From: Alphaproteobacteria bacterium
GTDB taxonomy: Bacteria > Pseudomonadota > Alphaproteobacteria > SHVV01
Reading direction: 5' to 3'
DNA length: 64,000 nucleotides
NCBI GenBank assembly: GCA_965261735.1
Contig: OZ253470.1
Location: 4,288,001 to 4,352,000 of the forward strand
Position numbers and translations under genes: made by a program. This document shows, piece by piece, positions 1 to 64,000 of the stretch. Numbering within the stretch: position 1 is the stretch's first letter; each line of letters opens with the position of its first letter. Below the pieces are notes generated by a model. The model worked only from the letters and a program-made list of their open reading frames with translations, was not told the origin of the DNA and made no database searches.

Positions 1-2
1 CC

Positions 3-878
3 TTCGGCACCAAGGAGCAGTGCCGCGCGGCGCTGGTCCGGCTGCGCTGGCCGGGCGGCTTCGTCTGCCCCTGCTGCGGCCATCGGGAGCATTGCGTGTT
101 GGCGGGTCGGGGTCTCTATCAATGCAACCGGTGCAAGAAGCAGACATCGCCCACGGCGGGCACGATCTTCCACGCGACCAAGCTGCCGCTGACAGTCTGG
201 TTTGCCGCCATCCACCTGATCGTGACGGCGAAGAACGGCATCTCGTCGGTGGAACTCGGCCGCCGTCTCGGGGTCAAGCAGCCGACGGCCTGGGCCGTGA
301 AGCACAAGATCATGGCGGTGATGGCGCGGCGCGAGGGGGAGACGGCGCTTACGGGGCGGGTCGAGATGGACGACGCCTATCTCGGCGGGGTGCGCTCCGG
401 CGGCAAGCGGGGCCGCGGCGCGGCGGGCAAAACGCCCTTCGTGGCGGCGGTCTCGACCAGTCCCGAGGGGCGCCCGCGCAAGCTGAAGCTGGCGTCGGTC
501 AAGGGCTTCCGCAAGCGCGAGATCGCGCGCGGCGCCAAGCACTGGCTGGCCCCCGGAGCGGCGGTTGTGACGGACGGCCTGGGCTGCTGGAGCGCACTCG
601 AAGAAGCCGCCTGCAGCCACCAGGCGATCCGCACCGGGTCGGGCCGCCAGGCGGCCCGCATGGCATCGTTCAAATGGGTGAACACGACGCTCGGCAACAT
701 CAAAAGCGCGATCACCGGGACTTATCGCAAGCTCGGCCCCGACCATGCCGGACGCTATCTCGCCAGCTTCGCCTGGCGCTACAACCGGCGCTATCAACTC
801 CAGACAATGATCCCGCGTTTCGTCCATAGCGCCGCACGAAACCAGCCCATGCCCTATCGCCTCCTCATCGCCGGATGA
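3..878 (+). CDS. IS1595-family transposase (5' end lies outside the window)
   Basis: Frame is open from base 3 (FGTKEQCRAAL..RWPGGFVCPCCG); CxxC zinc ribbon, SPTAGTIFHATKLPL, VEMDD, TDG and RYNRR motifs. Confidence 0.9.
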   Translation, partial: FGTKEQCRAALVRLRWPGGFVCPCCGHREHCVLAGRGLYQCNRCKKQTSPTAGTIFHATKLPLTVWFAAIHLIVTAKNGISSVELGRRLGVKQPTAWAVKHKIMAVMARREGETALTGRVEMDDAYLGGVRSGGKRGRGAAGKTPFVAAVSTSPEGRPRKLKLASVKGFRKREIARGAKHWLAPGAAVVTDGLGCWSALEEAACSHQAIRTGSGRQAARMASFKWVNTTLGNIKSAITGTYRKLGPDHAGRYLASFAWRYNRRYQLQTMIPRFVHSAARNQPMPYRLLIAG

Positions 879-1062
879 CTTTCAGGGATGGGCAGGTAAG
901 AATTTGACGCCTCGGACTCTAACGATTTCACTATGTTAGTACGCCGATCGGCGCTGAATACGTACGCCGAATAACACTCGGGTTCCCGGAGCGTCGGGCC
1001 AGCCGGGGCGGGCCGCGGGGGAGCGGAGACGCCGCAACCGTACGGCGCCTCCGCGACCGAGG

Positions 1063-2100
1063 CTAGTTGAGGTGGAAGATGCCCTCGTCGGGGACCTTCT
1101 CGATGATCCCGAGGTCCTTGTAGATTTGGAACTCGGCCATGAATATGTCCTTGAGGTCCTTGGCCGGCACGGCAAACCAGCGCATCGTGCGTCCGGCGAA
1201 GCCATCCTTGTACATCGAGCGCACGACGTGCTCCTTGAGGCTGGCCCCGCCCGAGCCTTGGGCGCCCGTGATCTTGGTCTTGGGACCGAGGATCTTGATG
1301 GCTTCCTCGATGTCGTTGTCGAGCAGGGCCTGAGCCTCCCTAACGGACTGCAGCACGCCCTTCACGACCTGCGGGTTCTTATCGATGAAATCGGCGCGCA
1401 TGGCGGTCGCCTGATACATGCGGCCACGGCCGAGGATTTTGGCCACCTCGTCGTCGGGGAAGAACAGCACCCGGAACTTGCCGGGAGCCTTGCTGAAGAG
1501 GTCGATCGTCTGTCCGGTCAGCACTGTGGCGGCATCGTAGTCGCCGCGCTCGAGCAAGTTGATGGCCTGGATGATGTTGAGGTTGATGACCTTGACGTCC
1601 TTGTCGATATCCAGCCCATGGTGCTTGAGCACCAGCGTCAGGTAGGCCCAGATATACGAGACCTTGGGGAAGCCGACGGTCTTGCCGCGGAGGTCCGAGA
1701 TCTTGTTGATGCCGCTGTCGGCCCGCACCACCACGGGCCATGGGTAGGCCGCGCTGCCGCTGACGATACGGATCGGCACGCCCTTGTTGTACTGTTTCGC
1801 CATGACGTCGAGGCCCGAGAACAGGATGCCGTTGTAGACGCCGGTGAAGAGGTCGTTATAGAACGCGGCGCCCGTGGTGCGGATCTGCCAGTCCAGCGAG
1901 TACCCGTTCTTTTTGTCGTAGCCCTTGGCGAGAATGATCGCGAGGGGGTGCGCACTGACAGAGGGTCCGGGAAAGCTCCCCGAACTGTAGGAAGTCTGGG
2001 CTTGGGCGACCGACGCCCCGAGGACCGCCGCGACGAGCGCGCCAATCCCGCCGAGCACCGCCGAACGCAGCCTCGGCGCACGTCCCGTTCTGTTAAACAT
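1063..2100 (-). CDS. ABC transporter substrate-binding protein, SsuA/NMT1/THI5-like
   Basis: Signal peptide ending AQA; VVRADSGINKISDLRGKTVG motif; GGGAGG RBS upstream; no permease or ATPase adjacent. Confidence 0.8.
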   Translation of the reverse strand: MFNRTGRAPRLRSAVLGGIGALVAAVLGASVAQAQTSYSSGSFPGPSVSAHPLAIILAKGYDKKNGYSLDWQIRTTGAAFYNDLFTGVYNGILFSGLDVMAKQYNKGVPIRIVSGSAAYPWPVVVRADSGINKISDLRGKTVGFPKVSYIWAYLTLVLKHHGLDIDKDVKVINLNIIQAINLLERGDYDAATVLTGQTIDLFSKAPGKFRVLFFPDDEVAKILGRGRMYQATAMRADFIDKNPQVVKGVLQSVREAQALLDNDIEEAIKILGPKTKITGAQGSGGASLKEHVVRSMYKDGFAGRTMRWFAVPAKDLKDIFMAEFQIYKDLGIIEKVPDEGIFHLN

Positions 2101-2207
2101 AGGTACCCTCCCTATCCCGTGGAATTATTAGAAAAGAGTATGACGCGTGGCATCATGCTACAGCGACACTGCGATGCGCAACCGTGCGGCGGACCGTGCC
2201 AGCGCAC

Positions 2208-3290
2208 CTAGTGGATTGATTCCAACGTTTGGAACCCTCTGTTTCGTGCGGCGATGATATGATCGGGGTCGGCTTTCCAGATGAAGGGTTTTGGGTTTGC
2301 GTCATTGTATTCGCGGACAAATCGGTTGATGGCGTCCTGAAGGTCGACGACGGATTGGAAGACGCCGTATTTGAGCCTGCGCCGCGTTAGTTTGGCGAAG
2401 AAGCCCTCGACGGCATTGAGCCACGAGCACGAGGTTGGCGTGAAGTGGAAGGTCCAGCGTGGATGGCGGGCGAGCCAGGCGCGGACCTTGTCCTTCTTGT
2501 GCGCGGCGTAGTTGTCGAGGATGACGTGGACGGCCTTGTCCGTCGGCACCTCGCGCTCGATGCGGTTGAGGAAGCGGATGAACTCCTGATGGCGGTGGCG
2601 CTGCATGTTCTGTGCGATGACCGTACCGTCCAGCACGTTGAGCGCGGCGAACAGCGTCGTCGTGCCATGCCGTTTGTAATCATAGGTCATCGTACCGGCG
2701 CGGCCCTTCTTCATCGGCAAGCCGGGTTGGGTGCGGTCGAGCGCCTGGATCTGTGATTTCTCATCAACCGACAGCACCACGGCATGGGCCGGCGGATCGA
2801 CATACAAGCCGACGATATCTGTGAGCTTCTCGGCGAAGGCGGGATCATTGGAGAGCTTGAAGTGCCGCCAGCGGTGCGGGCTGAGGCCATGGGCCTTCCA
2901 GATCGCTTGGACCGTCGACGCCGCGACGCCAGCAACCTTCGCCATCGCGCGCAGCGTCCAGTGGGTCGCCTCGTGCGGCGGCGCTTGCTGGGTCAGGCGG
3001 ACGATCTCGGCGACGCGCTCCGGCGGGATCGGCGCTTTGCCAGGCGGACGGGACCTGTCGCGAAGCAAGCCGTTGACACCCTCGTGCATGAACCGCTCCT
3101 GCCAGCGCCAGACACAGGTCTTGGACTTGCCGGTCTCGGCCATGATCGACGAGTTCCCGAGCCCCTCGTCGCTCTTCAGGATGATCCGCGCCCGCCAGAC
3201 ATGTTTCTGCGAGCTCTTCGGGTCCGCGACGATAGCTTGCAATCGCTGACGGTCGCCAGACGTGACAGTAAAATGGATGCCGGTGCGCAT
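2208..3290 (-). CDS. IS630 transposase
   Basis: VDEKSQIQALDR, YKRHGTT, ILDNYAAHK and SWLNAVEGFF motifs; likely start MRTGIHF at 3290. Confidence 0.92.
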   Translation of the reverse strand: MRTGIHFTVTSGDRQRLQAIVADPKSSQKHVWRARIILKSDEGLGNSSIMAETGKSKTCVWRWQERFMHEGVNGLLRDRSRPPGKAPIPPERVAEIVRLTQQAPPHEATHWTLRAMAKVAGVAASTVQAIWKAHGLSPHRWRHFKLSNDPAFAEKLTDIVGLYVDPPAHAVVLSVDEKSQIQALDRTQPGLPMKKGRAGTMTYDYKRHGTTTLFAALNVLDGTVIAQNMQRHRHQEFIRFLNRIEREVPTDKAVHVILDNYAAHKKDKVRAWLARHPRWTFHFTPTSCSWLNAVEGFFAKLTRRRLKYGVFQSVVDLQDAINRFVREYNDANPKPFIWKADPDHIIAARNRGFQTLESIH

Positions 3291-3362
3291 AGCACAGACT
3301 CGCATGACACCGCACAATACGGAATCTCAAATCGGACTCTTTCGTTCCGATCAATCCACTAG
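2208..3362 (-). mobile_element. Complete IS630-family element
   Basis: Terminal IR CTAGTGGATTGAT / ATCAATCCACTAG, with CTAG (TA target) at both ends. Confidence 0.9.
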
Positions 3363-3392
3363 GATCGATCGCGGGACCGCTCCAGCGCCCCC

Positions 3393-4022
3393 CTATCGCG
3401 CCTCGGAGGCCGTGCGCTCGGTATCGGCGCGGGGCGGCCAGATGAGCGGGAACTGGTCGTGATCGGGGGGAAAGGGATCGCCGGGCTTGAGGCCGGGGTC
3501 GCGCAGCGGTTTCGGCCGCCCCGGGCCGCGCTCGGCGTAGGTCGCGTCGTCGCCCGCGAAACGATAGATGATGGCGCGCCGCCGCCGGTCGCTTTGGTTG
3601 CCGGGCGCCGAGTGAATCGTGAGCAGATGGTTGACGATGCAATCGCCCGGCTCGGTGTCGAAGCCGACGATCCGGTACTGGTCGCGGGCCGCATCGAAGT
3701 CGGGCATCGGGTCGAAACCGTCGCTCAGCTCGTAGGCGTCGGAGCCATCGAAGGGCGCCGCCTCGAACCAGCGTCCCCATTTGTGCGAGCCCGTGACCCA
3801 CTCTACGGCGCCGCTCTCCGCGGTGGCGGTGTCGAGCGAGAGCCACATACCGCAGGCCTGGGAGCCGTCGTACCAGTTGTAGGGTTGGTCGTGGTGCCAC
3901 GGCGTCAGCGAGGGCGTGTGCGGCTCTTTGACCAGGATCAGGTCCGCCATCAGGTTGATGCGCGCCGAGCGCATACAGGCGGCGGCGATGGCGCCGCTCG
4001 GTGACTCGAGGGCGAGCGCCCG
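3393..4022 (-). pseudogene. Phytanoyl-CoA dioxygenase (PhyH) family protein, 5'-truncated
   Basis: TPWHHDQPY...IHSAPGN HxD..H triad; upstream of about 4022 the sequence switches to a DUF3489 remnant on the other strand. Confidence 0.8.
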
Positions 4023-4023
4023 G

Positions 4024-4232
4024 AGCCGGGGACCACGAAGCTCGCTCTTCTCGTCGCCCATCTCAGTGCCCCGGGCGGCGCGACCATCGCCGAACTCTGT
4101 AAGGCAACGGGCTGGCAGCCCCATTCGGTTCGAGGCGGGCTCGCCGGTGCGCTGCGACGCAAGGGCCACGTCATCCGGTCCGAGAAAGAAGGGGGCCAGC
4201 GGCGCTACCGCATCGAGGAACCGGTGACATGA
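4024..4232 (+). pseudogene. DUF3489-like HTH protein, 5'-truncated and degraded
   Basis: Near-identical to the 3' part of 62518-62814 (GGATIAELCKATGWQPHSVRGGLAG). Confidence 0.75.
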
Positions 4233-4642
4233 CCGGCGAGGCGCCGCTTGCGGACGAGATCGAGGCGCTCACGCCCCTTGGTCTCGAAGGGCTTCGAGAG
4301 GTTTGGCGCAACCGCTACGGTGTCCCGCCGAAGCTGCGCTCGGCTGCGCTGTTGCGTCATTGTCTGGCCTGGCGGCTGCAGGCAGAGGCTCTCGGCGGTC
4401 TCGATCGTGACACACGGCGCAAGCTCAAGCGCCGCCAGCGGGTCCAGGCAGAAGGTCTTGAGCTCGGGATCGGGACCACGCTGCAGCGCGAATGGCAAGG
4501 GCAGATAGTCCAGGTCACGGTCGAAGAAGAGGGGTTTCGCCACGGGGGTCAACTCTTCAAGAGCCTCTCCGCGGCCGCGACCGCGATCGCGGGCACGCGT
4601 TGGAATGGCCCGCGCTTCTTCGGCCTCCGATCCGCCAAATGA
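4229..4642 (+). CDS. DUF2924 family protein
   Basis: [23 protein letters not shown] and [24 protein letters not shown] motifs; overlaps the recombinase start (ATGA). Confidence 0.85.
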   Translation: MTGEAPLADEIEALTPLGLEGLREVWRNRYGVPPKLRSAALLRHCLAWRLQAEALGGLDRDTRRKLKRRQRVQAEGLELGIGTTLQREWQGQIVQVTVEEEGFRHGGQLFKSLSAAATAIAGTRWNGPRFFGLRSAK

Positions 4643-5337
4643 GCCAACCCCGTCTCCACTGTGCCCTCTATACGAGGAAGAGTAGCGAGGAAGGCCTCGA
4701 GCAGGCGTTCAACTCCCTCGATGCGCAGCGCGAAGCCTGCGCGGCGTATGTGAAGAGCCAGGCCGGCGAAGGTTGGAGAGCAGTTCGGGCCCGCTACGAC
4801 GATGGCGGCTTCTCCGGCGCGTCCATGGAGCGCCCGGCGCTCAAGCGGCTTCTCTGCGACATCGTTGTTGTCCGCGCCGAGCTCCACGATCAGTCGCTGC
4901 ACTGCTTGCTGCCGATCGACCGGATCGTCGCGATGCGCCAGCGCCTCGAGCCGCACGAACGCCTCGAGCCGGATCCGGCCGATGCGCGTCTCGCCAGACT
5001 GCATCTGCCCCTTGTCCGGCGTCGTGGCGAGACCTGGGTTCTCAAGGGCCCAAGTGCGGGACACATGCCGGACCCTGTTCTGGTCAAGGCGCTCCGCTCC
5101 GCACACGCCATGCTGCACCACGATGATGGCGGATTGCCCGTGCTCGTCACAGCGCCGGATACGCCCTATCGCCGCCAGCTCGTTCGCCTGGCCTTTCTGG
5201 CGCCGGAGATCCAAAGAGCGATTGTTGAAGGTCGCCAATCCGCAGGCCTGACACTGGCACAGCTCCTCAAGGGCCCGATGCCGCTCGACTGGCCGCAACA
5301 GGCCGTCCGAATCGGCATTGCGGCATCGCTGGAATAG
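4639..5337 (+). pseudogene. Large serine recombinase with in-frame internal deletion
   Basis: [26 protein letters not shown]-terminus joined at about 4864 to the C-terminal LAFLAPEIQRAIVEGRQ..PLDW region; the paralogue at 63221 continues with [19 protein letters not shown]. Confidence 0.85.
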
Positions 5338-5433
5338 GGACCAGCACCCACATCCCGCTCACTCGACTACGGCAAGACGGGCCGGATTATTTCCTGTTCC
5401 CTTCATTTGCTTCCCTGATATCGACTGCCCTTC

Positions 5434-5601
5434 CCCCTGTTTTGCAGAAAAGACCCCCTGTTTTGCAGAAAAGAACCCCTGTTCTGCAGAAAAGAACCTC
5501 TGTTCTGCAGAAAAGAACCCCTGTTCTGCAGAAAAGAACCCCTGTTCTGCAGAAAAGAACCCCTGTTCTGCAGAAAAGACCCCCTGTTCTGCAGAAAAAC
5601 A
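5434..5601. repeat. Tandem repeat, 8 x 21 bp (CCCCTGTTCTGCAGAAAAGAA)
   Basis: Eight contiguous units read directly, each with the internal palindrome TTCTGCAGAA or a one-base variant; no spacers. Confidence 0.95.
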
Positions 5602-5610
5602 GGAAAGTTC

Positions 5611-5624
5611 AGAAGTCATTGATA
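5611..5624. promoter_or_regulatory. Putative IHF-binding site in an AT-rich tract
   Basis: GAAGTCATTGATA versus consensus YAANNNNTTGATW (one mismatch). Confidence 0.45.
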
Positions 5625-6099
5625 AAAAAAGATAATTTCTTCATTTTGGTCGGCAGTTCGCTACAATCTCCCTGTTTTGAGGCCGTAATCGCAAAGATTC
5701 CCTGTTGCCACCAAACTCACCCTTGCATCGCGCTCGCGGAGACCGCACGCCGCGAAGCCCGGCAATGGCCGGAAATGCTCCCGGGTTCAGGAGCTCAGAA
5801 TTCCGTTTGACCGCGAAACGGGCCCTGTTTCCCGCGGCTTGGCCGAGCTATGCGATGAAGAGACTGCTTCGCCGGGGTGGCTGGCTGTGCAGGCAGTCTC
5901 CCGCGAACTCGTCTCTGAGGCCAATTCCCTGTTTAACAGGGAAAATACAGGGAAATTTTCTCTTTTGCAGGGATTCAGAAGCTTTCCTGTGTTCAAAACA
6001 TGGCAGAAACGCTAGTGTTTTCGGTCCAATTCCCTAAACCATGTAACAGGGAATTTATTTGAACGAACAGGGATTTTGTTCGGGAGAACAGGGAATTCT

Positions 6100-6841
6100 A
6101 CTGGTCCACGGCGGCAGCCGAAACATGATCGCGCCCGGCGCCGGCGCCGGGTCGATGTGGTTCATGAGTTGGCGGGAGCCTGAGGCCGCTTGGTTGTTGC
6201 ACGGCATCTTCGACGTGCAGCCCTGTTCGAAGGACTTCGAGGCGAAGTTCGCCGACGTGGCGACCGCGTACGGGTCGCCGCTCCCACCACGGGCCCGGCA
6301 GGAGATCCTGCGGATTGCGGAACGGCTGGCACTCGTGGAAGAGCAGATCGCCCGGGTCGAGGCCGAACGTAATGCGTTCGTGCTGTCTGGAGAGGCAACC
6401 TCGATGGTGGATGCGCCCGAGGGAAGCCAAGCGCGGGCGGCGGCGAAGATCGCGGCGTTGACCCGGCTGAAGGCGATCGGTCCGAACGACGCAACCATCC
6501 TGACGCACGAGGTCTTCTACCGCGGGTTCCGCAATCGTCGCGAACTCGCGAGCTGGGTCGGTGTGACGCCAGCCCCTTGGGCGAGCGGAGACACGTACCG
6601 CGACCAGGGGATCAGCCGCGACGGTCCGGCATGGATCCGGGCACAGCTCATCCAAATGGCGTGGCGTTGGCTGCGCTATCAGCCTGATAGCGCGCTCAGC
6701 AAGTGGTTCAACGAGCGCACTGCGGGGTCCCGCGGGCGGATCCGCCGGGTGATGATCGTGGCGCTCGCCCGCAAGCTGCTCATCGCGCTCTGGCGGTTCT
6801 CCGAGACCGGTCTCGTGCCGACTAGCGCCACGCTCGTCTGA
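6100..6841 (+). pseudogene. IS110-family transposase, C-terminal half only
   Basis: FRNRRELASWVGVTPAPWASG and IVALARKLLIALWR motifs; the DEDD N-terminal domain is missing. Confidence 0.8.
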
Positions 6842-7272
6842 TCGCGAGACCGCGCTGTTCCAGACCGGTCGGACGCGGCCGGGGCTGGGCCGGGTGGCGA
6901 GTGGCCGAAGCTCTTCCAGGCTGAAACACGCTGACCGAGAGATGGTCCCCGCCTCCGGAACGCTGCACCCGCAGCAAGCGGGATCGAGGGACGGTTCCGG
7001 CGGACCGTCGCCGAAAAACCTCCCGGATGAGAGTTGGGTATGTGCACAAGCGCGACCGATGCGAAAAGCGTTCCGACCTGGCTACAAGGCAATCAACCAT
7101 CAATCCGATCAACCCAGAAAGCGAGTTCGCCATGCAGTAAACCCAACCAACTTCTCCGCTTGACTGCGTCTGCCCTCATAAGAGCGAGAGTTTGAGCCAA
7201 AGGCGGGCGAGGGCGGATGCCGAAGAGGGTGCCCCCGCCCGGTTCCGCATTCACGCAATCCCGGAGACTGAA

Positions 7273-8313
7273 ATGCACGACCCCGAACGCGATATCTCTG
7301 ACATCCCGCTGTCCCAACTCGAACTCTCGCCCGACAATGTGCGCAAGACGCCGGCGGATGATTCGGCCTTCACCGAGCTCAAGGCCTCGATCGCCGCCCA
7401 CGGGCTGCTCGAGAACCTGATTGCCCGTTCCATGGGACCCGGCGCGGATGGCCCCGGGCGCTACGCGGTGATCGCCGGCGGACGGCGGCTTGCCGCGATG
7501 CAGGCGCTGGCCGCCGAGGGCACGCTGGACGAGGACCACCCCGTGCCCTGCCGCATGATCGGAAGCATCGTGGCGGCCGAAGAGGTTTCGCTGGCCGAGA
7601 ACAGTGTCCGCGCCGCAATGCACACGGCCGATCAGGTCGAAGCCTTCCGCCGCCTGGCCGATGCGGGTAGCACGGCGGGCGCCATCGCGGCGCGCTTCGG
7701 GGTCTCGGAGCGCACCGTGGAGAAGCGGCTGCGGCTCGGCAACGCCGCACCGGTACTGCTCGAGGCCTACCGCGCGGGCGACATCGATCTGGAAACATTG
7801 ATGGCCTTTGCCGTCACCACGGATCAGGCTCGCCAAAGCACGGTCTGGGCGGCGGTGAGCCAGCAGGGCTACCGGCCCGGCGCCTGGCAGATCAAGCGCC
7901 TGCTGACCGAGGACCGGGTTCCGGCTACGTCCGCCATCGCGCGTTTCGTCGGCATCGAGGCTTACGAGGCGGCGGGCGGCCAGATCGACCGCGACCTGTT
8001 CGCCGAGGAGGACGAGCGGGGGATCTGGTTCGACGATCCCGATCTGTTGAACAAGCTCGCCATGGACAACCTACAGGCCGTGGCGAGGGAACTGGAGACG
8101 CGCGGGAAATGGGCCGAGGCGCGGCTCGACGTGGACTGGAACGCTACCGCGAGCTTTGGGCGGGTCGGCCGAGCCGACGGACGAGGAGAAGGCCGAGATC
8201 GAACGCTTGAGGACCCGCAACGACGAACTCGCCAATATGGAGGACGACGGCTGGACCGAAGAATTGGTCGAGGAAGCCGATGCCAACGAGACGCGCCTGG
8301 ACGAGATCGAGGT
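7273..8313 (+). pseudogene. ParB/RepB/Spo0J-like protein of an integrative element, frameshifted and truncated
   Basis: IPLSQLELSPDNVRK, YAVIAGGRRL, SLAEN and IAARFGVSERTVEKRLRL motifs; frame change near 8165; breaks at about 8313. Confidence 0.85.
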
Positions 8314-8314
8314 T

Positions 8315-8756
8315 CATCGACAGCGATCTCTATCTGCCCTCGATGCACTCGCAGGGCATCGATGCCATCGCCATCATCATCGATACCTCCGCCTCGCTGC
8401 CGGGCGAAACGCTGGCCCTGTTCTGGGCCGAGGTCCGCGAGATCGCCGCCGAACTGCAACCGAACAGCATCTATGTCCTTCAGGTCGACGCGGTGCTGCA
8501 GGACGCGGCCCAATATCCCGCCGGGGAACTACCGGACAGCATCACGATCAAGGGACGCGGCGGGACCGATTTCCGGCCAGGCTTCGCATGGCTCCATGAG
8601 CATGGGGTGCATCCAAGCTGCTGCCTCTACCTGACCGACATGGAATGTGACAGCTACCCCGAGGCCGCGCCCCCATATCCTGTGGCTTGGGTCGTTTGGG
8701 GCGGCGATCGATACCGCCAGCCCTGGGGCGAGCGCATCGACATCGGACCAGCCTGA
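8315..8756 (+). pseudogene. VWA-like C-terminal domain of a DUF2201-type metallopeptidase, 5'-truncated
   Basis: LYLPS..IIDTSASL, GRGGTDFRPGF and LYLTD motifs. Confidence 0.75.
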
Positions 8757-8967
8757 TACCGCGGGCCGCGCCCGCATAATCCTTCATATCCGTGCCTCCG
8801 CCCGCAAGGAGGCGGGTTGCGCTGAGGCCGGGTGAACCGGGGCCGGGAGAGCGATGACACCGGCTTAACCGGCGGCGAACGCGCCCGCGCGTCCGCCCGT
8901 CGTCCAGCCCAATCCCACATTCCCAGCGAATGCCGATGCCTCAGGCATCCGCTCCAAGCCGGCCGCG

Positions 8968-9375
8968 TTGCTGGCTGCCGCAATCGCTCTGCTTCTCGAG
9001 CTTGAGGCAGGCCGAGCGCTTGATGCAAAGACCCTGCGCGAAGCCATGAGCGCGGCCTTCGGCGCCAGCGACGGCCAAGGCGCCTGGGTCTGGAAGGACG
9101 CCTACGAAGCGGTCGAAGCCGCAATGGTGCTGTTCATCCAGCGTTACGGCCGCCTCATGCGCCGCGAGGCGGGCGCCGGACAGGGATCCGCCGCCGCCAT
9201 GCTCGCCATGCTGGAAACCCTCGCGGCCCTGGAGCCATCCCAGACGAGGCGGTCGGAAGAACAGCTTGCCCTACAGCAGTTCTCCACCCCCTTGCCGCTC
9301 GCCTACGCCGCGCTGCAAGCCGCCGCCATCCGACCCGGCGACATCGTGCTGGAGCCCTCGGCCGGCACCGGCGGT
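8968..9375 (+). pseudogene. N-terminal fragment of a methylase/strawberry-notch-like helicase
   Basis: GAWVWKDAYEA, SQTRRSEEQ..LQQFSTPLPL, VLEPSAGTG, then an abrupt break. Confidence 0.75.
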
Positions 9376-9583
9376 CACGAAGCGCCGGTCAGTCGCGGCT
9401 ATCTTCCAGCCGTCCGTCAGGCCGGACTGATGTAAACGGCCTCTGTGACCTGGTGGGAGGGTCCGACAGGCGCTCTATATTGCAAGAGAACCTTAGTGAC
9501 AGTGCGGCGTCTCTTTTCCGTTGGTGTCTCGGCGTCTCGATTGGCGCGTCTTTACAACTCGTATGGACCAAGACTGACCGGCT

Positions 9584-10440
9584 TCACTCCTTGCGCGGCA
9601 GAAACAACATCGGCACGAAATAGGCGGTAAACAGCGTGAAGGCGACAAACCAACTGCCGGCGGTTGCCCAGAGCAGACTTAGAGCGGGCACGACCTCGAA
9701 GGCTGCGCGTGTGCAGACCGCCAGCGTAGCGAAACCGTATATCGCGACAACCCATGGTCCAGCGTGGAGGTCGCGCCCGGTATGGCCGAGAACCGCGCGG
9801 GTCATGACGGCCAGGGTCATCGTCCCGATCGCGCCGAGTGTAAGTACATGCAGCGCCAACGGCTCCATCACCCAGTCTACGAGCATCGAGGCCCCGAGAA
9901 GGCCGAGGCCCAATGCAAGCCAGAAGTAGCCGGCATGCAACACAGTCACAAGCGGCTCGGCTGCCGTCCTCCAGCCCCGCCATCGTGCCAGCCGGACGAG
10001 GTTCAATGCCCCTGCTAACGTTAGGAGAATGCCGGAAAGCGGGATAGGCGCCGATCCCACCCAGGCCGCGAGCGCAACCGCTGTCACGGCGAGCGTCGTT
10101 TGGTCGAACCGGCCCATCGGCGCTGTGATATTCGGGCCCGCTCGCCGCTCGAACCAGTTGTGCGTGAAGCTCGGAACGATGCGCCCGCCGATCAACGTTA
10201 TTAACAGCGACATGACGGCGATGGAGAGCCGAACACCCGCCTCTCCCACATGAGCCACGCCCGCCGCGGAGAGATGGAACAGCACGTTGGCGGTCAACAT
10301 CAGTATAAGCCCGGCGAGGACCGGCAGATTGCGCCAGTTGCGGCCCGCAACGATCGCGTTACCGACAAGAACCGAGAGAACTCCCAGATAGGCAAGATCG
10401 GCGACCGCCGTTGGCATTGGTCCAGACTGCGCCTCCCCAC
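9584..10440 (-). pseudogene. nnrS: NnrS family membrane protein, 5'-truncated by IS5
   Basis: GRNWRN, LIGGRIVPSFT, RLARW..EPL..LH and MTLAVMTRAVLGHTGR motifs. Confidence 0.85.
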
Positions 10441-11507
10441 GGCTTTGGTGCATGGAGCCGCGATGGTGTGATTGCCCATTCCCCGGTTGGTTAGCGGATC
10501 CTGATTGTGTTTGGTTTCGCCGCACGGATAGAGCGATTGAGTGCGTCGATCTGCATGGCGATTTCGGTTTGTTGGTATTGGAATGTGCGAGCGTTGAGCT
10601 TGCCGCCGTTGAGCCTCTTGACGCGCTCTCTCAATCCGTAGCCCTGTCGTTTCTGCCAGTTCATTCTTCCCTTCGACGCGATCTCCGCCGCATGGTGCTC
10701 CCGTTCCGATCCGCCATGAGGCGTGTCCGGGGGAGGAATGGATGTGGCGCGTGGCGGGATGATGATTTCAGGTGGTGAATTCGGTGGCCGAGCTTCTCGG
10801 ATCGCTTTTGTCACGGGCTCCCCGTCATAGGCGCCGTCGGCAAACACGCGCCGGATCATCCCACCGGAACCGGCGACCAGCGGTCCCGCCATCGTCGCAT
10901 CGGCCGTGTCGTCACCGGTCAGTTCATGCGTCCGGATCTCGCTGCTGGCCGGGTCAACCGAGATATGCAGCTTGCGCCACGAGCGCCGCGTTTCACCGTG
11001 CTTGGCGCGAGCCCACTCGCCAGCGCCAAAGAATTTCAGGCCCGTGGAATCCAGCACGATATCCGTAGACCGCTTGTTCGTGCTGGTTTCCACAACGACA
11101 TCCACCGTTCGCCGCCGCCGCGACAGCGTGGTGTGATCCGGCACCGGCAGATCGCACCCCATCAAGTCCACGAGGGAACGCACAAAGCCTTCCGTCTGGC
11201 GCAGCGGCAATCTGAAGACCACCCCCAGCATCAGTGTCGTGGAAATCGCCAACTCTGAAAACCGCCGCTGGCCACCAGGAGTTCGCCGCTTGGCTGCGTC
11301 CATTGCTCCAGGGCGCTCTCATCAATCCAGAAACGAATGTCGCCGCGCCGAACCAAACCACGGTCATAATCCGGCCAGTTCATGACCCGGTACTTGGCTC
11401 TGGGGATATGGTGGCGACGCGATGCGTGGAACTTGAAAGGCATGACAAACTCTCAAAGACGGAAGCGGAGCCAGGTATACTAATCCTTAGGTCCATGCAC
11501 CAAAGCC
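10441..11507 (-). mobile_element. IS5 family (IS903-like group), copy 1, defective
   Basis: IR GGCTTTGGTGCATGGA at both ends; 1-bp frameshift near 11302 and a 21-bp deletion relative to copies 2 and 3 (1067 versus 1089 bp). Confidence 0.9.
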
Positions 11508-11911
11508 CATCCACTTCGCTTCGGCCTGTCCGGATGCCGCCCTGTTCCGCCTGCTGGCCGGGCGCCTCGCCGCCGCGGGCCCCTGATCGCCGGGGCGCCG
11601 TGCCCCGCCAACCCGAGCCCATTCAACCCCAAACCCCGACACCGCCAACCTCAAACCCCGGCACCGCAAGGCGCCGAACACAAACCTTCGCGCGCTCAAA
11701 ATCAACCGATAAACTCTGCCTCCGATGAATAAGTCAGGCTAGCTGCCGAGCAGGGACTTGCCGACGCCCAGACTTGGCTCGGCCTCATGTACGCCAAACG
11801 GTTGTTAGGCCTTGCGGAATAAGCCTGTATTCAGCGGTTTATGGCACTACACAGGAACTCTCGACGGAGATCAGAACTCAAACATATTTGGATGTTATCT
11901 GGAGGGGCACT

Positions 11912-12244
11912 ATGGGAATACATCGAATTTTCACGGGAAACGACGGTGAAAGCCACATGGAGGAGCTACGATTAGAGGAGCACCCTGAATTGGGCGCATT
12001 GACCGATGTTTCCGAGGTCCGGGTCCAGGAGTTTGACGGAAGCAGAAATAGGGACTTCAATCCGCTACCCGAACGCAGGCTGATCATTCATCTTTCCGGC
12101 GAAGTCGAGATTAGAACTAGTGATGGCGCTAAGCAAGTGTTCAGAGCCGGAGACATTAGACTTATGGAAGATGTTAGCGGTCGCGGTCACGCCCACGTTG
12201 ACCTCAGCCCGTCATCCGCCGTTTACGTCATCCTGAATGACTAG
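11912..12244 (+). CDS. Small cupin-like protein
   Basis: MGIHRIFTGNDGESH..GEVEIRTSDG..GDIRLMEDVSGRGH; GGAGG RBS. Confidence 0.7.
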   Translation: MGIHRIFTGNDGESHMEELRLEEHPELGALTDVSEVRVQEFDGSRNRDFNPLPERRLIIHLSGEVEIRTSDGAKQVFRAGDIRLMEDVSGRGHAHVDLSPSSAVYVILND

Positions 12245-12444
12245 GACCGCCGCCTCTCTCTCCGCGCTTTCGTTTTCGCGTCGCCACTCATCCACACTGG
12301 TGTTGATGGTGATGGACGGGCGGGAGCTACGTCAGAGATACGCCCGCAAGCGCTGGAGTTTGATTGAATTCGCTTGCGTTTCGCTTACGGGAGAAATGAA
12401 AACAAATAAATTATAAATTAAATCAACGGTATGAAATCATGCAT

Positions 12445-12559
12445 CACGAACCCGGTGAGATCGTCGTCCCAATAGAACTTGTCCGGTTTCCTCACGAAAA
12501 TCGAGCGCCGATATGGCGTCTGGAGAGTGCTGCTCGCGTTTTGTGATACCTGTCGCCAT
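12445..12559 (-). pseudogene. Probable N-terminal remnant of a tyrosine integrase (arm-binding domain)
   Basis: MATGITKR, then after a frameshift KPDKFYWDDDLTGF. Confidence 0.45.
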
Positions 12560-12586
12560 GACGGTTTTCCCTTGGTAACCTAACAA

Positions 12587-12601
12587 GAACATAAAGCGAA
12601 T
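12587..12601. promoter_or_regulatory. Putative alphaproteobacterial LexA (SOS) box
   Basis: GAAC-ATAAAGC-GAAT versus GAAC-N7-GAAC, just upstream of the integrase remnant. Confidence 0.45.
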
Positions 12602-12703
12602 TTATTCCACAGAATAGTGCAAAAAGTGCTCATTCGTCAGGTCAGGTAAACGAAGTGGCCGTGGTAGGCAAGGTCAAGCACATCTCTGGATCGGGCGCAC
12701 TCT

Positions 12704-12875
12704 CGTTAACGGCGGAGGAATAATGCACCACGCGAGGCGGCCGAGCGGTTCGGTCGTGGCGGCGCAGAATTGCGCCACCTATGTCCCCTTGTCGGTTATA
12801 GCGAGGGCCGGGAGATTTGGGGCGTGGAGCTTTATGTGGCGGTTCGTCTGGCGGTTGTCAATGAGGGTCTGAGCC
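12704..12875 (+). mobile_element. IS21-family left end with degraded istA start
   Basis: GTTAACGGCGGAGGAATAATG..GGCGGCGCAGAATTGCGCCA; homologous to 47908-48080. Confidence 0.75.
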
Positions 12876-13253
12876 CACACTGCCGGCGACGGGCGGGGCT
12901 TAGCAATTTCCCTCAAGCGCCTCTTTCAAGATCAACTTATCCAACGTCAGATCCGAGATCGCCTTCCGGAGACGGCCATTCTCCTTCTCCAGGTCCTTCA
13001 GACGCTTGGCCTGGTCAGTACGAAGGCCGCCATATTCCTTGCGCCAGCGATAGTAACTCTGCTCCGATACGCCGAGCGTGCGGCAAGCTTGACCAACGGA
13101 CTGGCCCTGCGCCAAGGCCACCTCGGCTTCGCGCAACATGCTGATAATCTGTTCTGGGGTGTAGCGTTTACGGCTCATTTTGTCCTCCTTTCGGGGGGGC
13201 AAAATGCGCCAAACTCTCTTAACAAATCTGGACCACTTTTAGGGGTCACTCCA
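12876..13253 (-). mobile_element. IS3-family remnant (left IR, orfA 12900-13178, start of orfB)
   Basis: TGGAGTGACCCC end; MSRKRYTPEQII..YYRWRKEYGG..LEKEN. Confidence 0.85.
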
Positions 13254-13465
13254 GATGACCCAAAAACCTATCCGCCATCCGAAGCGGTGGCCGGGGCCTT
13301 TTCCGTTTCAGGACAGCTACCTGCTGTCTCAGGGCAAGGATTTCTGTGTGGAGCGCCGCGCGGCCCGCGAAGATTTCGATGATCTTATGCATGCCGGAAA
13401 AGGTATCCGGTGGTGATGAACAATTCTAAGAATTCTGCGATAGATGGAATAAATGGGAGGGACAG

Positions 13466-15220
13466 CTATTCAGCCTCCAATCCAAAATGCTCGATGACAC
13501 TTGGATCGATCACACCCGCATGCAGCGCCAGTAAAACGAGACGCGCATCCGGTCCATCTTCGGTGCCAAGCGCGACGACGACCCGGGCCTCGACCGCGTT
13601 GACGAGCGTGGCATCGTTGACGGCCTCGAAGTCGCTTCGACCGAGGATACAGTACGCCAATAGGAGTGAGGCATGGGCCGAGGCAGCCTCGGTGACCGGG
13701 CCGATCTCCTTGAGCAGCTTTAGCAGGCTGCTGAAAAAGTCATCATTGCCGGGCCTTGAACTCGGATTCATCGCCGAAATGAAATGAGATTTCGTGTCTT
13801 AGGGTGAAACCGTCTTCAATCTCGACCGATCCGATGCCCTGGGCTTCGTCCAGTTCGATGATCTGCCACTTTGCGGTCAGCGGCGTGCCGGCATCGCCCA
13901 TCATGTTGGCGCCTCCGCCAGCAGTCTGGGTAGTCGGACGAGGTTGTAGGCGGCCAAGGCCAGGGTGAACGAAGCGTCGACCCGGTGGCGGCCCCGGAAT
14001 TTGGTCTTGCTCAATCCCGCGCTCGTCTTGACCCAGCCGAAGACCTCCTCGATGCGCTTGCGGCAACGTTGGCTGACGCCGTAACCGGGATGGCGCGTCG
14101 TGCGCCCGTCTATCTTGGTCTTGCGCCGCTTGCCGGTCTTGGTGACGTGGTCCTGGACGGCGATATGGGGGGTCACCTTGCGGTGCCGCAGTTCCTCGAC
14201 AAAATCCGCGACGTCAAAACCCTTGTCCCCGCCCACCGTGATCCGACGCCGCCCGCCTCTACTCTCCACCGGGCGATGCCTGTCGATCAGATCAAGGGCG
14301 GCTTCGCGTTCCGCCGTGCCCGACGCAATGGTCACGCCGCCGCCGACTGCCAGACCATGGCGGTTCTCCGTCAGCGCATGGCCCATGTAACACAGCTTGC
14401 TTTCCCGGCCATTACCCTTGCGATAAAGCCGGGCGTCCGGATCAGTGGTGCTTGCATGGGTCGCGTTCGAGCGTTTCTCGCCATGAAAATCCCGCGCGGC
14501 GTTGCGCCCCGATCCCCCGTCGCCATCGTCCTCACCTTTGGGACGAAAGCTCTTCATCGACGCCCAGGCCTCGATCAATGTTCCGTCTACCGAAAAATGA
14601 TCCCGGCTCAATAGTCCCCCTACCTTGTGGTGCTGGATAACCCCCGCAAGCAGCTGCCCCGAAACCTCCGCCTCCAGAAGACGGTCCCGGTTGTGGCAGA
14701 ACGCGTTGGCGTCCCACACGCCATCGTCCAGCCCAAGCCCCACAAACCAGCAAAACAGCATGTTGAAGTTTAGCTGCTCCATCAGCTGACGCTGCGAGCG
14801 GATCGAATAAAACGCCTGCAACAGTAACGCTCGAAGAAGCTTCTCCGGCGGGATCGATGGGCGACCCATGTGGGAATAAAGCGTCTCGAACTCCGAAGAT
14901 AGAGACCCCAATACGTCGTTCACGATCTCACGGATCAGACGCAGCGGATGATCATCCGGAACACGCTCTTCCAAGTCTACGTAGCTGAATAAATTGCCAC
15001 TGCTTTGATCTCGACCCCGCATGCCATCCTCCATCACTCGAAGAAATCACAGAATCATGTCACAACTGCAAAGGCGAGGACTTTTTCAGCAGCCTGTTAG
15101 GGCTGTCAGCTTTACCGGCTCTGGCACCAGCGCCGGATGGAGACCCGCGTCACGCAGCTCGCGGTCGAACTGCTGCAGTTCGCGCGAGCGACCAAACAAG
15201 CTAAACATGCCAGCGAACAT
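13466..15220 (-). pseudogene. Hypothetical protein (about 125 aa) interrupted by IS5
   Basis: Removing the IS and one TTAG rejoins MFAGMFSLFGRSRELQQFD..VKLTAL to KLLKEIG..FGLEAE in frame. Confidence 0.75.
13724..15096 (-). mobile_element. IS5-family element, copy A (transposase 13901-15037)
   Basis: IR CAGGCTGCTGAAAAAGTC; TTAG direct repeat; GRPSIPPE, VDGTLI, GDKGFD and RKRIEEVFGW motifs. Confidence 0.92.
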
Positions 15221-15261
15221 GGGATCAGCTTGATCCTGGCGGACGCCCGTTGGCTGTATCG

Positions 15262-17166
15262 CTAGGCGACGCCAATTTTGGCGGCACTTTCTAACTCCTC
15301 CTGGCCTGCGATCCAAGCGGCTTCGGCGGCATCGAGATCGCGCTGGAGCCAGCTAATTTTCTGTTGCAGTCGTTTCGACTCCTCCGGTTGCTCGCGATAG
15401 AGAGCGGGATCGGCGAGTTTTTCGAGTATTTCCTGCTTCTCGAGAGTCAGGCGGTCGACCAGTGCTTCGGCCTTCTTGACCTTGTTGGTGAGCGACGAAG
15501 CGTCCCGACGCCGCTCGGCCGACCTGCGACGCTTCTCCTTTTTATTTGTCGTTACCCGACTAGGTGTTGGCATGGCCTCGGTGCGGGAGGACTCATCGGG
15601 TCGAGACTTGCGCTCGAGCGTCAGGGCCCGATAGTCCGCCATATCGCCCTCAAACGACGCCACCCGACTTCCGCTTACAAGCCAGAATCGATCGACGGTT
15701 AGTGCAATCAGGTGAGGGTCATGGCTGACGATCACCACCGCCCCATCGAACTCGTTGATCGCCTCAGCCATAGCATCGCGCGATGCCATGTCGAGATGGT
15801 TTGTCGGTTCATCCAATAACAACACATGCGGTTCGCTGGCTGCGATTTGCGCGAACACCAGACGTGCCCGCTCTCCCCCGGACAACGACCCGATACGGCC
15901 CAAAGCCATGTCGTTGGTAAATCCAAAACGGCCCAGATAGGTGCGCATTTTCTCCGGGGTATCGTCGGGGCGCAGCCGGCCCAGCGACTCAATCGGGCTA
16001 GCCGATGGATCGAGCTGTTCGGTGAGTTGTTGGGAAAAATAGCCGACCCGAAGCCTCGGCGACTTCACCACCTCGCCCGCCATTGGCTTGAGCATGCCAG
16101 CCAGCAACTTGATAAACGTGGTCTTGCCGTTTCCGTTTGCACCGAGCAATGCGATGCGGTCATCGCTATCTAAACGCAACGAGATGTTTGAGAGAACCGG
16201 CGTGTCGTCGTAGCCGACGTCGACCCGATAGAGGCTGTAGAGAGGCGGTGCCAACACCGCGACCTTGGGAAAATGGAAGTTGGGCGCTCGCTCACTGGAC
16301 ATTGCGGTGGGCGGCGCCAGGCGCGCCAACATCTTAATGCGCGATTGTGCCTGTTTGGCCTTCGTGGCCTGCGCGCGAAATCGATCGACGAATTTCTCCA
16401 TATGGTCACGTTGGGCTTCCTGCTTGACACGCAGTTTGCCGTCGAGCTCCAACCGCATTCGGCGATTCGTCTCAAATCGGTCGTAATTGCCCTGGTAATG
16501 GATCAGTTTGGTGTTTTCGAGATGAAGAATTTCTCCGACCGCCCGATTGAGAAGGTCGCGATCGTGGCTGATAATCACGACCGCCCCCTCGTAGCGCGCT
16601 ATGTAGTCCTCCAGCCATAGTGTCGCTTCGAGGTCGAGATGGTTGGTCGGCTCGTCCAGTAGCAACAAATCGGGCGCGGTAAACAGCAGCGAGGCCAGCG
16701 CCACGCGCATACGCCAACCACCCGAAAACGAGGCGCAACTGCGCTGTTGCGCGGCTTCGTCGAAGCCCAAGCCGGCTAGAATACGTGCCGCGCGGGCCGT
16801 CGCGGAATACGCCTGACACCGGGCTAGAAGGTCATGGATCGCAGCGATCCGTGCTGGATCGGTGGCCGTTTCCGCCTCCTGCCATAAGCTCGCCAATTCC
16901 GTATCCGCACCAATCACGGTACCGATCAGGCTGTCGCGACCGTTGGGTGCGTCTTGAGACGTAATCCCCACACGCCAGTGTGGTGGCACCGAGATGCGTC
17001 CGCCGTCGCTGTCAGCCACGCCGGTAATCAGACCAAACAGTGTCGTCTTACCGGCACCGTTGCGGCCGACAACCCCCACCTTGTGGCCGGCGTTAACGAC
17101 GGCGTTTACATCGTCAAAAAGAAGTCGGCCCGCGATGCGGTAAGTGAGGTTTTCAATCTTTAGCAA
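15262..17166 (-). CDS. ABC-F family ATP-binding protein (YheS/Uup-like)
   Basis: Two ABC cassettes (GRNGAGKT/SGGWRMR/LLLDEPTNHLD and GANGNGKT/SGGERAR), C-terminal coiled coil; likely TTG start after GGAG. Confidence 0.9.
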   Translation of the reverse strand: MLKIENLTYRIAGRLLFDDVNAVVNAGHKVGVVGRNGAGKTTLFGLITGVADSDGGRISVPPHWRVGITSQDAPNGRDSLIGTVIGADTELASLWQEAETATDPARIAAIHDLLARCQAYSATARAARILAGLGFDEAAQQRSCASFSGGWRMRVALASLLFTAPDLLLLDEPTNHLDLEATLWLEDYIARYEGAVVIISHDRDLLNRAVGEILHLENTKLIHYQGNYDRFETNRRMRLELDGKLRVKQEAQRDHMEKFVDRFRAQATKAKQAQSRIKMLARLAPPTAMSSERAPNFHFPKVAVLAPPLYSLYRVDVGYDDTPVLSNISLRLDSDDRIALLGANGNGKTTFIKLLAGMLKPMAGEVVKSPRLRVGYFSQQLTEQLDPSASPIESLGRLRPDDTPEKMRTYLGRFGFTNDMALGRIGSLSGGERARLVFAQIAASEPHVLLLDEPTNHLDMASRDAMAEAINEFDGAVVIVSHDPHLIALTVDRFWLVSGSRVASFEGDMADYRALTLERKSRPDESSRTEAMPTPSRVTTNKKEKRRRSAERRRDASSLTNKVKKAEALVDRLTLEKQEILEKLADPALYREQPEESKRLQQKISWLQRDLDAAEAAWIAGQEELESAAKIGVA

Positions 17167-17257
17167 GGCAATGACTCCGCCCGCGGGCGTCTGGGGATAG
17201 CGAGTTTGCGAAACTTGGTGGGCGTAGATTGCCGAAACAACAACCCACCGCAAAAGC

Positions 17258-17605
17258 TATAGCATTTTGTGATCATTCGGAATCGTGAGGGATTCCGCGG
17301 AGGCTCGTTATGTGATTCAAGGTGCGGGCTGGAAAAGGAGGCCAGCCTGCATGGCGAAATCTCTTTCCAACGATCTTCGAGCGCGGCTTGTCGCGGCGGT
17401 TGAAGGCGTCGCAACGTTTTGGGGTAGCGGCTTCGACAGCGATCAAATGGGTTGATCTGTGGCGACGGAGCGGCGATGTCGGAGAGCGGCCACGGGGCGG
17501 CGATCACCGCTCGTACCGGATCGAGGCCCATGGCGAGGAGATTCTGTCCCTGGTCGAGGTGACGCCGGGCATCACCTTGGCGGAGCTGGCTGAGCATCTC
17601 GATGC
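17258..17605 (+). mobile_element. IS630-family left-end remnant, truncated by IS5
   Basis: TAGCATTTT end; MAKSLSNDLRARLVAAVEG, then after a frameshift RFGVAASTAIKW..ITLAEL. Confidence 0.75.
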
Positions 17606-18694
17606 GGCTTTGGTGCATGGACCTAAGGATTAGTATATCTGGCTCCGCTTCCGTCTTTGAGAGTTTGTCATGCCTTTCAAGTTCCACGCATCGCGTCGCC
17701 ACCATATCCCCAGAGCCAAGTACCGGATCATGAACTGGCCGGATTATGACCGTGGTTTGGTTCGGCGCGGCGACATTCGTTTCTGGATTGATGAGAGCGC
17801 CCTGGAGCAATGGGCCGCAGCCAAACGGCGAACTCCTGGTGGCCAGCGGCGGTTTTCAGAGTTGGCGATTTCCACGACACTGATGCTGGGGATGGTCTTC
17901 AGACTTCCGCTGCGCCAGACGGAAGGCTTTGTGCGTTCCCTCGTGGACTTGATGGGGTGCGATCTGCCGGTGCCGGATCACACCACGCTGTCGCGGCGGC
18001 GGCGAACGGTGGATGTCGTTGTGGAAACCAGCACGAACAAGCGGTCTACGGATATCGTGCTGGATTCCACGGGCCTGAAATTCTTTAGCGCTGGCGAGTG
18101 GGCTCGCGCCAAGCACGGTGAAACGCGGCGCTCGTGGCGCAAGCTGCATATCTCGGTTGACCCGGCCAGCAGCGAGATCCGGACGCATGAACTGACCGGT
18201 GACGACACGGCCGATGCGACGATGGCGGGACCGCTGGTCGCCGGTTCCGGTGGGATGATCCGGCGCGTGTTTGCCGACGGCGCCTATGACGGGGAGCCCG
18301 TGACAAAAGCGATCCGAGAAGCTCGGCCACCGAATTCACCACCTGAAATCATCATCCCGCCACGCGCCACATCCATTCCTCCCCCGGACACGCCTCATGG
18401 CGGATCGGAACGGGAGCACCATGCGGCGGAGATCGCGTCGAAGGGAAGGATGAACTGGCAGAAACGACAGGGCTACGGATTGAGAGCGCTTGGCGAAACA
18501 GCCATGGCTCGCGTCAAGAGGCTCAACGGCGGCAAGCTCAACGCTCGCACATTCCAATCCCAACAAACCGAAATCGCCATGCAGATCGACGTACTCAATC
18601 GCTCTATCCGTGCGGCGAAACCAAACACAATCAGGATCCGCTAACCAACCGGGGAATGGGCAATCACACCATCGCGGCTCCATGCACCAAAGCC
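17606..18694 (+). mobile_element. IS5 family (IS903-like group), copy 2 (transposase 17670-18644)
   Basis: 16-bp IRs; intact 324-aa ORF with LDSTGLK, WRKLH and ADGAYD. Confidence 0.92.
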
Positions 18695-18770
18695 ACGTAG
18701 CGGCACTGACGGCTGCGATCATCCGCCAGGCGATACAGTATGGCCTATACGGCTATCGCCGCGTCGAGGC
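18695..18770 (+). pseudogene. Short IS3 orfB fragment
   Basis: ALTAAIIRQAIQYGLYGYRRV. Confidence 0.5.
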
Positions 18771-18879
18771 CTTCGAGGCCTACCAGCTGTAGAGGCGGGT
18801 GCGCGCGGATTCCCCATTTTGGCACCCCATTACGGACGATGCCGGATAGAGGTTTGCAACTGACCCACGCCCCTCGTGG

Positions 18880-19130
18880 CGCGCCGGTCCGACCTGTGCA
18901 GCTCATTTCGTCATCGTCTCGCAACCTCGTGGCGGGCCCTCAGCCAGCGGCGCGGTAGGCTTCGCCGCTCCGAAGCACGGCCCAGATGATCCGTGCGTTC
19001 TTGTTGGCGACGGCCACCGTGGCCCGGTTGAAGCCGCGCCGCCGGTGAAGTTTGTTGACCCAGGCGTTGAAGGGATCCGTCTTTGCTGAGGCCGTTCGAA
19101 CGACGGACCTGGCGCCATGCACCAGCAGGG
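18880..19130 (-). mobile_element. IS110-family 3' remnant with the start of its non-coding tail
   Basis: LLVHGARSV..NRATVAVANKNARIIWAVL, stop at 18940. Confidence 0.8.
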
Positions 19131-19133
19131 ACC

Positions 19134-20366
19134 CTATCGCGCGGGGAGGGGGTTGAGGCCCAGCCGCGTCTGCCGAAGGTAGATGAACCCGATGGTGCAG
19201 AAATTCATGACCGTGAACCCGCAACCAGCGAGAAAGGCTTGGGAATAGCTGCCCGTGAGGTCGAAAATGTGGCCTCCGAGCCACCCCCCGAGCGCCATGC
19301 CGAGCAACGCGAACATGTAGAAGGTGGCGATGCGCCAGCCGGCCTGGCTGGCCGGGAAGAGCAGCCGGATGATCAGGGGGTAGCACGGCATGATGCCCGC
19401 GAATCCCAGGCCGAACAGCAATGCGGCGACGTACAGGGCAGGCGGGCTGGTTACGATCGAAAAGACCACGAGCATGATGGCCTGACAGGCCGAACCGATG
19501 AGCAGCGTTCGCACCCCGCCGATGCGGTCGGCCAGCATGCCATAGAGAATCCGTGAGACGAAAGCCGCGGCGAACAATACGGTCAATAGTTCGGCGGCGC
19601 GTGCCCGTGGCAAACCCAGGTCGGTGCCGTGGCTGACGAGATGAACCATCGGTATCGCCATCGCCGCGCAGCAACCGATGGTCGCCAGGCACAACAGGCC
19701 CTGCACGGCATTTGCGGGCAGATCGAGAACTCGTCCAAGCACGGCGTGGCCCTCGCGGGCCCAGCCCGGGGGCGTGATGGGCGGCTTGGGGCGCAGCAGC
19801 ATGGCTAGCGGCACCATGGTGCAAAGCGCGAAAACGCCGAATATCAGATAGGTCTCGCGCCAACCGTAGGCGTCGTTGAGGTAGCGGAAGAGGGGAGGCC
19901 CGATGGTTCCGGAGAGCCCTTGGCTCGAGGCGATGATGGAGACCGCCAGTCCCCGCCGACGATCGAACCAGTGCGTCACATTGGCGATCAGCGGTGTGAG
20001 GATCGCGGCTTGACCCATCAAGCCGATCAGCAGCCCGTTGGCGACGTAGAGGCTCCAGCGCCCTTCGGACTGACTGGCGACAAGGGCGCCGATCCCGATC
20101 ATCACGGACCCGAACAGCACCGGCTGCAGCACGCCGCGCTTGTCCATCCACCAACCCATCACGACGCCGCCCACCGCAGCGCCGATCATCATCATCGAAT
20201 AGGCGAGGGAAGGGACCGACCGGGGCCAGTCGAATTCCGCGGCGATCGGCTTGAGCGCGACCCACAGCACGATCGGCGCGCCGATGGCGATGGTGCCAAT
20301 GGAGAGCGAGACGAATACGACTATCCAGCCGTATGGGGTTTCGATACTGCCGTCCCGTTGCGCCAT
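19134..20366 (-). CDS. MFS transporter (OFA/MCT-like)
   Basis: About 12 hydrophobic segments; GWWMDKRG, HWFDRRRGLA and GMLADRIG motifs; start MAQRDGSIETPYGW. Confidence 0.88.
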   Translation of the reverse strand: MAQRDGSIETPYGWIVVFVSLSIGTIAIGAPIVLWVALKPIAAEFDWPRSVPSLAYSMMMIGAAVGGVVMGWWMDKRGVLQPVLFGSVMIGIGALVASQSEGRWSLYVANGLLIGLMGQAAILTPLIANVTHWFDRRRGLAVSIIASSQGLSGTIGPPLFRYLNDAYGWRETYLIFGVFALCTMVPLAMLLRPKPPITPPGWAREGHAVLGRVLDLPANAVQGLLCLATIGCCAAMAIPMVHLVSHGTDLGLPRARAAELLTVLFAAAFVSRILYGMLADRIGGVRTLLIGSACQAIMLVVFSIVTSPPALYVAALLFGLGFAGIMPCYPLIIRLLFPASQAGWRIATFYMFALLGMALGGWLGGHIFDLTGSYSQAFLAGCGFTVMNFCTIGFIYLRQTRLGLNPLPAR

Positions 20367-20414
20367 GGGCTCTGGATGTCTGTCGTGCAATTGAGTGGGG
20401 CGGCGGCTACCTAG

Positions 20415-22061
20415 GAGCGTGCGCCGTAGAAGTTTTGATGTTGGGCGATTGGCGCGCGGCCGCCGGAGAGGTGGGATTTTGGCCCGAGTGTGGATATCTG
20501 GCCCGCCCGACTCTGGGATGGAAATCCCAGACCGGAAGGCCGGAAGGGAAGAGATTCGCGTTTCATACGCGGTCGATGGGCACTGCGCGCCCCGGATCAA
20601 GTGCGTTGGCAGGCCAGCACCTGCCTCAGCACGTGGCCACCGTCCCCATCCGCTTGATGTTCAACGCCAAGCACACGAGGTCCCACTCGCCGCGCACCTT
20701 CGCCAAGCCTCGCAGGCTGAATCGTCGGAATCCGAGCACCTCCTTGATCCACCCGTTCGGCGCCTCCGAGAGCCACTTGCGTTGCGCGTACCGGGCTTTG
20801 CCCGCGGGGCTCGCCAGTTTCTCACCCATGCGGTGCGTGGCAGGGAGCCGGGCCGGGTCGACCGCCACCTGGGACTTGCCTTCACGCCCCAGCGCTACGT
20901 GCGCGTCGATGCCGCGATCTTCCAGCTCCAACAGATCCGGCTCGTTGCAGTAGCCCGCATCGGCCAGTACCACCGCAGGCTCGACCCCAAACGTCTCGTT
21001 GATCTCGTCGAGCATCCCCACCAGCTGACCCTGGTCGCTGGCCTGTGGCCCCACCTGAGTCGCGACGATGATCTGGTGCTCCCCATCGACCGCCATCTGC
21101 GCGTTGTAGCACTGCTGGAACCCCTCGCTGCTGGTCTTCATGATCTGGCTCTCGGGATCGGTGAAATTGCTCTGCGCCTTCGGCTCGGGCTCGCCGTAGG
21201 CCCGCTTGTAAGGCCGCCCGCCCCGGGGATTGCGGTCCTGCCCCGGCTCGCGCCCGCGCTCATCGTCGCGCCCGCGTTGCGCCGCCTCCAAACGCGCTTT
21301 GGCTGCCTGGATCGCCGCCAGGCGCTTCTCCCTGCGTTGCAACTCCTCGGGCAACTCGTCGCCCCGGAAATCCTCGCCCCAACGCTCGTCTTCTTCGGCG
21401 TCCACCATCCCCGCCGTCGTCAGCAGCGCCTCGATCTCCGCCTGCAAGCGAGCCGCCTCTTTGCCCATCCGCTCATAGCTCATCGCCTTGCGCTTGCTCG
21501 CGTTCGCTCGCACCTTCGTCCCGTCGACCGAGAGCTTGCCGAACCGCGCCAGTCCCATCTCGCGCGCCACCTGCACCACCCCCACAAACAGCTCGCTGAA
21601 CTCCGCCAGATGTCGGCGTCGGAACTCACATACCGTGCGATGTTGCGGGAAGTTGCCCGCCGCGAGCATCCTAAACGCTACATCCTCCTCCAGCTTCCTC
21701 GCCACCGCGCGCGAGGAGAATGTGCCCGTCGCGTAGGCATAGATCAGCACCTTGACCATCATCGACGGCTCGTAGGGGGCGTTGCGTCGACCGTCCCCCT
21801 CGTAGGGCGCATAGAACGCCGTCAAGTCCAGTGCATCGACCACATCGCTGACGTGATGAGCCAGGTGCCCTGGGGAAACCCACTCCTGCAAGTCCGGCGG
21901 CAAAAGCAAGGGTTGGTCCGGCTGGTAGGCACGAAACGTGGTCGGCATCGGGAGTTCCCACACGCAACTGGCGTATCGGATCATACTTCCCCCTGCGCAA
22001 ATCCACCCACAACCCGTCCGCTATCAACTTTGCCGCGCGGACCTTTCTGCGGCGCACGCTC
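20415..22061 (-). mobile_element. IS1182-family element (transposase 20626-21948)
   Basis: IR GAGCGTGCGCCG; CTAG direct repeat; VDGTKVRANAS, TDPESQIMK, LADAGY and EAPNGWIK motifs. Confidence 0.92.
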
Positions 22062-22213
22062 CTAGGGAAGCTCTGACCGCCGTGGCACGACCGATGGAGG
22101 GAAGGTCGATGACCGGGGCGCGCGCCCCGGAGGATGGATTCGATAGTCATAGCGCCACCAATCGCGCATGCGCCATCCCGGGTCAAGCAACCCACTACCC
22201 ATGCGCCGCCTTG

Positions 22214-23555
22214 TGAGGTGGCCTCGGTTTGTCGGACAGCTTGGCGGCTTGATTAAGGTGTATTCCAGTTGTCGTTCATGCCGCCAGAATCCCTTTGCAT
22301 CGATCTCCTTGCCGTTGTTGTTGCGCCTGTGGGGATGTGGGCAAGGCGCGTAGCGGCTTGTCCATCATATCCACAGGCGGGGCGCCGCGGTAGGCCTCGG
22401 CCGGCGTTTCCCCCCCGAGCGCCGAGTGCGGCCTCTCGGTGTTGTAGAAGTCGATCCACTCGCCGATGACGCGCCGGGCCTCGAAGCCGTCGGCGAGCTC
22501 GCGCAGATAGACGGCCTCGTATTTGAGCGAGCGCCACAGCCGCTCAATGAAGATGTTGTCCAGGCACCGGCCCCTGCCGTCCATCGAGATCCGGATGCCG
22601 GTCTCCCGCAAGCGCCCGGTGAAGGCGAAGCCGGTGAACTGGCTGCCCTGGTCGGTATTGAAGATCTCCGGCGTGCCATGGCGGGCCAGCGCCTCGTCGA
22701 GCGCGTCTGTGCAGAAGCCCGCATCCAGGGTGTTCGACAGACGCCAAGCCAGCACATGCCGGTTGGCCCAGTCCATGATCGCCACCAGGTAAAGAAAGCC
22801 GCGCCGCACCGGGATGTAGGTGATGTCGGCGCACCAGACATGGTTCGCCCGCTCGATCGTCAAGCCTCTGAGCAGATAGGGGTAGACCCGGTGCTCGGGA
22901 TGCGGATCGCTGGTGCGCGGCGCCCGATAGATCGCCTGAAGCCCCATCAGGCGCATCAGACGACCGGCCCGGCGACGACCGACGCGCACGCCCTCGCGGC
23001 GTAGATGACGGACCATCTGACGGGCGCCGTAGAACGGATACTTCAGGAACAACTCATCAATGCGCCGCATCAGCGCCAGGGTCTCCGGGCTCTCGCCCTT
23101 GGGCGTGTAATAGAGCGAGGAGCGTCCGATCGACAGCAAACGGCATTGACGGCTCAAGCTCAGCGCCGGGTGAGCGCGTATCACCATCGTTCGCCTCTCG
23201 GCCCGGCTCATCGACCGGACCCTCGAGACAAAAAATCCCGCTCCACCGTCAACTCGCCGATCTTCGCGTGAAGATCACGGATCTCGCTCTCATGGTCCCG
23301 ACGGCGGCGCTCGCCCCCGTTCGAAAACACTTCGCCAAGACCATCGATCGCCTGCCGCTTCCATGTGCTCACTTGGTTCGGATGAACCTGGTGCTGCGAG
23401 GCGATCTCCTGAAGCGTCCGGTCGCCACGAAGCGCCTCAAGCGCGATCTTCGCCTTCAGCTCCCCGGAAAACCTGCGTCTCTTACTCATCGCGTATCCCT
23501 CCTCAGTCGGCGGAATACACCTTAAAAACCTGTCCGATTTTCCGGGGCCACCTCA
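22214..23555 (-). mobile_element. Complete IS3-family element (orfA 23208-23489, orfB 22276-23211)
   Basis: TGAGGTGGCC..GGCCACCTCA IRs; TTG direct repeat; WCADITY, NTDQGSQF and ERLWRSLKYE motifs. Confidence 0.93.
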
Positions 23556-23570
23556 TTGTGCGGATACGCC

Positions 23571-23634
23571 AATCGTTGTTAACGGCGGAGGAATAATGAT
23601 GGAATCGTTGTTAACGGCGGAGGAATAATGATGG
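23571..23634. repeat. Exact 32-bp tandem duplication spanning an IS21-end / IS1111-end junction
   Basis: AATCGTTGTTAACGGCGGAGGAATAATGATGG occurs twice in tandem. Confidence 0.9.
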
Positions 23635-23685
23635 AGTGGACGCCTCCTCCCGACGGCATCGCAGTGTGCCAAGGTGGTGGTGTGA
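23628..23685 (+). mobile_element. Left-end remnant of an IS1111-type element inside an IS21 end
   Basis: ATGATGGAGTGGACGCCTCCTCCCGACGGCATC is the reverse complement of 60684-60716. Confidence 0.85.
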
Positions 23686-24774
23686 GGCTTTGGTGCATGG
23701 ACCTAAGGATTAGTATATCTGGCTCCGCTTCCGTCTTTGAGAGTTTGTCATGCCTTTCAAGTTCCACGCATCGCGTCGCCACCATATCCCCAGAGCCAAG
23801 TACCGGGTCATGAACTGGCCGGATTATGACCGTGGTTTGGTTCGGCGCGACGACATTCGTTTCTGGATTGATGAGAGCGCCCTGGAGCAATGGGACGCAG
23901 CCAAGCGGCGAACTCCTGGTGGCCAGCGGCGGTTTTCAGAGTTGGCGATTTCCACGACACTGATGCTGGGGGTGGTCTTCAGATTGCCGCTGCGCCAGAC
24001 GGAAGGCTTTGTGCGTTCCCTCGTGGACTTGATGGGGTGCGATCTGCCGGTGCCGGATCACACCACGCTGTCGCGGCGGCGGCGAACGGTGGATGTCGTT
24101 GTGGAAACCAGCACGAACAAGCGGTCTACGGATATCGTGCTGGATTCCACGGGCCTGAAATTCTTTGGCGCTGGCGAGTGGGCTCGCGCCAAGCACGGTG
24201 AAACGCGGCGCTCGTGGCGCAAGCTGCATATCTCGGTTGACCCGGCCAGCAGCGAGATCCGGACGCATGAACTGACCGGTGACGACACGGCCGATGCGAC
24301 GATGGCGGGACCGCTGGTCGCCGGTTCCGGTGGGATGATCCGGCGCGTGTTTGCCGACGGCGCCTATGACGGGGAGCCCGTGACAAAAGCGATCCGAGAA
24401 GCTCGGCCATCGAATTCACCACCTGAAATCATCATCCCGCCACGCGCCACATCCATTCCTCCCCCGGACACGCCTCATGGCGGATCGGAACGGGAGCACC
24501 ATGCGGCGGAGATCGCGTCGAAGGGAAGGATGAACTGGCAGAAACGACAGGGCTACGGATTGAGAGCGCTTGGCGAAACAGCCATGGCTCGCGTCAAGAG
24601 GCTCAACGGCGGCAAGCTCAACGCTCGCACATTCCAATCCCAACAAACCGAAATCGCCATGCAGATCGACGTACTCAATCGCTCTATCCGTGCGGCGAAA
24701 CCAAACACAATCAGGATCCGCTAACCAACCGGGGAATGGGCGATCACACCATCGCGGCTCCATGCACCAAAGCC
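23686..24774 (+). mobile_element. IS5 family (IS903-like group), copy 3 (transposase 23750-24724)
   Basis: Same IRs and length as copy 2; intact ORF. Confidence 0.92.
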
Positions 24775-24935
24775 CGTTGCTACGGGACCATGCTTGGCAT
24801 CGCGTCGGTAGGCAGCGTCACGCACGGAAATTCGATCCGCAAGCGCAGGTGAGCCCGCTCGCTCGCCGGGCCGCTAAGGTCGCCGACCACGTGGGTACCG
24901 CCTCCAACTCTCGTTGAAGGCGGTGTCCCGCTTGG

Positions 24936-25142
24936 TTATTCGGTGATTGACAGGTTCTCGGCGGAAGACTTGCCGTCCCGACCCGGCTGAAGCTCGTAGG
25001 AGACCTTCTGACCTTCGTCAAGCGAACTCAGTCCGGCGCGCTCGACAGCCGAGATGTGAAGGAACGCATCTTTTGAGCCGTCTTCCGGCTCGATGAATCC
25101 GAAACCCTTAGCTGGGTTGAACCACTTTACGCATGACTGCAA
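24936..25142 (-). CDS. cspA: Cold-shock protein, native N-terminus possibly lost
   Basis: VKWFNPAKGFGFI..DAFLHISA..GKSSAENL; the usual MxTGT start is replaced by TTG-QSC. Confidence 0.8.
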   Translation of the reverse strand: MQSCVKWFNPAKGFGFIEPEDGSKDAFLHISAVERAGLSSLDEGQKVSYELQPGRDGKSSAENLSITE

Positions 25143-25166
25143 TTGTCGTCTTAACTCTTACGCAAA

Positions 25167-25211
25167 CTCATACCCTGAAGGTCGATGGTTCAAATCCAAC
25201 CCCCGCAACCA
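25167..25211 (+). pseudogene. Degenerate 3' half of tRNA-fMet (att-like site)
   Basis: CTCATACCCTGAAGGTCGATGGTTCAAATCCAACCCCCGCAACCA; CAT anticodon loop, T-loop and CCA present, 5' half absent. Confidence 0.8.
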
Positions 25212-25215
25212 AATA

Positions 25216-25254
25216 AAACGCCACTAGGACAACATCTTAGAGGCGTTTCTGTTT
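25216..25254 (+). terminator. Possible hairpin terminator after the tRNA fragment
   Basis: AAACGCC..GGCGTTT stem followed by T-rich bases. Confidence 0.4.
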
Positions 25255-25459
25255 TGGGCAATCCCTTCCAATACACGTTTCGGAATGTCCTCGGAATGGT
25301 TTTTGGGAGAACCCCAGGCATCTCCTGACCTCTCGTGACCTCCGCCGCTGTACTGTACTTCCCTGCGGTTCCCGTAAACATTCCGTTAGGCCGTGGAGAT
25401 CCCCCATCTGAATCGTCGTCCACATCGAATCGAGATCCCGCAAGGGGGCCTTCTCGGCG

Positions 25460-26724
25460 CGGAAGGTCAGAACAGCCTGTCCACCGACGATCCGCCAGCG
25501 CATGCCGGAGCGCTTCATGCGCTGTGTCACCAGGGTCTTGTTGGCAGCCTCGACCACGCCTGAGCCGATGGCGATGCCCTCTTCCTTCAGGGCGTGGTAG
25601 CGCATGCGATGGTGATGCTTGCGGAAGAAGGCGAGTTCCCGCTCGGTCTCGGCCCGGTCCGGCGCAGCGGCGGCATCGCGAAGGTGGCGCAGCGCCCGGA
25701 TCACCTTGGCGACGCCACGGGGATCGTGACGGATGGATCTCGCGGCACTTCTCGAACCAGCCGGGCGCCACGGCATGGTCGGACGCGGTTTGCAGATGTT
25801 CGCAAGCATGCCAGAAGTCGATCACCTCGGTTTCGGGCGACAGGGTCTCCAGGAAGGTCCAGTTGTCGGCGGCGCCATCGGCGATAGCGACGATCCCGAT
25901 CTCGGGGCGTGCTCGCCTGATGTGTGCGACTTCGCTTGCAAGCTGCGCCTTCAGCGTGAGCTTGCCGCTCTCCGGCATGGGGCCGAGATAGAGGGTCTTC
26001 AGGCGCTTGCCCTCGGCGTCGTGGAAGGAGACCGTGCCGCAGGCGGCCTCGCGCCAGGAGGCCTTGGCGCGACCGTCCTCGCCGGGTCTCAGCGGCACCA
26101 TGACGCCGTCGAGGGAGACCGAGGCGGTGGTCGCGTCCTGCGGTATGCCCTCGGCCTCACGGATGCTGCCCAGCGTCTCCGGGCCGAGGCTCTCCCAGCA
26201 TTCGTGCATGCTCAGGGTCAGGCGCTCACCGACGGCGTCATGGCGCCGGTCTTCGCAAAGAACGCCGCCGCTTCCCGGGCCGTGCAGCGACCCATCATCA
26301 GCAGACCGAGCTCGGCCGCCGGCCGCGTCAGGTAATCGTCGACGAGGCCCAGGCTCTCGTCGACCGGCACCGGCGATGCCCCGCTCGCGCCGCTGCGGTA
26401 ACGCGCTCGCCGGTAGGTCACCGGACCGAGCGAGGTCATGATCGTCTTCGGCGTCACCGCGACCCGGAACCAGCTCTGCCCGTCCCGCTCGATCCGGGAA
26501 GCGCCATCGTCCCGGTTCTCGATGACGGCGCCCATGACATCGCGAGCGAACTCGTTCGTGGCCTCACGCACCCGCAACTCGACCTCCTCGGGCGCCTCGG
26601 GGCGCGGCTCGGAACGAAGCTCCTCGCGACACAGTGCGAGCACCCGGGCGACCGCCTCGACGACCCGAGGAGGCAGGCCGGAAAGATCGATGGACGAAGG
26701 CGCCGGAGGCGGGGATACTGCCAT
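25460..26724 (-). pseudogene. ISKra4/ISLre2-like (UPF0236-type) transposase, two frameshifts
   Basis: SLDGVMV, IADGA..W, IDFWHACEHL and IGSGVVEAANK..RMKRSGMRW spread across three frames. Confidence 0.75.
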
Positions 26725-26899
26725 GGGAATGCCCCCGATGTTGGGTTTCGAGACACGGCATCGTACCGCTTCTGGCGGTGCGGAGCGTTCCCACCTTCCC
26801 CTGCTCGACCCTGCCGTCGTGACAAAATCCTGCCTTGGAGCGGCCCATTGTCACGAATAGCCGTTTTCGGCCGTTCGTCTCGACACAAAAACGCACTAA

Positions 26900-28272
26900 C
26901 AGGCTGCTGAAAAAGTCATCATTGCCGGGCCTTGAACTCGGATTCATCGCCGAAATGAAATGAGATTTCGTGTCTTAGGGTGAAACCGTCTTCAATCTCG
27001 ACCGATCCGATGCCCTGGGCTTCGTCCAGTTCGATGATCTGCCACTTTGCGGTCAGCGGCGTGCCGGCATCGCCCGTCATGTTGGCGCCTCCGCCAGCAG
27101 TCTGGGTAGTCGGACGAGGTTGTAGGCGGCCAAGGCCAGGGTGAACGAAGCGTCGACCCGGTGGCGGCCCCGGAATTTGGTCTTGCTCAATCCCGCGCTC
27201 GTCTTGACCCAGCCGAAGACCTCCTCGATGCGCTTGCGGCAACGTTGGCTGACGCCGTAACCGGGATGGCGCGTCGTGCGCCCGTCTATCTTGGTCTTGC
27301 GCCGCTTGCCGGTCTTGGTGACGTGGTCCTGGACGGCGATATGGGGGGTCACCTTGCGGTGCCGCAGTTCCTCGACAAAATCCGCGACGTCAAAACCCTT
27401 GTCCCCGCCCACCGTGATCCGACGCCGCCCGCCTCTACTCTCCACCGGGCGATGCCTGTCGATCAGATCAAGGGCGGCTTCGCGTTCCGCCGTGCCCGAC
27501 GCAATGGTCACGCCGCCGCCGACTGCCAGACCATGGCGGTTCTCCGTCAGCGCATGGCCCATGTAACACAGCTTGCTTTCCCGGCCATTACCCTTGCGAT
27601 AAAGCCGGGCGTCCGGATCAGTGGTGCTTGCATGGGTCGCGTTCGAGCGTTTCTCGCCATGAAAATCCCGCGCGGCGTTGCGCCCCGATCCCCCGTCGCC
27701 ATCGTCCTCACCTTTGGGACGAAAGCTCTTCATCGACGCCCAGGCCTCGATCAATGTTCCGTCTACCGAAAAATGATCCCGGCTCAATAGTCCCCCTACC
27801 TTGTGGTGCTGGATAACCCCCGCAAGCAGCTGCCCCGAAACCTCCGCCTCCAGAAGACGGTCCCGGTTGTGGCAGAACGCGCTGGCGTCCCACACGCCAT
27901 CGTCCAGCCCAAGCCCCACAAACCAGCAAAACAGCATGTTGAAGTTTAGCTGCTCCATCAGCTGACGCTCCGAGCGGATCGAATAAAACGCCTGCAACAG
28001 TAACGCTCGAAGAAGCTTCTCCGGCGGGATCGATGGGCGACCCATGTGGGAATAAAGCGTCTCGAACTCCGAAGATAGAGACCCCAATACGTCGTTCACG
28101 ATCTCACGGATCAGACGCAGCGGATGATCATCCGGAACACGCTCTTCCAAGTCTACGTAGCTGAATAAATTGCCACTGCTTTGATCTCGACCCCGCATGC
28201 CATCCTCCATCACTCGAAGAAATCACAGAATCATGTCACAACTGCAAAGGCGAGGACTTTTTCAGCAGCCTG
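26900..28272 (-). mobile_element. IS5-family element, copy B (transposase 27077-28213)
   Basis: Same 1373-bp element as 13724-15096; CTAA direct repeat. Confidence 0.92.
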
Positions 28273-28277
28273 CTAAA

Positions 28278-29672
28278 TCAAAGACCTAAATTTTCCATAC
28301 CAGACCCACACCCGACCAAACTCCAGAATGAACTTTTCCTGCCGTGCTCGCGGCGTAATCTAGCTTCGTAGGTATCATGCGCTACATATGCCCCGAAATC
28401 CTCGATTGCCGAAGCAAGACTCGAACACTCCGTGAGATGTCGTGCGGCATGCTTGTATCGGCTGGAGCGGCTATATGTCAGTGCGAAGTCGATCATCGCG
28501 CGAAGCACCAGCGTCGCGGCCAACGGATACTTGCCAGCCATCGCGCTGGCGGCCGGGGTTAATATCTCATAGTGATTGCCGTCTAAATCCGGCGCCTGCC
28601 GGATAGTGAACGCGGCCGCTCTGTCTAGGGCGGGCCACGATATCGGGAATGACAGCGCCTCGAGTGGGCTGTCGTAGTTCTGCGCATAATCGAGCGCCCG
28701 CTCCTCGGCCTCAAGATCGTCAAAGTCGGCCAAGCGCTTCAGATAGGCGCGCAGATGCGGGATCGACAACGACTGCTCGAAGCACGACCAGCGATCTGCC
28801 TGGGCCTCGTCGCCACGGCCGAGTGCGTCGAGCACATCGATCCGTGCGTCCTTCCACTCTAAAGTCGACCAATCCCTGCTATCCTGTTTGTGCTCGGCAG
28901 CGTCGATCGTATGCAATGCCTCTTCGGGCCTGTCCGCAGCAAGCAGCCGCCGGGCGATTCGCGCAGCAATATTCGGTACCTTTCTCCTTTGCTCGTCATA
29001 TTGGGCTATGAATGCGTCAACGTCGCCCTGGGCATCCGCGATCTCCGTCAGTGCAAGGTGTGACGTGCTGGTCCGGGATCGGCTAGGTTTTTTGGACAGC
29101 GCAATCATCCGCTGTTTCAAGTGCTCCAGGCCTTTCTGCCCCAGGGCTGGTATCAGAACATGGATCAGGGAATCGTACTGGCCATAGCCGTTGTCGACCA
29201 ACGCGTGGAACGCATCGTCGGCGAGCATTTCCTGATCGGGCTTTGCTGCTTTCGCAATCTCGCCGAGGTCGTTTGCTGCGTCGTGGAAGAGGCCGATCAC
29301 GGTTCCACTGCTGTCATAGCAACGCTCGAAGACAGAGCCGGCCAGTGCCATGAAACGCCACATCAGTTCCAGTCCCTCGGTCGGATTGCGTTTGGCCACC
29401 TTGTCGACAATGGCGCGGCGTTGAATTTGCAAATCATCGACCAGGGCCCGTCGGTTCTGCCAGTCGACGAACTCGCGGGAGCGGGCGATCGTCGCCAGCC
29501 GCTTGCGGATTTCTCCCGCAACGGCGGCGGGGCTCTCCTCGCCGGCCAGCTCCAGCCTGAGCCGACGTTTGGCCAAGGTGTTATCGGTGCTGATCTCGAT
29601 CAACAGTTCGGCAAGCCGACGGGCGCCCAGCGCCTCGAGATTCTTCGCGTTCAGTGTCTTCTTCGAAGCCAT
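28278..29672 (-). CDS. DUF6880-like helical protein
   Basis: MASKKTLNAKNLEALGARRLAELL..DSSG..YPLAATLVLRAMIDFAL..HGRKSSFW. Confidence 0.7.
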   Translation of the reverse strand: MASKKTLNAKNLEALGARRLAELLIEISTDNTLAKRRLRLELAGEESPAAVAGEIRKRLATIARSREFVDWQNRRALVDDLQIQRRAIVDKVAKRNPTEGLELMWRFMALAGSVFERCYDSSGTVIGLFHDAANDLGEIAKAAKPDQEMLADDAFHALVDNGYGQYDSLIHVLIPALGQKGLEHLKQRMIALSKKPSRSRTSTSHLALTEIADAQGDVDAFIAQYDEQRRKVPNIAARIARRLLAADRPEEALHTIDAAEHKQDSRDWSTLEWKDARIDVLDALGRGDEAQADRWSCFEQSLSIPHLRAYLKRLADFDDLEAEERALDYAQNYDSPLEALSFPISWPALDRAAAFTIRQAPDLDGNHYEILTPAASAMAGKYPLAATLVLRAMIDFALTYSRSSRYKHAARHLTECSSLASAIEDFGAYVAHDTYEARLRREHGRKSSFWSLVGCGSGMENLGL

Positions 29673-29732
29673 CAGCTTAGCCATCCCGCCCTGGAATGCC
29701 CCCCAAAAGGAGTCCAAGGTTATGCGGATAAC

Positions 29733-30659
29733 TCAAGCTGCCGCCTTGAATCGCTCGAAGCGCAGTGCAAGCCGGTCGCGATCGGGGCGATCCTTGTCAC
29801 GGTTCGGGAGGTGGATGGTTCCGCCGTTCAGCCGCTTCATGGATTCCAGCATCGGGCCGTCCGTTTGGATCAGCAGCCGCTCGGACACGTGCAGCCGATA
29901 ATTCGGGTCGATACCGATCAGATGCGCGTCGAAGGCGGCGTGATGGATTTTCGACAGGGGGATGCCGTTGGGCACCACGGGCTGGCCGAGCCGCACGTCC
30001 GTGTCGGCAACGATATGGGCGGCGTCCAGAAGCAGCGGCTCGGGAAGTCCCGACAATGCACAGCGGCCGTTGTAGGCGCTGATGACGGCCTCGCGAAACG
30101 ATGCCTGATGTAGCCGCTGCTTGACGGCGCGTAGAGCGTAGCGGCGTTCCAGCGCGTTCTCGGGTGGTGCCAGGGAGGCTTGATCTGGCACACCAAACGC
30201 GACGCGCGCCTTTAGCGCCGTGGCGTCCCACCCCGAAATGAATGCAGGCAGCATGGCCTGGTAGCGGCCAGGCGCGATACCGAGGAAATAGATGATTGGA
30301 ATCCTGTTCTCAAACGCTTCGCGAAGCCACTGGTTATCGGCCGCATCCGGGTTGCCGCTCATAAAGGCGTAGTCGATTGTCTCGTCGCCCTCGAAAATCT
30401 GCCGATGCGCCTCGCGTTGGTCGTCGTCGCAAACCTTGCCACCCGGCTTCGGGAAAACAGTCTTGATGGAAAGCAGGAAGCGCATCTGCCTCGGCTTGAA
30501 GATGCCGCGCTGGGGATTGATGAGCGGAATGCGTTCTCCTTGAAATACGAAGCCCGGCTTGAGTTCGTTCGCGGTCAGGTTACCGTGGATTTCACCGAGC
30601 TTTCGCAAATGCTCGAAAGCCGCCATGCGCATCGGGGTGTCGAGGTCGTCATCGGTCAT
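29733..30659 (-). CDS. HNH endonuclease with putative SRA-like N-terminal domain
   Basis: RLHQASFR..CALSG..LDAAHI..NGIPLSKIHHAAFD; N-terminal GIFKP..DNQWLREA..PIIYF. Confidence 0.8.
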   Translation of the reverse strand: MTDDDLDTPMRMAAFEHLRKLGEIHGNLTANELKPGFVFQGERIPLINPQRGIFKPRQMRFLLSIKTVFPKPGGKVCDDDQREAHRQIFEGDETIDYAFMSGNPDAADNQWLREAFENRIPIIYFLGIAPGRYQAMLPAFISGWDATALKARVAFGVPDQASLAPPENALERRYALRAVKQRLHQASFREAVISAYNGRCALSGLPEPLLLDAAHIVADTDVRLGQPVVPNGIPLSKIHHAAFDAHLIGIDPNYRLHVSERLLIQTDGPMLESMKRLNGGTIHLPNRDKDRPDRDRLALRFERFKAAA

Positions 30660-30671
30660 CGGCGTCCCCCG

Positions 30672-31225
30672 TCATTCCTTGAAACAATGCTCGTTGTGCC
30701 AAGTCAGGGCGGCGGCATCCGGGCGCTGGCCGATATCCGAAGGCGCATCGATTTTGCGACCGTGAAGCGCGTAGTAGTGCTTGCCGTTGTCAAACTCCTC
30801 CCGGATGCGCCGGCTGACATCGAAGCGCAGATCGGGTGTCACCGTCACATAGCCGGCGTCGAACAGGCTGTGAATGTCCCGCCGCAGCAATAGTCCGTTC
30901 CGCGCCTCGTGCGCACCGCCATCGCCATAGGGGCGTATATGCGCCGCCTCCAAGGCAGGCAGTGTCCGCTCTTGAGTGACCGCGCAGCGCCGCCAATAGA
31001 TATCCGTGACCAGCACACGGAACGCGCCTTGCCCAAGGCGGGGACGAATGAGATGCGGCTCGCCAAATCGCGCCTGCTCCCCTGCCATGCCCGCCATCTG
31101 TGGCCGGCTGAGGCGATCGTTCACGGCTTCCCACAAAGCCAGTCCTTCGGCACTGTCTGTGTTGTAGGTCTTGAAAGACACAATTCTCGGCGAGAAACTC
31201 GCCGGCACGGGAATCCAGTCGCGTG
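30672..31225 (-). pseudogene. HNH endonuclease, 5'-truncated
   Basis: RLGQGAFR..CAVT..LEAAHIRPY..NGLLLRRDIHSLFD..LTWHN. Confidence 0.8.
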
Positions 31226-31299
31226 GGGGTCGGGGGGTAAATGCACCGCAACTGGTGGCAGGCTCCACTGTGCCGCGCGCAGCCGCGATATTCTTCAGC

Positions 31300-31509
31300 T
31301 GTAGTAATTCAGACCTGATCTGACAGGTACCGGTTTTGAGGCGGCGTCTGTCAGTTTAAGTTCCGGCTACGAACCTTTCCCTCCAGATGGCTTTGCCTTC
31401 CTCCAGGGTCTGCATGGGGGTTCGCCCTTCACAGATTTTGCCCTGATGGGTGCGTTCATTGTTGTAGTGATCGATCCATTCGTCGAGATCATTCTGCAGT
31501 TGCCCGATG
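31300..31509 (-). mobile_element. IS481-family 3' remnant
   Basis: LQNDLDEWIDHYNNERTHQGKICEGRTPMQT; TGT-type end at 31300. Confidence 0.75.
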
Positions 31510-32180
31510 CTTGCCTATCCGGTTTACACCCACACCCACTAGGGCTAGAATGGGCGCAACCCGGATATAGGGGAGCGCGCCATGGATGTTCTCGACCGCG
31601 CCGATCTCCCATTCCCGCATTCGCTACCCGAGTTCCAGCGACTTTTCCCCGATGATGCGGCCTGCGCCGCCTACCTGGAGAAAGCCCGCTGGGGAGACGG
31701 CTTTGCCTGCCCGCACTGCGGCACGGCGGGAGAGCCGTTCCACTTTGAAAACCGCCCTGGCGTCCTGCGCTGCCGCAAGTGCCGCCAGAACACCGGGCTG
31801 ACGGTGGGAACAGTGATGGAGCGTAGCCACACTCCGCTGAACGTCTGGTTCTGGGCCGCTTATCTGGTCGCCAGTCAGACGCCCGGCATGTCCGCCGTGC
31901 AGTTTCAGCGGCAACTTGGTCTTTCGCGCTACGAGACGGCCTTTCAAATTCTCCACAAGCTCCGCTCGGGCATGGTGCGGCCCAACCAAGACAGGATCGG
32001 TGGACAGCCCAAGAACCATGTTGAGGTGGACGAAACCTGGGTTGGCGGGCGAACGCGTGGGGAAGGCCGTGGTGTTCACCACAAGGTTCCCGTCTCCTGT
32101 GCCATCGAGGTGCGTCATCGAAAGCCGGGCACCAAGCTCGACAACCGGAAAGACGGACGCTATGCCGGACGCGTTCGGCT
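31510..32180 (+). mobile_element. IS1595-family element, left end plus truncated transposase (ATG 31582)
   Basis: IR CTTGCCTATCCGG; sequence matches 48331-48930, then breaks. Confidence 0.88.
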
Positions 32181-32425
32181 CGACCGCCAGTCGAGGATGC
32201 TCCGGTGTGCTTGCCGGATCGTCTCTTCGACCGCGCCTGGCGCGTTGCCTTGCGCCCGTGCGAGGCTCGCGGCTTGGTGCATGGCCTCGTCCCACGCCTG
32301 CTCCTCGGCGGGTGTGTCCAGAGGCGATTCGCCGGACTGGCCGGTGGCATCGTCGCGGCGTTCGTCCGCGTCCATGACCTCGCCGGCCCTGGGGGCCTCG
32401 TCGCTACGCTCCTCGGCCCCCAGGG
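32180..32425 (-). pseudogene. Internal fragment of a DUF2201-type metallopeptidase
   Basis: GEVMDA..EQAWDEAMHQAASLARAQGNAPG..LDWRS. Confidence 0.55.
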
Positions 32426-32554
32426 CCGGAACGGAAACCTCATTCAATGTCATCGAGTCTCTCTCTGCGGTCATCGGTTTTCACCTCCACCGCCCTACAG
32501 AAATTCCAAAGGTTGCTGGTGTCTCAGTGATGTTGGCAGAGAGGGCGGGTCCAC

Positions 32555-32667
32555 GAGACGATCCGCATGACGCCGGCGATGATGCTTGGCGTGGCCGATC
32601 ATATTTGGAGCGTGGGCGAGTTGATCGAGGTCGCTGCGAGCTCGGATTTCCTAAATAGGACAGCGCC
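32555..32667 (+). mobile_element. IS1-family 3' remnant
   Basis: TPAMMLGVADHIWSVGELI C-terminal motif. Confidence 0.6.
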
Positions 32668-32778
32668 ATCGCTTGGGCGGGTTGACTATGATCGGGGACA
32701 AGGAGGAGGTTGCCGCGCCGGCAAACTCCCGGGTAATGACTGTGCTGCAAAGGCGCAGTGCAGATAGGGAGCAGTCCA

Positions 32779-33780
32779 ATGTCGAAACTGACCATGCCAC
32801 TGGCGGCGGCACTGATGGTTGCCGGTGCCCTTGTCCTTGCGCGGGGCGCAGATGCGGCCTGCGGCAAGGTGACGATCGCGGAGATGACCTGGGCCTCGGC
32901 TGGGGTGGCGGCCCATGTCGAGGACATCATCCTCAAGGAGGGCTACGGTTGCGATACCGAGGTGGTGCCGGGCGACACGGTGCCCACCGTCACCTCTATG
33001 ACGGAGAAGGGCGAGCCAGACATCGCGCCCGAGGTCTGGATCAACTCCGCGCGCGAGGTCGTCGAGGCGGCGGTGGCGGAGGGCCGGCTCACGATCGCCG
33101 GCGAGATCCTCTCCGACGGCGGCGAGGAAGGCTGGTGGGTGCCCACCTATGTGGTGGAGCAGAATCCGGAACTCACCACCCTGCAGGAAGTCATCAAGCG
33201 GCCCGACCTCTTCCCCGACAAGGAAGAGCCGGGCAAGGGGCGCTTCTACGGCTGCCCGCCGGGCTGGGCCTGCGAGATCGTCAACCGCAACCTCTACATG
33301 GCCTATGGCCTGGACGACGCCGGGTTCACGCTGTTCAACCCCGGCTCGGGCGAGGGGCTGGCGGGTGCCATCGCCAGCGCCTATGAACGCGGCAACCCGA
33401 TCTTCGCGTACTACTGGGCGCCGACCGCGCTGCTCGGCAACTACCCGATGGTCAAGCTCGGCGGGATGGAGCACGACCCCGCGACGTGGCCGTGCATCAT
33501 CGACAAGGATTGCGCCGACCCGCAGCCCAACATGTATGCTAAATCGGTGGTGATCACGGTGGTGACCTCGAGCTTCGCCGAGAGCGCACCCGAGGCCTTC
33601 GAGTTCGTTTCCAACGTCTCCTGGTCCAATTCCTTCCTTAACGGCCTGCTCGCATGGAAGGACGAAAATCAGGCGACCACGCGGGAAGCGGCGGAGCACT
33701 TCCTCAAGAACAATGAGGACGTGTGGGGCGCCTGGGTGCCTGCCGAGGTCGCGGCGAAGGTCAAGGCGGCTCTGATGTAG
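32779..33780 (+). CDS. Glycine betaine/proline/choline ABC transporter substrate-binding protein (ProX/OpuAC family)
   Basis: Signal peptide; VTIAEMTWAS, PDIAPEVW, GCPPGWAC and YYWAPT motifs. Confidence 0.88.
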   Translation: MSKLTMPLAAALMVAGALVLARGADAACGKVTIAEMTWASAGVAAHVEDIILKEGYGCDTEVVPGDTVPTVTSMTEKGEPDIAPEVWINSAREVVEAAVAEGRLTIAGEILSDGGEEGWWVPTYVVEQNPELTTLQEVIKRPDLFPDKEEPGKGRFYGCPPGWACEIVNRNLYMAYGLDDAGFTLFNPGSGEGLAGAIASAYERGNPIFAYYWAPTALLGNYPMVKLGGMEHDPATWPCIIDKDCADPQPNMYAKSVVITVVTSSFAESAPEAFEFVSNVSWSNSFLNGLLAWKDENQATTREAAEHFLKNNEDVWGAWVPAEVAAKVKAALM

Positions 33781-34176
33781 CCTGGCGGCTGGTCAGTCGC
33801 CGATCGGAAGAGGCCGCGCGGCCCTCTCCCCCGCCCCGTCCCGGCACGAGTGGGAACGGCATGTCCTCGGGGGTGAACCGTGACCGACTGGGTCCTGAAT
33901 TTTCCTACTCTCGACATTGACCGCCGCCCGGCAGCGCGGAGCGGCCGATCAACAGCCTACTGATTGTGCGCATTCAAGATCAGGCCCTTCGCGCGTTTCG
34001 CCAGTCGCGAGGGGATATCCGGCAAGCAGGCCACCCGCAATGCTTTCGGATATCCGCACCGCGGACTGGCGCAGCGAATCCTTCGCCAGATGCGCGTAGC
34101 GCGCCGTCGTCTCGACCTGCGTGTGTCCGGGTAGGTGTTATTCGGCGCCGAACCTTGGCCCGTCAGACTCTGGCAA

Positions 34177-34982
34177 GGTGCTGTCAACTTAACGAAGGCA
34201 GGTCGCAGTTGAACGTCTGAACTGAGCGGCTCAAGCAGCAGCGGTCACGGTCCGCCACGTGTTCATCGCGTCACCGCGGAATTGGCGCATTGTCTTGCGA
34301 GTGATCAGATGACGTTGGACATTGAAGGTGTTGTAGATGGCGGCGTGGGTGGAGAGAAACCTTTGCGCCGATCCTGATGACTTGAAGCCCTGCATCCTGC
34401 GTTCTCGTTGTCGAACCGGCAGGTGCGAATTCTCCGCCCGATTATTGCTCCGTCCGCCGGTAACGTGTTTCCCCGTCATGTTGAGATCACGCAATGCTGC
34501 CCCGTAAGATGGCAGTTTATCGGTCACCACCTTATTCGGCGCATACCCCTGCTTCTTGAGCAGTTTGCGCATCAGCTTGAGTGCTGCTTTCTTGTTCCTC
34601 CGGGACTGAACCAAGATAGCCAGCACCTCACCCTCGCTGTCCACCGCCCGCCATAGATACATCCGTTTTCCGTTGATGGAGGAAAACACCTCATCAAGGT
34701 GCCACCGGTCGTCTGGTCGAGGGCGTGATTGTCTCAGTTTTCGGGCATAGGCCTGCCCAAACTTTAAAGACCAGCGCCGTATCGTCTCGTAAGAAACATC
34801 GACACCACGTTCAGCGAGCAGATCCTCCACATCGCGGTAACTGAGCGGAAACCGGAAACACAGCCAGACGGCGCGCTGGATTATCTCTGCAGGAAACCGA
34901 TGTCGGCGGTAGCTGATCTTGTTCATAACAGGAAGCTACTCGCCACCCGCAGCTGACACCAGCCAGTTACCGTGACAGCACC
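34177..34982 (-). mobile_element. IS6-family element (transposase 34231-34926)
   Basis: IR GGTGCTGTCA / TGACAGCACC; WHLDE, LWRAVD, TDKL and NNRAENSH motifs. Confidence 0.92.
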
Positions 34983-34984
34983 TT

Positions 34985-35259
34985 GGGGCGGAGCTACAGA
35001 GCTCACGGTGGCGCCTAAGCGCACTGACCTAGGCGACTTTCCGAACTACCGGACGCACCGCCACCGCCTCTACGGCGAACAGGAAGGCGTGTGTGTCGGC
35101 TGCGACACGCACTTCCCGTTCCGGGTGATGGACGTTGACCACATGCTGCCCCGCTCCAAGGGCGGGACCGACCATACCGACAACCTGCAACTGCTCTGCT
35201 CTGGCTGTAATCGCAGCAAGGGCGGGCGCACAATGGCCGAATGGAGGGCAGCACAATGA
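34985..35259 (+). pseudogene. C-terminal HNH domain of a gene truncated by IS6
   Basis: CVGC..VDHMLPRSKGGTD..NLQLLCSGCNRSKG. Confidence 0.75.
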
Positions 35260-35342
35260 GACCGATGCTCGACCCGACCCGCGACTTGGTGGGCGCGACG
35301 CCTGAAACGCTGGCAAAAGCGTTGTTCCGCCGCACGGAGCCT

Positions 35343-36220
35343 TTACGCCCCGGAACCCGACGAAAGCCCGTTGTCCGCGACCAAGTCCCGGTAGAGAAGG
35401 TTGCGTCCGACCAGCCGGGCGACGGTGTCCCGCATCTGCGCAAGCGTTCCTGAGTCGCGGATGTTGTGCTTGCCGGCAAACTCGGAGACGTAGCGTTGCA
35501 GATGCTTCGGGCTCATCTTGTGGAACGTGCCTTTGTGTGCCCGTTTCAGCATCGACCAGAACGACTCGATTCCGTTGGTGTGAGCCATGCCCTTGACGTA
35601 TTCGCTGACCGAGTGCTTGACGCTCTCGTGCGGATTTGGGATGCCCTCATAGGCAGCCGCGTCGTCGGTATAGACCACCGCGTGCGGATCAGCATTCTCG
35701 GCCACGAAGTCTTGCAACGTATCTTTGTCGGTATTCTCGACCACCCTGGCGTTGACCTTCTTGGTCGCCCGGTCCTTCGCGCCGACGACTGCCACCATGT
35801 CCACCGGGCCGCGCCCCGTCGCGGCCTTGCGCTTGGCGTTCGACATGTTCTTGCGCTTGCCCCCGACATAGGTTTCATCGAACTCGACCGGCCCGTCAAA
35901 GGGGCCTTCGCCGTCGCCGACCCAGGCTTGGCGGATGCGATGCAACATGAACCACGCCGTCGGTTGCGAGACGCCAATGTCCCGCTGCAACTTCATGGAC
36001 GAAACCGACTTGAGAGAGGTCAGGCAAAGGTAGATCGCGATGGCCCATTTGCGCAGCGGGACCTTCGACCGCTGCATTGCCGTGCCGGTCTTGACGCTGA
36101 AGTAGGAACGGCAGTCCGTGCACCAGTAGGGCATCTTCGCATGAGAGGCTTCTCGGGTACGGACCGATCCGCATTTCGGGCAAGGGCGACCGTCCGGCCA
36201 GATGATGGATTCAAACCACG
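35343..36220 (-). pseudogene. IS1595-family transposase, N-terminus lost
   Basis: WPDGRPCPKCG..CTDC..VEFDETY, YTDD and HTNGIESFWS motifs. Confidence 0.88.
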
Positions 36221-36383
36221 GTGAAGGCGCGCGCCCTCAACAGAGTGGACGAATGGGGTCCGAGCGACCATTGCCGGCTGCTGATCGAGATTGCAACGGA
36301 ATGAGACGCCTCACCGCCAGGAATGGCGCACGCCGCCGGAATTGCGGTGCGAGTTACAACTCGTCCGATATCGGAGAGTCGCC

Positions 36384-36530
36384 ATGATGACACCCAAGCA
36401 CGAAGACATCTTGAACATGCTCAAACGTCGGTACGACGGGCCGAGCATGAACAACGTCTATCGCGGCGACTATGTCGAGTGCATGATTGAATCCGTGCTT
36501 GGACCCGACTGGAGGCTCACATGGGCATAT
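36384..36530 (+). pseudogene. Hypothetical protein, N-terminal fragment
   Basis: GGAGAG RBS, MMTPKHEDILN..NVYRGDYVE..; coding signal lost after about 36530. Confidence 0.35.
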
Positions 36531-36674
36531 CAAAAGGCTCTTGTATCGGCCTCCCCTGCTCATGGGAACAATTTAGGAACATAGAGGGCCCCTGGGAAGG
36601 CCATAGAAGGGTCTAGAATTACAATCTTGGGGTGGCGCGGTGCCCTTTGCCGTACTCGACATGCGCGACGAGTG

Positions 36675-36850
36675 TCGTGGTACGACATCTCCGGCAGCGC
36701 GCATTGGGTGAACAAGGCCGACATCGGGGTTGTCGTGCATCGCAACCCGAGCGTGATGCCGCCAAAGACGGAAATCCACGTGCGCAAGGTCCGGTTCAAG
36801 TCGGGCGGCCAATCGGTTCCGTGACGCTGCGGTACGACCGCTTGACGGCG
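36675..36850 (+). pseudogene. Twinkle/T7 gp4-like primase-helicase C-terminal fragment
   Basis: YDISGSAHWVNKADIGVVVHR..EIHVRKVRFK. Confidence 0.65.
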
Positions 36851-36918
36851 AGTTCGTGCCGCCTTGGGACTGGCGCCGAGGGGACCGCCTCTCGCTGCCG
36901 GCCCGGCTCAAGAACTGA

Positions 36919-38004
<1,086 letters not shown>

Positions 38005-38226
38005 CTACTTCAGCCTGCCGTAGCGCTTGGCGAGTCCTTCGCGAACCAGGCGCTCGATGGCGCCACCGACGAGATCGAATTCGACCTGCCCGGCGGGAAA
38101 GAAGACGTGCTCGGTGGCGCCGTCCTCGCCGAATGTGACGATGCCGTGTCCCTCCGGCAGATCGACGACGGCACCGCCGACGGTGGCAGCCTTGGCGGTC
38201 TCGAAATAGTAGTTCCACCTCTTCAT
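38005..38226 (-). CDS. Small hypothetical protein upstream of mreB
   Basis: 73-aa ORF MKRWNYYFETAK.. with host-like codon usage, ending about 40 bp before mreB. Confidence 0.5.
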   Translation of the reverse strand: MKRWNYYFETAKAATVGGAVVDLPEGHGIVTFGEDGATEHVFFPAGQVEFDLVGGAIERLVREGLAKRYGRLK

Positions 38227-38748
38227 GGGCGGCCCTTGCGCTGGTTCGCTCAGCCTCAACCTTGACACAAATATCCAGCACCTGACCACCGGCGCCGTAG
38301 CCGGGTCAGTAGGCCAGCGAGGCGTGTCCAGAGCGTTCGCATGGGCCCAGCGTAGCGCCCTCACGAGGGCCTGCCAACGGGACGCTGCACGGCGCGTCGA
38401 GCTTGCCGCACAATCGTGACGGGACTGAAAATCGATTGACGTCCGCCGCGAGGCCGATTTCGGGATCTTCGGGCTCTCGGGCGCCAGCTACGACCGCCTG
38501 AGAAGCCCGATAGCGCGTTTCTCGGGGGCGGCCGGTAGGATTTTTGCCCTGAGAAACCGCGCAACATTCTTTCAACACCCCGCGTGGCCCGCTGGGCGCT
38601 TTTCCTTGGCGCTGACGTGGCGTACTGTCGGCGCTGGCGATACATCCACCGCTGTTCACACTTTGAGCTGGCCGCGCGCATAGTTTCGGGCACATCACAC
38701 CCCATGACGGCACCTCGTCCTACGACAACGCCAGGGGGGCTGCGCGCT

Positions 38749-39162
38749 ATGCCGATCAGGCGGATTTCGATTGAAAATATTCGGTACAAGCGTCGATTGC
38801 GCGAGGTCAACAACGAGCGGGTTTAGCTCTCGCGAACAGTATAGATGCTATCGGTCTCCAAGTTCCTGTCACGGTTTATAAGGAGGAGGACGGAGAATAT
38901 GTGCTCGTCGCTGGACTTCACCGTTTAAAAGCGGCTCAGCGGCTTGGGTGGGATTATGTCAGCGCGGAAATCACGTCTTTAGATGAGCTGGACCGCAAAC
39001 TCTGGGGAATTGGCGAGAATCTTTGCCGCGCCGAATTAACCGCGCTGGAACGAGCCCAGCATTTGCAACTCCGGCAAGAAATCTGGTCGGCGAGGCGGAG
39101 TTCCGGGCAGACTTCGCCCGAAACTGCCCCCGGCGTAGGGCGACCGAAAGGCTTCGCCACGT
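38749..39162 (+). pseudogene. Phage-type ParB N-terminal domain protein, frameshifted and truncated
   Basis: LANSIDAIGLQVPV..LVAGLHRLKAA..ENLCRAELTALER. Confidence 0.75.
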
Positions 39163-41512
39163 TGATGGCGACGGCGACGCGATGCGCGAGGCGTCGGCGG
39201 ACATGCAACGCCTGCGGCTCTCGATCGAGGCCGAGTACAAGTACCTGATCCCCTATGTCGGGTTGCTCACCCCCTGGGGCGAGGTGGGATTGCGCCACGA
39301 CGGCGGCGACGGAGAGACCGGCGCCAGCGCGGAAGTCGGCGGCGGCCTCAGCTTCGGCGCGGCGGTCGAGCAGGGCTCGAAGTCGCACATCTGGGCGCTG
39401 CTCGGGGTGACCGGAGGCACAGTGAAGGCGATCCGCCGCAAGGACGACCGGCTCGACCAGTGGCGGATCAAGATTCAGCCCTCCTCGCACGAGGCGGTGA
39501 CGGTGACGCTGTCGCCGTCCCCGGCCTGCGGGGCGACGGGCGCGGTATGCACGGAGGACGGGCGCACGTTCACGACCGCCCTCGCGACGCAAATCCAGGG
39601 CCCGCCGGGCCTCGCGGTCGCGGATGCGGAGGTCGAGGAAGCGCCGGGCGCGCGGCTGGTGTTCACGGTCACGCTGAACCGGGCGGCATCGGGGACGGTG
39701 ACGGTGACGGCGGCGACCTCGGACGGCACGGCGGTGGCAGGCGAGGACTATGTCGCGAAGACGAAGACGGTGACCTTCGCCGCGGGCGAGACCTCGCAGA
39801 TCGTCCGGGTGCGGGTGCTCGACGATGCGCATGACGAGGGGGCGGAGACGATGACGCTCACGCTCTCGAGCCCGTCGGGGGCGTATCTCGCCGACGGCAC
39901 GGCGACGGGGACGATCACCAACACGGACCACATGCCGCAGGCGTGGATGGCGCGGTTCGGGCGCACGGTGGCGGACCAGGTTCTGGATGCAGTGGAAGGC
40001 CGCATGACGGCGCCGAGGGCTCCGGGGACGGAGCTGAGCGTTGCGGGGCAGCGGGTCGGCGGCGGCAGCGCCGCCGCGCCCGTGGCGGTCGATACGGGCG
40101 AGGCGGAGGCCGGTCTCGAAGTGCTTGCGGAGTGGCTGCGCGACGAGGAGGACGAGGACCGCACGGGCTTCGAATCGCGACCGGTGGCAGGCCGCGACAT
40201 CCTGACCGGCAGCTCCTTCGCATTCACCGAGGGCTCGGCCGAGGGCGGCTTCGGCGCGGTGTGGGGCCGGGGCGCGATCTCGCGCTTCGACGGGCGCGAG
40301 GGCGACCTCACCCTCGACGGCGAGGTCGCGAGCGCGATGGTGGGCGCCGACTGGACGGGCGGTCGCGGCAGTGCGGGGCTGGCGGTGGCGCATTCGCGCG
40401 GCGAGGGCGACTATCGCTCGCCGGCCGGCGGCGGCGCGGTGGAGAGCACGCTCACCGGCGTCTATCCCTACGGCCGCTATGACGTGAGCGAGCGGCTGTC
40501 GTTATGGGGCGTTGTGGGCTACGGCACGGGCACGCTCACGCTGACGCCGGAGGGCCAGGCGCCGATCGAGACCGACATGGACCTCAGCATGGCAGCCGTG
40601 GGCGGGCGCAGCGTGGTGGTGAGGTCGCCCGCCGACGGCGGGCTCGAGCTCGCGGCGACCGCGGACGCGATGGTTGTACAGACCGCGTCCGACGAGGTGC
40701 GTGGGAGCGCGGGCAGAAGCCTCGCGGCCTCGGAGGCGGAGGTCACAAGGGTCCGCTTCGGTTTCGATGGGACGTGGCGCGGGATCGAGACGGAGGGCGG
40801 CGGTTCGCTCGTGCCGGGCTTCGAGATCGGGGTACGCCAGGCCGGCGGCGACGCGGAGACCGGCTTCGGGGCCGATATCGGCGCAGGCCTCGCCTGGTCG
40901 GACCCCGCGCATGGGATCGCAGCGGATGTGATAGCCAGGGGCCTGCTGACCCATGAGGACGGAAGCTTCCGCGAGCACGGCTTCGCGGGCTCCTTCGCCT
41001 GGGATCCGGCCCCGTCCTCGGATCGAGGGCCGAGGTTCACGCTGAGCCAGACGGTGGGGGCGTCTGCGACGGGCGGCATGGACGCGCTGTTCGGGCCCGA
41101 GACCGCGCCGGCGCTGGATACGGCGAACGACGAGGGCGACGATCTGCTGCAGCGCCGGCTCGAGACGCGGTTCGGCTACGGGTTCCCGCTGTTCGGCGGT
41201 CGCTACACGGGCACGCCGGAGATCGGCTTTGGCCTTACGGAGACCGGCCGCGAATACATCCACAAGTGGCGTCTTGCAGAGGCGCGGAGCGAAGGCTTCG
41301 TGTTCGGCCTCGATGTAGAGGGCACGCGGCGCGAGAGCGTGACGGACAACAGCGGGACGGAGCACGTGATCGGGTTCGGGCTCGGCTGGCGGCTCGAAGG
41401 CGCGCGGCGCGAGGGCTTCGAGCTCAGGCTGGAGGGATCGCGGCTCGATGCCGCGAACGACGACCGCGCGCCTGAGGACCGGATCGGGTTGAGGATGTCA
41501 GCGCGCTGGTAG
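39163..41512 (+). pseudogene. Calx-beta plus autotransporter-like beta-barrel surface protein, 5'-truncated mosaic
   Basis: LVFTVTL..TSDGTAVAGEDY..TFAAGETS..DDAHDEGAET Calx-beta motif; AWMARFGRTVA linker; barrel ending in W; no start or signal peptide. Confidence 0.8.
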
Positions 41513-41914
41513 GGCGTGCTGCGGTGGGTTTCCGTTCGGGGACCGGCGGCGGGGACGGACGGCCCCGTGTCTAGAGTCGCAACGCGATGAATGGGCGAAG
41601 CTTGCTGGCGACAGGAACCGCGTTCCGGGCGCAAAGCCAGTCTTGGACTCACGCATCTTTGGCTGCCTGGGGCCGGGGGTGGCGGTCGCCTGTTGTTAAG
41701 CGTCGAAGGCTGACCCCTCAGAGTCTAGCTTACTCAATAGGTTATCGCGCCGATCGGCGTCATTCCACCGTGCCGAACAACAAATAGTTAGAACCGAAGG
41801 TGCGTGGAGTGGTGTAAGCTGTCCCTCCCATTTATTCCATCTATCGCAGAAACCTTGGAATTTTGCATCACCACCGGATACCCTTTCCGGCATTCATAAG
41901 ATCATCGAAATCTT

Positions 41915-42165
41915 CGCGGACCGCGCGGCGCTCCACACAGAAATACTTGCCCTGCGACAGCAGGTAGCTGTCCTGAAACGGCAAAGGCCCCGGCCATCGC
42001 TTCGGAAGGCAGATAGGGTTTTCTGGGTCATCCTGTCTTGCCTATGGCCTGGCTGGCGCCACGCCCTGGTAATCGTCAGGCCCGAGACCGTCATCGGTTG
42101 GCACCGCAAGGGGTTCAGGCTTTTCTGGACATGGAAGTCGCGGCGGGGAAAGCCGGGCCGACCAC
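41915..42165 (+). pseudogene. Transposase (integrase-core type) N-terminal fragment
   Basis: EILALRQQVAVLKR..VIVRPETVIGWHRKGFR..GRP. Confidence 0.7.
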
Positions 42166-42167
42166 TC

Positions 42168-42786
42168 GATATGTTCCAACGCTTAAACCGCGGAGGCGCC
42201 ATCGCAAATGAACAGGAGGTTCGCACCTGCTCAATGGTCTTGGCCAATGCTGAATTCACTCAGGAAATTCGAAGGTTCGCACGGCGCGACGATTTCCAGA
42301 AGATATGTCAGGTGACACAGGAACAACGAGACAAGCAGCGCGACGTCGAGTACGTGGTGCGTATCATCGCCCACACTTTCGTTGATTTTCTCCGCGGCCT
42401 TGATGTCGAGGAATTTCTTGACTATGCGGTACTCCAAATACTGGCTGAACACAGTCCCGACGAAGTTTTGGAGACGGTAAGTTGGTCGGTAGAGTCTCTA
42501 GTTTAGACTTTTTGGCGAGCGGGCACTTTTCCCTCCCGATAACGCGCCCGAGGGAATCGCTGCACGATTTTCACTCCGAGCACTTGAAGCCATCGTAGTT
42601 GGATTGGCTCGAAATCGCATGGCTTTGATGGGTCGAGGTAACCGTGATTATTTCATAAGGGATAGGGTGAAGGCATTTTGGCTGCAAGCGGAAGTCCGGG
42701 AAATGAGCGCGTCGGGATTGCGTGGGACAGTTCGAATACAGAGGACCGTTCCATTCGGAGATAGCTGGTTTAAACCCGATGCTTGA
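42168..42786 (+). pseudogene. DUF262 (GmrS-like) protein, C-terminal remnant
   Basis: MFQRLNRGG..QEVR motif; internal stop and frameshift; low GC. Confidence 0.65.
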
Positions 42787-43407
42787 TATTAATATATATT
42801 TCGACGAAATCGATATTGCACGTGTCCGTCGGGCGAAAGAGCTATCTGAAATCAAGCGATCCTTCGGTGCTCTCTTATCCTCCGATCCTCTTGGAATTGC
42901 ATCCAAAGCAGTCGTTGTCTCGACTTATGCCAACTGGGAAGGCTTCTACAATGAATGCGTTCGGACCTATCTCAATTTCCTTCGCGAGAAGGGCGGGCGA
43001 GTGCGCGACAGCGATTGGATGCTCCTGCTCAGTGCCTTTCACGCAGACTTTGAGAGTATGCGTGATCGGACCATTCGTTCGAATCTAGGCAACAGTTCGT
43101 TGAAAACCTTAAGGAACGATTGGATTGTGGATTTGATGCACTTGACTCTACTGTCGTTGAAGCGCGTACCAATTTAGATTTTGCCCGCCTAACGCAAAAC
43201 TATCTCCTGCTGAATTTTGACCCTACGAGTATCGAGAGCTCGCGAAACCGGCTAGACAAGGAACTGGTCGGCTGGCGCCACGCCGTTGCGCATGGTGACT
43301 CCCCTGACCTAACAGCCATGGACGTGGGTGCTCATGTCGAATTCGTGTCGAAACTTTTAATATTGGTCTCAGACCGTTTCCAATGTTCAATGTTGGATCG
43401 CGTTTAG
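42780..43407 (+). pseudogene. MAE_28990-like HEPN nuclease, frameshifted
   Basis: YANWEGF, RTNLDF and LVGWRHAVAHGD (Rx4H) motifs; start overlaps the DUF262 stop. Confidence 0.7.
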
Positions 43408-43429
43408 GTAGTGACCGGTTGCCGGCTTT

Positions 43430-43869
43430 CTGTGATCCAGAGGCTACGCTGGGAGCATGTCGATCTCGACGCGGAAGAGCTTCGGCTCCCAGACACCAAG
43501 ACTGGCGGGCGAGCGGTTCCGCTGGCCCCTCCGCCGTACGGTTGTTGACCTCCCTGCCCCACGATGAGGACAATCCGTGGGTGATCGCAGGCCGCAAGCC
43601 GGGGTGGTACCTCACTGACCTGCGGCACCCTTGGCGACGCATCCGAGCCCGCGCCGGGCTCGACGGGGTGAGAATTCATGACTCGCGCCATTCGTTCGCT
43701 TCTCGCGCGCTGGCGCTCGGCAAGGGCTTGCCCGATGATCGGCAAATTGCTTGGACACATGCAGGTCCAGACGACGGCTCGCTATGCCCATCCTGCCCGC
43801 GACACCGTCAAGGCATCCGCCGCGCGCATCGGAGACAGCATCGACCGAGACCTCGATGCCGCGGAATAG
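43430..43869 (+). pseudogene. Tyrosine integrase C-terminal remnant
   Basis: LRWEHVD..DTKTG, RIHDSRHSFAS and LLGH..TTARYAH across frameshifts. Confidence 0.8.
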
Positions 43870-43937
43870 AGCAGCACCCGAGACCCCACAGATCGGAACG
43901 GCCTTTGTCCGCCAGTCCGAAGATCCAAGAAACCCGC

Positions 43938-43992
43938 TGTCAACGCCGGTTGGAGATTCAGCCAAAGGGCGGGGCAAAAGAGTGCCACCTGG
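43938..43992 (+). mobile_element. IS21-like terminal remnant
   Basis: TGTCAACGCCGGTTGGAGATTCAGCCA..GGCGGGGCAAAAGAGTGCCA repeat pattern. Confidence 0.45.
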
Positions 43993-44163
43993 GCTGGTGG
44001 GCTGAGCTTGGCGTGAGACTGGGATTCGGAGATGCGGTGCGAGGATTTTTCGGCGGGAGCGGGCAGCGGAGCCATGCAGAACTCAAGCGGTTCGCGCCCG
44101 CCTGCCGCCCGCGGGGCGGCATGGTTTGCCGGGTTGGGGTTAGTCTCGCCACCCGGGCCTTAG

Positions 44164-45084
44164 CAGCCCGTTGATTAAGTCGGCGCCGTCTGATTCTCTG
44201 GTTCCCTGATTTGCAGGGGGATTTGCCGATGGCGATGGGACGGCAGAAGGATGGTCAGGGGGACCTGATGGTGAGCTGGTCGGAGATGCCGCGCTCTCCG
44301 GGTCATGTGTTTTATGACCGCTTGCAGTCGGTGCTGATCGAGGGCGGCTTCGACGCCTTTGCCGAGGCGAGCTGCCGGCCTTATTACGCGGCCCGGATGG
44401 GCGCGCCCTCGGTGCCGTCCGGGCGCTATTTCCGGATGCACCTGGTGGGCTACTTCGAGGGCATCGACAGCGAGCGCGGTCTGGAGTGGCGCTGCTCGGA
44501 CTCGCTTTCGCTGCGGGCTGGGGAGCCGTGATCGGGTACCGGACCATTCCTGGCTGTCACGGAGCCGCACGCGCCTGCCCCATGAAGTCCACGCGGCGGT
44601 CTTCGACTGGGTTCTGGTGCTGATCGCCGAGGCGGGGCTGATCAAGGGCGAGCGCATCGGCGTCGATGCCTCGACCATGGAGGCCAACGCGGCGCTGCGG
44701 AACATCGTGCGGCGCGACAACGGCGAAGGCTACCGGGAGATGCAGGAGCGCCTGGCCCGGGAAAGCGGGGTCGAGACACCCACGGCCGAGGACCTGGCGC
44801 GTCTGGACCGGAAGCGCAAGGGCAAGAAGCTTTCCAACACGGATTGGGTTTCGAAGAGCGACCCCGAGGCCAAGATCGCCAAGATAAAGGACGGCACGAC
44901 GCATCTGGCCTACAAGCCCGAGCACGCGGTGGATCTGGACACCGGCGCGGTGGTGGCGGCCGAGCTGCACCCGGCCGATGAGGGCGACACCACGACGCTT
45001 TCCAAGACCCTGGCGAAGGCCGAGGCAAACCTCGAGGCGGTGGATGCGGCACCGACGTCGGAGGACCCGGCCGAATGCGTCGCC
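44164..45084 (+). mobile_element. IS1182/IS5-like remnant, internally deleted and truncated
   Basis: TTAG then CAGCCCGTTGA end; SPGHVFYDRL, VPDHSWLS, GVDASTMEANA and HLAYKPEHAVD motifs. Confidence 0.75.
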
Positions 45085-45239
45085 GGTGTTGTCACGTTAT
45101 TGAACGGTCGTGCCGCGAATTGGCATAGAACTCAAGCTCAAGCGGCAGCAGTGGCGGTTTGTTAGTCGGCGCCGAACTTTGACCCTCCGACTCTAACGAA
45201 GTCAATGGGTTAGCACGCTGATCGGTGCCGAATACACAC

Positions 45240-45350
45240 GCCGAGCGACAGTCCTTGACCACATCGTGATATTCATAGTCGATGCTGGCCTGTTTCAAAT
45301 ATCCCTTGGCACGGACGCAGTGGGGGCAGGTGGCCTTGTCGAACAAATGA
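45240..45350 (-). pseudogene. Glutaredoxin-like fragment
   Basis: KATCPHCVRAKGYL..YEYHDV. Confidence 0.5.
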
Positions 45351-45432
45351 TTACCCTCAACCGATGATCGCCTGGCATGGGCATCGATGATGGCTTCTGT
45401 CAGCACGCCGCGGTTAAGGGCATGGCCCTGGC

Positions 45433-46209
45433 TTACCTCCCGAAGCCGATATGGGAGAGGCGCGCGGGCATGAGAAGCCCCGCTTCTATCAGTTGCGGCG
45501 CTGTCGTCAGCCGCGAATCGACATTCACCGTGATCTCCGCTTTCCCATCCAGCGGGGAGACAAGTGTGCGGCCTGCGAGCGCTTGTTCCCCCGATGGACT
45601 CGAAAAAACGAGTTTTACGTTGACCGACGAGGTGTCCTTAAGCTCCTTGACGCTTTCCGGATAGGTGGCCAGCGGCGGCCAGGTTCCGATCTTTCTGCCT
45701 GCGTCATCGTACACGGGTTTCCTGACACCGCTTTCCAAGTCGAGGCCATCATGTTCGCGCAGCCGGTAGCCAGTCAGGGTCCAAATGATCGCACTTGCGA
45801 GCAAGGTTTTCCCTGACCCGTTGCTACCTTCTAGACACCAGTCTTCGCCCCCGAGTTCCAGAGCGAAGACGGGACCGCCATAGGTGTTGAGCCCGCCGAA
45901 ATTTGTCGTTTCAATCCCATGGAGACGCCATGGACCATCGTTTGCATCGGGACCAGTGTCCGAAACGTCGGGAATTGGATCGGAGTCTTCATCTCTCCAA
46001 GTAGTTGTCAGGCCGTCAAAAAGGGTATCGGAAGCCTCGGCAACATCTTGAGGATCCGCGCCTAATAGGTAGCTAAAGAGCCGCCGTTGGCCGGGTTCCG
46101 CAAGCGTGATGGAACCGGAGCGGGCCGCACTAGAAGCCAACCATGAAAGCTCGCCCCCCGAGAGGAAGCGTTCAGTTGCCTGACCGAATGAAATCGACTT
46201 GCCATTCAT
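45433..46209 (-). pseudogene. SMC/AAA_23-like ATPase, N-terminal part only
   Basis: RLHGIETTNFGG..LEGSNGSGKTLLASAIIWTLTG Walker A; no Walker B. Confidence 0.7.
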
Positions 46210-46257
46210 TGCGTTGTTGTTACCGTTTCACACCATTCTTGGGACGCCCATTTGTTA

Positions 46258-47206
46258 GGGGCTTACAAAGGAAGCTTGACAGAGCGTAATTACAACAACC
46301 ACACGAGGTGAAAATATGACTAGTCCTGTTCTTCCAGTAGCTTCCGAATCTTCTCAAGAACCTGCTCATTCGTCACCTGGTCAAGCGTGCGCAGAATCTC
46401 GCGCTAAATTCAGAAGATCATCCCGATCAGCGAGAAACGCAAAGCCCGGACCTGGATCGTAATCAGCCTTCGAATGAAGGATCAGGGCCAAAACTTGCTT
46501 TTGGTCCTCTTCGGGCCAGATCACCGCGCTCTCTCTCAGAGAGTGAACGTTGTCGTATTTCTCTCGCAATTTCGCGCGTATCTGAGATTTGGACACATCG
46601 CGAGTACCCATGACGGAGTCCTCCTTCTCGTGGGCGCGCGTCTGGCGTTGTCAACGGCATGCAGCGCATCACCATATCCCCAACCAAACCCCTAACCCAT
46701 GAACGATTGCTATCGGGAAAAATATCGCTCCTGCAATAAGGACCCCCCAACGCTCATCAGAAAAGCAGGTGTACAGGTGCTGGAACCACGCTCCAAACGC
46801 TAGTAATCCAAGAAGGAGGCTAAAGAAATTTGCCATGTCTATTATCGAGCTAGAGCATTCTCAGCGAGATATAGGTATCGCTGTAGAAGTAACAGTGTCT
46901 CTATCGCCTCATCGTCCACTGGCTGTCTCTGTGAACTGTGACGAAGCTCCGAAATCATGTTCTCAACCAAGACTGGGAAACTTCGAGAGGGCTGACAGAG
47001 CCTATCGAATGTGGGTGCTAGCAAGGCAACAAGGGCTGCCGCTCCTGACAGCGGAAGAGATGTTTGGTGATCCATGAGAACTCTCCTTCTCGTGGGTTGG
47101 CCTCGCCCGCTGGCACGGGCGGCGGGGCACTCATGCTAGCTGTGGCGGGGTGCCTGGACCAGCGCGTAATGCTGCAGGTTTCTGTCAAGCTTCCTTTGTA
47201 AGCCCC
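46258..47206. mobile_element. Non-autonomous element bounded by perfect 26-bp inverted repeats
   Basis: GGGGCTTACAAAGGAAGCTTGACAGA (46258-46283) and its exact reverse complement (47181-47206); low-GC interior; no transposase. Confidence 0.8.
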
Positions 47207-47430
47207 CATTTTTTCATTCCGCCCTGCCGCCTCCGAATACGCGGCGCCACCAGGACGGCCGCGGTTCGGCCCGGACCTCCAGCAGCGTCATGAGCCGGTC
47301 GCGGTGCTGCCTGGCGTCGTCGAGATCCGCCCTGAGACGCGCATTTCTCCGAAAAGCACATGAGCCAATATGTGGACGGGTTCACCAGTCGACACAACCG
47401 CGCCGGTTGAGACACCATGGCCCATATCGA

Positions 47431-47907
47431 CTAGTCACCTGAATCTAAAGTTCGTGGCATAAGTTTTGATCGACCCGGAGACAGAAGCGTTTGACGGCGG
47501 CGAGGATGTCGTCGGCGGATTTGTTCCACTTGAAGGGCTTCGGGTCTTCGTTGTGTTGTTCGATGAAGGCGCGGATGTCGGCTTCGAGCTGGCGGGTCGA
47601 GGTGCACACACCGCGCTGCAGCTGTTTGCGCGTCAGTTTGGCGAACCAGCGTTCGACCTGATTGATCCAGGAAGCGGAGGTCGGCGTGAAGTGGACGTGC
47701 CAGTGCTGACGCCGCGCCAGCCAGGCCTTGACCGGCGCGGTCTTGTGAGTGGCGTAGTTGTCCATGACGATGTGGATGTCCAGCCCCTCCGGGACACGCC
47801 GGTCGATCTCCTTCAGGAAGTCGAGGAACTCCCTGGCCAGGTGGCGCCTGTAGCACTTACCGATGACGCGGCCCGTGGCGACATCGAGGGCTGCGAACAG
47901 CGAGGTC
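47431..47907 (-). mobile_element. IS630-family 3' remnant
   Basis: MDNYATHK..HFTPTSASWINQVERWF..PKPFKW; CTAG end. Confidence 0.85.
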
Positions 47908-48330
47908 TGTTAACGGCGGAGGAATAATGCTCCACGCGAGGCGGCCGGGCGGTCTGGTCGCGGCGGCGCAAAATTGTGCCACTCATGGTCCCTTGTCGGT
48001 TGCGACGAGGGGCAGGAGATGTACGGCGTGGAGCTCTATGCGGCGGTTCGACTGGCGGTTGTCGACGAGGGTCTGAGTCATCACGAGGCGGGCCGGCGGT
48101 TCGGCATCGACCGTCGCACGGTGAAGAAGATGCTGACCTACTCGGCGCCACCGGGCTACCGCCGGACGAAGCCGGTCCGGCGGCCCAAGCTGGACGGGTT
48201 CACCGGCATCGTCGACGCGATCCTGGAGGCGGACACGGATCCGGACGTGCCGCGCAAGCAGCGCCACACGGCGCACCGGATATTCGAGCGGCTACGGGAC
48301 GAGCACGGGTTCACCGGCGGCTATACCATC
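47908..48330 (+). mobile_element. istA: IS21-family left end plus istA N-terminus
   Basis: TGTTAACGGCGGAGG end; MYGVELYAAVR..KQRHTAHRIFERLRDEHGFTGGYTI. Confidence 0.85.
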
Positions 48331-49363
48331 ATGGATGTTCTCGACCGCGCCGATCTCCCATTCCCGCATTCGCTACCCGAGTTCCAGCGACTTTTCCCCG
48401 ATGATGCGGCCTGCGCCGCCTACCTGGAGAAAGCCCGCTGGGGAGACGGCTTTGCCTGCCCGCACTGCGGCACGGCGGGAGAGCCGTTCCACTTTGAAAA
48501 CCGCCCTGGCGTCCTGCGCTGCCGCAAGTGCCGCCAGAACACCGGGCTGACGGTGGGAACAGTGATGGAGCGTAGCCACACTCCGCTGAACGTCTGGTTC
48601 TGGGCCGCTTATCTGGTCGCCAGTCAGACGCCCGGCATGTCCGCCGTGCAGTTTCAGCGGCAACTTGGTCTTTCGCGCTACGAGACGGCCTTTCAAATTC
48701 TCCACAAGCTCCGCTCGGGCATGGTGCGGCCCAACCAAGACAGGATCGGTGGACAGCCCAAGAACCATGTTGAGGTGGACGAAACCTGGGTTGGCGGGCG
48801 AACGCGTGGGGAAGGCCGTGGTGTTCACCACAAGGTTCCCGTCTCCTGTGCCATCGAGGTGCGTCATCGAAAGCCGGGCACCAAGCTCGACAACCGGAAA
48901 GACGGACGCTATGCCGGATGCGTTCGGCTCGCCGTCGTGCTCGACCGTAGCGCCGAGTCGCTCTGTGGGTTCGTCGAGAGCACCGTCGCGCCGCGATCGC
49001 TGATCGTTACTGACGATTGGAGCGGCTATGCTGGCCTCGGTAAGCGCGGCTATGAGCACTTCGCTGTTGCCGAGTGTGGTGATCCAGAGGTTGCCGAGCA
49101 ATACCTGCCGATCATCCATCTGGTTTTCGCCAACCTGAAGACGTGGCTGATCGGTATCCACCACGGCGTTAGCCACCAGCACCTACAAGCCTACCTCAAC
49201 GAGTTCACCTTCCGCTTCAACAGGCGGTTCTACCCGTTCAACGCCTTCCGCTCATTGCTCGGCATCGCGGGCGACACCTCTGCTCCAACCTATGCCGAGC
49301 TTTACTCGGGAGAGTGGTGGCACCCTACATGTAGCGGTCATGGGCGTTAACCGGATAGGCAAG
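48331..49363 (+). mobile_element. IS1595 transposase (complete ORF to 49350) with right IR; left end replaced by istA
   Basis: VEVDETW, TDDW and YLNEFTFRFNRR motifs; CCGGATAGGCAAG right IR. Confidence 0.88.
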
Positions 49364-49900
49364 CATCGATCGTATCGGACGCATCAGGACGATGTGCCGG
49401 ATGTTGAGCGCGTCCACCCCGGTGGAGAGCTTCTGCGATGTGGTGAGGACAGTGGGAACCGTCTTCTCGTTGTCCTGAAAGTTGCGGAGGTGCTGGTCGC
49501 CAACCGCGCCGTCATTCGCCGTCACCCGATGGCAGTAGTTCGGATCGCTGCTGTCCTTGACCTGGTTGATCAGTTCCCGCACCAGCGCGGCGTGGTCCTG
49601 GGTGGCGCAGAAGACGAGCGTCTTCTGGCGTTGGTCGGTCTGGTCCATGAACTCCCGCACACGGCTCTGCTCGCGCTCCCGGATGATGATCTTGGTGTTG
49701 AAGTCCTCCTCGGTGAAGCGCTGGCCCACCTCGGCCTCGCCCTGGAGGACATCGTCCTCCGGGACGTAGACATACTCGTCGATGGTGCTGGCCATCTGGC
49801 GGACCTTGAAGGGTGTCAGGTAGCCGTCCTCGATCCCGTCCCGCAGCGCGTAGATGTAGACCGGCTCACCGAAGTAGGCGTAGGTGTCGGCATTGTGTCG
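49364..49900 (-). pseudogene. hsdR: Type I restriction subunit R (EcoEI-like), internal fragment
   Basis: TYAYFGEPVYIY..GIEDGYL, KTLVFC..HA and LSTGVDA..IVLMRPIRSM motifs. Confidence 0.8.
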
Positions 49901-50079
49901 GCGTCAGCCGTATACTGCTTGCGTGTCTTGCGCCGAATATCCCGAACCGTTCTCTCCGCCGGGTCGTTCTTGCTCATTGATTTCTGTCTCATCTTCGTTC
50001 CCTTCGGTCACTACGATGAGCCAGAAATCCTCCGTTATGCAATTACCTCAATTTGTCCCAAAGGCGCTGATGTCAGACA
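49901..50079 (-). mobile_element. IS3-family left-end remnant
   Basis: TGTCTGACATCAGC end; MRQKS..AERTVRDIRRKTRKQYTA. Confidence 0.65.
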
Positions 50080-50097
50080 CTCATAGGCGCTGACGGG

Positions 50098-51491
50098 GGT
50101 TGTGTCTCGAAAGTGGTGGAAATTGGTTTTGGCGCCTCTCCGAGCGGGTTGAGTTTTGCGGCGGTCAGGCTGCGCGGTCAAGGGTTTCGTCGGCGATTAG
50201 CTGATCGAGGGTTTCCCATCCATCGACTTTGCGCATCTGGATTTGGCCGGAAGCGAGGAGTGCCCAGAGGAGCATCGGCACTGTTTCGGGACACGGCAGC
50301 ACGGTCTGTGTTTTGATCCGGCGCTTGAACTCCTCGTTGAGACGCTCAATGGCGTTGGTCGTTCGGGCTGATTTCCATTGGCTCTTGGACAGGCGCGTGA
50401 AGGTAAAGAGCTTGTCGCCCGCTTCTGCGAGGCTGTCCGCGACGGCCCTGCATTTCAGCCGCCACTTGCGGACAAACGCCTTGCGGCGGGTTTCCACCTC
50501 GGAGGCAGTGTCGGCATAGATCATATCGCGGTAATCTTCGCTCAGCTCGTCATGCATGTGTTTGGGAGCATGACCCAGAAGGTTGCGGTGCTTGTGCACG
50601 GTGCAGCGTTGAACGGGAAGGTCATCGCCCCAAAGCGCCGACAGAGCCGCCTCCAGTCCCGGCGCGCCATCGACGATGACAAACCCGGGCCGTTTCAGTC
50701 CACGCGCATCAAGGTCGTCGAGGAACTGGCGCCACGCCGCCTGGCTTTCTCCGCCCATATTCCCGATCGAAAGCAAGACCTTCTGGCCATCCCGGCGCAC
50801 CCCTATAGCCGCGAGAACCGAGATGTTGGTGGCCTTGCGGTCCAGTCGGGTCTTGATCACAGTGCCGTCAAGGATCAGCCGAACGATATCCTCATCCGCG
50901 AGGCCACGGCTGCACCAGGCGTCCCAATCGACCTTCACCTTGCGCCACGCCCGGCTCACAACGTCCTTGCTCACAGCACCCCGGAAGAGCCCGAACAGCG
51001 CGCGTTTCACCCGCCGCGTGTTGGTTCCGGACAGATACACCGAAGCGATCAGCGCCTCGGCCTTTCTGGTCAGCCGCTGGTAGCGCGGCAGCGCCCGCGA
51101 ACGCCATTCCGACGCCCGACCGTCTTCCTCAACGATCCGCGCACGCGGCACGCTCACCCTCTCGGTCCCGAATGTCCCCGTCAGTTGCCGCTCCCGGTGC
51201 CCGTTCCGATACCCTTGCCGAAGCGCGTCCTCTCGACCGTATCGGCAGCGCCCGAGAAACTGCGCAAGTTCCTCCTCAAAAACGGCCTCGATCGTGGATC
51301 TGATGTTCTCCCGCAGCCGGTCCTCGAGCGGATCATAGCCGGCGTCATTGGCCAGTAGCGAAAGCGCGGAAGTCTCGGTAGTGTTCTTCATGGCGTGATC
51401 TCCTTGGCGGTGCTAGCCGCCGATTGGGTGGTTGTCTTGTCACCCGGAGATTACGCCATCCTCAAATTTCCACCACTTTCGAGACACAGCC
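50098..51491 (-). mobile_element. IS256-family element, copy 1 (transposase 50165-51391)
   Basis: IR GG(T/C)TGTGTCTCGAAAGTGGTGGAAATT; 8-bp direct repeat CTGACGGG; YRNG, LDG, QRCTVH and TTNAIER motifs. Confidence 0.95.
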
Positions 51492-51609
51492 CTGACGGGG
51501 GACACGACATTTTCAAACAAGACCGAGCCACCGCCTTGGCCGAGTGGCGTCAACCCGCAGCCTGAGAGCCCGGGATCGTAGGTTCTATAGCCCCGACCCA
51601 GTTAGTCTG

Positions 51610-51887
51610 ATGGTATGGACGCCCCCTACGGCTTCACGATGAGCCATACTGGAGTGTGTTGAACAACCCCGAACGACGGCAACTCTGCCGGTCCGCCCAG
51701 GGAGAGGACCGCCGTCCATGCGACCGTCTACAACCTCTTCAACGTCCAACGCCATCTGGTCTCCCGCCGAACACTCCGCCAATTCCGCGGCGACGCGATG
51801 AGACAGTGGCGGCAAGTGACGACCGTTGCATAATCTCCGGCGTCGGCGCCCACAAGCTGGTTACACGGTGGTTAACGTGACAACGCC
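51610..51887 (+). mobile_element. IS1111-type left end fused to an IS6 3' remnant
   Basis: ATGGTATGGACGCCCC; HATVYNLFNVQRHL..; GTGACAACGCC IR. Confidence 0.6.
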
Positions 51888-52299
51888 GCTGCAAGCCCTC
51901 GTGGACCGATACTGGCCCAAGCCGCGGATCCGACACCCGTGGCCGGAACAGCGGTTCGACGTCAAATACCCGAGGTAGGAGCCGGATGGTTTAACGACCA
52001 CGTCCGGTTCTGTGCGGGGGGCGCCGGGAAACCGGCGTCCCTACCGCGACCGCACAAACGCCCATTTGGTGGCGCGCGATTCATGCGATTTCTGTTAGGA
52101 TTAGTCCATTCGGTCCGTGGCATCAGTGACTTACTGAGTAGCACCTCGGTGCTGTCGACGCGAACTCCCCTTACGCAACCTGCTATTGTGCGCCAGTGGT
52201 GCCAAAGGGCCAACTGTGACCGTATAAAACCGACGCTCAAGATGTGTGACAAAGATACTCTTTCCTTGAAGGCTGCAATGGGCAGATTTCTTGGACAAG

Positions 52300-54405
52300 T
52301 CAGTCACCACCTGCCCGATAATCTGGTTCCTCCAGAGATTCAACAGACTGCCTTGAAAGGTTCTCCAAACGCACGCCGTTCCTCTCCATCCAACGCCTCG
52401 CAGCTGCGCGGTTTTCCGAATGCGGTGAGTGTTTTGTCAAGACCTCGAACATGCACCGCGAATCGGCGGCTTCCGAATTCAAGAAAAATTTCGGAAACTT
52501 CTTGGCGCCCAAATCCAGCAGCCGCATGATCATTTGGGCATTGTTTTCTTTCCTGGTTGCCCAGCATACCGGTTCTCCGCAATGTACACTCTTCTTGAGC
52601 TTGAAACACGTCTCATGATTCTTGCGGAACTTGGACAGCAAGACAGCCGCGGCCACATTCTTTTCAGTAGCTGCATAATGTAGAGGGGTAGCAAAATATT
52701 GTGCGCTCGCCCTTAAATTCGCACCACGCTCTAGAAGTATTTTTGCAACAGCGATATTTCCGGTTCCCACCGCGCTGTGCAAAGGAGTGAGGCCAATATT
52801 GCTGCTCCCGTCTATGTGCGCGCCGTGGTCTATCAATAATTTCGCAATATCCACATTTTTGTTCTGCGCCGCAGAATGCAAAGGCGTGAACAGATTCTTG
52901 TCTCGGGTGTTCACGTTTGCTCCACGTTCAATCAATCGCTTTGCCAGCTCGGGGCTCTTGTTGCCCGCTGCCCAATGTATCGGAGCGTGCCCGTATTTGG
53001 TTTGAGCGTTGAGGCCACCAGCACGGTTAATGAGCAACATCGCGACGTCGACACTCTCATTCATGGAAGCGGCCAAGGCCCACGCGGTGGTTCCATTCCC
53101 CTTGGGAGGTTCATCTCCGTACTTGGCCTCGACTTCGGCATCAGCCCGACCCCCCCGATCCAGCAAGAGCGAGATCACGTCAGGTCTCGTGCTGTGTTTC
53201 GCCGCCGTGTGCAGCGGCGTATAGAATTCGGGGTACTGCGGATGATCTTCATTTATGACCCTTGTTCTTGCAGAGATGTCGGCGCCGTCGTTGAGCAGCG
53301 CCGCAATTACGGCGGAGCTCTCGTTTGCCTGCAACGCCTCGTGCAGGGCATTGGGCCGACCACCGTATTTCTCTTGGACGATTCTTGCGGCGATCAATCT
53401 TTCCGCCGTCATTCCCCTTGGCCCTTCGATGGACGGATCGGCCCCCGCCGCAGTCAACGCTTCGATGATCTTCGAATGGCCATGCACAGCTGCCATGAAG
53501 AGCGCCGTCGCACCGTCGGACGCGCGGATGTTGGGGTCCGCCCCGGCCTTCAGGAGCGGTGGGACCAGCAGTGTGTGCCCCTTGTCTGCGGCGTGCATCA
53601 GGGCCGTCCGGCCCTTACCGTCCCGGACGTTCGCGTCCCCGCCTGTTGCCAAAGCCGTCTTCAGGCCGTCGATGTCGCCGGCCGCCACTAGCCGGTGCAG
53701 GTTAACGGGCGAACGGGCAGGGTTCCGTCGCGTCGGCGGTTCCTGACGTGGAGACGCCGCCGATACCGCCACATTTCTTCCCTTGGCTGCGGCGCGCATC
53801 GCGCGCAGGCCATCCGGGGTCAACATCTGCGTCCGAGGCAGGCCCGCGTCGCGCAGGAACGTCGCATACGCCCTCCCGGGGCGGGGCCCCCAGCGCCCGT
53901 CCGCCGGCCCGGGCTCGTAACCGAGCGCCGTCATCAGCGCCTGCGCCTCCCGGATCGCGCGCGGGGGTGGCGGGCTTGCCGGCGCAGTCGGTGCGGCGGC
54001 GCGCTGAACCACCTCGGCTTTAGGCGCGTTGGCCCCGCGTCCCGACAGCCATGCCCGGGCGAGCTCCTGCGCCGATGCAATGTGCTGCGGAATCATGTTC
54101 GCGGCCAGTCCATCACGCTCTCTCGCCGCCTCGGCGCTCCCGCGCCCGGCCGCCAGGTTGAGCCACATATGCGCGAGAATGTAGTCCTGCGGAACGCCCA
54201 GGCCCCTCGCGAACGCCTGGCCGAGCGCCAGCATCGCCTTGCCGTCGCCGGTCCGAGCCGCCGCCTGCCATTGCGTCAGGGCCTCGGCGTGCAGTCCCGC
54301 CGTCCACGCTGTCTGTCCCGCCTCGTAATCCGCACGCGCGGGGGACGCGCACGACAAAATTGCCGCGAGGCACAGGGCAATTCTCAGTGTCGGATTGCGA
54401 TACAT
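52300..54405 (-). CDS. Secreted Sel1-like + peptidoglycan-binding + ankyrin-repeat protein
   Basis: Signal peptide ending ARA; GLGVPQDYILAHMWLNLAA; AQALMTALGYEPGPADGRWGP; multiple GxTPLH/TAL ankyrin repeats. Confidence 0.88.
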   Translation of the reverse strand: MYRNPTLRIALCLAAILSCASPARADYEAGQTAWTAGLHAEALTQWQAAARTGDGKAMLALGQAFARGLGVPQDYILAHMWLNLAAGRGSAEAARERDGLAANMIPQHIASAQELARAWLSGRGANAPKAEVVQRAAAPTAPASPPPPRAIREAQALMTALGYEPGPADGRWGPRPGRAYATFLRDAGLPRTQMLTPDGLRAMRAAAKGRNVAVSAASPRQEPPTRRNPARSPVNLHRLVAAGDIDGLKTALATGGDANVRDGKGRTALMHAADKGHTLLVPPLLKAGADPNIRASDGATALFMAAVHGHSKIIEALTAAGADPSIEGPRGMTAERLIAARIVQEKYGGRPNALHEALQANESSAVIAALLNDGADISARTRVINEDHPQYPEFYTPLHTAAKHSTRPDVISLLLDRGGRADAEVEAKYGDEPPKGNGTTAWALAASMNESVDVAMLLINRAGGLNAQTKYGHAPIHWAAGNKSPELAKRLIERGANVNTRDKNLFTPLHSAAQNKNVDIAKLLIDHGAHIDGSSNIGLTPLHSAVGTGNIAVAKILLERGANLRASAQYFATPLHYAATEKNVAAAVLLSKFRKNHETCFKLKKSVHCGEPVCWATRKENNAQMIMRLLDLGAKKFPKFFLNSEAADSRCMFEVLTKHSPHSENRAAARRWMERNGVRLENLSRQSVESLEEPDYRAGGD

Positions 54406-54452
54406 GCCTTGAACACCCTTCTGGAAATCACTCGGACAGGGACTAATCCCAT

Positions 54453-55846
54453 GGTTGTGTCTCGAAAGTGGTGGAAATTGGTTTTGGCGCCTCTCCGAGC
54501 GGGTTGAGTTTTGCGGCGGTCAGGCTGCGCGGTCAAGGGTTTCGTCGGCGATTAGCTGATCGAGGGTTTCCCATCCATCGACTTTGCGCATCTGGATTTG
54601 GCCGGAAGCGAGGAGTGCCCAGAGGAGCATCGGCACTGTTTCGGGACACGGCAGCACGGTCTGTGTTTTGATCCGGCGCTTGAACTCCTCGTTGAGACGC
54701 TCAATGGCGTTGGTCGTTCGGGCTGATTTCCATTGGCTCTTGGACAGGCGCGTGAAGGTAAAGAGCTTGTCGCCCGCTTCTGCGAGGCTGTCCGCGACGG
54801 CCCTGCATTTCAGCCGCCACTTGCGGACAAACGCCTTGCGGCGGGTTTCCACCTCGGAGGCAGTGTCGGCATAGATCATATCGCGGTAATCTTCGCTCAG
54901 CTCGTCATGCATGTGTTTGGGAGCATGACCCAGAAGGTTGCGGTGCTTGTGCACGGTGCAGCGTTGAACGGGAAGGTCATCGCCCCAAAGCGCCGACAGA
55001 GCCGCCTCCAGTCCCGGCGCGCCATCGACGATGACAAACCCGGGCCGTTTCAGTCCACGCGCATCAAGGTCGTCGAGGAACTGGCGCCACGCCGCCTGGC
55101 TTTCTCCGCCCATATTCCCGATCGAAAGCAAGACCTTCTGGCCATCCCGGCGCACCCCTATAGCCGCGAGAACCGAGATGTTGGTGGCCTTGCGGTCCAG
55201 TCGGGTCTTGATCACAGTGCCGTCAAGGATCAGCCGAACGATATCCTCATCCGCGAGGCCACGGCTGCACCAGGCGTCCCAATCGACCTTCACCTTGCGC
55301 CACGCCCGGCTCACAACGTCCTTGCTCACAGCACCCCGGAAGAGCCCGAACAGCGCGCGTTTCACCCGCCGCGTGTTGGTTCCGGACAGATACACCGAAG
55401 CGATCAGCGCCTCGGCCTTTCTGGTCAGCCGCTGGTAGCGCGGCAGCGCCCGCGAACGCCATTCCGACGCCCGACCGTCTTCCTCAACGATCCGCGCACG
55501 CGGCACGCTCACCCTCTCGGTCCCGAATGTCCCCGTCAGTTGCCGCTCCCGGTGCCCGTTCCGATACCCTTGCCGAAGCGCGTCCTCTCGACCGTATCGG
55601 CAGCGCCCGAGAAACTGCGCAAGTTCCTCCTCAAAAACGGCCTCGATCGTGGATCTGATGTTCTCCCGCAGCCGGTCCTCGAGCGGATCATAGCCGGCGT
55701 CATTGGCCAGTAGCGAAAGCGCGGAAGTCTCGGTAGTGTTCTTCATGGCGTGATCTCCTTGGCGGTGCTAGCCGCCGATTGGGTGGTTGTCTTGTCACCC
55801 GGAGATTACGCCATCCTCAAATTTCCACCACTTTCGAGACACAGCC
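54453..55846 (-). mobile_element. IS256-family element, copy 2 (transposase 54520-55746)
   Basis: Protein identical to copy 1; own 8-bp direct repeat AATCCCAT. Confidence 0.95.
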
Positions 55847-55936
55847 AATCCCATCCGGACTTCAATGCTCAGATCGTTCATCAGCCTCGTGTGGCAGACT
55901 CGCCGAATGTGAATTCAGGTGACGGCGCGCAGTCAA

Positions 55937-57343
55937 TTACTTGTAACAGATGCGCTTCCAAAGACTGCCGTCAGCATTGTAAAAGTTCTGGCATCTCTGT
56001 TCCCGCGCCGCTGGCGCGGCATAACACGCGGTCGAAACCACGCGTCCGTCATGGGTGTATTTTACGCATTTCTTTTGCTGGGTCTTGCCATAGGTCTGCC
56101 GCTCGAGCTTCCGCTGTTGCTCGTAGACTTGCTGTCTGCGCGCCTGCTCCAGCCGTTGCTGGTGCTGGCGCTGAAGGTCCCGGGCCTTCTGCCGTTGGTA
56201 GGCTCGCTGCTGTTGTTGCCGGGTCTGCTGCAACATCTGCAAATTCCGGTTCAGTTGCTGCCGGCTGTTGTTGTAGCTGCGCCTGCTGTACTCGCGTTGC
56301 TGCCGGCGAGCGCGTTCCAGAGCCTGCTGCGTGTCCCTCTCCCGAGCGGCGGCGGCCCGGCGCGCCGCCGCGTCGCGTGCCGCCTGGTTTCTACGCGCTT
56401 CCGCCGCGCGCGCCGCCTGGCGTTGCCGCGCGGCTTGGGCTGCGGCCTCCCTCCGGGCCTGTTCAGCGCGCCGGTCGGCCTCCAGCCTTTCCAGCGCCCC
56501 CTTGTAGCCGGCCGATCGCGTGCCGCCTCCCTGCAGGGAGTTCAGGGCCTTCTCGTAGTTGGAAGGGCTTGTCTCGACGTCCTTGACCGGCGCGGGCGCC
56601 GTCTTCACCGCAACGGGCCGCGGGAACCGGACGTCCGGGCTCTCAGCGGCCCAGGGATCCTTGCCGGCGGCGGGGGTCTCGGCATCCCATGCGCTCTTGC
56701 CGGATCCGGCGGGGGTAGAGTCCTCCGCGGTGTCCTGCGCCCAGGGGCCCCGCCCGTCCTCCGTCAGTTTTCGTACCGCGATCGCCCCGGCGATGAGGCT
56801 CGCGAATTCGTTCTTGCGTTCCCGCCACTGCCGTCGGTCCTCCCCGCGGCTTCTGAGATCGGCGATCTCCCGGCTGAGCTCGGCTTGCTGCTTCTCCCAC
56901 TTGCTGTCGAAATGCCGGTCGATCAGCGGGATGGCGATGTACGGGGCGATCACCTTGTCCCCGGCCTGGTATGCGACTTCCCAGGTTGTTCCGGCGGGAC
57001 CCGAAAAGCGCAACCCCTTCGCGACAATCGGCCCGTACCGCATGGCAATTTTCTTCGCCAATGGGCCGAACTTCTTCGTCTTCTCCAGCCAGCCCCAGGC
57101 CTTCTTGCCGGCCTTGATGGTGTACTCCTCGATCTTGTCGGCCGCCTTGTCCACCAACTTTCCGGAAGCCCGGTCGACTTCCTCTTCAAATCCCTGCCAT
57201 GCGCCCGCTTTCTTGTTTCCGTCCCCATCCTCCGCCGCACTGGCGGCTGGCGCGGCGACGGATTGCAGCCCGAACCCGTGCGCCGGGCCGGACGTGAACG
57301 AAACCGCCGCCAGGACCAGGACAGCCGCGCAAACAGCGGACAA
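55937..57343 (-). CDS. Putative secreted protein with long Q/R/A-rich coiled coil and Cys-containing tail
   Basis: Hydrophobic leader ending AHG; low-complexity helix; four C-terminal Cys; start codon uncertain. Confidence 0.65.
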   Translation of the reverse strand: MSAVCAAVLVLAAVSFTSGPAHGFGLQSVAAPAASAAEDGDGNKKAGAWQGFEEEVDRASGKLVDKAADKIEEYTIKAGKKAWGWLEKTKKFGPLAKKIAMRYGPIVAKGLRFSGPAGTTWEVAYQAGDKVIAPYIAIPLIDRHFDSKWEKQQAELSREIADLRSRGEDRRQWRERKNEFASLIAGAIAVRKLTEDGRGPWAQDTAEDSTPAGSGKSAWDAETPAAGKDPWAAESPDVRFPRPVAVKTAPAPVKDVETSPSNYEKALNSLQGGGTRSAGYKGALERLEADRRAEQARREAAAQAARQRQAARAAEARRNQAARDAAARRAAAARERDTQQALERARRQQREYSRRSYNNSRQQLNRNLQMLQQTRQQQQRAYQRQKARDLQRQHQQRLEQARRQQVYEQQRKLERQTYGKTQQKKCVKYTHDGRVVSTACYAAPAAREQRCQNFYNADGSLWKRICYK

Positions 57344-57387
57344 GTTCCAAGGGATGCCAGGGTCTCGTGCGAAAATGACGCTATCCC

Positions 57388-58389
57388 CTATTTACGGGTT
57401 GCCTTCCCGAACGCCTCGGCGCCGTCGAGAAGCGACACCATCATAATGCGGCGCAGCCCGCAAGCCGCGCCGTCCAGCCGGCAGAGGACGAGGAAATACA
57501 TCTCGCCATCGTCGGGCAGCGATCCGATCAACAGCCGCTCGTCCTCGCCGGCGGAAAGAACCATGTCGAGAACGAGCCGCTTCGCAAACCCGGCCGGCAG
57601 CCCGGCGATTGCCTCCGCCGTCGCCGCGTCGGTGGCCGGCGCCGCCGCCATCACCGCCTTCGCGTCGCCCGCCGAAAGGGTCTCTGTGATATTGGCCAGC
57701 GTCGGGTGCAGCCAGGGCTCGGCTCCGGAATTCCAGCGCGCGCGTTGACGGGCATTCCACATCAGGCGCGGCCCTGTGGCCCGCGCATCGGCGGCATCGC
57801 CGGCGAAGGTCGTGGCGATCCGCGCGGCCTCTTCCGCCTTCGGGGGATGCGCGCGGTGAAAAGCCGCGAGGCGGGCCGCGGCGGTGGCGGCCAGAGCTTC
57901 GACCGGCCTCTCGTCCGCCTTCAGCCAGGACGGGCGCGACGACACTTTACCCGGCGGGCCGGTCAAGCGTTCGCCCGGAAGCGCGCGTATGACGGTCAGG
58001 CGCCAGCTGCCCTCCCGTTTCTCCCATACCGTCGAGACCGCGACGTCCAGCAGCGGGTTGTAATAGAGCGCCCTGGGGGCCGGCGAGCGGAGCCGGCCGA
58101 GCGCAACCATCGTGTTCTCGAAGAACGGCGGCCACAGCTCCGCAAGGGAGCCCTGCGCAAGGCCGCCCGGGATGTGCGAGAGCACCGGCGCGCCCCTGCC
58201 ATCGACGATCTCCGCGCGCAGCGTCAGCGCATGCGCGGCGAAACTTCGGGTTTTGGCATCGGCCCTGGCGGGCTCCGAGAGGGACATCGCGGACAGGAAT
58301 GCGGCGACAAGCCAGGCGAGCACGCAAATCGGATGAATCGTTCCACCATGCCGTGGTGCCGCTGTCTCTCCAAGCCCCAAGCCGATCAT
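57388..58389 (-). CDS. Hypothetical exported protein
   Basis: Signal-like segment ending ARA; ALYYNPLLDVAV; probable own start at ATG 58389. Confidence 0.55.
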   Translation of the reverse strand: MIGLGLGETAAPRHGGTIHPICVLAWLVAAFLSAMSLSEPARADAKTRSFAAHALTLRAEIVDGRGAPVLSHIPGGLAQGSLAELWPPFFENTMVALGRLRSPAPRALYYNPLLDVAVSTVWEKREGSWRLTVIRALPGERLTGPPGKVSSRPSWLKADERPVEALAATAAARLAAFHRAHPPKAEEAARIATTFAGDAADARATGPRLMWNARQRARWNSGAEPWLHPTLANITETLSAGDAKAVMAAAPATDAATAEAIAGLPAGFAKRLVLDMVLSAGEDERLLIGSLPDDGEMYFLVLCRLDGAACGLRRIMMVSLLDGAEAFGKATRK

Positions 58390-58436
58390 TGGCCAGTGAC
58401 TCCGACCGTAAATCGCGGCCGTAATGAGACAAGGAT

Positions 58437-59154
58437 TCATGGGCTGAGCGTCCGCGCAACACGGAAACCAATATTGCTGCTGCGGTTCCCGGCCGAGTTC
58501 CTTATGCGGGAAGCGGAGCGGAGGCGCTGCGGGCTGTTGTGCCAGGCACCGCCACGCAAAACGCGCATGCGACAATTGATCCTCGACCCACTCCCGAACA
58601 TTTCCGTGAACATCGTGCAATCCGAAAGCGTTCGGCGGAAACGAACCAATCGGAACCGTCTTACCTCGATCCAACCCCTTGCGGCCCGAGTTGTATGTGT
58701 AGTCCCCATCGTAGTTTGCCTGGTCCGTCGAGATCGTCGACCCGAAGTAGAACGCTTCCGTCGTTCCAGCCCGCGTCGCATATTCCCATTCCGCCTCCGA
58801 CAATAGCCGATAACGCTTCCCGGTCTTCCGCGACAGCCAGCGCACATAGGTCCGCGCCTCCCACCAGCTCACATCGATCACTGGAAGTCGCCCCCGACCC
58901 CAACCCTCGTCATGAGGGTGGTGTTCACGGCAGCCGCCTGCCGCCACGCAGGCGTCCCACTGAGCAAACGTGACCTCGTATTTACCGATCGCATACGGCT
59001 CTAGAATCGTCACTCGGTGCGCGGGGCCCTCATGATCTTCCCGGCCCAGTTGCGACAATCGCGAGCCCATCATGAACGAACCCGACGGAACCACAACCAT
59101 TTCCGGACACTCCTTGCAGTCACGGAATTCCTTTTTTTCAAGCAAGCGTAATTC
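58437..59154 (-). pseudogene. Formylglycine-generating enzyme (FGE-sulfatase) domain protein, frameshifted and 5'-truncated
   Basis: FRDCKECPEMV..RLLSEAEWEYA..NAFGLHDVHGNVREWVED, then RVLRGGAW..IGFRVAR in another frame. Confidence 0.85.
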
Positions 59155-59247
59155 CTTGCCTATCCGGTTTACACCCACACCCACTAGGGCTAGAATGGGC
59201 GCAAACCGGATATAGGGGAGCGCGCCATGGATGTTCTCGACCGCGCC
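59155..59247 (+). mobile_element. IS1595 left end only
   Basis: Near-identical to 31510-31601. Confidence 0.85.
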
Positions 59248-59399
59248 AGGTCGGGAACCGCCACCCCCGCTCGGCTGCCCGCGCGCGGGTCCCTCCCATG
59301 GACTACGAGGACAAGCTACCACCGAGCCCGTGGTACATCTGTGGACGCCTCCGTTGATGCAAGCCTTTCTTCGGACGGTTCGGCACATGCGGTCAGGTG

Positions 59400-59590
59400 C
59401 AGTCATCTGTCCGGCCTCATGATGCGGCTGGTTTGACGCCGCGGGCCTGTATGGAGATGCGCGGACCGGGTCCAAGATCATTTTTGCGGGCTTGAAAGCT
59501 CCGTGTACCACGACTGGTTTTCCCGATCCCGTCTCGATTGACCGTTTGCCCTTACCTGTCCTCCGACCTGCCCACATCCCCGACGGCTCT
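59400..59590 (-). ncRNA. Putative bridge RNA / seekRNA
   Basis: Non-coding tail containing segments that match both target flanks and the predicted circle junction; RNA boundaries are approximate. Confidence 0.8.
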
Positions 59591-59608
59591 CCGCCTTTCG
59601 CCGTCCTC

Positions 59609-60631
59609 TCAGGCGGCGGCGGGAGCCCGGTAGCTCTCCTTCTTCGTTGTCAGCGCCCAGATGATGCGTGCCATCCGGTTGGCCAGCGCCACCGCGACCA
59701 GCATTCTCGGCTTGCGGGCCAGCATCCTGGCCAGCCAGGGGTCGTTCGTCGCGCCACGCCGAGCCGCCCAGCTGACCACAGCCATGGCGCCCGTGATCAA
59801 CAGCCGCCGCAGATCGCGTTGGCCCATCTTCGATATCCTGCCAAGCCTTGGCTTGCCGCCGGTCGTGTGCTGTCGCGGCACGAGCCCGAGCCAGGCCGCG
59901 AAGTCGCGGCCGCGTCGGAAGCTCTCCATCGGCGGTGCGAAGGCCTGGATTGCCATTGCGGTGATCGGCCCAATGCCGGGGATCGTCATGAGCCGTGCCG
60001 CCTCTTCGTCCTGACACGCGCGGGCGCGGAGCTCCCTCCTCAATCCGTCGATCTTCGCATCGAGGTCCTCGATCCGATCGAGCAGAAGGGCGCCCAGCTC
60101 ACGGACCGATCCTGGCAGCCCTGAACCTGGACCCTGGAGGGCCGATGCCAGCCGATCGACATGAGCCGGTCCCTGCGGCGCGACAACGCCAAACTCCGCC
60201 AGGTGGCCCCGCAACGCGTTGATCGTCTGCGTGCGCTGGCGCACCAGAAGGTCGCGCGTGTGGAACAGCATTCCCCTGGCCTGCTGTTCTTTCGTCTTCA
60301 CCGCCACGAAGCGCATCGTCGGGCGCTGCGCCGCCTCGCAGATCGCCTCTGCATCCGCCATGTCGTTCTTATGCCGCTTCACGAACGGCTTGACGTAGAC
60401 CGGCGGGAGCAACCTCACCTCGTGGCCGAGCTCTCCGATCTCGCGGCCCCATTGGTGAGCGCCCGCGCAAGCCTCCATCGCGACCACGCAGCGCGGCTGA
60501 GAAGCGAGAAAGTCCAGCAATCTCTCCCGGCTCAGCTTCCTGCGGAACACGACAGAGCCGTCCGCCCCAGCACCATGAAGCTGAAAGCTGCGCTTCGCCA
60601 AATCAATCCCGACGATGGTAACCTGTTCCAC
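59609..60631 (-). CDS. IS110-family (DEDD) recombinase
   Basis: GIDLAK, MEAC, KNDMADAEAI, GLVPRQHTTGG and VALANRMARIIWA motifs. Confidence 0.95.
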   Translation of the reverse strand: MEQVTIVGIDLAKRSFQLHGAGADGSVVFRRKLSRERLLDFLASQPRCVVAMEACAGAHQWGREIGELGHEVRLLPPVYVKPFVKRHKNDMADAEAICEAAQRPTMRFVAVKTKEQQARGMLFHTRDLLVRQRTQTINALRGHLAEFGVVAPQGPAHVDRLASALQGPGSGLPGSVRELGALLLDRIEDLDAKIDGLRRELRARACQDEEAARLMTIPGIGPITAMAIQAFAPPMESFRRGRDFAAWLGLVPRQHTTGGKPRLGRISKMGQRDLRRLLITGAMAVVSWAARRGATNDPWLARMLARKPRMLVAVALANRMARIIWALTTKKESYRAPAAA

Positions 60632-60713
60632 GGATGCCTCCTCCTTCAGGGGGTCGAACTACAACACCACCTTGGCACATGCAGATGCCGTCGGGAGGAG
60701 GCGTCCACTCCAT

Positions 60714-60759
60714 CATTTTTGCGCCGCCGCGCCGGTACATATTCCCGCCGCCGCAAACA
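60714..60759 (-). mobile_element. IS21-family terminal repeat (target of the IS1111 element; continues at about 59250-59338)
   Basis: TGTTTGCGGCGGCGGGAATATGTACCGGCGCGGCGGCGCAAAAATG then TACCAC on the minus strand. Confidence 0.7.
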
Positions 60760-61114
60760 GTTCATATTTTTAGAGAAAATCTGTAACTGATTGTAAAATA
60801 ATAATAATTACTAGATCAAGAAGGGCGTACACCGAGTTTTCTCGAATCCCGTCATCAAACAGAATGCAGATTTTTTCTATAATCTGACCGTCTTTGACTT
60901 CCTTCGGCGCCGCTTGGCAATTCCGGACCGAGCCCCGACCACAGACAGATGGAAGCGGAATTCGGGCAACAGGCGCGCGTTTCCCGCAACCGCGGCAGCG
61001 AAACGAACGCCTGGGCCAGCCCGCGCTGTCGGACGACGCGGCTGACGAGTTCCACCTTCATCCTCCGATCCGCAGCTGAGGTGCCCCTACATCGGGCGCT
61101 TCGAGCGTCCGCAA

Positions 61115-61328
61115 CCCTGATCTCAGTTATACCTTCGCTTCCCGGGCACTGGCTCTCGGAGAGAGTCTCACGATGATCGGCAAGCTCCTCGGACACACCC
61201 AAGTCCAGACGACCGCGCGCTACGCTCACCTCGCCCGCGATTCTATCCAGAATGCCGCCGCGCGGATCACGGGAAGCATCGGCAGTAACTTGATGACAGA
61301 GACGAACGCCGATCAGGCCGGTCGATAG
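61115..61328 (+). pseudogene. Tyrosine integrase C-terminal remnant
   Basis: TFASRALALGESLTMIGKLLGHTQVQTTARYAHL. Confidence 0.8.
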
Positions 61329-61367
61329 TGCTTGAGACCGCCCAAGGCCGCGGAACCGCGCTTGCAC

Positions 61368-61427
61368 TTGACATACCAGGTGCCAGCACCCTAGTTTCCG
61401 GTAACGTAACCGGAAACTAGGGTGCTG
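61368..61427 (+). promoter_or_regulatory. Sigma70-like promoter overlapped by a 44-bp palindrome
   Basis: TTGACA-N18-TAGTTT; CAGCACCCTAGTTTCCGGT-aacgta-ACCGGAAACTAGGGTGCTG. Confidence 0.6.
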
Positions 61428-61429
61428 CT

Positions 61430-61714
61430 TTGGAACCTGCAAATCCTAAGACTCAAGAGGCGTCACGTGTCTCCCGACACCGCAAGAGGGTCGCAACCAG
61501 CGGCGCCCAGCGTGTCGAAGTCACGGTTCCCTCTCGGGACGCGCCCCTCGTCAAAGCGATCGCCGGCGCTCTCCGCTCGGGTGGGGAAGAAGCCGAAGTC
61601 ATTCGCCGGTCGCTGGAACCGGTACTGACCGCCCCAAGAGCACGCACAGGCGCCGAACTGGTCGCCTTCCTCCGTACCTCGCGTCTGACCGCTGCGCGGA
61701 CGCGGGCGATTTGA
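61430..61714 (+). CDS. Putative antitoxin-like DNA-binding protein; partner toxin absent
   Basis: RHRKR..GAQRVEVTVP..DAPLVKAIA resembles RHH-type antitoxins; 3' end looks altered. Confidence 0.5.
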   Translation: MEPANPKTQEASRVSRHRKRVATSGAQRVEVTVPSRDAPLVKAIAGALRSGGEEAEVIRRSLEPVLTAPRARTGAELVAFLRTSRLTAARTRAI

Positions 61715-61759
61715 ACCGCTGCATCTTTCGCTCTCGTCGTCGCACCGGCTGATGTGAAT

Positions 61760-62118
61760 TTTCTGCCCGATTGTTCTTTCGCAGGCCTTGCTCATGCTGA
61801 GCCGAGAGGGCAAGCAAACGGATCGCGGTGCCGTAGGAGCGGAGTTTATCGGTTACAATCGTCGCCGGCGCGAAGCCCTGCTTCTTCAAGAGTTTCCGCA
61901 TCAGCCGAATTGCCGCCCGAGCGTTCCTGCGGGATTGAACCAGGAAATCCAGGACTTCGCCCTCACTGTCCACGGCACGCCAGAGATAGAACTGCCTCCC
62001 TCGAATTACGACGACCATCTCGTCCAGGTGCCAGCGTTCGGTCGGTCGTGGCCGCCGACGTTGAATCCGCCGCGCATAGGCCCGACCGAATTTCAAGACC
62101 CATCTTCGAACTGTCTCG
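61760..62118 (-). pseudogene. IS6 transposase internal fragment
   Basis: ETVRRWVLKFG..WHLDE..LWRAVD..NNRAENSHQP. Confidence 0.85.
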
Positions 62119-62393
62119 CTGATCGCCGAGGCGGGGCTGATCAAGGGCGAGCGCATCGGCGTCGATGCCTCGACCATGGAGGCCAACGCGGCGCTGAGGA
62201 ACATCGTGCGGCGCGACAATGGCGAAGGCTACCGGGAGATGCTGGAGCGCCTGGCCCCGTGCTCGGGCTTGTAGGCCAGATGCGTCGTGCCGTCCTTCAT
62301 CTTGGCGATCTTGGCCTCGGGGTCGCTCTTCGAAACCCAATCCGTGTTGGAAAGCTTCTTGCCCTTGCGCTTCCGCTCCAGACGCGCCAGGTC
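62118..62393. pseudogene. Two IS1182-like transposase fragments in opposite orientation
   Basis: 62118-62257 (+) and 62258-62393 (-) both match parts of 44618-44926. Confidence 0.8.
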
Positions 62394-62517
62394 GCCGAGT
62401 CGTGCAAGAGCACTGGACTTGCCGGCGCAAAGGAGCGTCAGTGCGACCACGCCCGGCCACCCCGGGCTTGCCCCGGTAGCGGCGCCGATCTGCGCCGCAA
62501 TATCGGAGGAGAACACC

Positions 62518-62814
62518 ATGACCATCAAATCATCGAGGAAAAAGTCGGGATCGCGCGCCGCGAAGGCCACCAACCGCAAGAACTCAAAGACGACAGCTCC
62601 GAAGCAGCCGGGGATTACGAAGCTCGCACTTCTCGTCGCCCATCTCAGTGCCCCGGGCGGCGCGACCATCGCCGAACTCTGTAAGGTAACGGGCTGGCTG
62701 CCCCATTCGGTTCGAGGCGGGCTCGCCGGCGCACTGCGACGCAAGGGCCACGTCATCCGGTCCGAGAAAGAAGGGGGCCTGCGGTGCTACCGCATCGAGG
62801 AACCGGTGACATGA
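62518..62814 (+). CDS. DUF3489 family HTH-like protein
   Basis: GGAGGAG RBS; TKLALLVAHL..GATIAELCKVTGWLPHSVRGGLAG..YRI. Confidence 0.8.
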   Translation: MTIKSSRKKSGSRAAKATNRKNSKTTAPKQPGITKLALLVAHLSAPGGATIAELCKVTGWLPHSVRGGLAGALRRKGHVIRSEKEGGLRCYRIEEPVT

Positions 62815-63224
62815 TCGGCATGGCGCCGCTTGCGGACGAGATCGAGGCGCTCATGCCTCTTGGTCTCGAAGGGCTTCGAGAAGTCTGGCGCAACCGCTAC
62901 GGTGCGCCGCCGAAGCTGCGCTCGGCCGCGCTGTTGCGTCATTGCCTGGCCTGGCGGTTGCAGGCAGAGGCTCTTGGCGGTCTCGATCGTGACACACGGC
63001 GCCAGCTCAAGCGCCGCCAGCGGGTCCAGGCAGAAGGTCTTGAGCTCGGGATTGGGACCACGCTGCGGCGTGAATGGCGGGGGCGGATCGTCCAGGTCAC
63101 GGTCGAAGAAGAGGGGTTTCGCCATAAGGGCCAACTCTTCAAGAGCCTCTCCGCGACCGCGACCGCGATCGCCGGCACGCGCTGGAATGGCCCGCGTTTC
63201 TTCGGTCTCCGATCCGCTAAATGA
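62811..63224 (+). CDS. DUF2924 family protein
   Basis: Paralogue of 4229-4642; ATGA overlaps on both sides. Confidence 0.85.
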
Positions 63225-63612
63225 GCCAACCCCGTCTCCACTGCGCCCTCTATACGAGGAAGAGCAGCGAGGAAGGCCTTGAGCAGGCGTTCAACTCCCT
63301 CGATGCGCAGCGCGAAGCCTGCGCGGCGTATGTGAAGAGCCAGGCCGGCGAAGGTTGGAGAGCGGTCCCGACCCGCTACGACGATGGCGGCTTCTCCGGC
63401 GCATCCATGGAGCGCCCGGCGCTCAAGCGGCTTCTCTGCGACATCGAGGCCGGCAAGGTCGACGTCATCGTCGTCTACAAGATTGACCGCCTGACCCGGT
63501 CCTTGGCCGACTTCGCACGCATGATCGAGATCTTCGATCGCCGTCGGGTCAGCTTCGTCAGCGTCACCCAGGCCTTCAACACCACGACCAGCATGGGCCG
63601 CCTGACACTGAA
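63221..63612 (+). pseudogene. Large serine recombinase, truncated after the catalytic domain
   Basis: [29 protein letters not shown], then a break. Confidence 0.88.
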
Positions 63613-63943
63613 CTGCCACGAACCGCATGGTGGGGCGCTGTGCCGCCTCGACGATCGCGGCCGCGTCGTTACTGTCATTCTTCTGCCGTTTCAGGAATGG
63701 CTTGACATAGATCGGCGGGATCAGCTTGCACGTGTGGCCAAGAGCGAGAATCTGTCGACCCCAGTAATGCGCGCCGCCGCAGGCCTCCATCACAACCAGG
63801 CACGGCGGCGCTTCGGAGAGGAATACAAGGAACTTTTCTCGCGAAAGCTTTTTGCCGAACACCGGCTTGCCTTCCGCCGTTGCCCCATGGAGTTGGAAAC
63901 TCCTCTTTGATATATCGATGCCAATGATGTTAATCCGGTCCAC
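63613..63943 (-). pseudogene. IS110-family transposase, N-terminal third
   Basis: [30 protein letters not shown], joined directly to the recombinase. Confidence 0.88.
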
Positions 63944-64000
63944 GGACGCCTCCTTCGTTGATCGAACGCACCCCACGTGCGTTCCTTCCTGGCGCTTATG

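Follow-up and report, generated by a model that had tools for sequence, protein, structure and literature searches.

An IS1111-type insertion sequence with a predicted tail-encoded guide RNA that very probably homes into IS21 ends

In a stretch of 64,000 nucleotides of alphaproteobacterial DNA (hereafter the window) we identified an IS1111-type insertion sequence at 59338-60713 on the minus strand, measuring 1376 bp between two CA cores, or 1378 bp counting one core. Very probably, this IS1111 element carries a guide RNA in the tail behind its transposase gene (tnp) and homes, in one orientation, into the ends of IS21-family elements, since its target guides spell the inner repeat (R2) of an IS21 right end. 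What we observe is the anatomy of the element, the identical site of four out of four copies, the covariation of guides and targets, a conserved fold and an empty site. The initial annotation had proposed an RNA-guided IS1111 element with pairs of target and donor guides; family membership, guide/flank covariation and the consensus fold all agree with this proposal.

The element encodes a DEDD transposase, or bridge recombinase (59609-60631, minus strand; 340 aa, GTG start), with 271 nt of non-coding sequence 3' of the stop codon (59338-59608) and 82 nt before the start codon (60632-60713). The protein contains the domains PF01548 (DEDD_Tnp_IS110, 1.7e-14) and PF02371 (Transposase_20, 1.1e-24), and it matches NF033542, 'IS110 family RNA-guided transposase', with 322 bits (cut-off 140) over model positions 1-342 of 343. 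Among structures in the PDB, ISCro4 (2.8e-11) and IS621 (1.3e-8) were matched, with a likeness mainly limited to the C-terminal domain. The nearest records in the plasmid collection share 64-70% amino-acid identity and are annotated just as 'IS110 family transposase', so that no named IS was obtained for the element. A large block of matches from Klebsiella, Enterobacter and Escherichia plasmids lies below 60% identity to the transposase. We take this block to be IS4321/IS5075, whose transposases are hence presumably distant.

Both ends of the element are well defined. The right end (59338-59352, minus strand) is composed of a 3-bp extension (AGA in the element's sense) and a 12-bp subterminal inverted repeat, and its sequence GGCGTCCAC is unchanged across 27 aligned relatives. 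The left end (60697-60715, minus strand) is composed of the other 12-bp subterminal inverted repeat (60697-60708) and a 7-bp extension (60709-60715; TGATGGA when read in the element's sense), which includes the core at 60714-60715. The repeats, GTGGACGCCTCC at 59341-59352 and its counterpart at 60697-60708 in reverse complement, match at 12/12 positions. Read 5' to 3' on the window strand, the left junction runs ...GTGGTA-CA up to the boundary and TCT-GTGGACGCCTCC behind it, and the right junction GGAGGCGTCCAC-TCCAT up to the boundary and CA-TTTTTGCG behind it; the flanks of sister families diverge right up to bases 59338 and 60713, in support of these boundaries. Deleting the element together with one CA restores CCCGTGGTACATTTTTGCGCC, as the initial annotation had claimed, and the empty site is found in public data: in runs X16 and X4, which belong to two studies, Logan contigs pass directly from 59335 to 60714 and skip 1378 bp, with 3 letters at the joint fitting either side. 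A variant of the empty site with one extra C, present in runs X15 and X1, derives from related IS21 copies. In the seekRNA study, IS1111 elements are described as having subterminal inverted repeats of 11-13 bp, extensions of 7 (or 6) bp on the left and 3 bp on the right, and a non-coding region after tnp, with the RNA segment that complements the top strand lying 5' of the bottom-strand segment (PMC11187229). The window element has the extensions TGATGGA and AGA without added target duplication, and its inverted repeats, the position of its tail downstream of tnp and its guide order likewise fit the IS1111 branch. We conclude that 59338-60713 is an intact and probably active IS1111-branch member of the IS110 family.

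IS21 terminal inverted repeats end in CA and contain at least two direct repeats with a spacing of about 23 bp; each repeat consists of a GC-rich part, an AT-rich part of about 10 bp and another GC-rich part (PMC10122671). The sequence around the insertion has this layout (...CGTGGTACATTTTTGCGCCGCCGC / GCCGGTACATATTCCCGCCGCCG / TTGACA, with a 24-bp period). In the window, the inner part of an IS21-family right-end relic occupies 59278-59337 and ends in the inner half of R2 (...CCCGTGGTA) with the core CA at 59336-59337, and the outer part occupies 60714-60753, with the remainder of R2 (TTTTTGCGCCGCCGCG) and R1 (CCGGTACATATTCCCGCCGCCG). The word GGTACAT occurs at 59332 and at 60734, which gives the 24-bp period once the IS is removed and places the insertion in the inner repeat. 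The inner flank of 60-79 bp is common only to three other copies, and metagenome contigs part from the window at 59277/59278; the outer flank of 40-46 bp is shared with copies c2-c4. The relic terminus in the window reads CAAACA instead of the TTGACA that metagenome contigs show after 60753. The host in the window is therefore reduced to a relic of about 60 + 40 bp that lacks istAB and has an altered terminus.

Four copies of the element in this genome, 97-100% identical, occupy the same site (4/4), namely the AT-rich spacer of R2 in an IS21-family right end, and the insertions of other copies at unrelated sites that the initial annotation had named as counter-evidence were absent. Copy c2 lies 46 bp inside the ...CCGCCGTTGACA terminus of a complete 2.55-kb IS21, in flank sequence that follows the istB stop. 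Its host encodes IstA (NF033546, 263 bits against a cut-off of 160) and then IstB (PF01695, 1e-74; NF038214, 283 bits against a cut-off of 200), the gene content of the IS21 family, which the window relic itself lacks. The view that the target is an internal repeat of an IS21 end thus holds inside the IstA/IstB element of c2, and for the window it has to be narrowed to a mere relic of such an end. Additionally, at c3 the site is linked to a fragment of istA (97.8% over 226 aa), and a further copy, c5, with 86% identity, lies 104 bp after another istB (PF01695, 4e-66). The guides of c5 are altered to GGGTCA and CAAAATTG, in step with its flanks. When 3 mismatches were allowed, the 17-mer target was found at 7 places versus 8 for the reversed control, which is no enrichment, and only the identity of these places is informative. 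One related IS21 end, at genome positions 2249773-2249789 and with 1 mismatch to the target, is unoccupied; this could fit the specificity, and chance is equally possible. A looser scan for IS21 termini with 2 mismatches returned hundreds of chance matches in this GC-rich genome and was replaced by a stricter one.

The tail would encode a guide RNA (seekRNA or bridge RNA) of about 150 nt. Its structured core, as given by the RNAalifold consensus, spans 59391-59543 (minus strand; about 153 nt) and is closed by a GGUCA/UGACC helix. The 5' target guide (59504-59512, minus strand; RNA CGUGGUACA) complements the target top strand on the RE side, and the 3' target guide (59479-59488, minus strand; RNA CGCAAAAAUG) is the same as the target top strand on the LE side; both include the TG/CA core, in keeping with the overlapping guides of IS1111. 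Between them lies an inner hairpin (59489-59503, minus strand), in which alignment columns 119-122 pair with 129-132 and the pair 120/131 is seen as GC 15, AU 6, UA 3 and CG 1. Together, the target guides spell CGCAAAAA-TG-TACCACG, a sequence made up of the AT-rich spacer of R2 and the GC-rich parts next to it. The 5' donor guide (59451-59456, minus strand; RNA CUCCAU) complements ATGGAG, the opening bases of the left end, and the 3' donor guide (59403-59410, minus strand; RNA ACAGAUGA) equals the last 5 nt of RE followed by the TG core and the first LE base. Scanning the window, we recovered all four motifs at the positions that had been claimed for them. In the 64 kb there is a single occurrence each of CGTGGTACA (59329-59337) and of TGTACCACG, which is its reverse complement (59504-59512); CATTTTTGCG occurs only at 59479-59488 and 60714-60723, and TCATCTGT only at 59403-59410. 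ATGGAG is present 21 times in the window, so its match at 59451-59456 is by itself uninformative.

As a control for chance similarity of the tail to the flanks, the 271-nt tail was shuffled 5000 times and compared on both strands with 20 nt from either flank. Of the shuffles, 151/5000 had a word of 9 nt or more in common with the left flank, 67/5000 had one of 10 nt or more in common with the right flank, and 0/5000 had both. Because the shuffling was by mononucleotides and the sequence is GC-rich, the single flank matches are only moderately rare, and the evidential weight rests on the joint match, on its place relative to the junction and on guide/flank covariation. The fold was judged from 27 sequences. 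In their consensus all four guide segments are unpaired (4/4), as had been predicted, 98.8% of paired cells are standard and 7 pairs show compensatory changes; 0/500 shuffles reach the observed values, and slid controls give 0-4 pairs. This consensus was used in place of the single-sequence MFE fold of the tail, which is uninformative (z = -2.1; some of the 5' guide is paired in it). A scan of 58800-61300 against Rfam 15, with E up to 1, matched no family.

The relatives of the element show how guides and flanks change together. Over 34 distinct guide/flank combinations, the 3' guide agrees with its own flank at 7.5/10 positions and with foreign flanks at 4.0, and the 5' guide at 5.6 positions for own and 3.3 for foreign flanks; a 5' guide match that is anchored and 6 nt or longer is present in 59% of own pairs versus 2.5% of foreign ones. 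In 38/41 elements, which fall into three sequence classes, the 3' donor guide is the same as that element's RE end and core. The 5' donor guide segment barely varies in the family and thus offers no covariation test, its match being compatible with the assigned role. The covariation among homologues that the initial annotation proposed as a check is present for the target guides and for the 3' donor guide. The 3' guides of variants read AAAATTG or AATATTG where their own targets do, one such variant repeat being ...CCAAAAT-TG-ACCCCC, and a third variant, with the guide CAATATTG, is found at GCAATAT-TG-ACCCCC sites. In a related genome (G002) we found 14 copies, and 10/10 of those examined are inserted in repeats of IS21, 8 of them in L2 and the other 2 in R1. 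Against these roughly 14 occupied copies stand at least 55 exact empty sites. The outside flanks of the IS21::IS1111 composites of that genome differ under unit-transposition and one-by-one readings alike. Among 11 rows, two of which (L036 and L068) are identical, there are 10 IS21 copies that are occupied and differ in their outside flanks, and for the TG-core loci among 80 relatives from other genomes istA or istB adjoins in 7/7. A quick tree of 81 proteins, reduced to 60 distinct rows, places the IS21-targeting rows on one side of a branch (SH-aLRT 92). A third sister IS has different guides and does not target IS21. A sister family comprises 14 copies with 81-82% identity, and only in some of them does the flank on the RE side fit the 5' guide, which suggests that guide pairing is permissive on the RE side.

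Could the four copies share a site without having been targeted to it? The IS and about 120 bp of flank might have been copied as one segment by recombination or by another mobile element, so that the copies would not be independent and the shared flank would say nothing on targeting. In favour of such a segment, the shared flank is short (60-79 bp + 40-46 bp), and three of the four host IS21 are truncated at differing points near the insertion, which could hint at co-mobilised units. Nonetheless, the shared flanks differ at several SNPs, yet 1376/1376 bases agree among three IS copies (the other is at 97%), c2 sits in a complete IS21, and relatives with other guides sit in correspondingly other IS21 repeats at many distinct genomic sites. 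Empty sites also argue against a copied segment, and we regard this explanation as very improbable. Alternatively, the repeated flank could be an independent short repeat, MITE- or REP-like, that resembles IS21 termini, given that no istAB adjoins the window copy, c3 or c4 and that the shared sequence extends over only about 100-125 bp. We give this almost no credence. The sequence runs on from istB in c2 and ends in a TGTCAACGG... terminus, in c3 it is joined to the istA fragment, a complete related end follows an istB-like reading frame at 2249.7 kb, and two repeats spaced by 24 bp, each GC-rich / AT-rich / GC-rich, fit the terminal layout of IS21 (PMC10122671).

A different objection concerns the tail. 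Its matches to the flanks might be leftovers of imprecise excision or of target capture, with the protein alone reading the site and the tail having no guide role. Single matches of 9-10 nt are indeed not vanishingly rare in our shuffles, and the guide RNA is here known from sequence alone. On the other side, the matches keep to fixed, homologous places within a fold that is conserved; one is a complement and one an identity, both abut the core, they covary with the flanks across the 34 combinations, and the arrangement is the one demonstrated experimentally for IS1111 members (PMC11187229). Leftovers of this kind therefore seem extremely unlikely, and we retain RNA-guided homing into IS21 ends.

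In the mechanism that we propose, a single internal loop would hold both target guides, which would meet on the 2-nt core (TG in the element's sense); one would pair with the top strand on the RE side and the other with the bottom strand on the LE side. The second pair of unpaired segments would match the element's own joined ends, for which the predicted circle junction is ...GTCCACAGA-TG-ATGGAGTGG... Transcription, a circular intermediate and DEDD/Ser strand exchange would follow the published biochemistry of the family, as would binding of the seekRNA to the transposase and a need for the non-coding region in transposition. No circle-type junction was found in the contigs of four public runs. 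In two RNA libraries the contig depth is higher above the tail than above tnp; the contigs may stem from DNA carry-over, and tail depth was thus unused as a sign of expression. Scanned in its integrated form, the element shows no sigma-70-like promoter on its own strand. A conserved TTG, located about 24 nt from the right end, could be the -35 of a junction promoter, but the joined hexamers, judged by eye, agree at only about 7/12 positions.

What would the insertion mean for the host IS21? R2 is predicted to be an IstA binding site, and splitting it would be expected to disable transposition of the host. Tentatively, we picture a small IS1111 clade living as a hyperparasite of IS21, with guides that track the IstA-binding repeats R2/L2/R1/L1 and are rewritten per subfamily, locking IS21 and perhaps riding along; we consider this wider reading possible though rather doubtful. 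The lock would be reversible, since excision restores the site. If true, this would be a natural case in which a programmable RNA lets one transposon police or exploit a second one, and if the split repeat disables IstA, a case of guide-RNA-mediated transposon-against-transposon interference.

In full-text searches of the literature we found no report of an IS1111 or IS110 element aimed at IS21 ends, in line with the impression that this specificity had not been described. The term 'IS21' has 0 occurrences in PMC11187229, though the target logos (>300 IS) in its source data may contain such an element. The transposase-binding direct repeats of IS21 ends would be a new target class for IS1111/IS110 RNA-guided recombinases. 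Moreover, the three IS21-repeat variants and one non-IS21 sister family, encountered in this genome and in related ones, form a compact natural series of reprogrammed guides, which separates target-tracking guide positions from mismatch-tolerant ones and so bears on the specificity rules of bridge recombinases.

IS4321 and IS5075 are IS1111 elements that insert in one orientation and at a fixed position into the 38-bp inverted repeat of Tn21-family (Tn3-type) transposons; it was Partridge and Hall who, in 2003, reportedly recognised Tn21-family inverted repeats as their targets. The present element resembles them in its fixed-position, one-orientation insertion inside the terminal inverted repeat of another mobile element, but their host is the Tn21-family 38-bp repeat and its host is an IS21 direct repeat (R2, L2, R1 or L1). 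A seekRNA has been demonstrated experimentally for ISEc11, ISKpn4/ISPst6 and ISPa11, and natural reprogramming among close relatives is described for ISEc11 and ISXne4 (PMC11187229). These IS1111 members share with our element the tail after tnp, the subterminal repeats, the 7/3-bp extensions and two target matches with the top-strand complement 5'; their targets are a linear site, integron attC sites and REP sequences (PMC11187229), whereas ours, read from the DNA, is predicted to be an IS21 repeat. IS621 and ISCro4 (PDB 8wt6, 9t56) share the DEDD/RuvC-like and Tnp domains, and their guide RNA likewise has paired target guides and paired donor guides around a dinucleotide core (PMC11208158). 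They belong, however, to the IS110 branch, which according to PMC11187229 has the RNA upstream of the gene, the guide order reversed and no subterminal repeats. The seekRNA/bridge RNA mechanism is established and the novelty lies in the target only; with this known mechanism and the precedent of IS4321/IS5075, the finding is solid and no surprise in kind.

The IS1111-type element occupies 59338-60713 (1376 bp) and is bordered on both sides by the dinucleotide CA (59336-59337 and 60714-60715), which reads TG in the sense of the element and marks the insertion point, or core. Its transposase gene lies on the minus strand (59609-60631, GTG start, 340 aa), with 271 nt of non-coding sequence past the stop codon against 82 nt ahead of the start. 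Perfect 12-bp subterminal inverted repeats (59341-59352 and 60697-60708) leave terminal extensions of 3 bp at the end 3' of the gene and of 5 bp (7 with the core) at the end 5' of it. The transposase matched PF01548 and PF02371 in a profile search and reached 322 bits (cut-off 140, model positions 1-342 of 343) against NF033542, the NCBIfam model 'IS110 family RNA-guided transposase'; ISCro4 (2.8e-11) and IS621 (1.3e-8) are related solved structures. A long minus-strand ORF that overlaps the tail of the element (57388-59577) is a read-through artefact of high GC, with a real domain match only at residues 156-339 (FGE-sulfatase, 7e-44).

Three copies in the genome, including that of the window, are identical over 1376 of 1376 bases, one is 97% identical and a fifth (c5) 86%, and fragments are also present. 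The initial annotation had reasoned that copies at unrelated sites would speak against a programmed element; all four copies at 97-100% identity (c1-c4) are inserted at one site, between ...GAGCCCGTGGTA-CA and CA-TTTTTGCGCCGCC.... The flank they have in common spans just 60-79 bp on one side and 40-46 bp on the other, and it carries SNPs even though three of the IS copies are identical, so the insertions are younger than the divergence of their targets. The same pattern argues against the four being copies of one larger segment, a reading that we consider highly improbable, and we regard them as separate insertions. The host of c2 is a complete IS21-type element of ~2.55 kb, encoding an IstA of 515 aa with rve and Mu-transpos_C_2 domains (NF033546, 263 bits, cut-off 160) and an IstB (PF01695, 1e-74; NF038214, 283 bits, cut-off 200). 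Beyond istB follow a spacer of ~136 bp, the insertion, and 46 bp ending in ...CCGCCGCCGTTGACA. Read from the outside in, this end consists of TGTCAACGGCGGCGGGAATATGTACCGG (R1) and then CGCGGCGGCGCAAAAA^TGTACCACGGGC (R2), with a repeat period of 24 bp (GGTACAT at 59332 and 60734, less 1378). IS21 terminal inverted repeats are described in PMC10122671 as two direct repeats each (L1/L2 and R1/R2), 23 bp apart and built of a GC-rich, a ~10 bp AT-rich and a GC-rich part; by that layout the IS1111 element is located in the AT-rich spacer of R2. The proposal that the target is an internal repeat of an IS21-family end is thus borne out, since the c2 flank is continuous with the IstB/IstA element and the 24-bp repeats fit the IS21 layout.

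The other hosts are less complete. That of c3 has an internal deletion, with an istA fragment joined 68 bp ahead of the insertion, and only ~100-125 bp of IS21 remain at c4 and in the window, where the IS21 terminus reads CAAACA in place of TTGACA. On their left flanks the hosts of c1, c3 and c4 break off at differing positions, no more than 60-79 bp away from the insertion. A genome scan found no intact exact target remaining elsewhere; a related complete IS21 end with one mismatch (genome 2249773-2249789), four left-end repeats with three mismatches and two ends of another IS21 subtype are all unoccupied. Among the listed public sequencing runs, 20 of 24 contain part of the window. In contigs from X16 (an RNA library) and from X4, 59335 is followed directly by 60714, 1378 bp being absent and three letters ambiguous, and this joint is an empty IS21 end; X15 and X1 contain the empty-site joint with one-letter variation. 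The contigs diverge from the window at 59277/59278 and past 60753, after which TTGACA is followed by differing sequences. No circle junction was seen in the run contigs compared with the window and, the data being contigs, they say nothing reliable about expression. As for the surroundings, a ~95-bp repeat at 59152-59247 recurs with 99-100% identity at no fewer than 29 other places in the genome, has very high contig depth in X1, and could represent either a MITE or one end of an abundant IS. The stretch 60760-64000, partly AT-rich, is a graveyard of mobile elements. Encoded there are, on the minus strand, an IS6/IS240-type DDE transposase (61599-62219) and the N-terminal portion of a second IS110-family transposase (~63600-63976), together with a DUF3489 protein (62287-62814) and the N-terminal domain of a resolvase-type serine recombinase (63221-63910).

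The six words quoted in the initial annotation are all present where it placed them. The 9-mer and the 10-mer of the tail are unique in the window except for their partners in the flanks; ATGGAG occurs 21 times and carries no weight by itself. When the tail was shuffled 5000 times, 151 shuffles shared a word of 9 nt or longer with the left flank and 67 one of 10 nt or longer with the right flank; none shared both. The suggested placement of the four guide segments in loops was recovered in a consensus fold computed with RNAalifold from 27 diverse tails; folding the sequence on its own was uninformative. The predicted structure has an outer helix (GGUCA/UGACC), an 8+3-bp stem closing an internal loop that holds, in order, the 5' target guide, a 4-bp hairpin and the 3' target guide, and then an unpaired 5' donor segment, a 10-bp hairpin and an unpaired 3' donor segment. 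Its pairs are formed in 98.8% of cells, and seven of them show changes in both partners; none of 500 shuffles equalled it on all five measures, and in slid controls 29-51% of cells were paired, with 0-4 pairs changed in both partners. No Rfam family matches the tail of the element.

The guides change together with the target. In RNA sense, the tails of c1-c4 read ...AACCAG-TCGTGGTACA (5' target guide)-hairpin-CGCAAAAATG (3' target guide)-ATCTTGG..., that of c5 ...CGGTGGGTCA-hairpin-CGCAAAATTG..., and that of a sister IS (14 copies in the same genome, 81-82% identity) ...CATCCGAACG-hairpin-CGCGTAACCG.... The c5 copy lies 104 bp past a different istB (PF01695, 4e-66), between GGGGTCA and CAAAATTG. 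Its host end is interrupted a second time, 8 bp beyond the IS1111 insertion (L024:9957-10890, genome 648956-649890), by a repeat encoding a DDE_Tnp_1_4 transposase (6.6e-55), so that three IS layers are nested. The core of the sister IS is CG, and its flanks read ...AACCG / CG-TTCG... where they match; on the right-end side the flank matches the guide in some copies only, which suggests a target rule much less strict than that of the IS21-targeting variant. Its copies (e.g. 656362-657733 of the same contig, locus L006) are scattered over numerous unrelated sites with the pattern ...AACCG / CG(TTCG).... The 3' donor segment ACAGATGA goes with the right end ...CACAGA+TG, and ACACACGA with ...CACACA+CG. 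G002, a genome of the same family, contains 14 copies of the c5-like variant, and all ten examined are in IS21 repeats, CGGCGTCCAAAAT-TG-ACCCCC, at different genomic sites: L2 is hit in eight (~36 bp before istA) and R1, the outermost repeat past istB, in two. Empty targets there amount to at least 55 exact 21-mers, paired ~2.48 kb apart. The IS21-family element of G002 is ~2.5 kb long and very abundant, with ends TGTTCGGCGTGGAATATTGACCCCC... and ...GGGGGTCAATTTTGGACGCCGATTGACA (e.g. L055:1490-1560, L057:1480-1560). A third variant, with guide CGCAATATTG, is found at GCAATAT-TG-ACCCCC, the other IS21 repeat type (L040, L067, L078).

Covariation extends to the wider family. A scan of genome contigs yielded 80 loci of relatives (66-86% amino-acid identity), in 47 of which both subterminal repeats were recognised by pattern; with three elements of the genome under study added and nine left out (five whose tails are longer and divergent, four in which the right end is duplicated in tandem), the set comprised 41 elements with 34 distinct guide/flank combinations. 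Both target guides fit their own flanks better than foreign ones in the guide/flank comparison that the initial annotation suggested. The 3' guide matched 7.5 of 10 positions in its own flank against 4.0 in those of other elements, and the 5' guide 5.6 against 3.3, several zeros in the latter comparison being alignment shifts of one or two columns; an anchored 5' match of at least 6 nt occurred in 59% of own pairs and 2.5% of foreign ones. In 38 of 41 elements the 3' donor guide is identical to the right end of that same element joined to its core. An istA/istB product adjoins 11 of the 80 loci, including all seven with a TG core and IS21-repeat flanks, and a quick tree places the six distinct IS21-targeting transposases on one side of a branch (SH-aLRT 92, below the star threshold). 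At L074:2380-3900, and also at L037 and L043 (genome G004), a relative with a CG core is inserted at a conserved GGGCAAA-CG-GTCAATCGAG in the guide-RNA region of an IS21-targeting variant, one RNA-guided IS within the guide region of another.

By analogy with assayed IS1111 and IS110 members, the element would excise as a circle with the junction ...CCACAGA-TG-ATGGAG.... In the recombinase-RNA complex, the donor segments would pair with this junction and the target guides with both strands of CGCAAAAA-TG-TACCACG, and strands would be exchanged at the TG core, no duplication being produced. The insertions share one orientation relative to the repeat, with tnp directed from its outer side toward the IS21 interior at both IS21 ends. 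Given that integration by IstA requires two complete repeats according to PMC10122671, an insertion splitting R2, L2 or R1 would be expected to inactivate the IS21 end concerned for as long as the element stays in place; the data speak neither for nor against hitchhiking on IS21.

Neither the mechanism nor the family is new. According to PMC11187229, IS1111-type elements carry 11-13 bp subterminal repeats and 7- and 3-bp extensions, and their non-coding region follows tnp; the present element shares all three features. The term 'IS21' has no occurrence in the text of PMC11187229, and full-text literature searches turned up no description of IS21 repeats being targeted. As far as these searches reach, IS21 repeats form a new target class, which comes with a natural series of re-programmed guides that is unusually clear.
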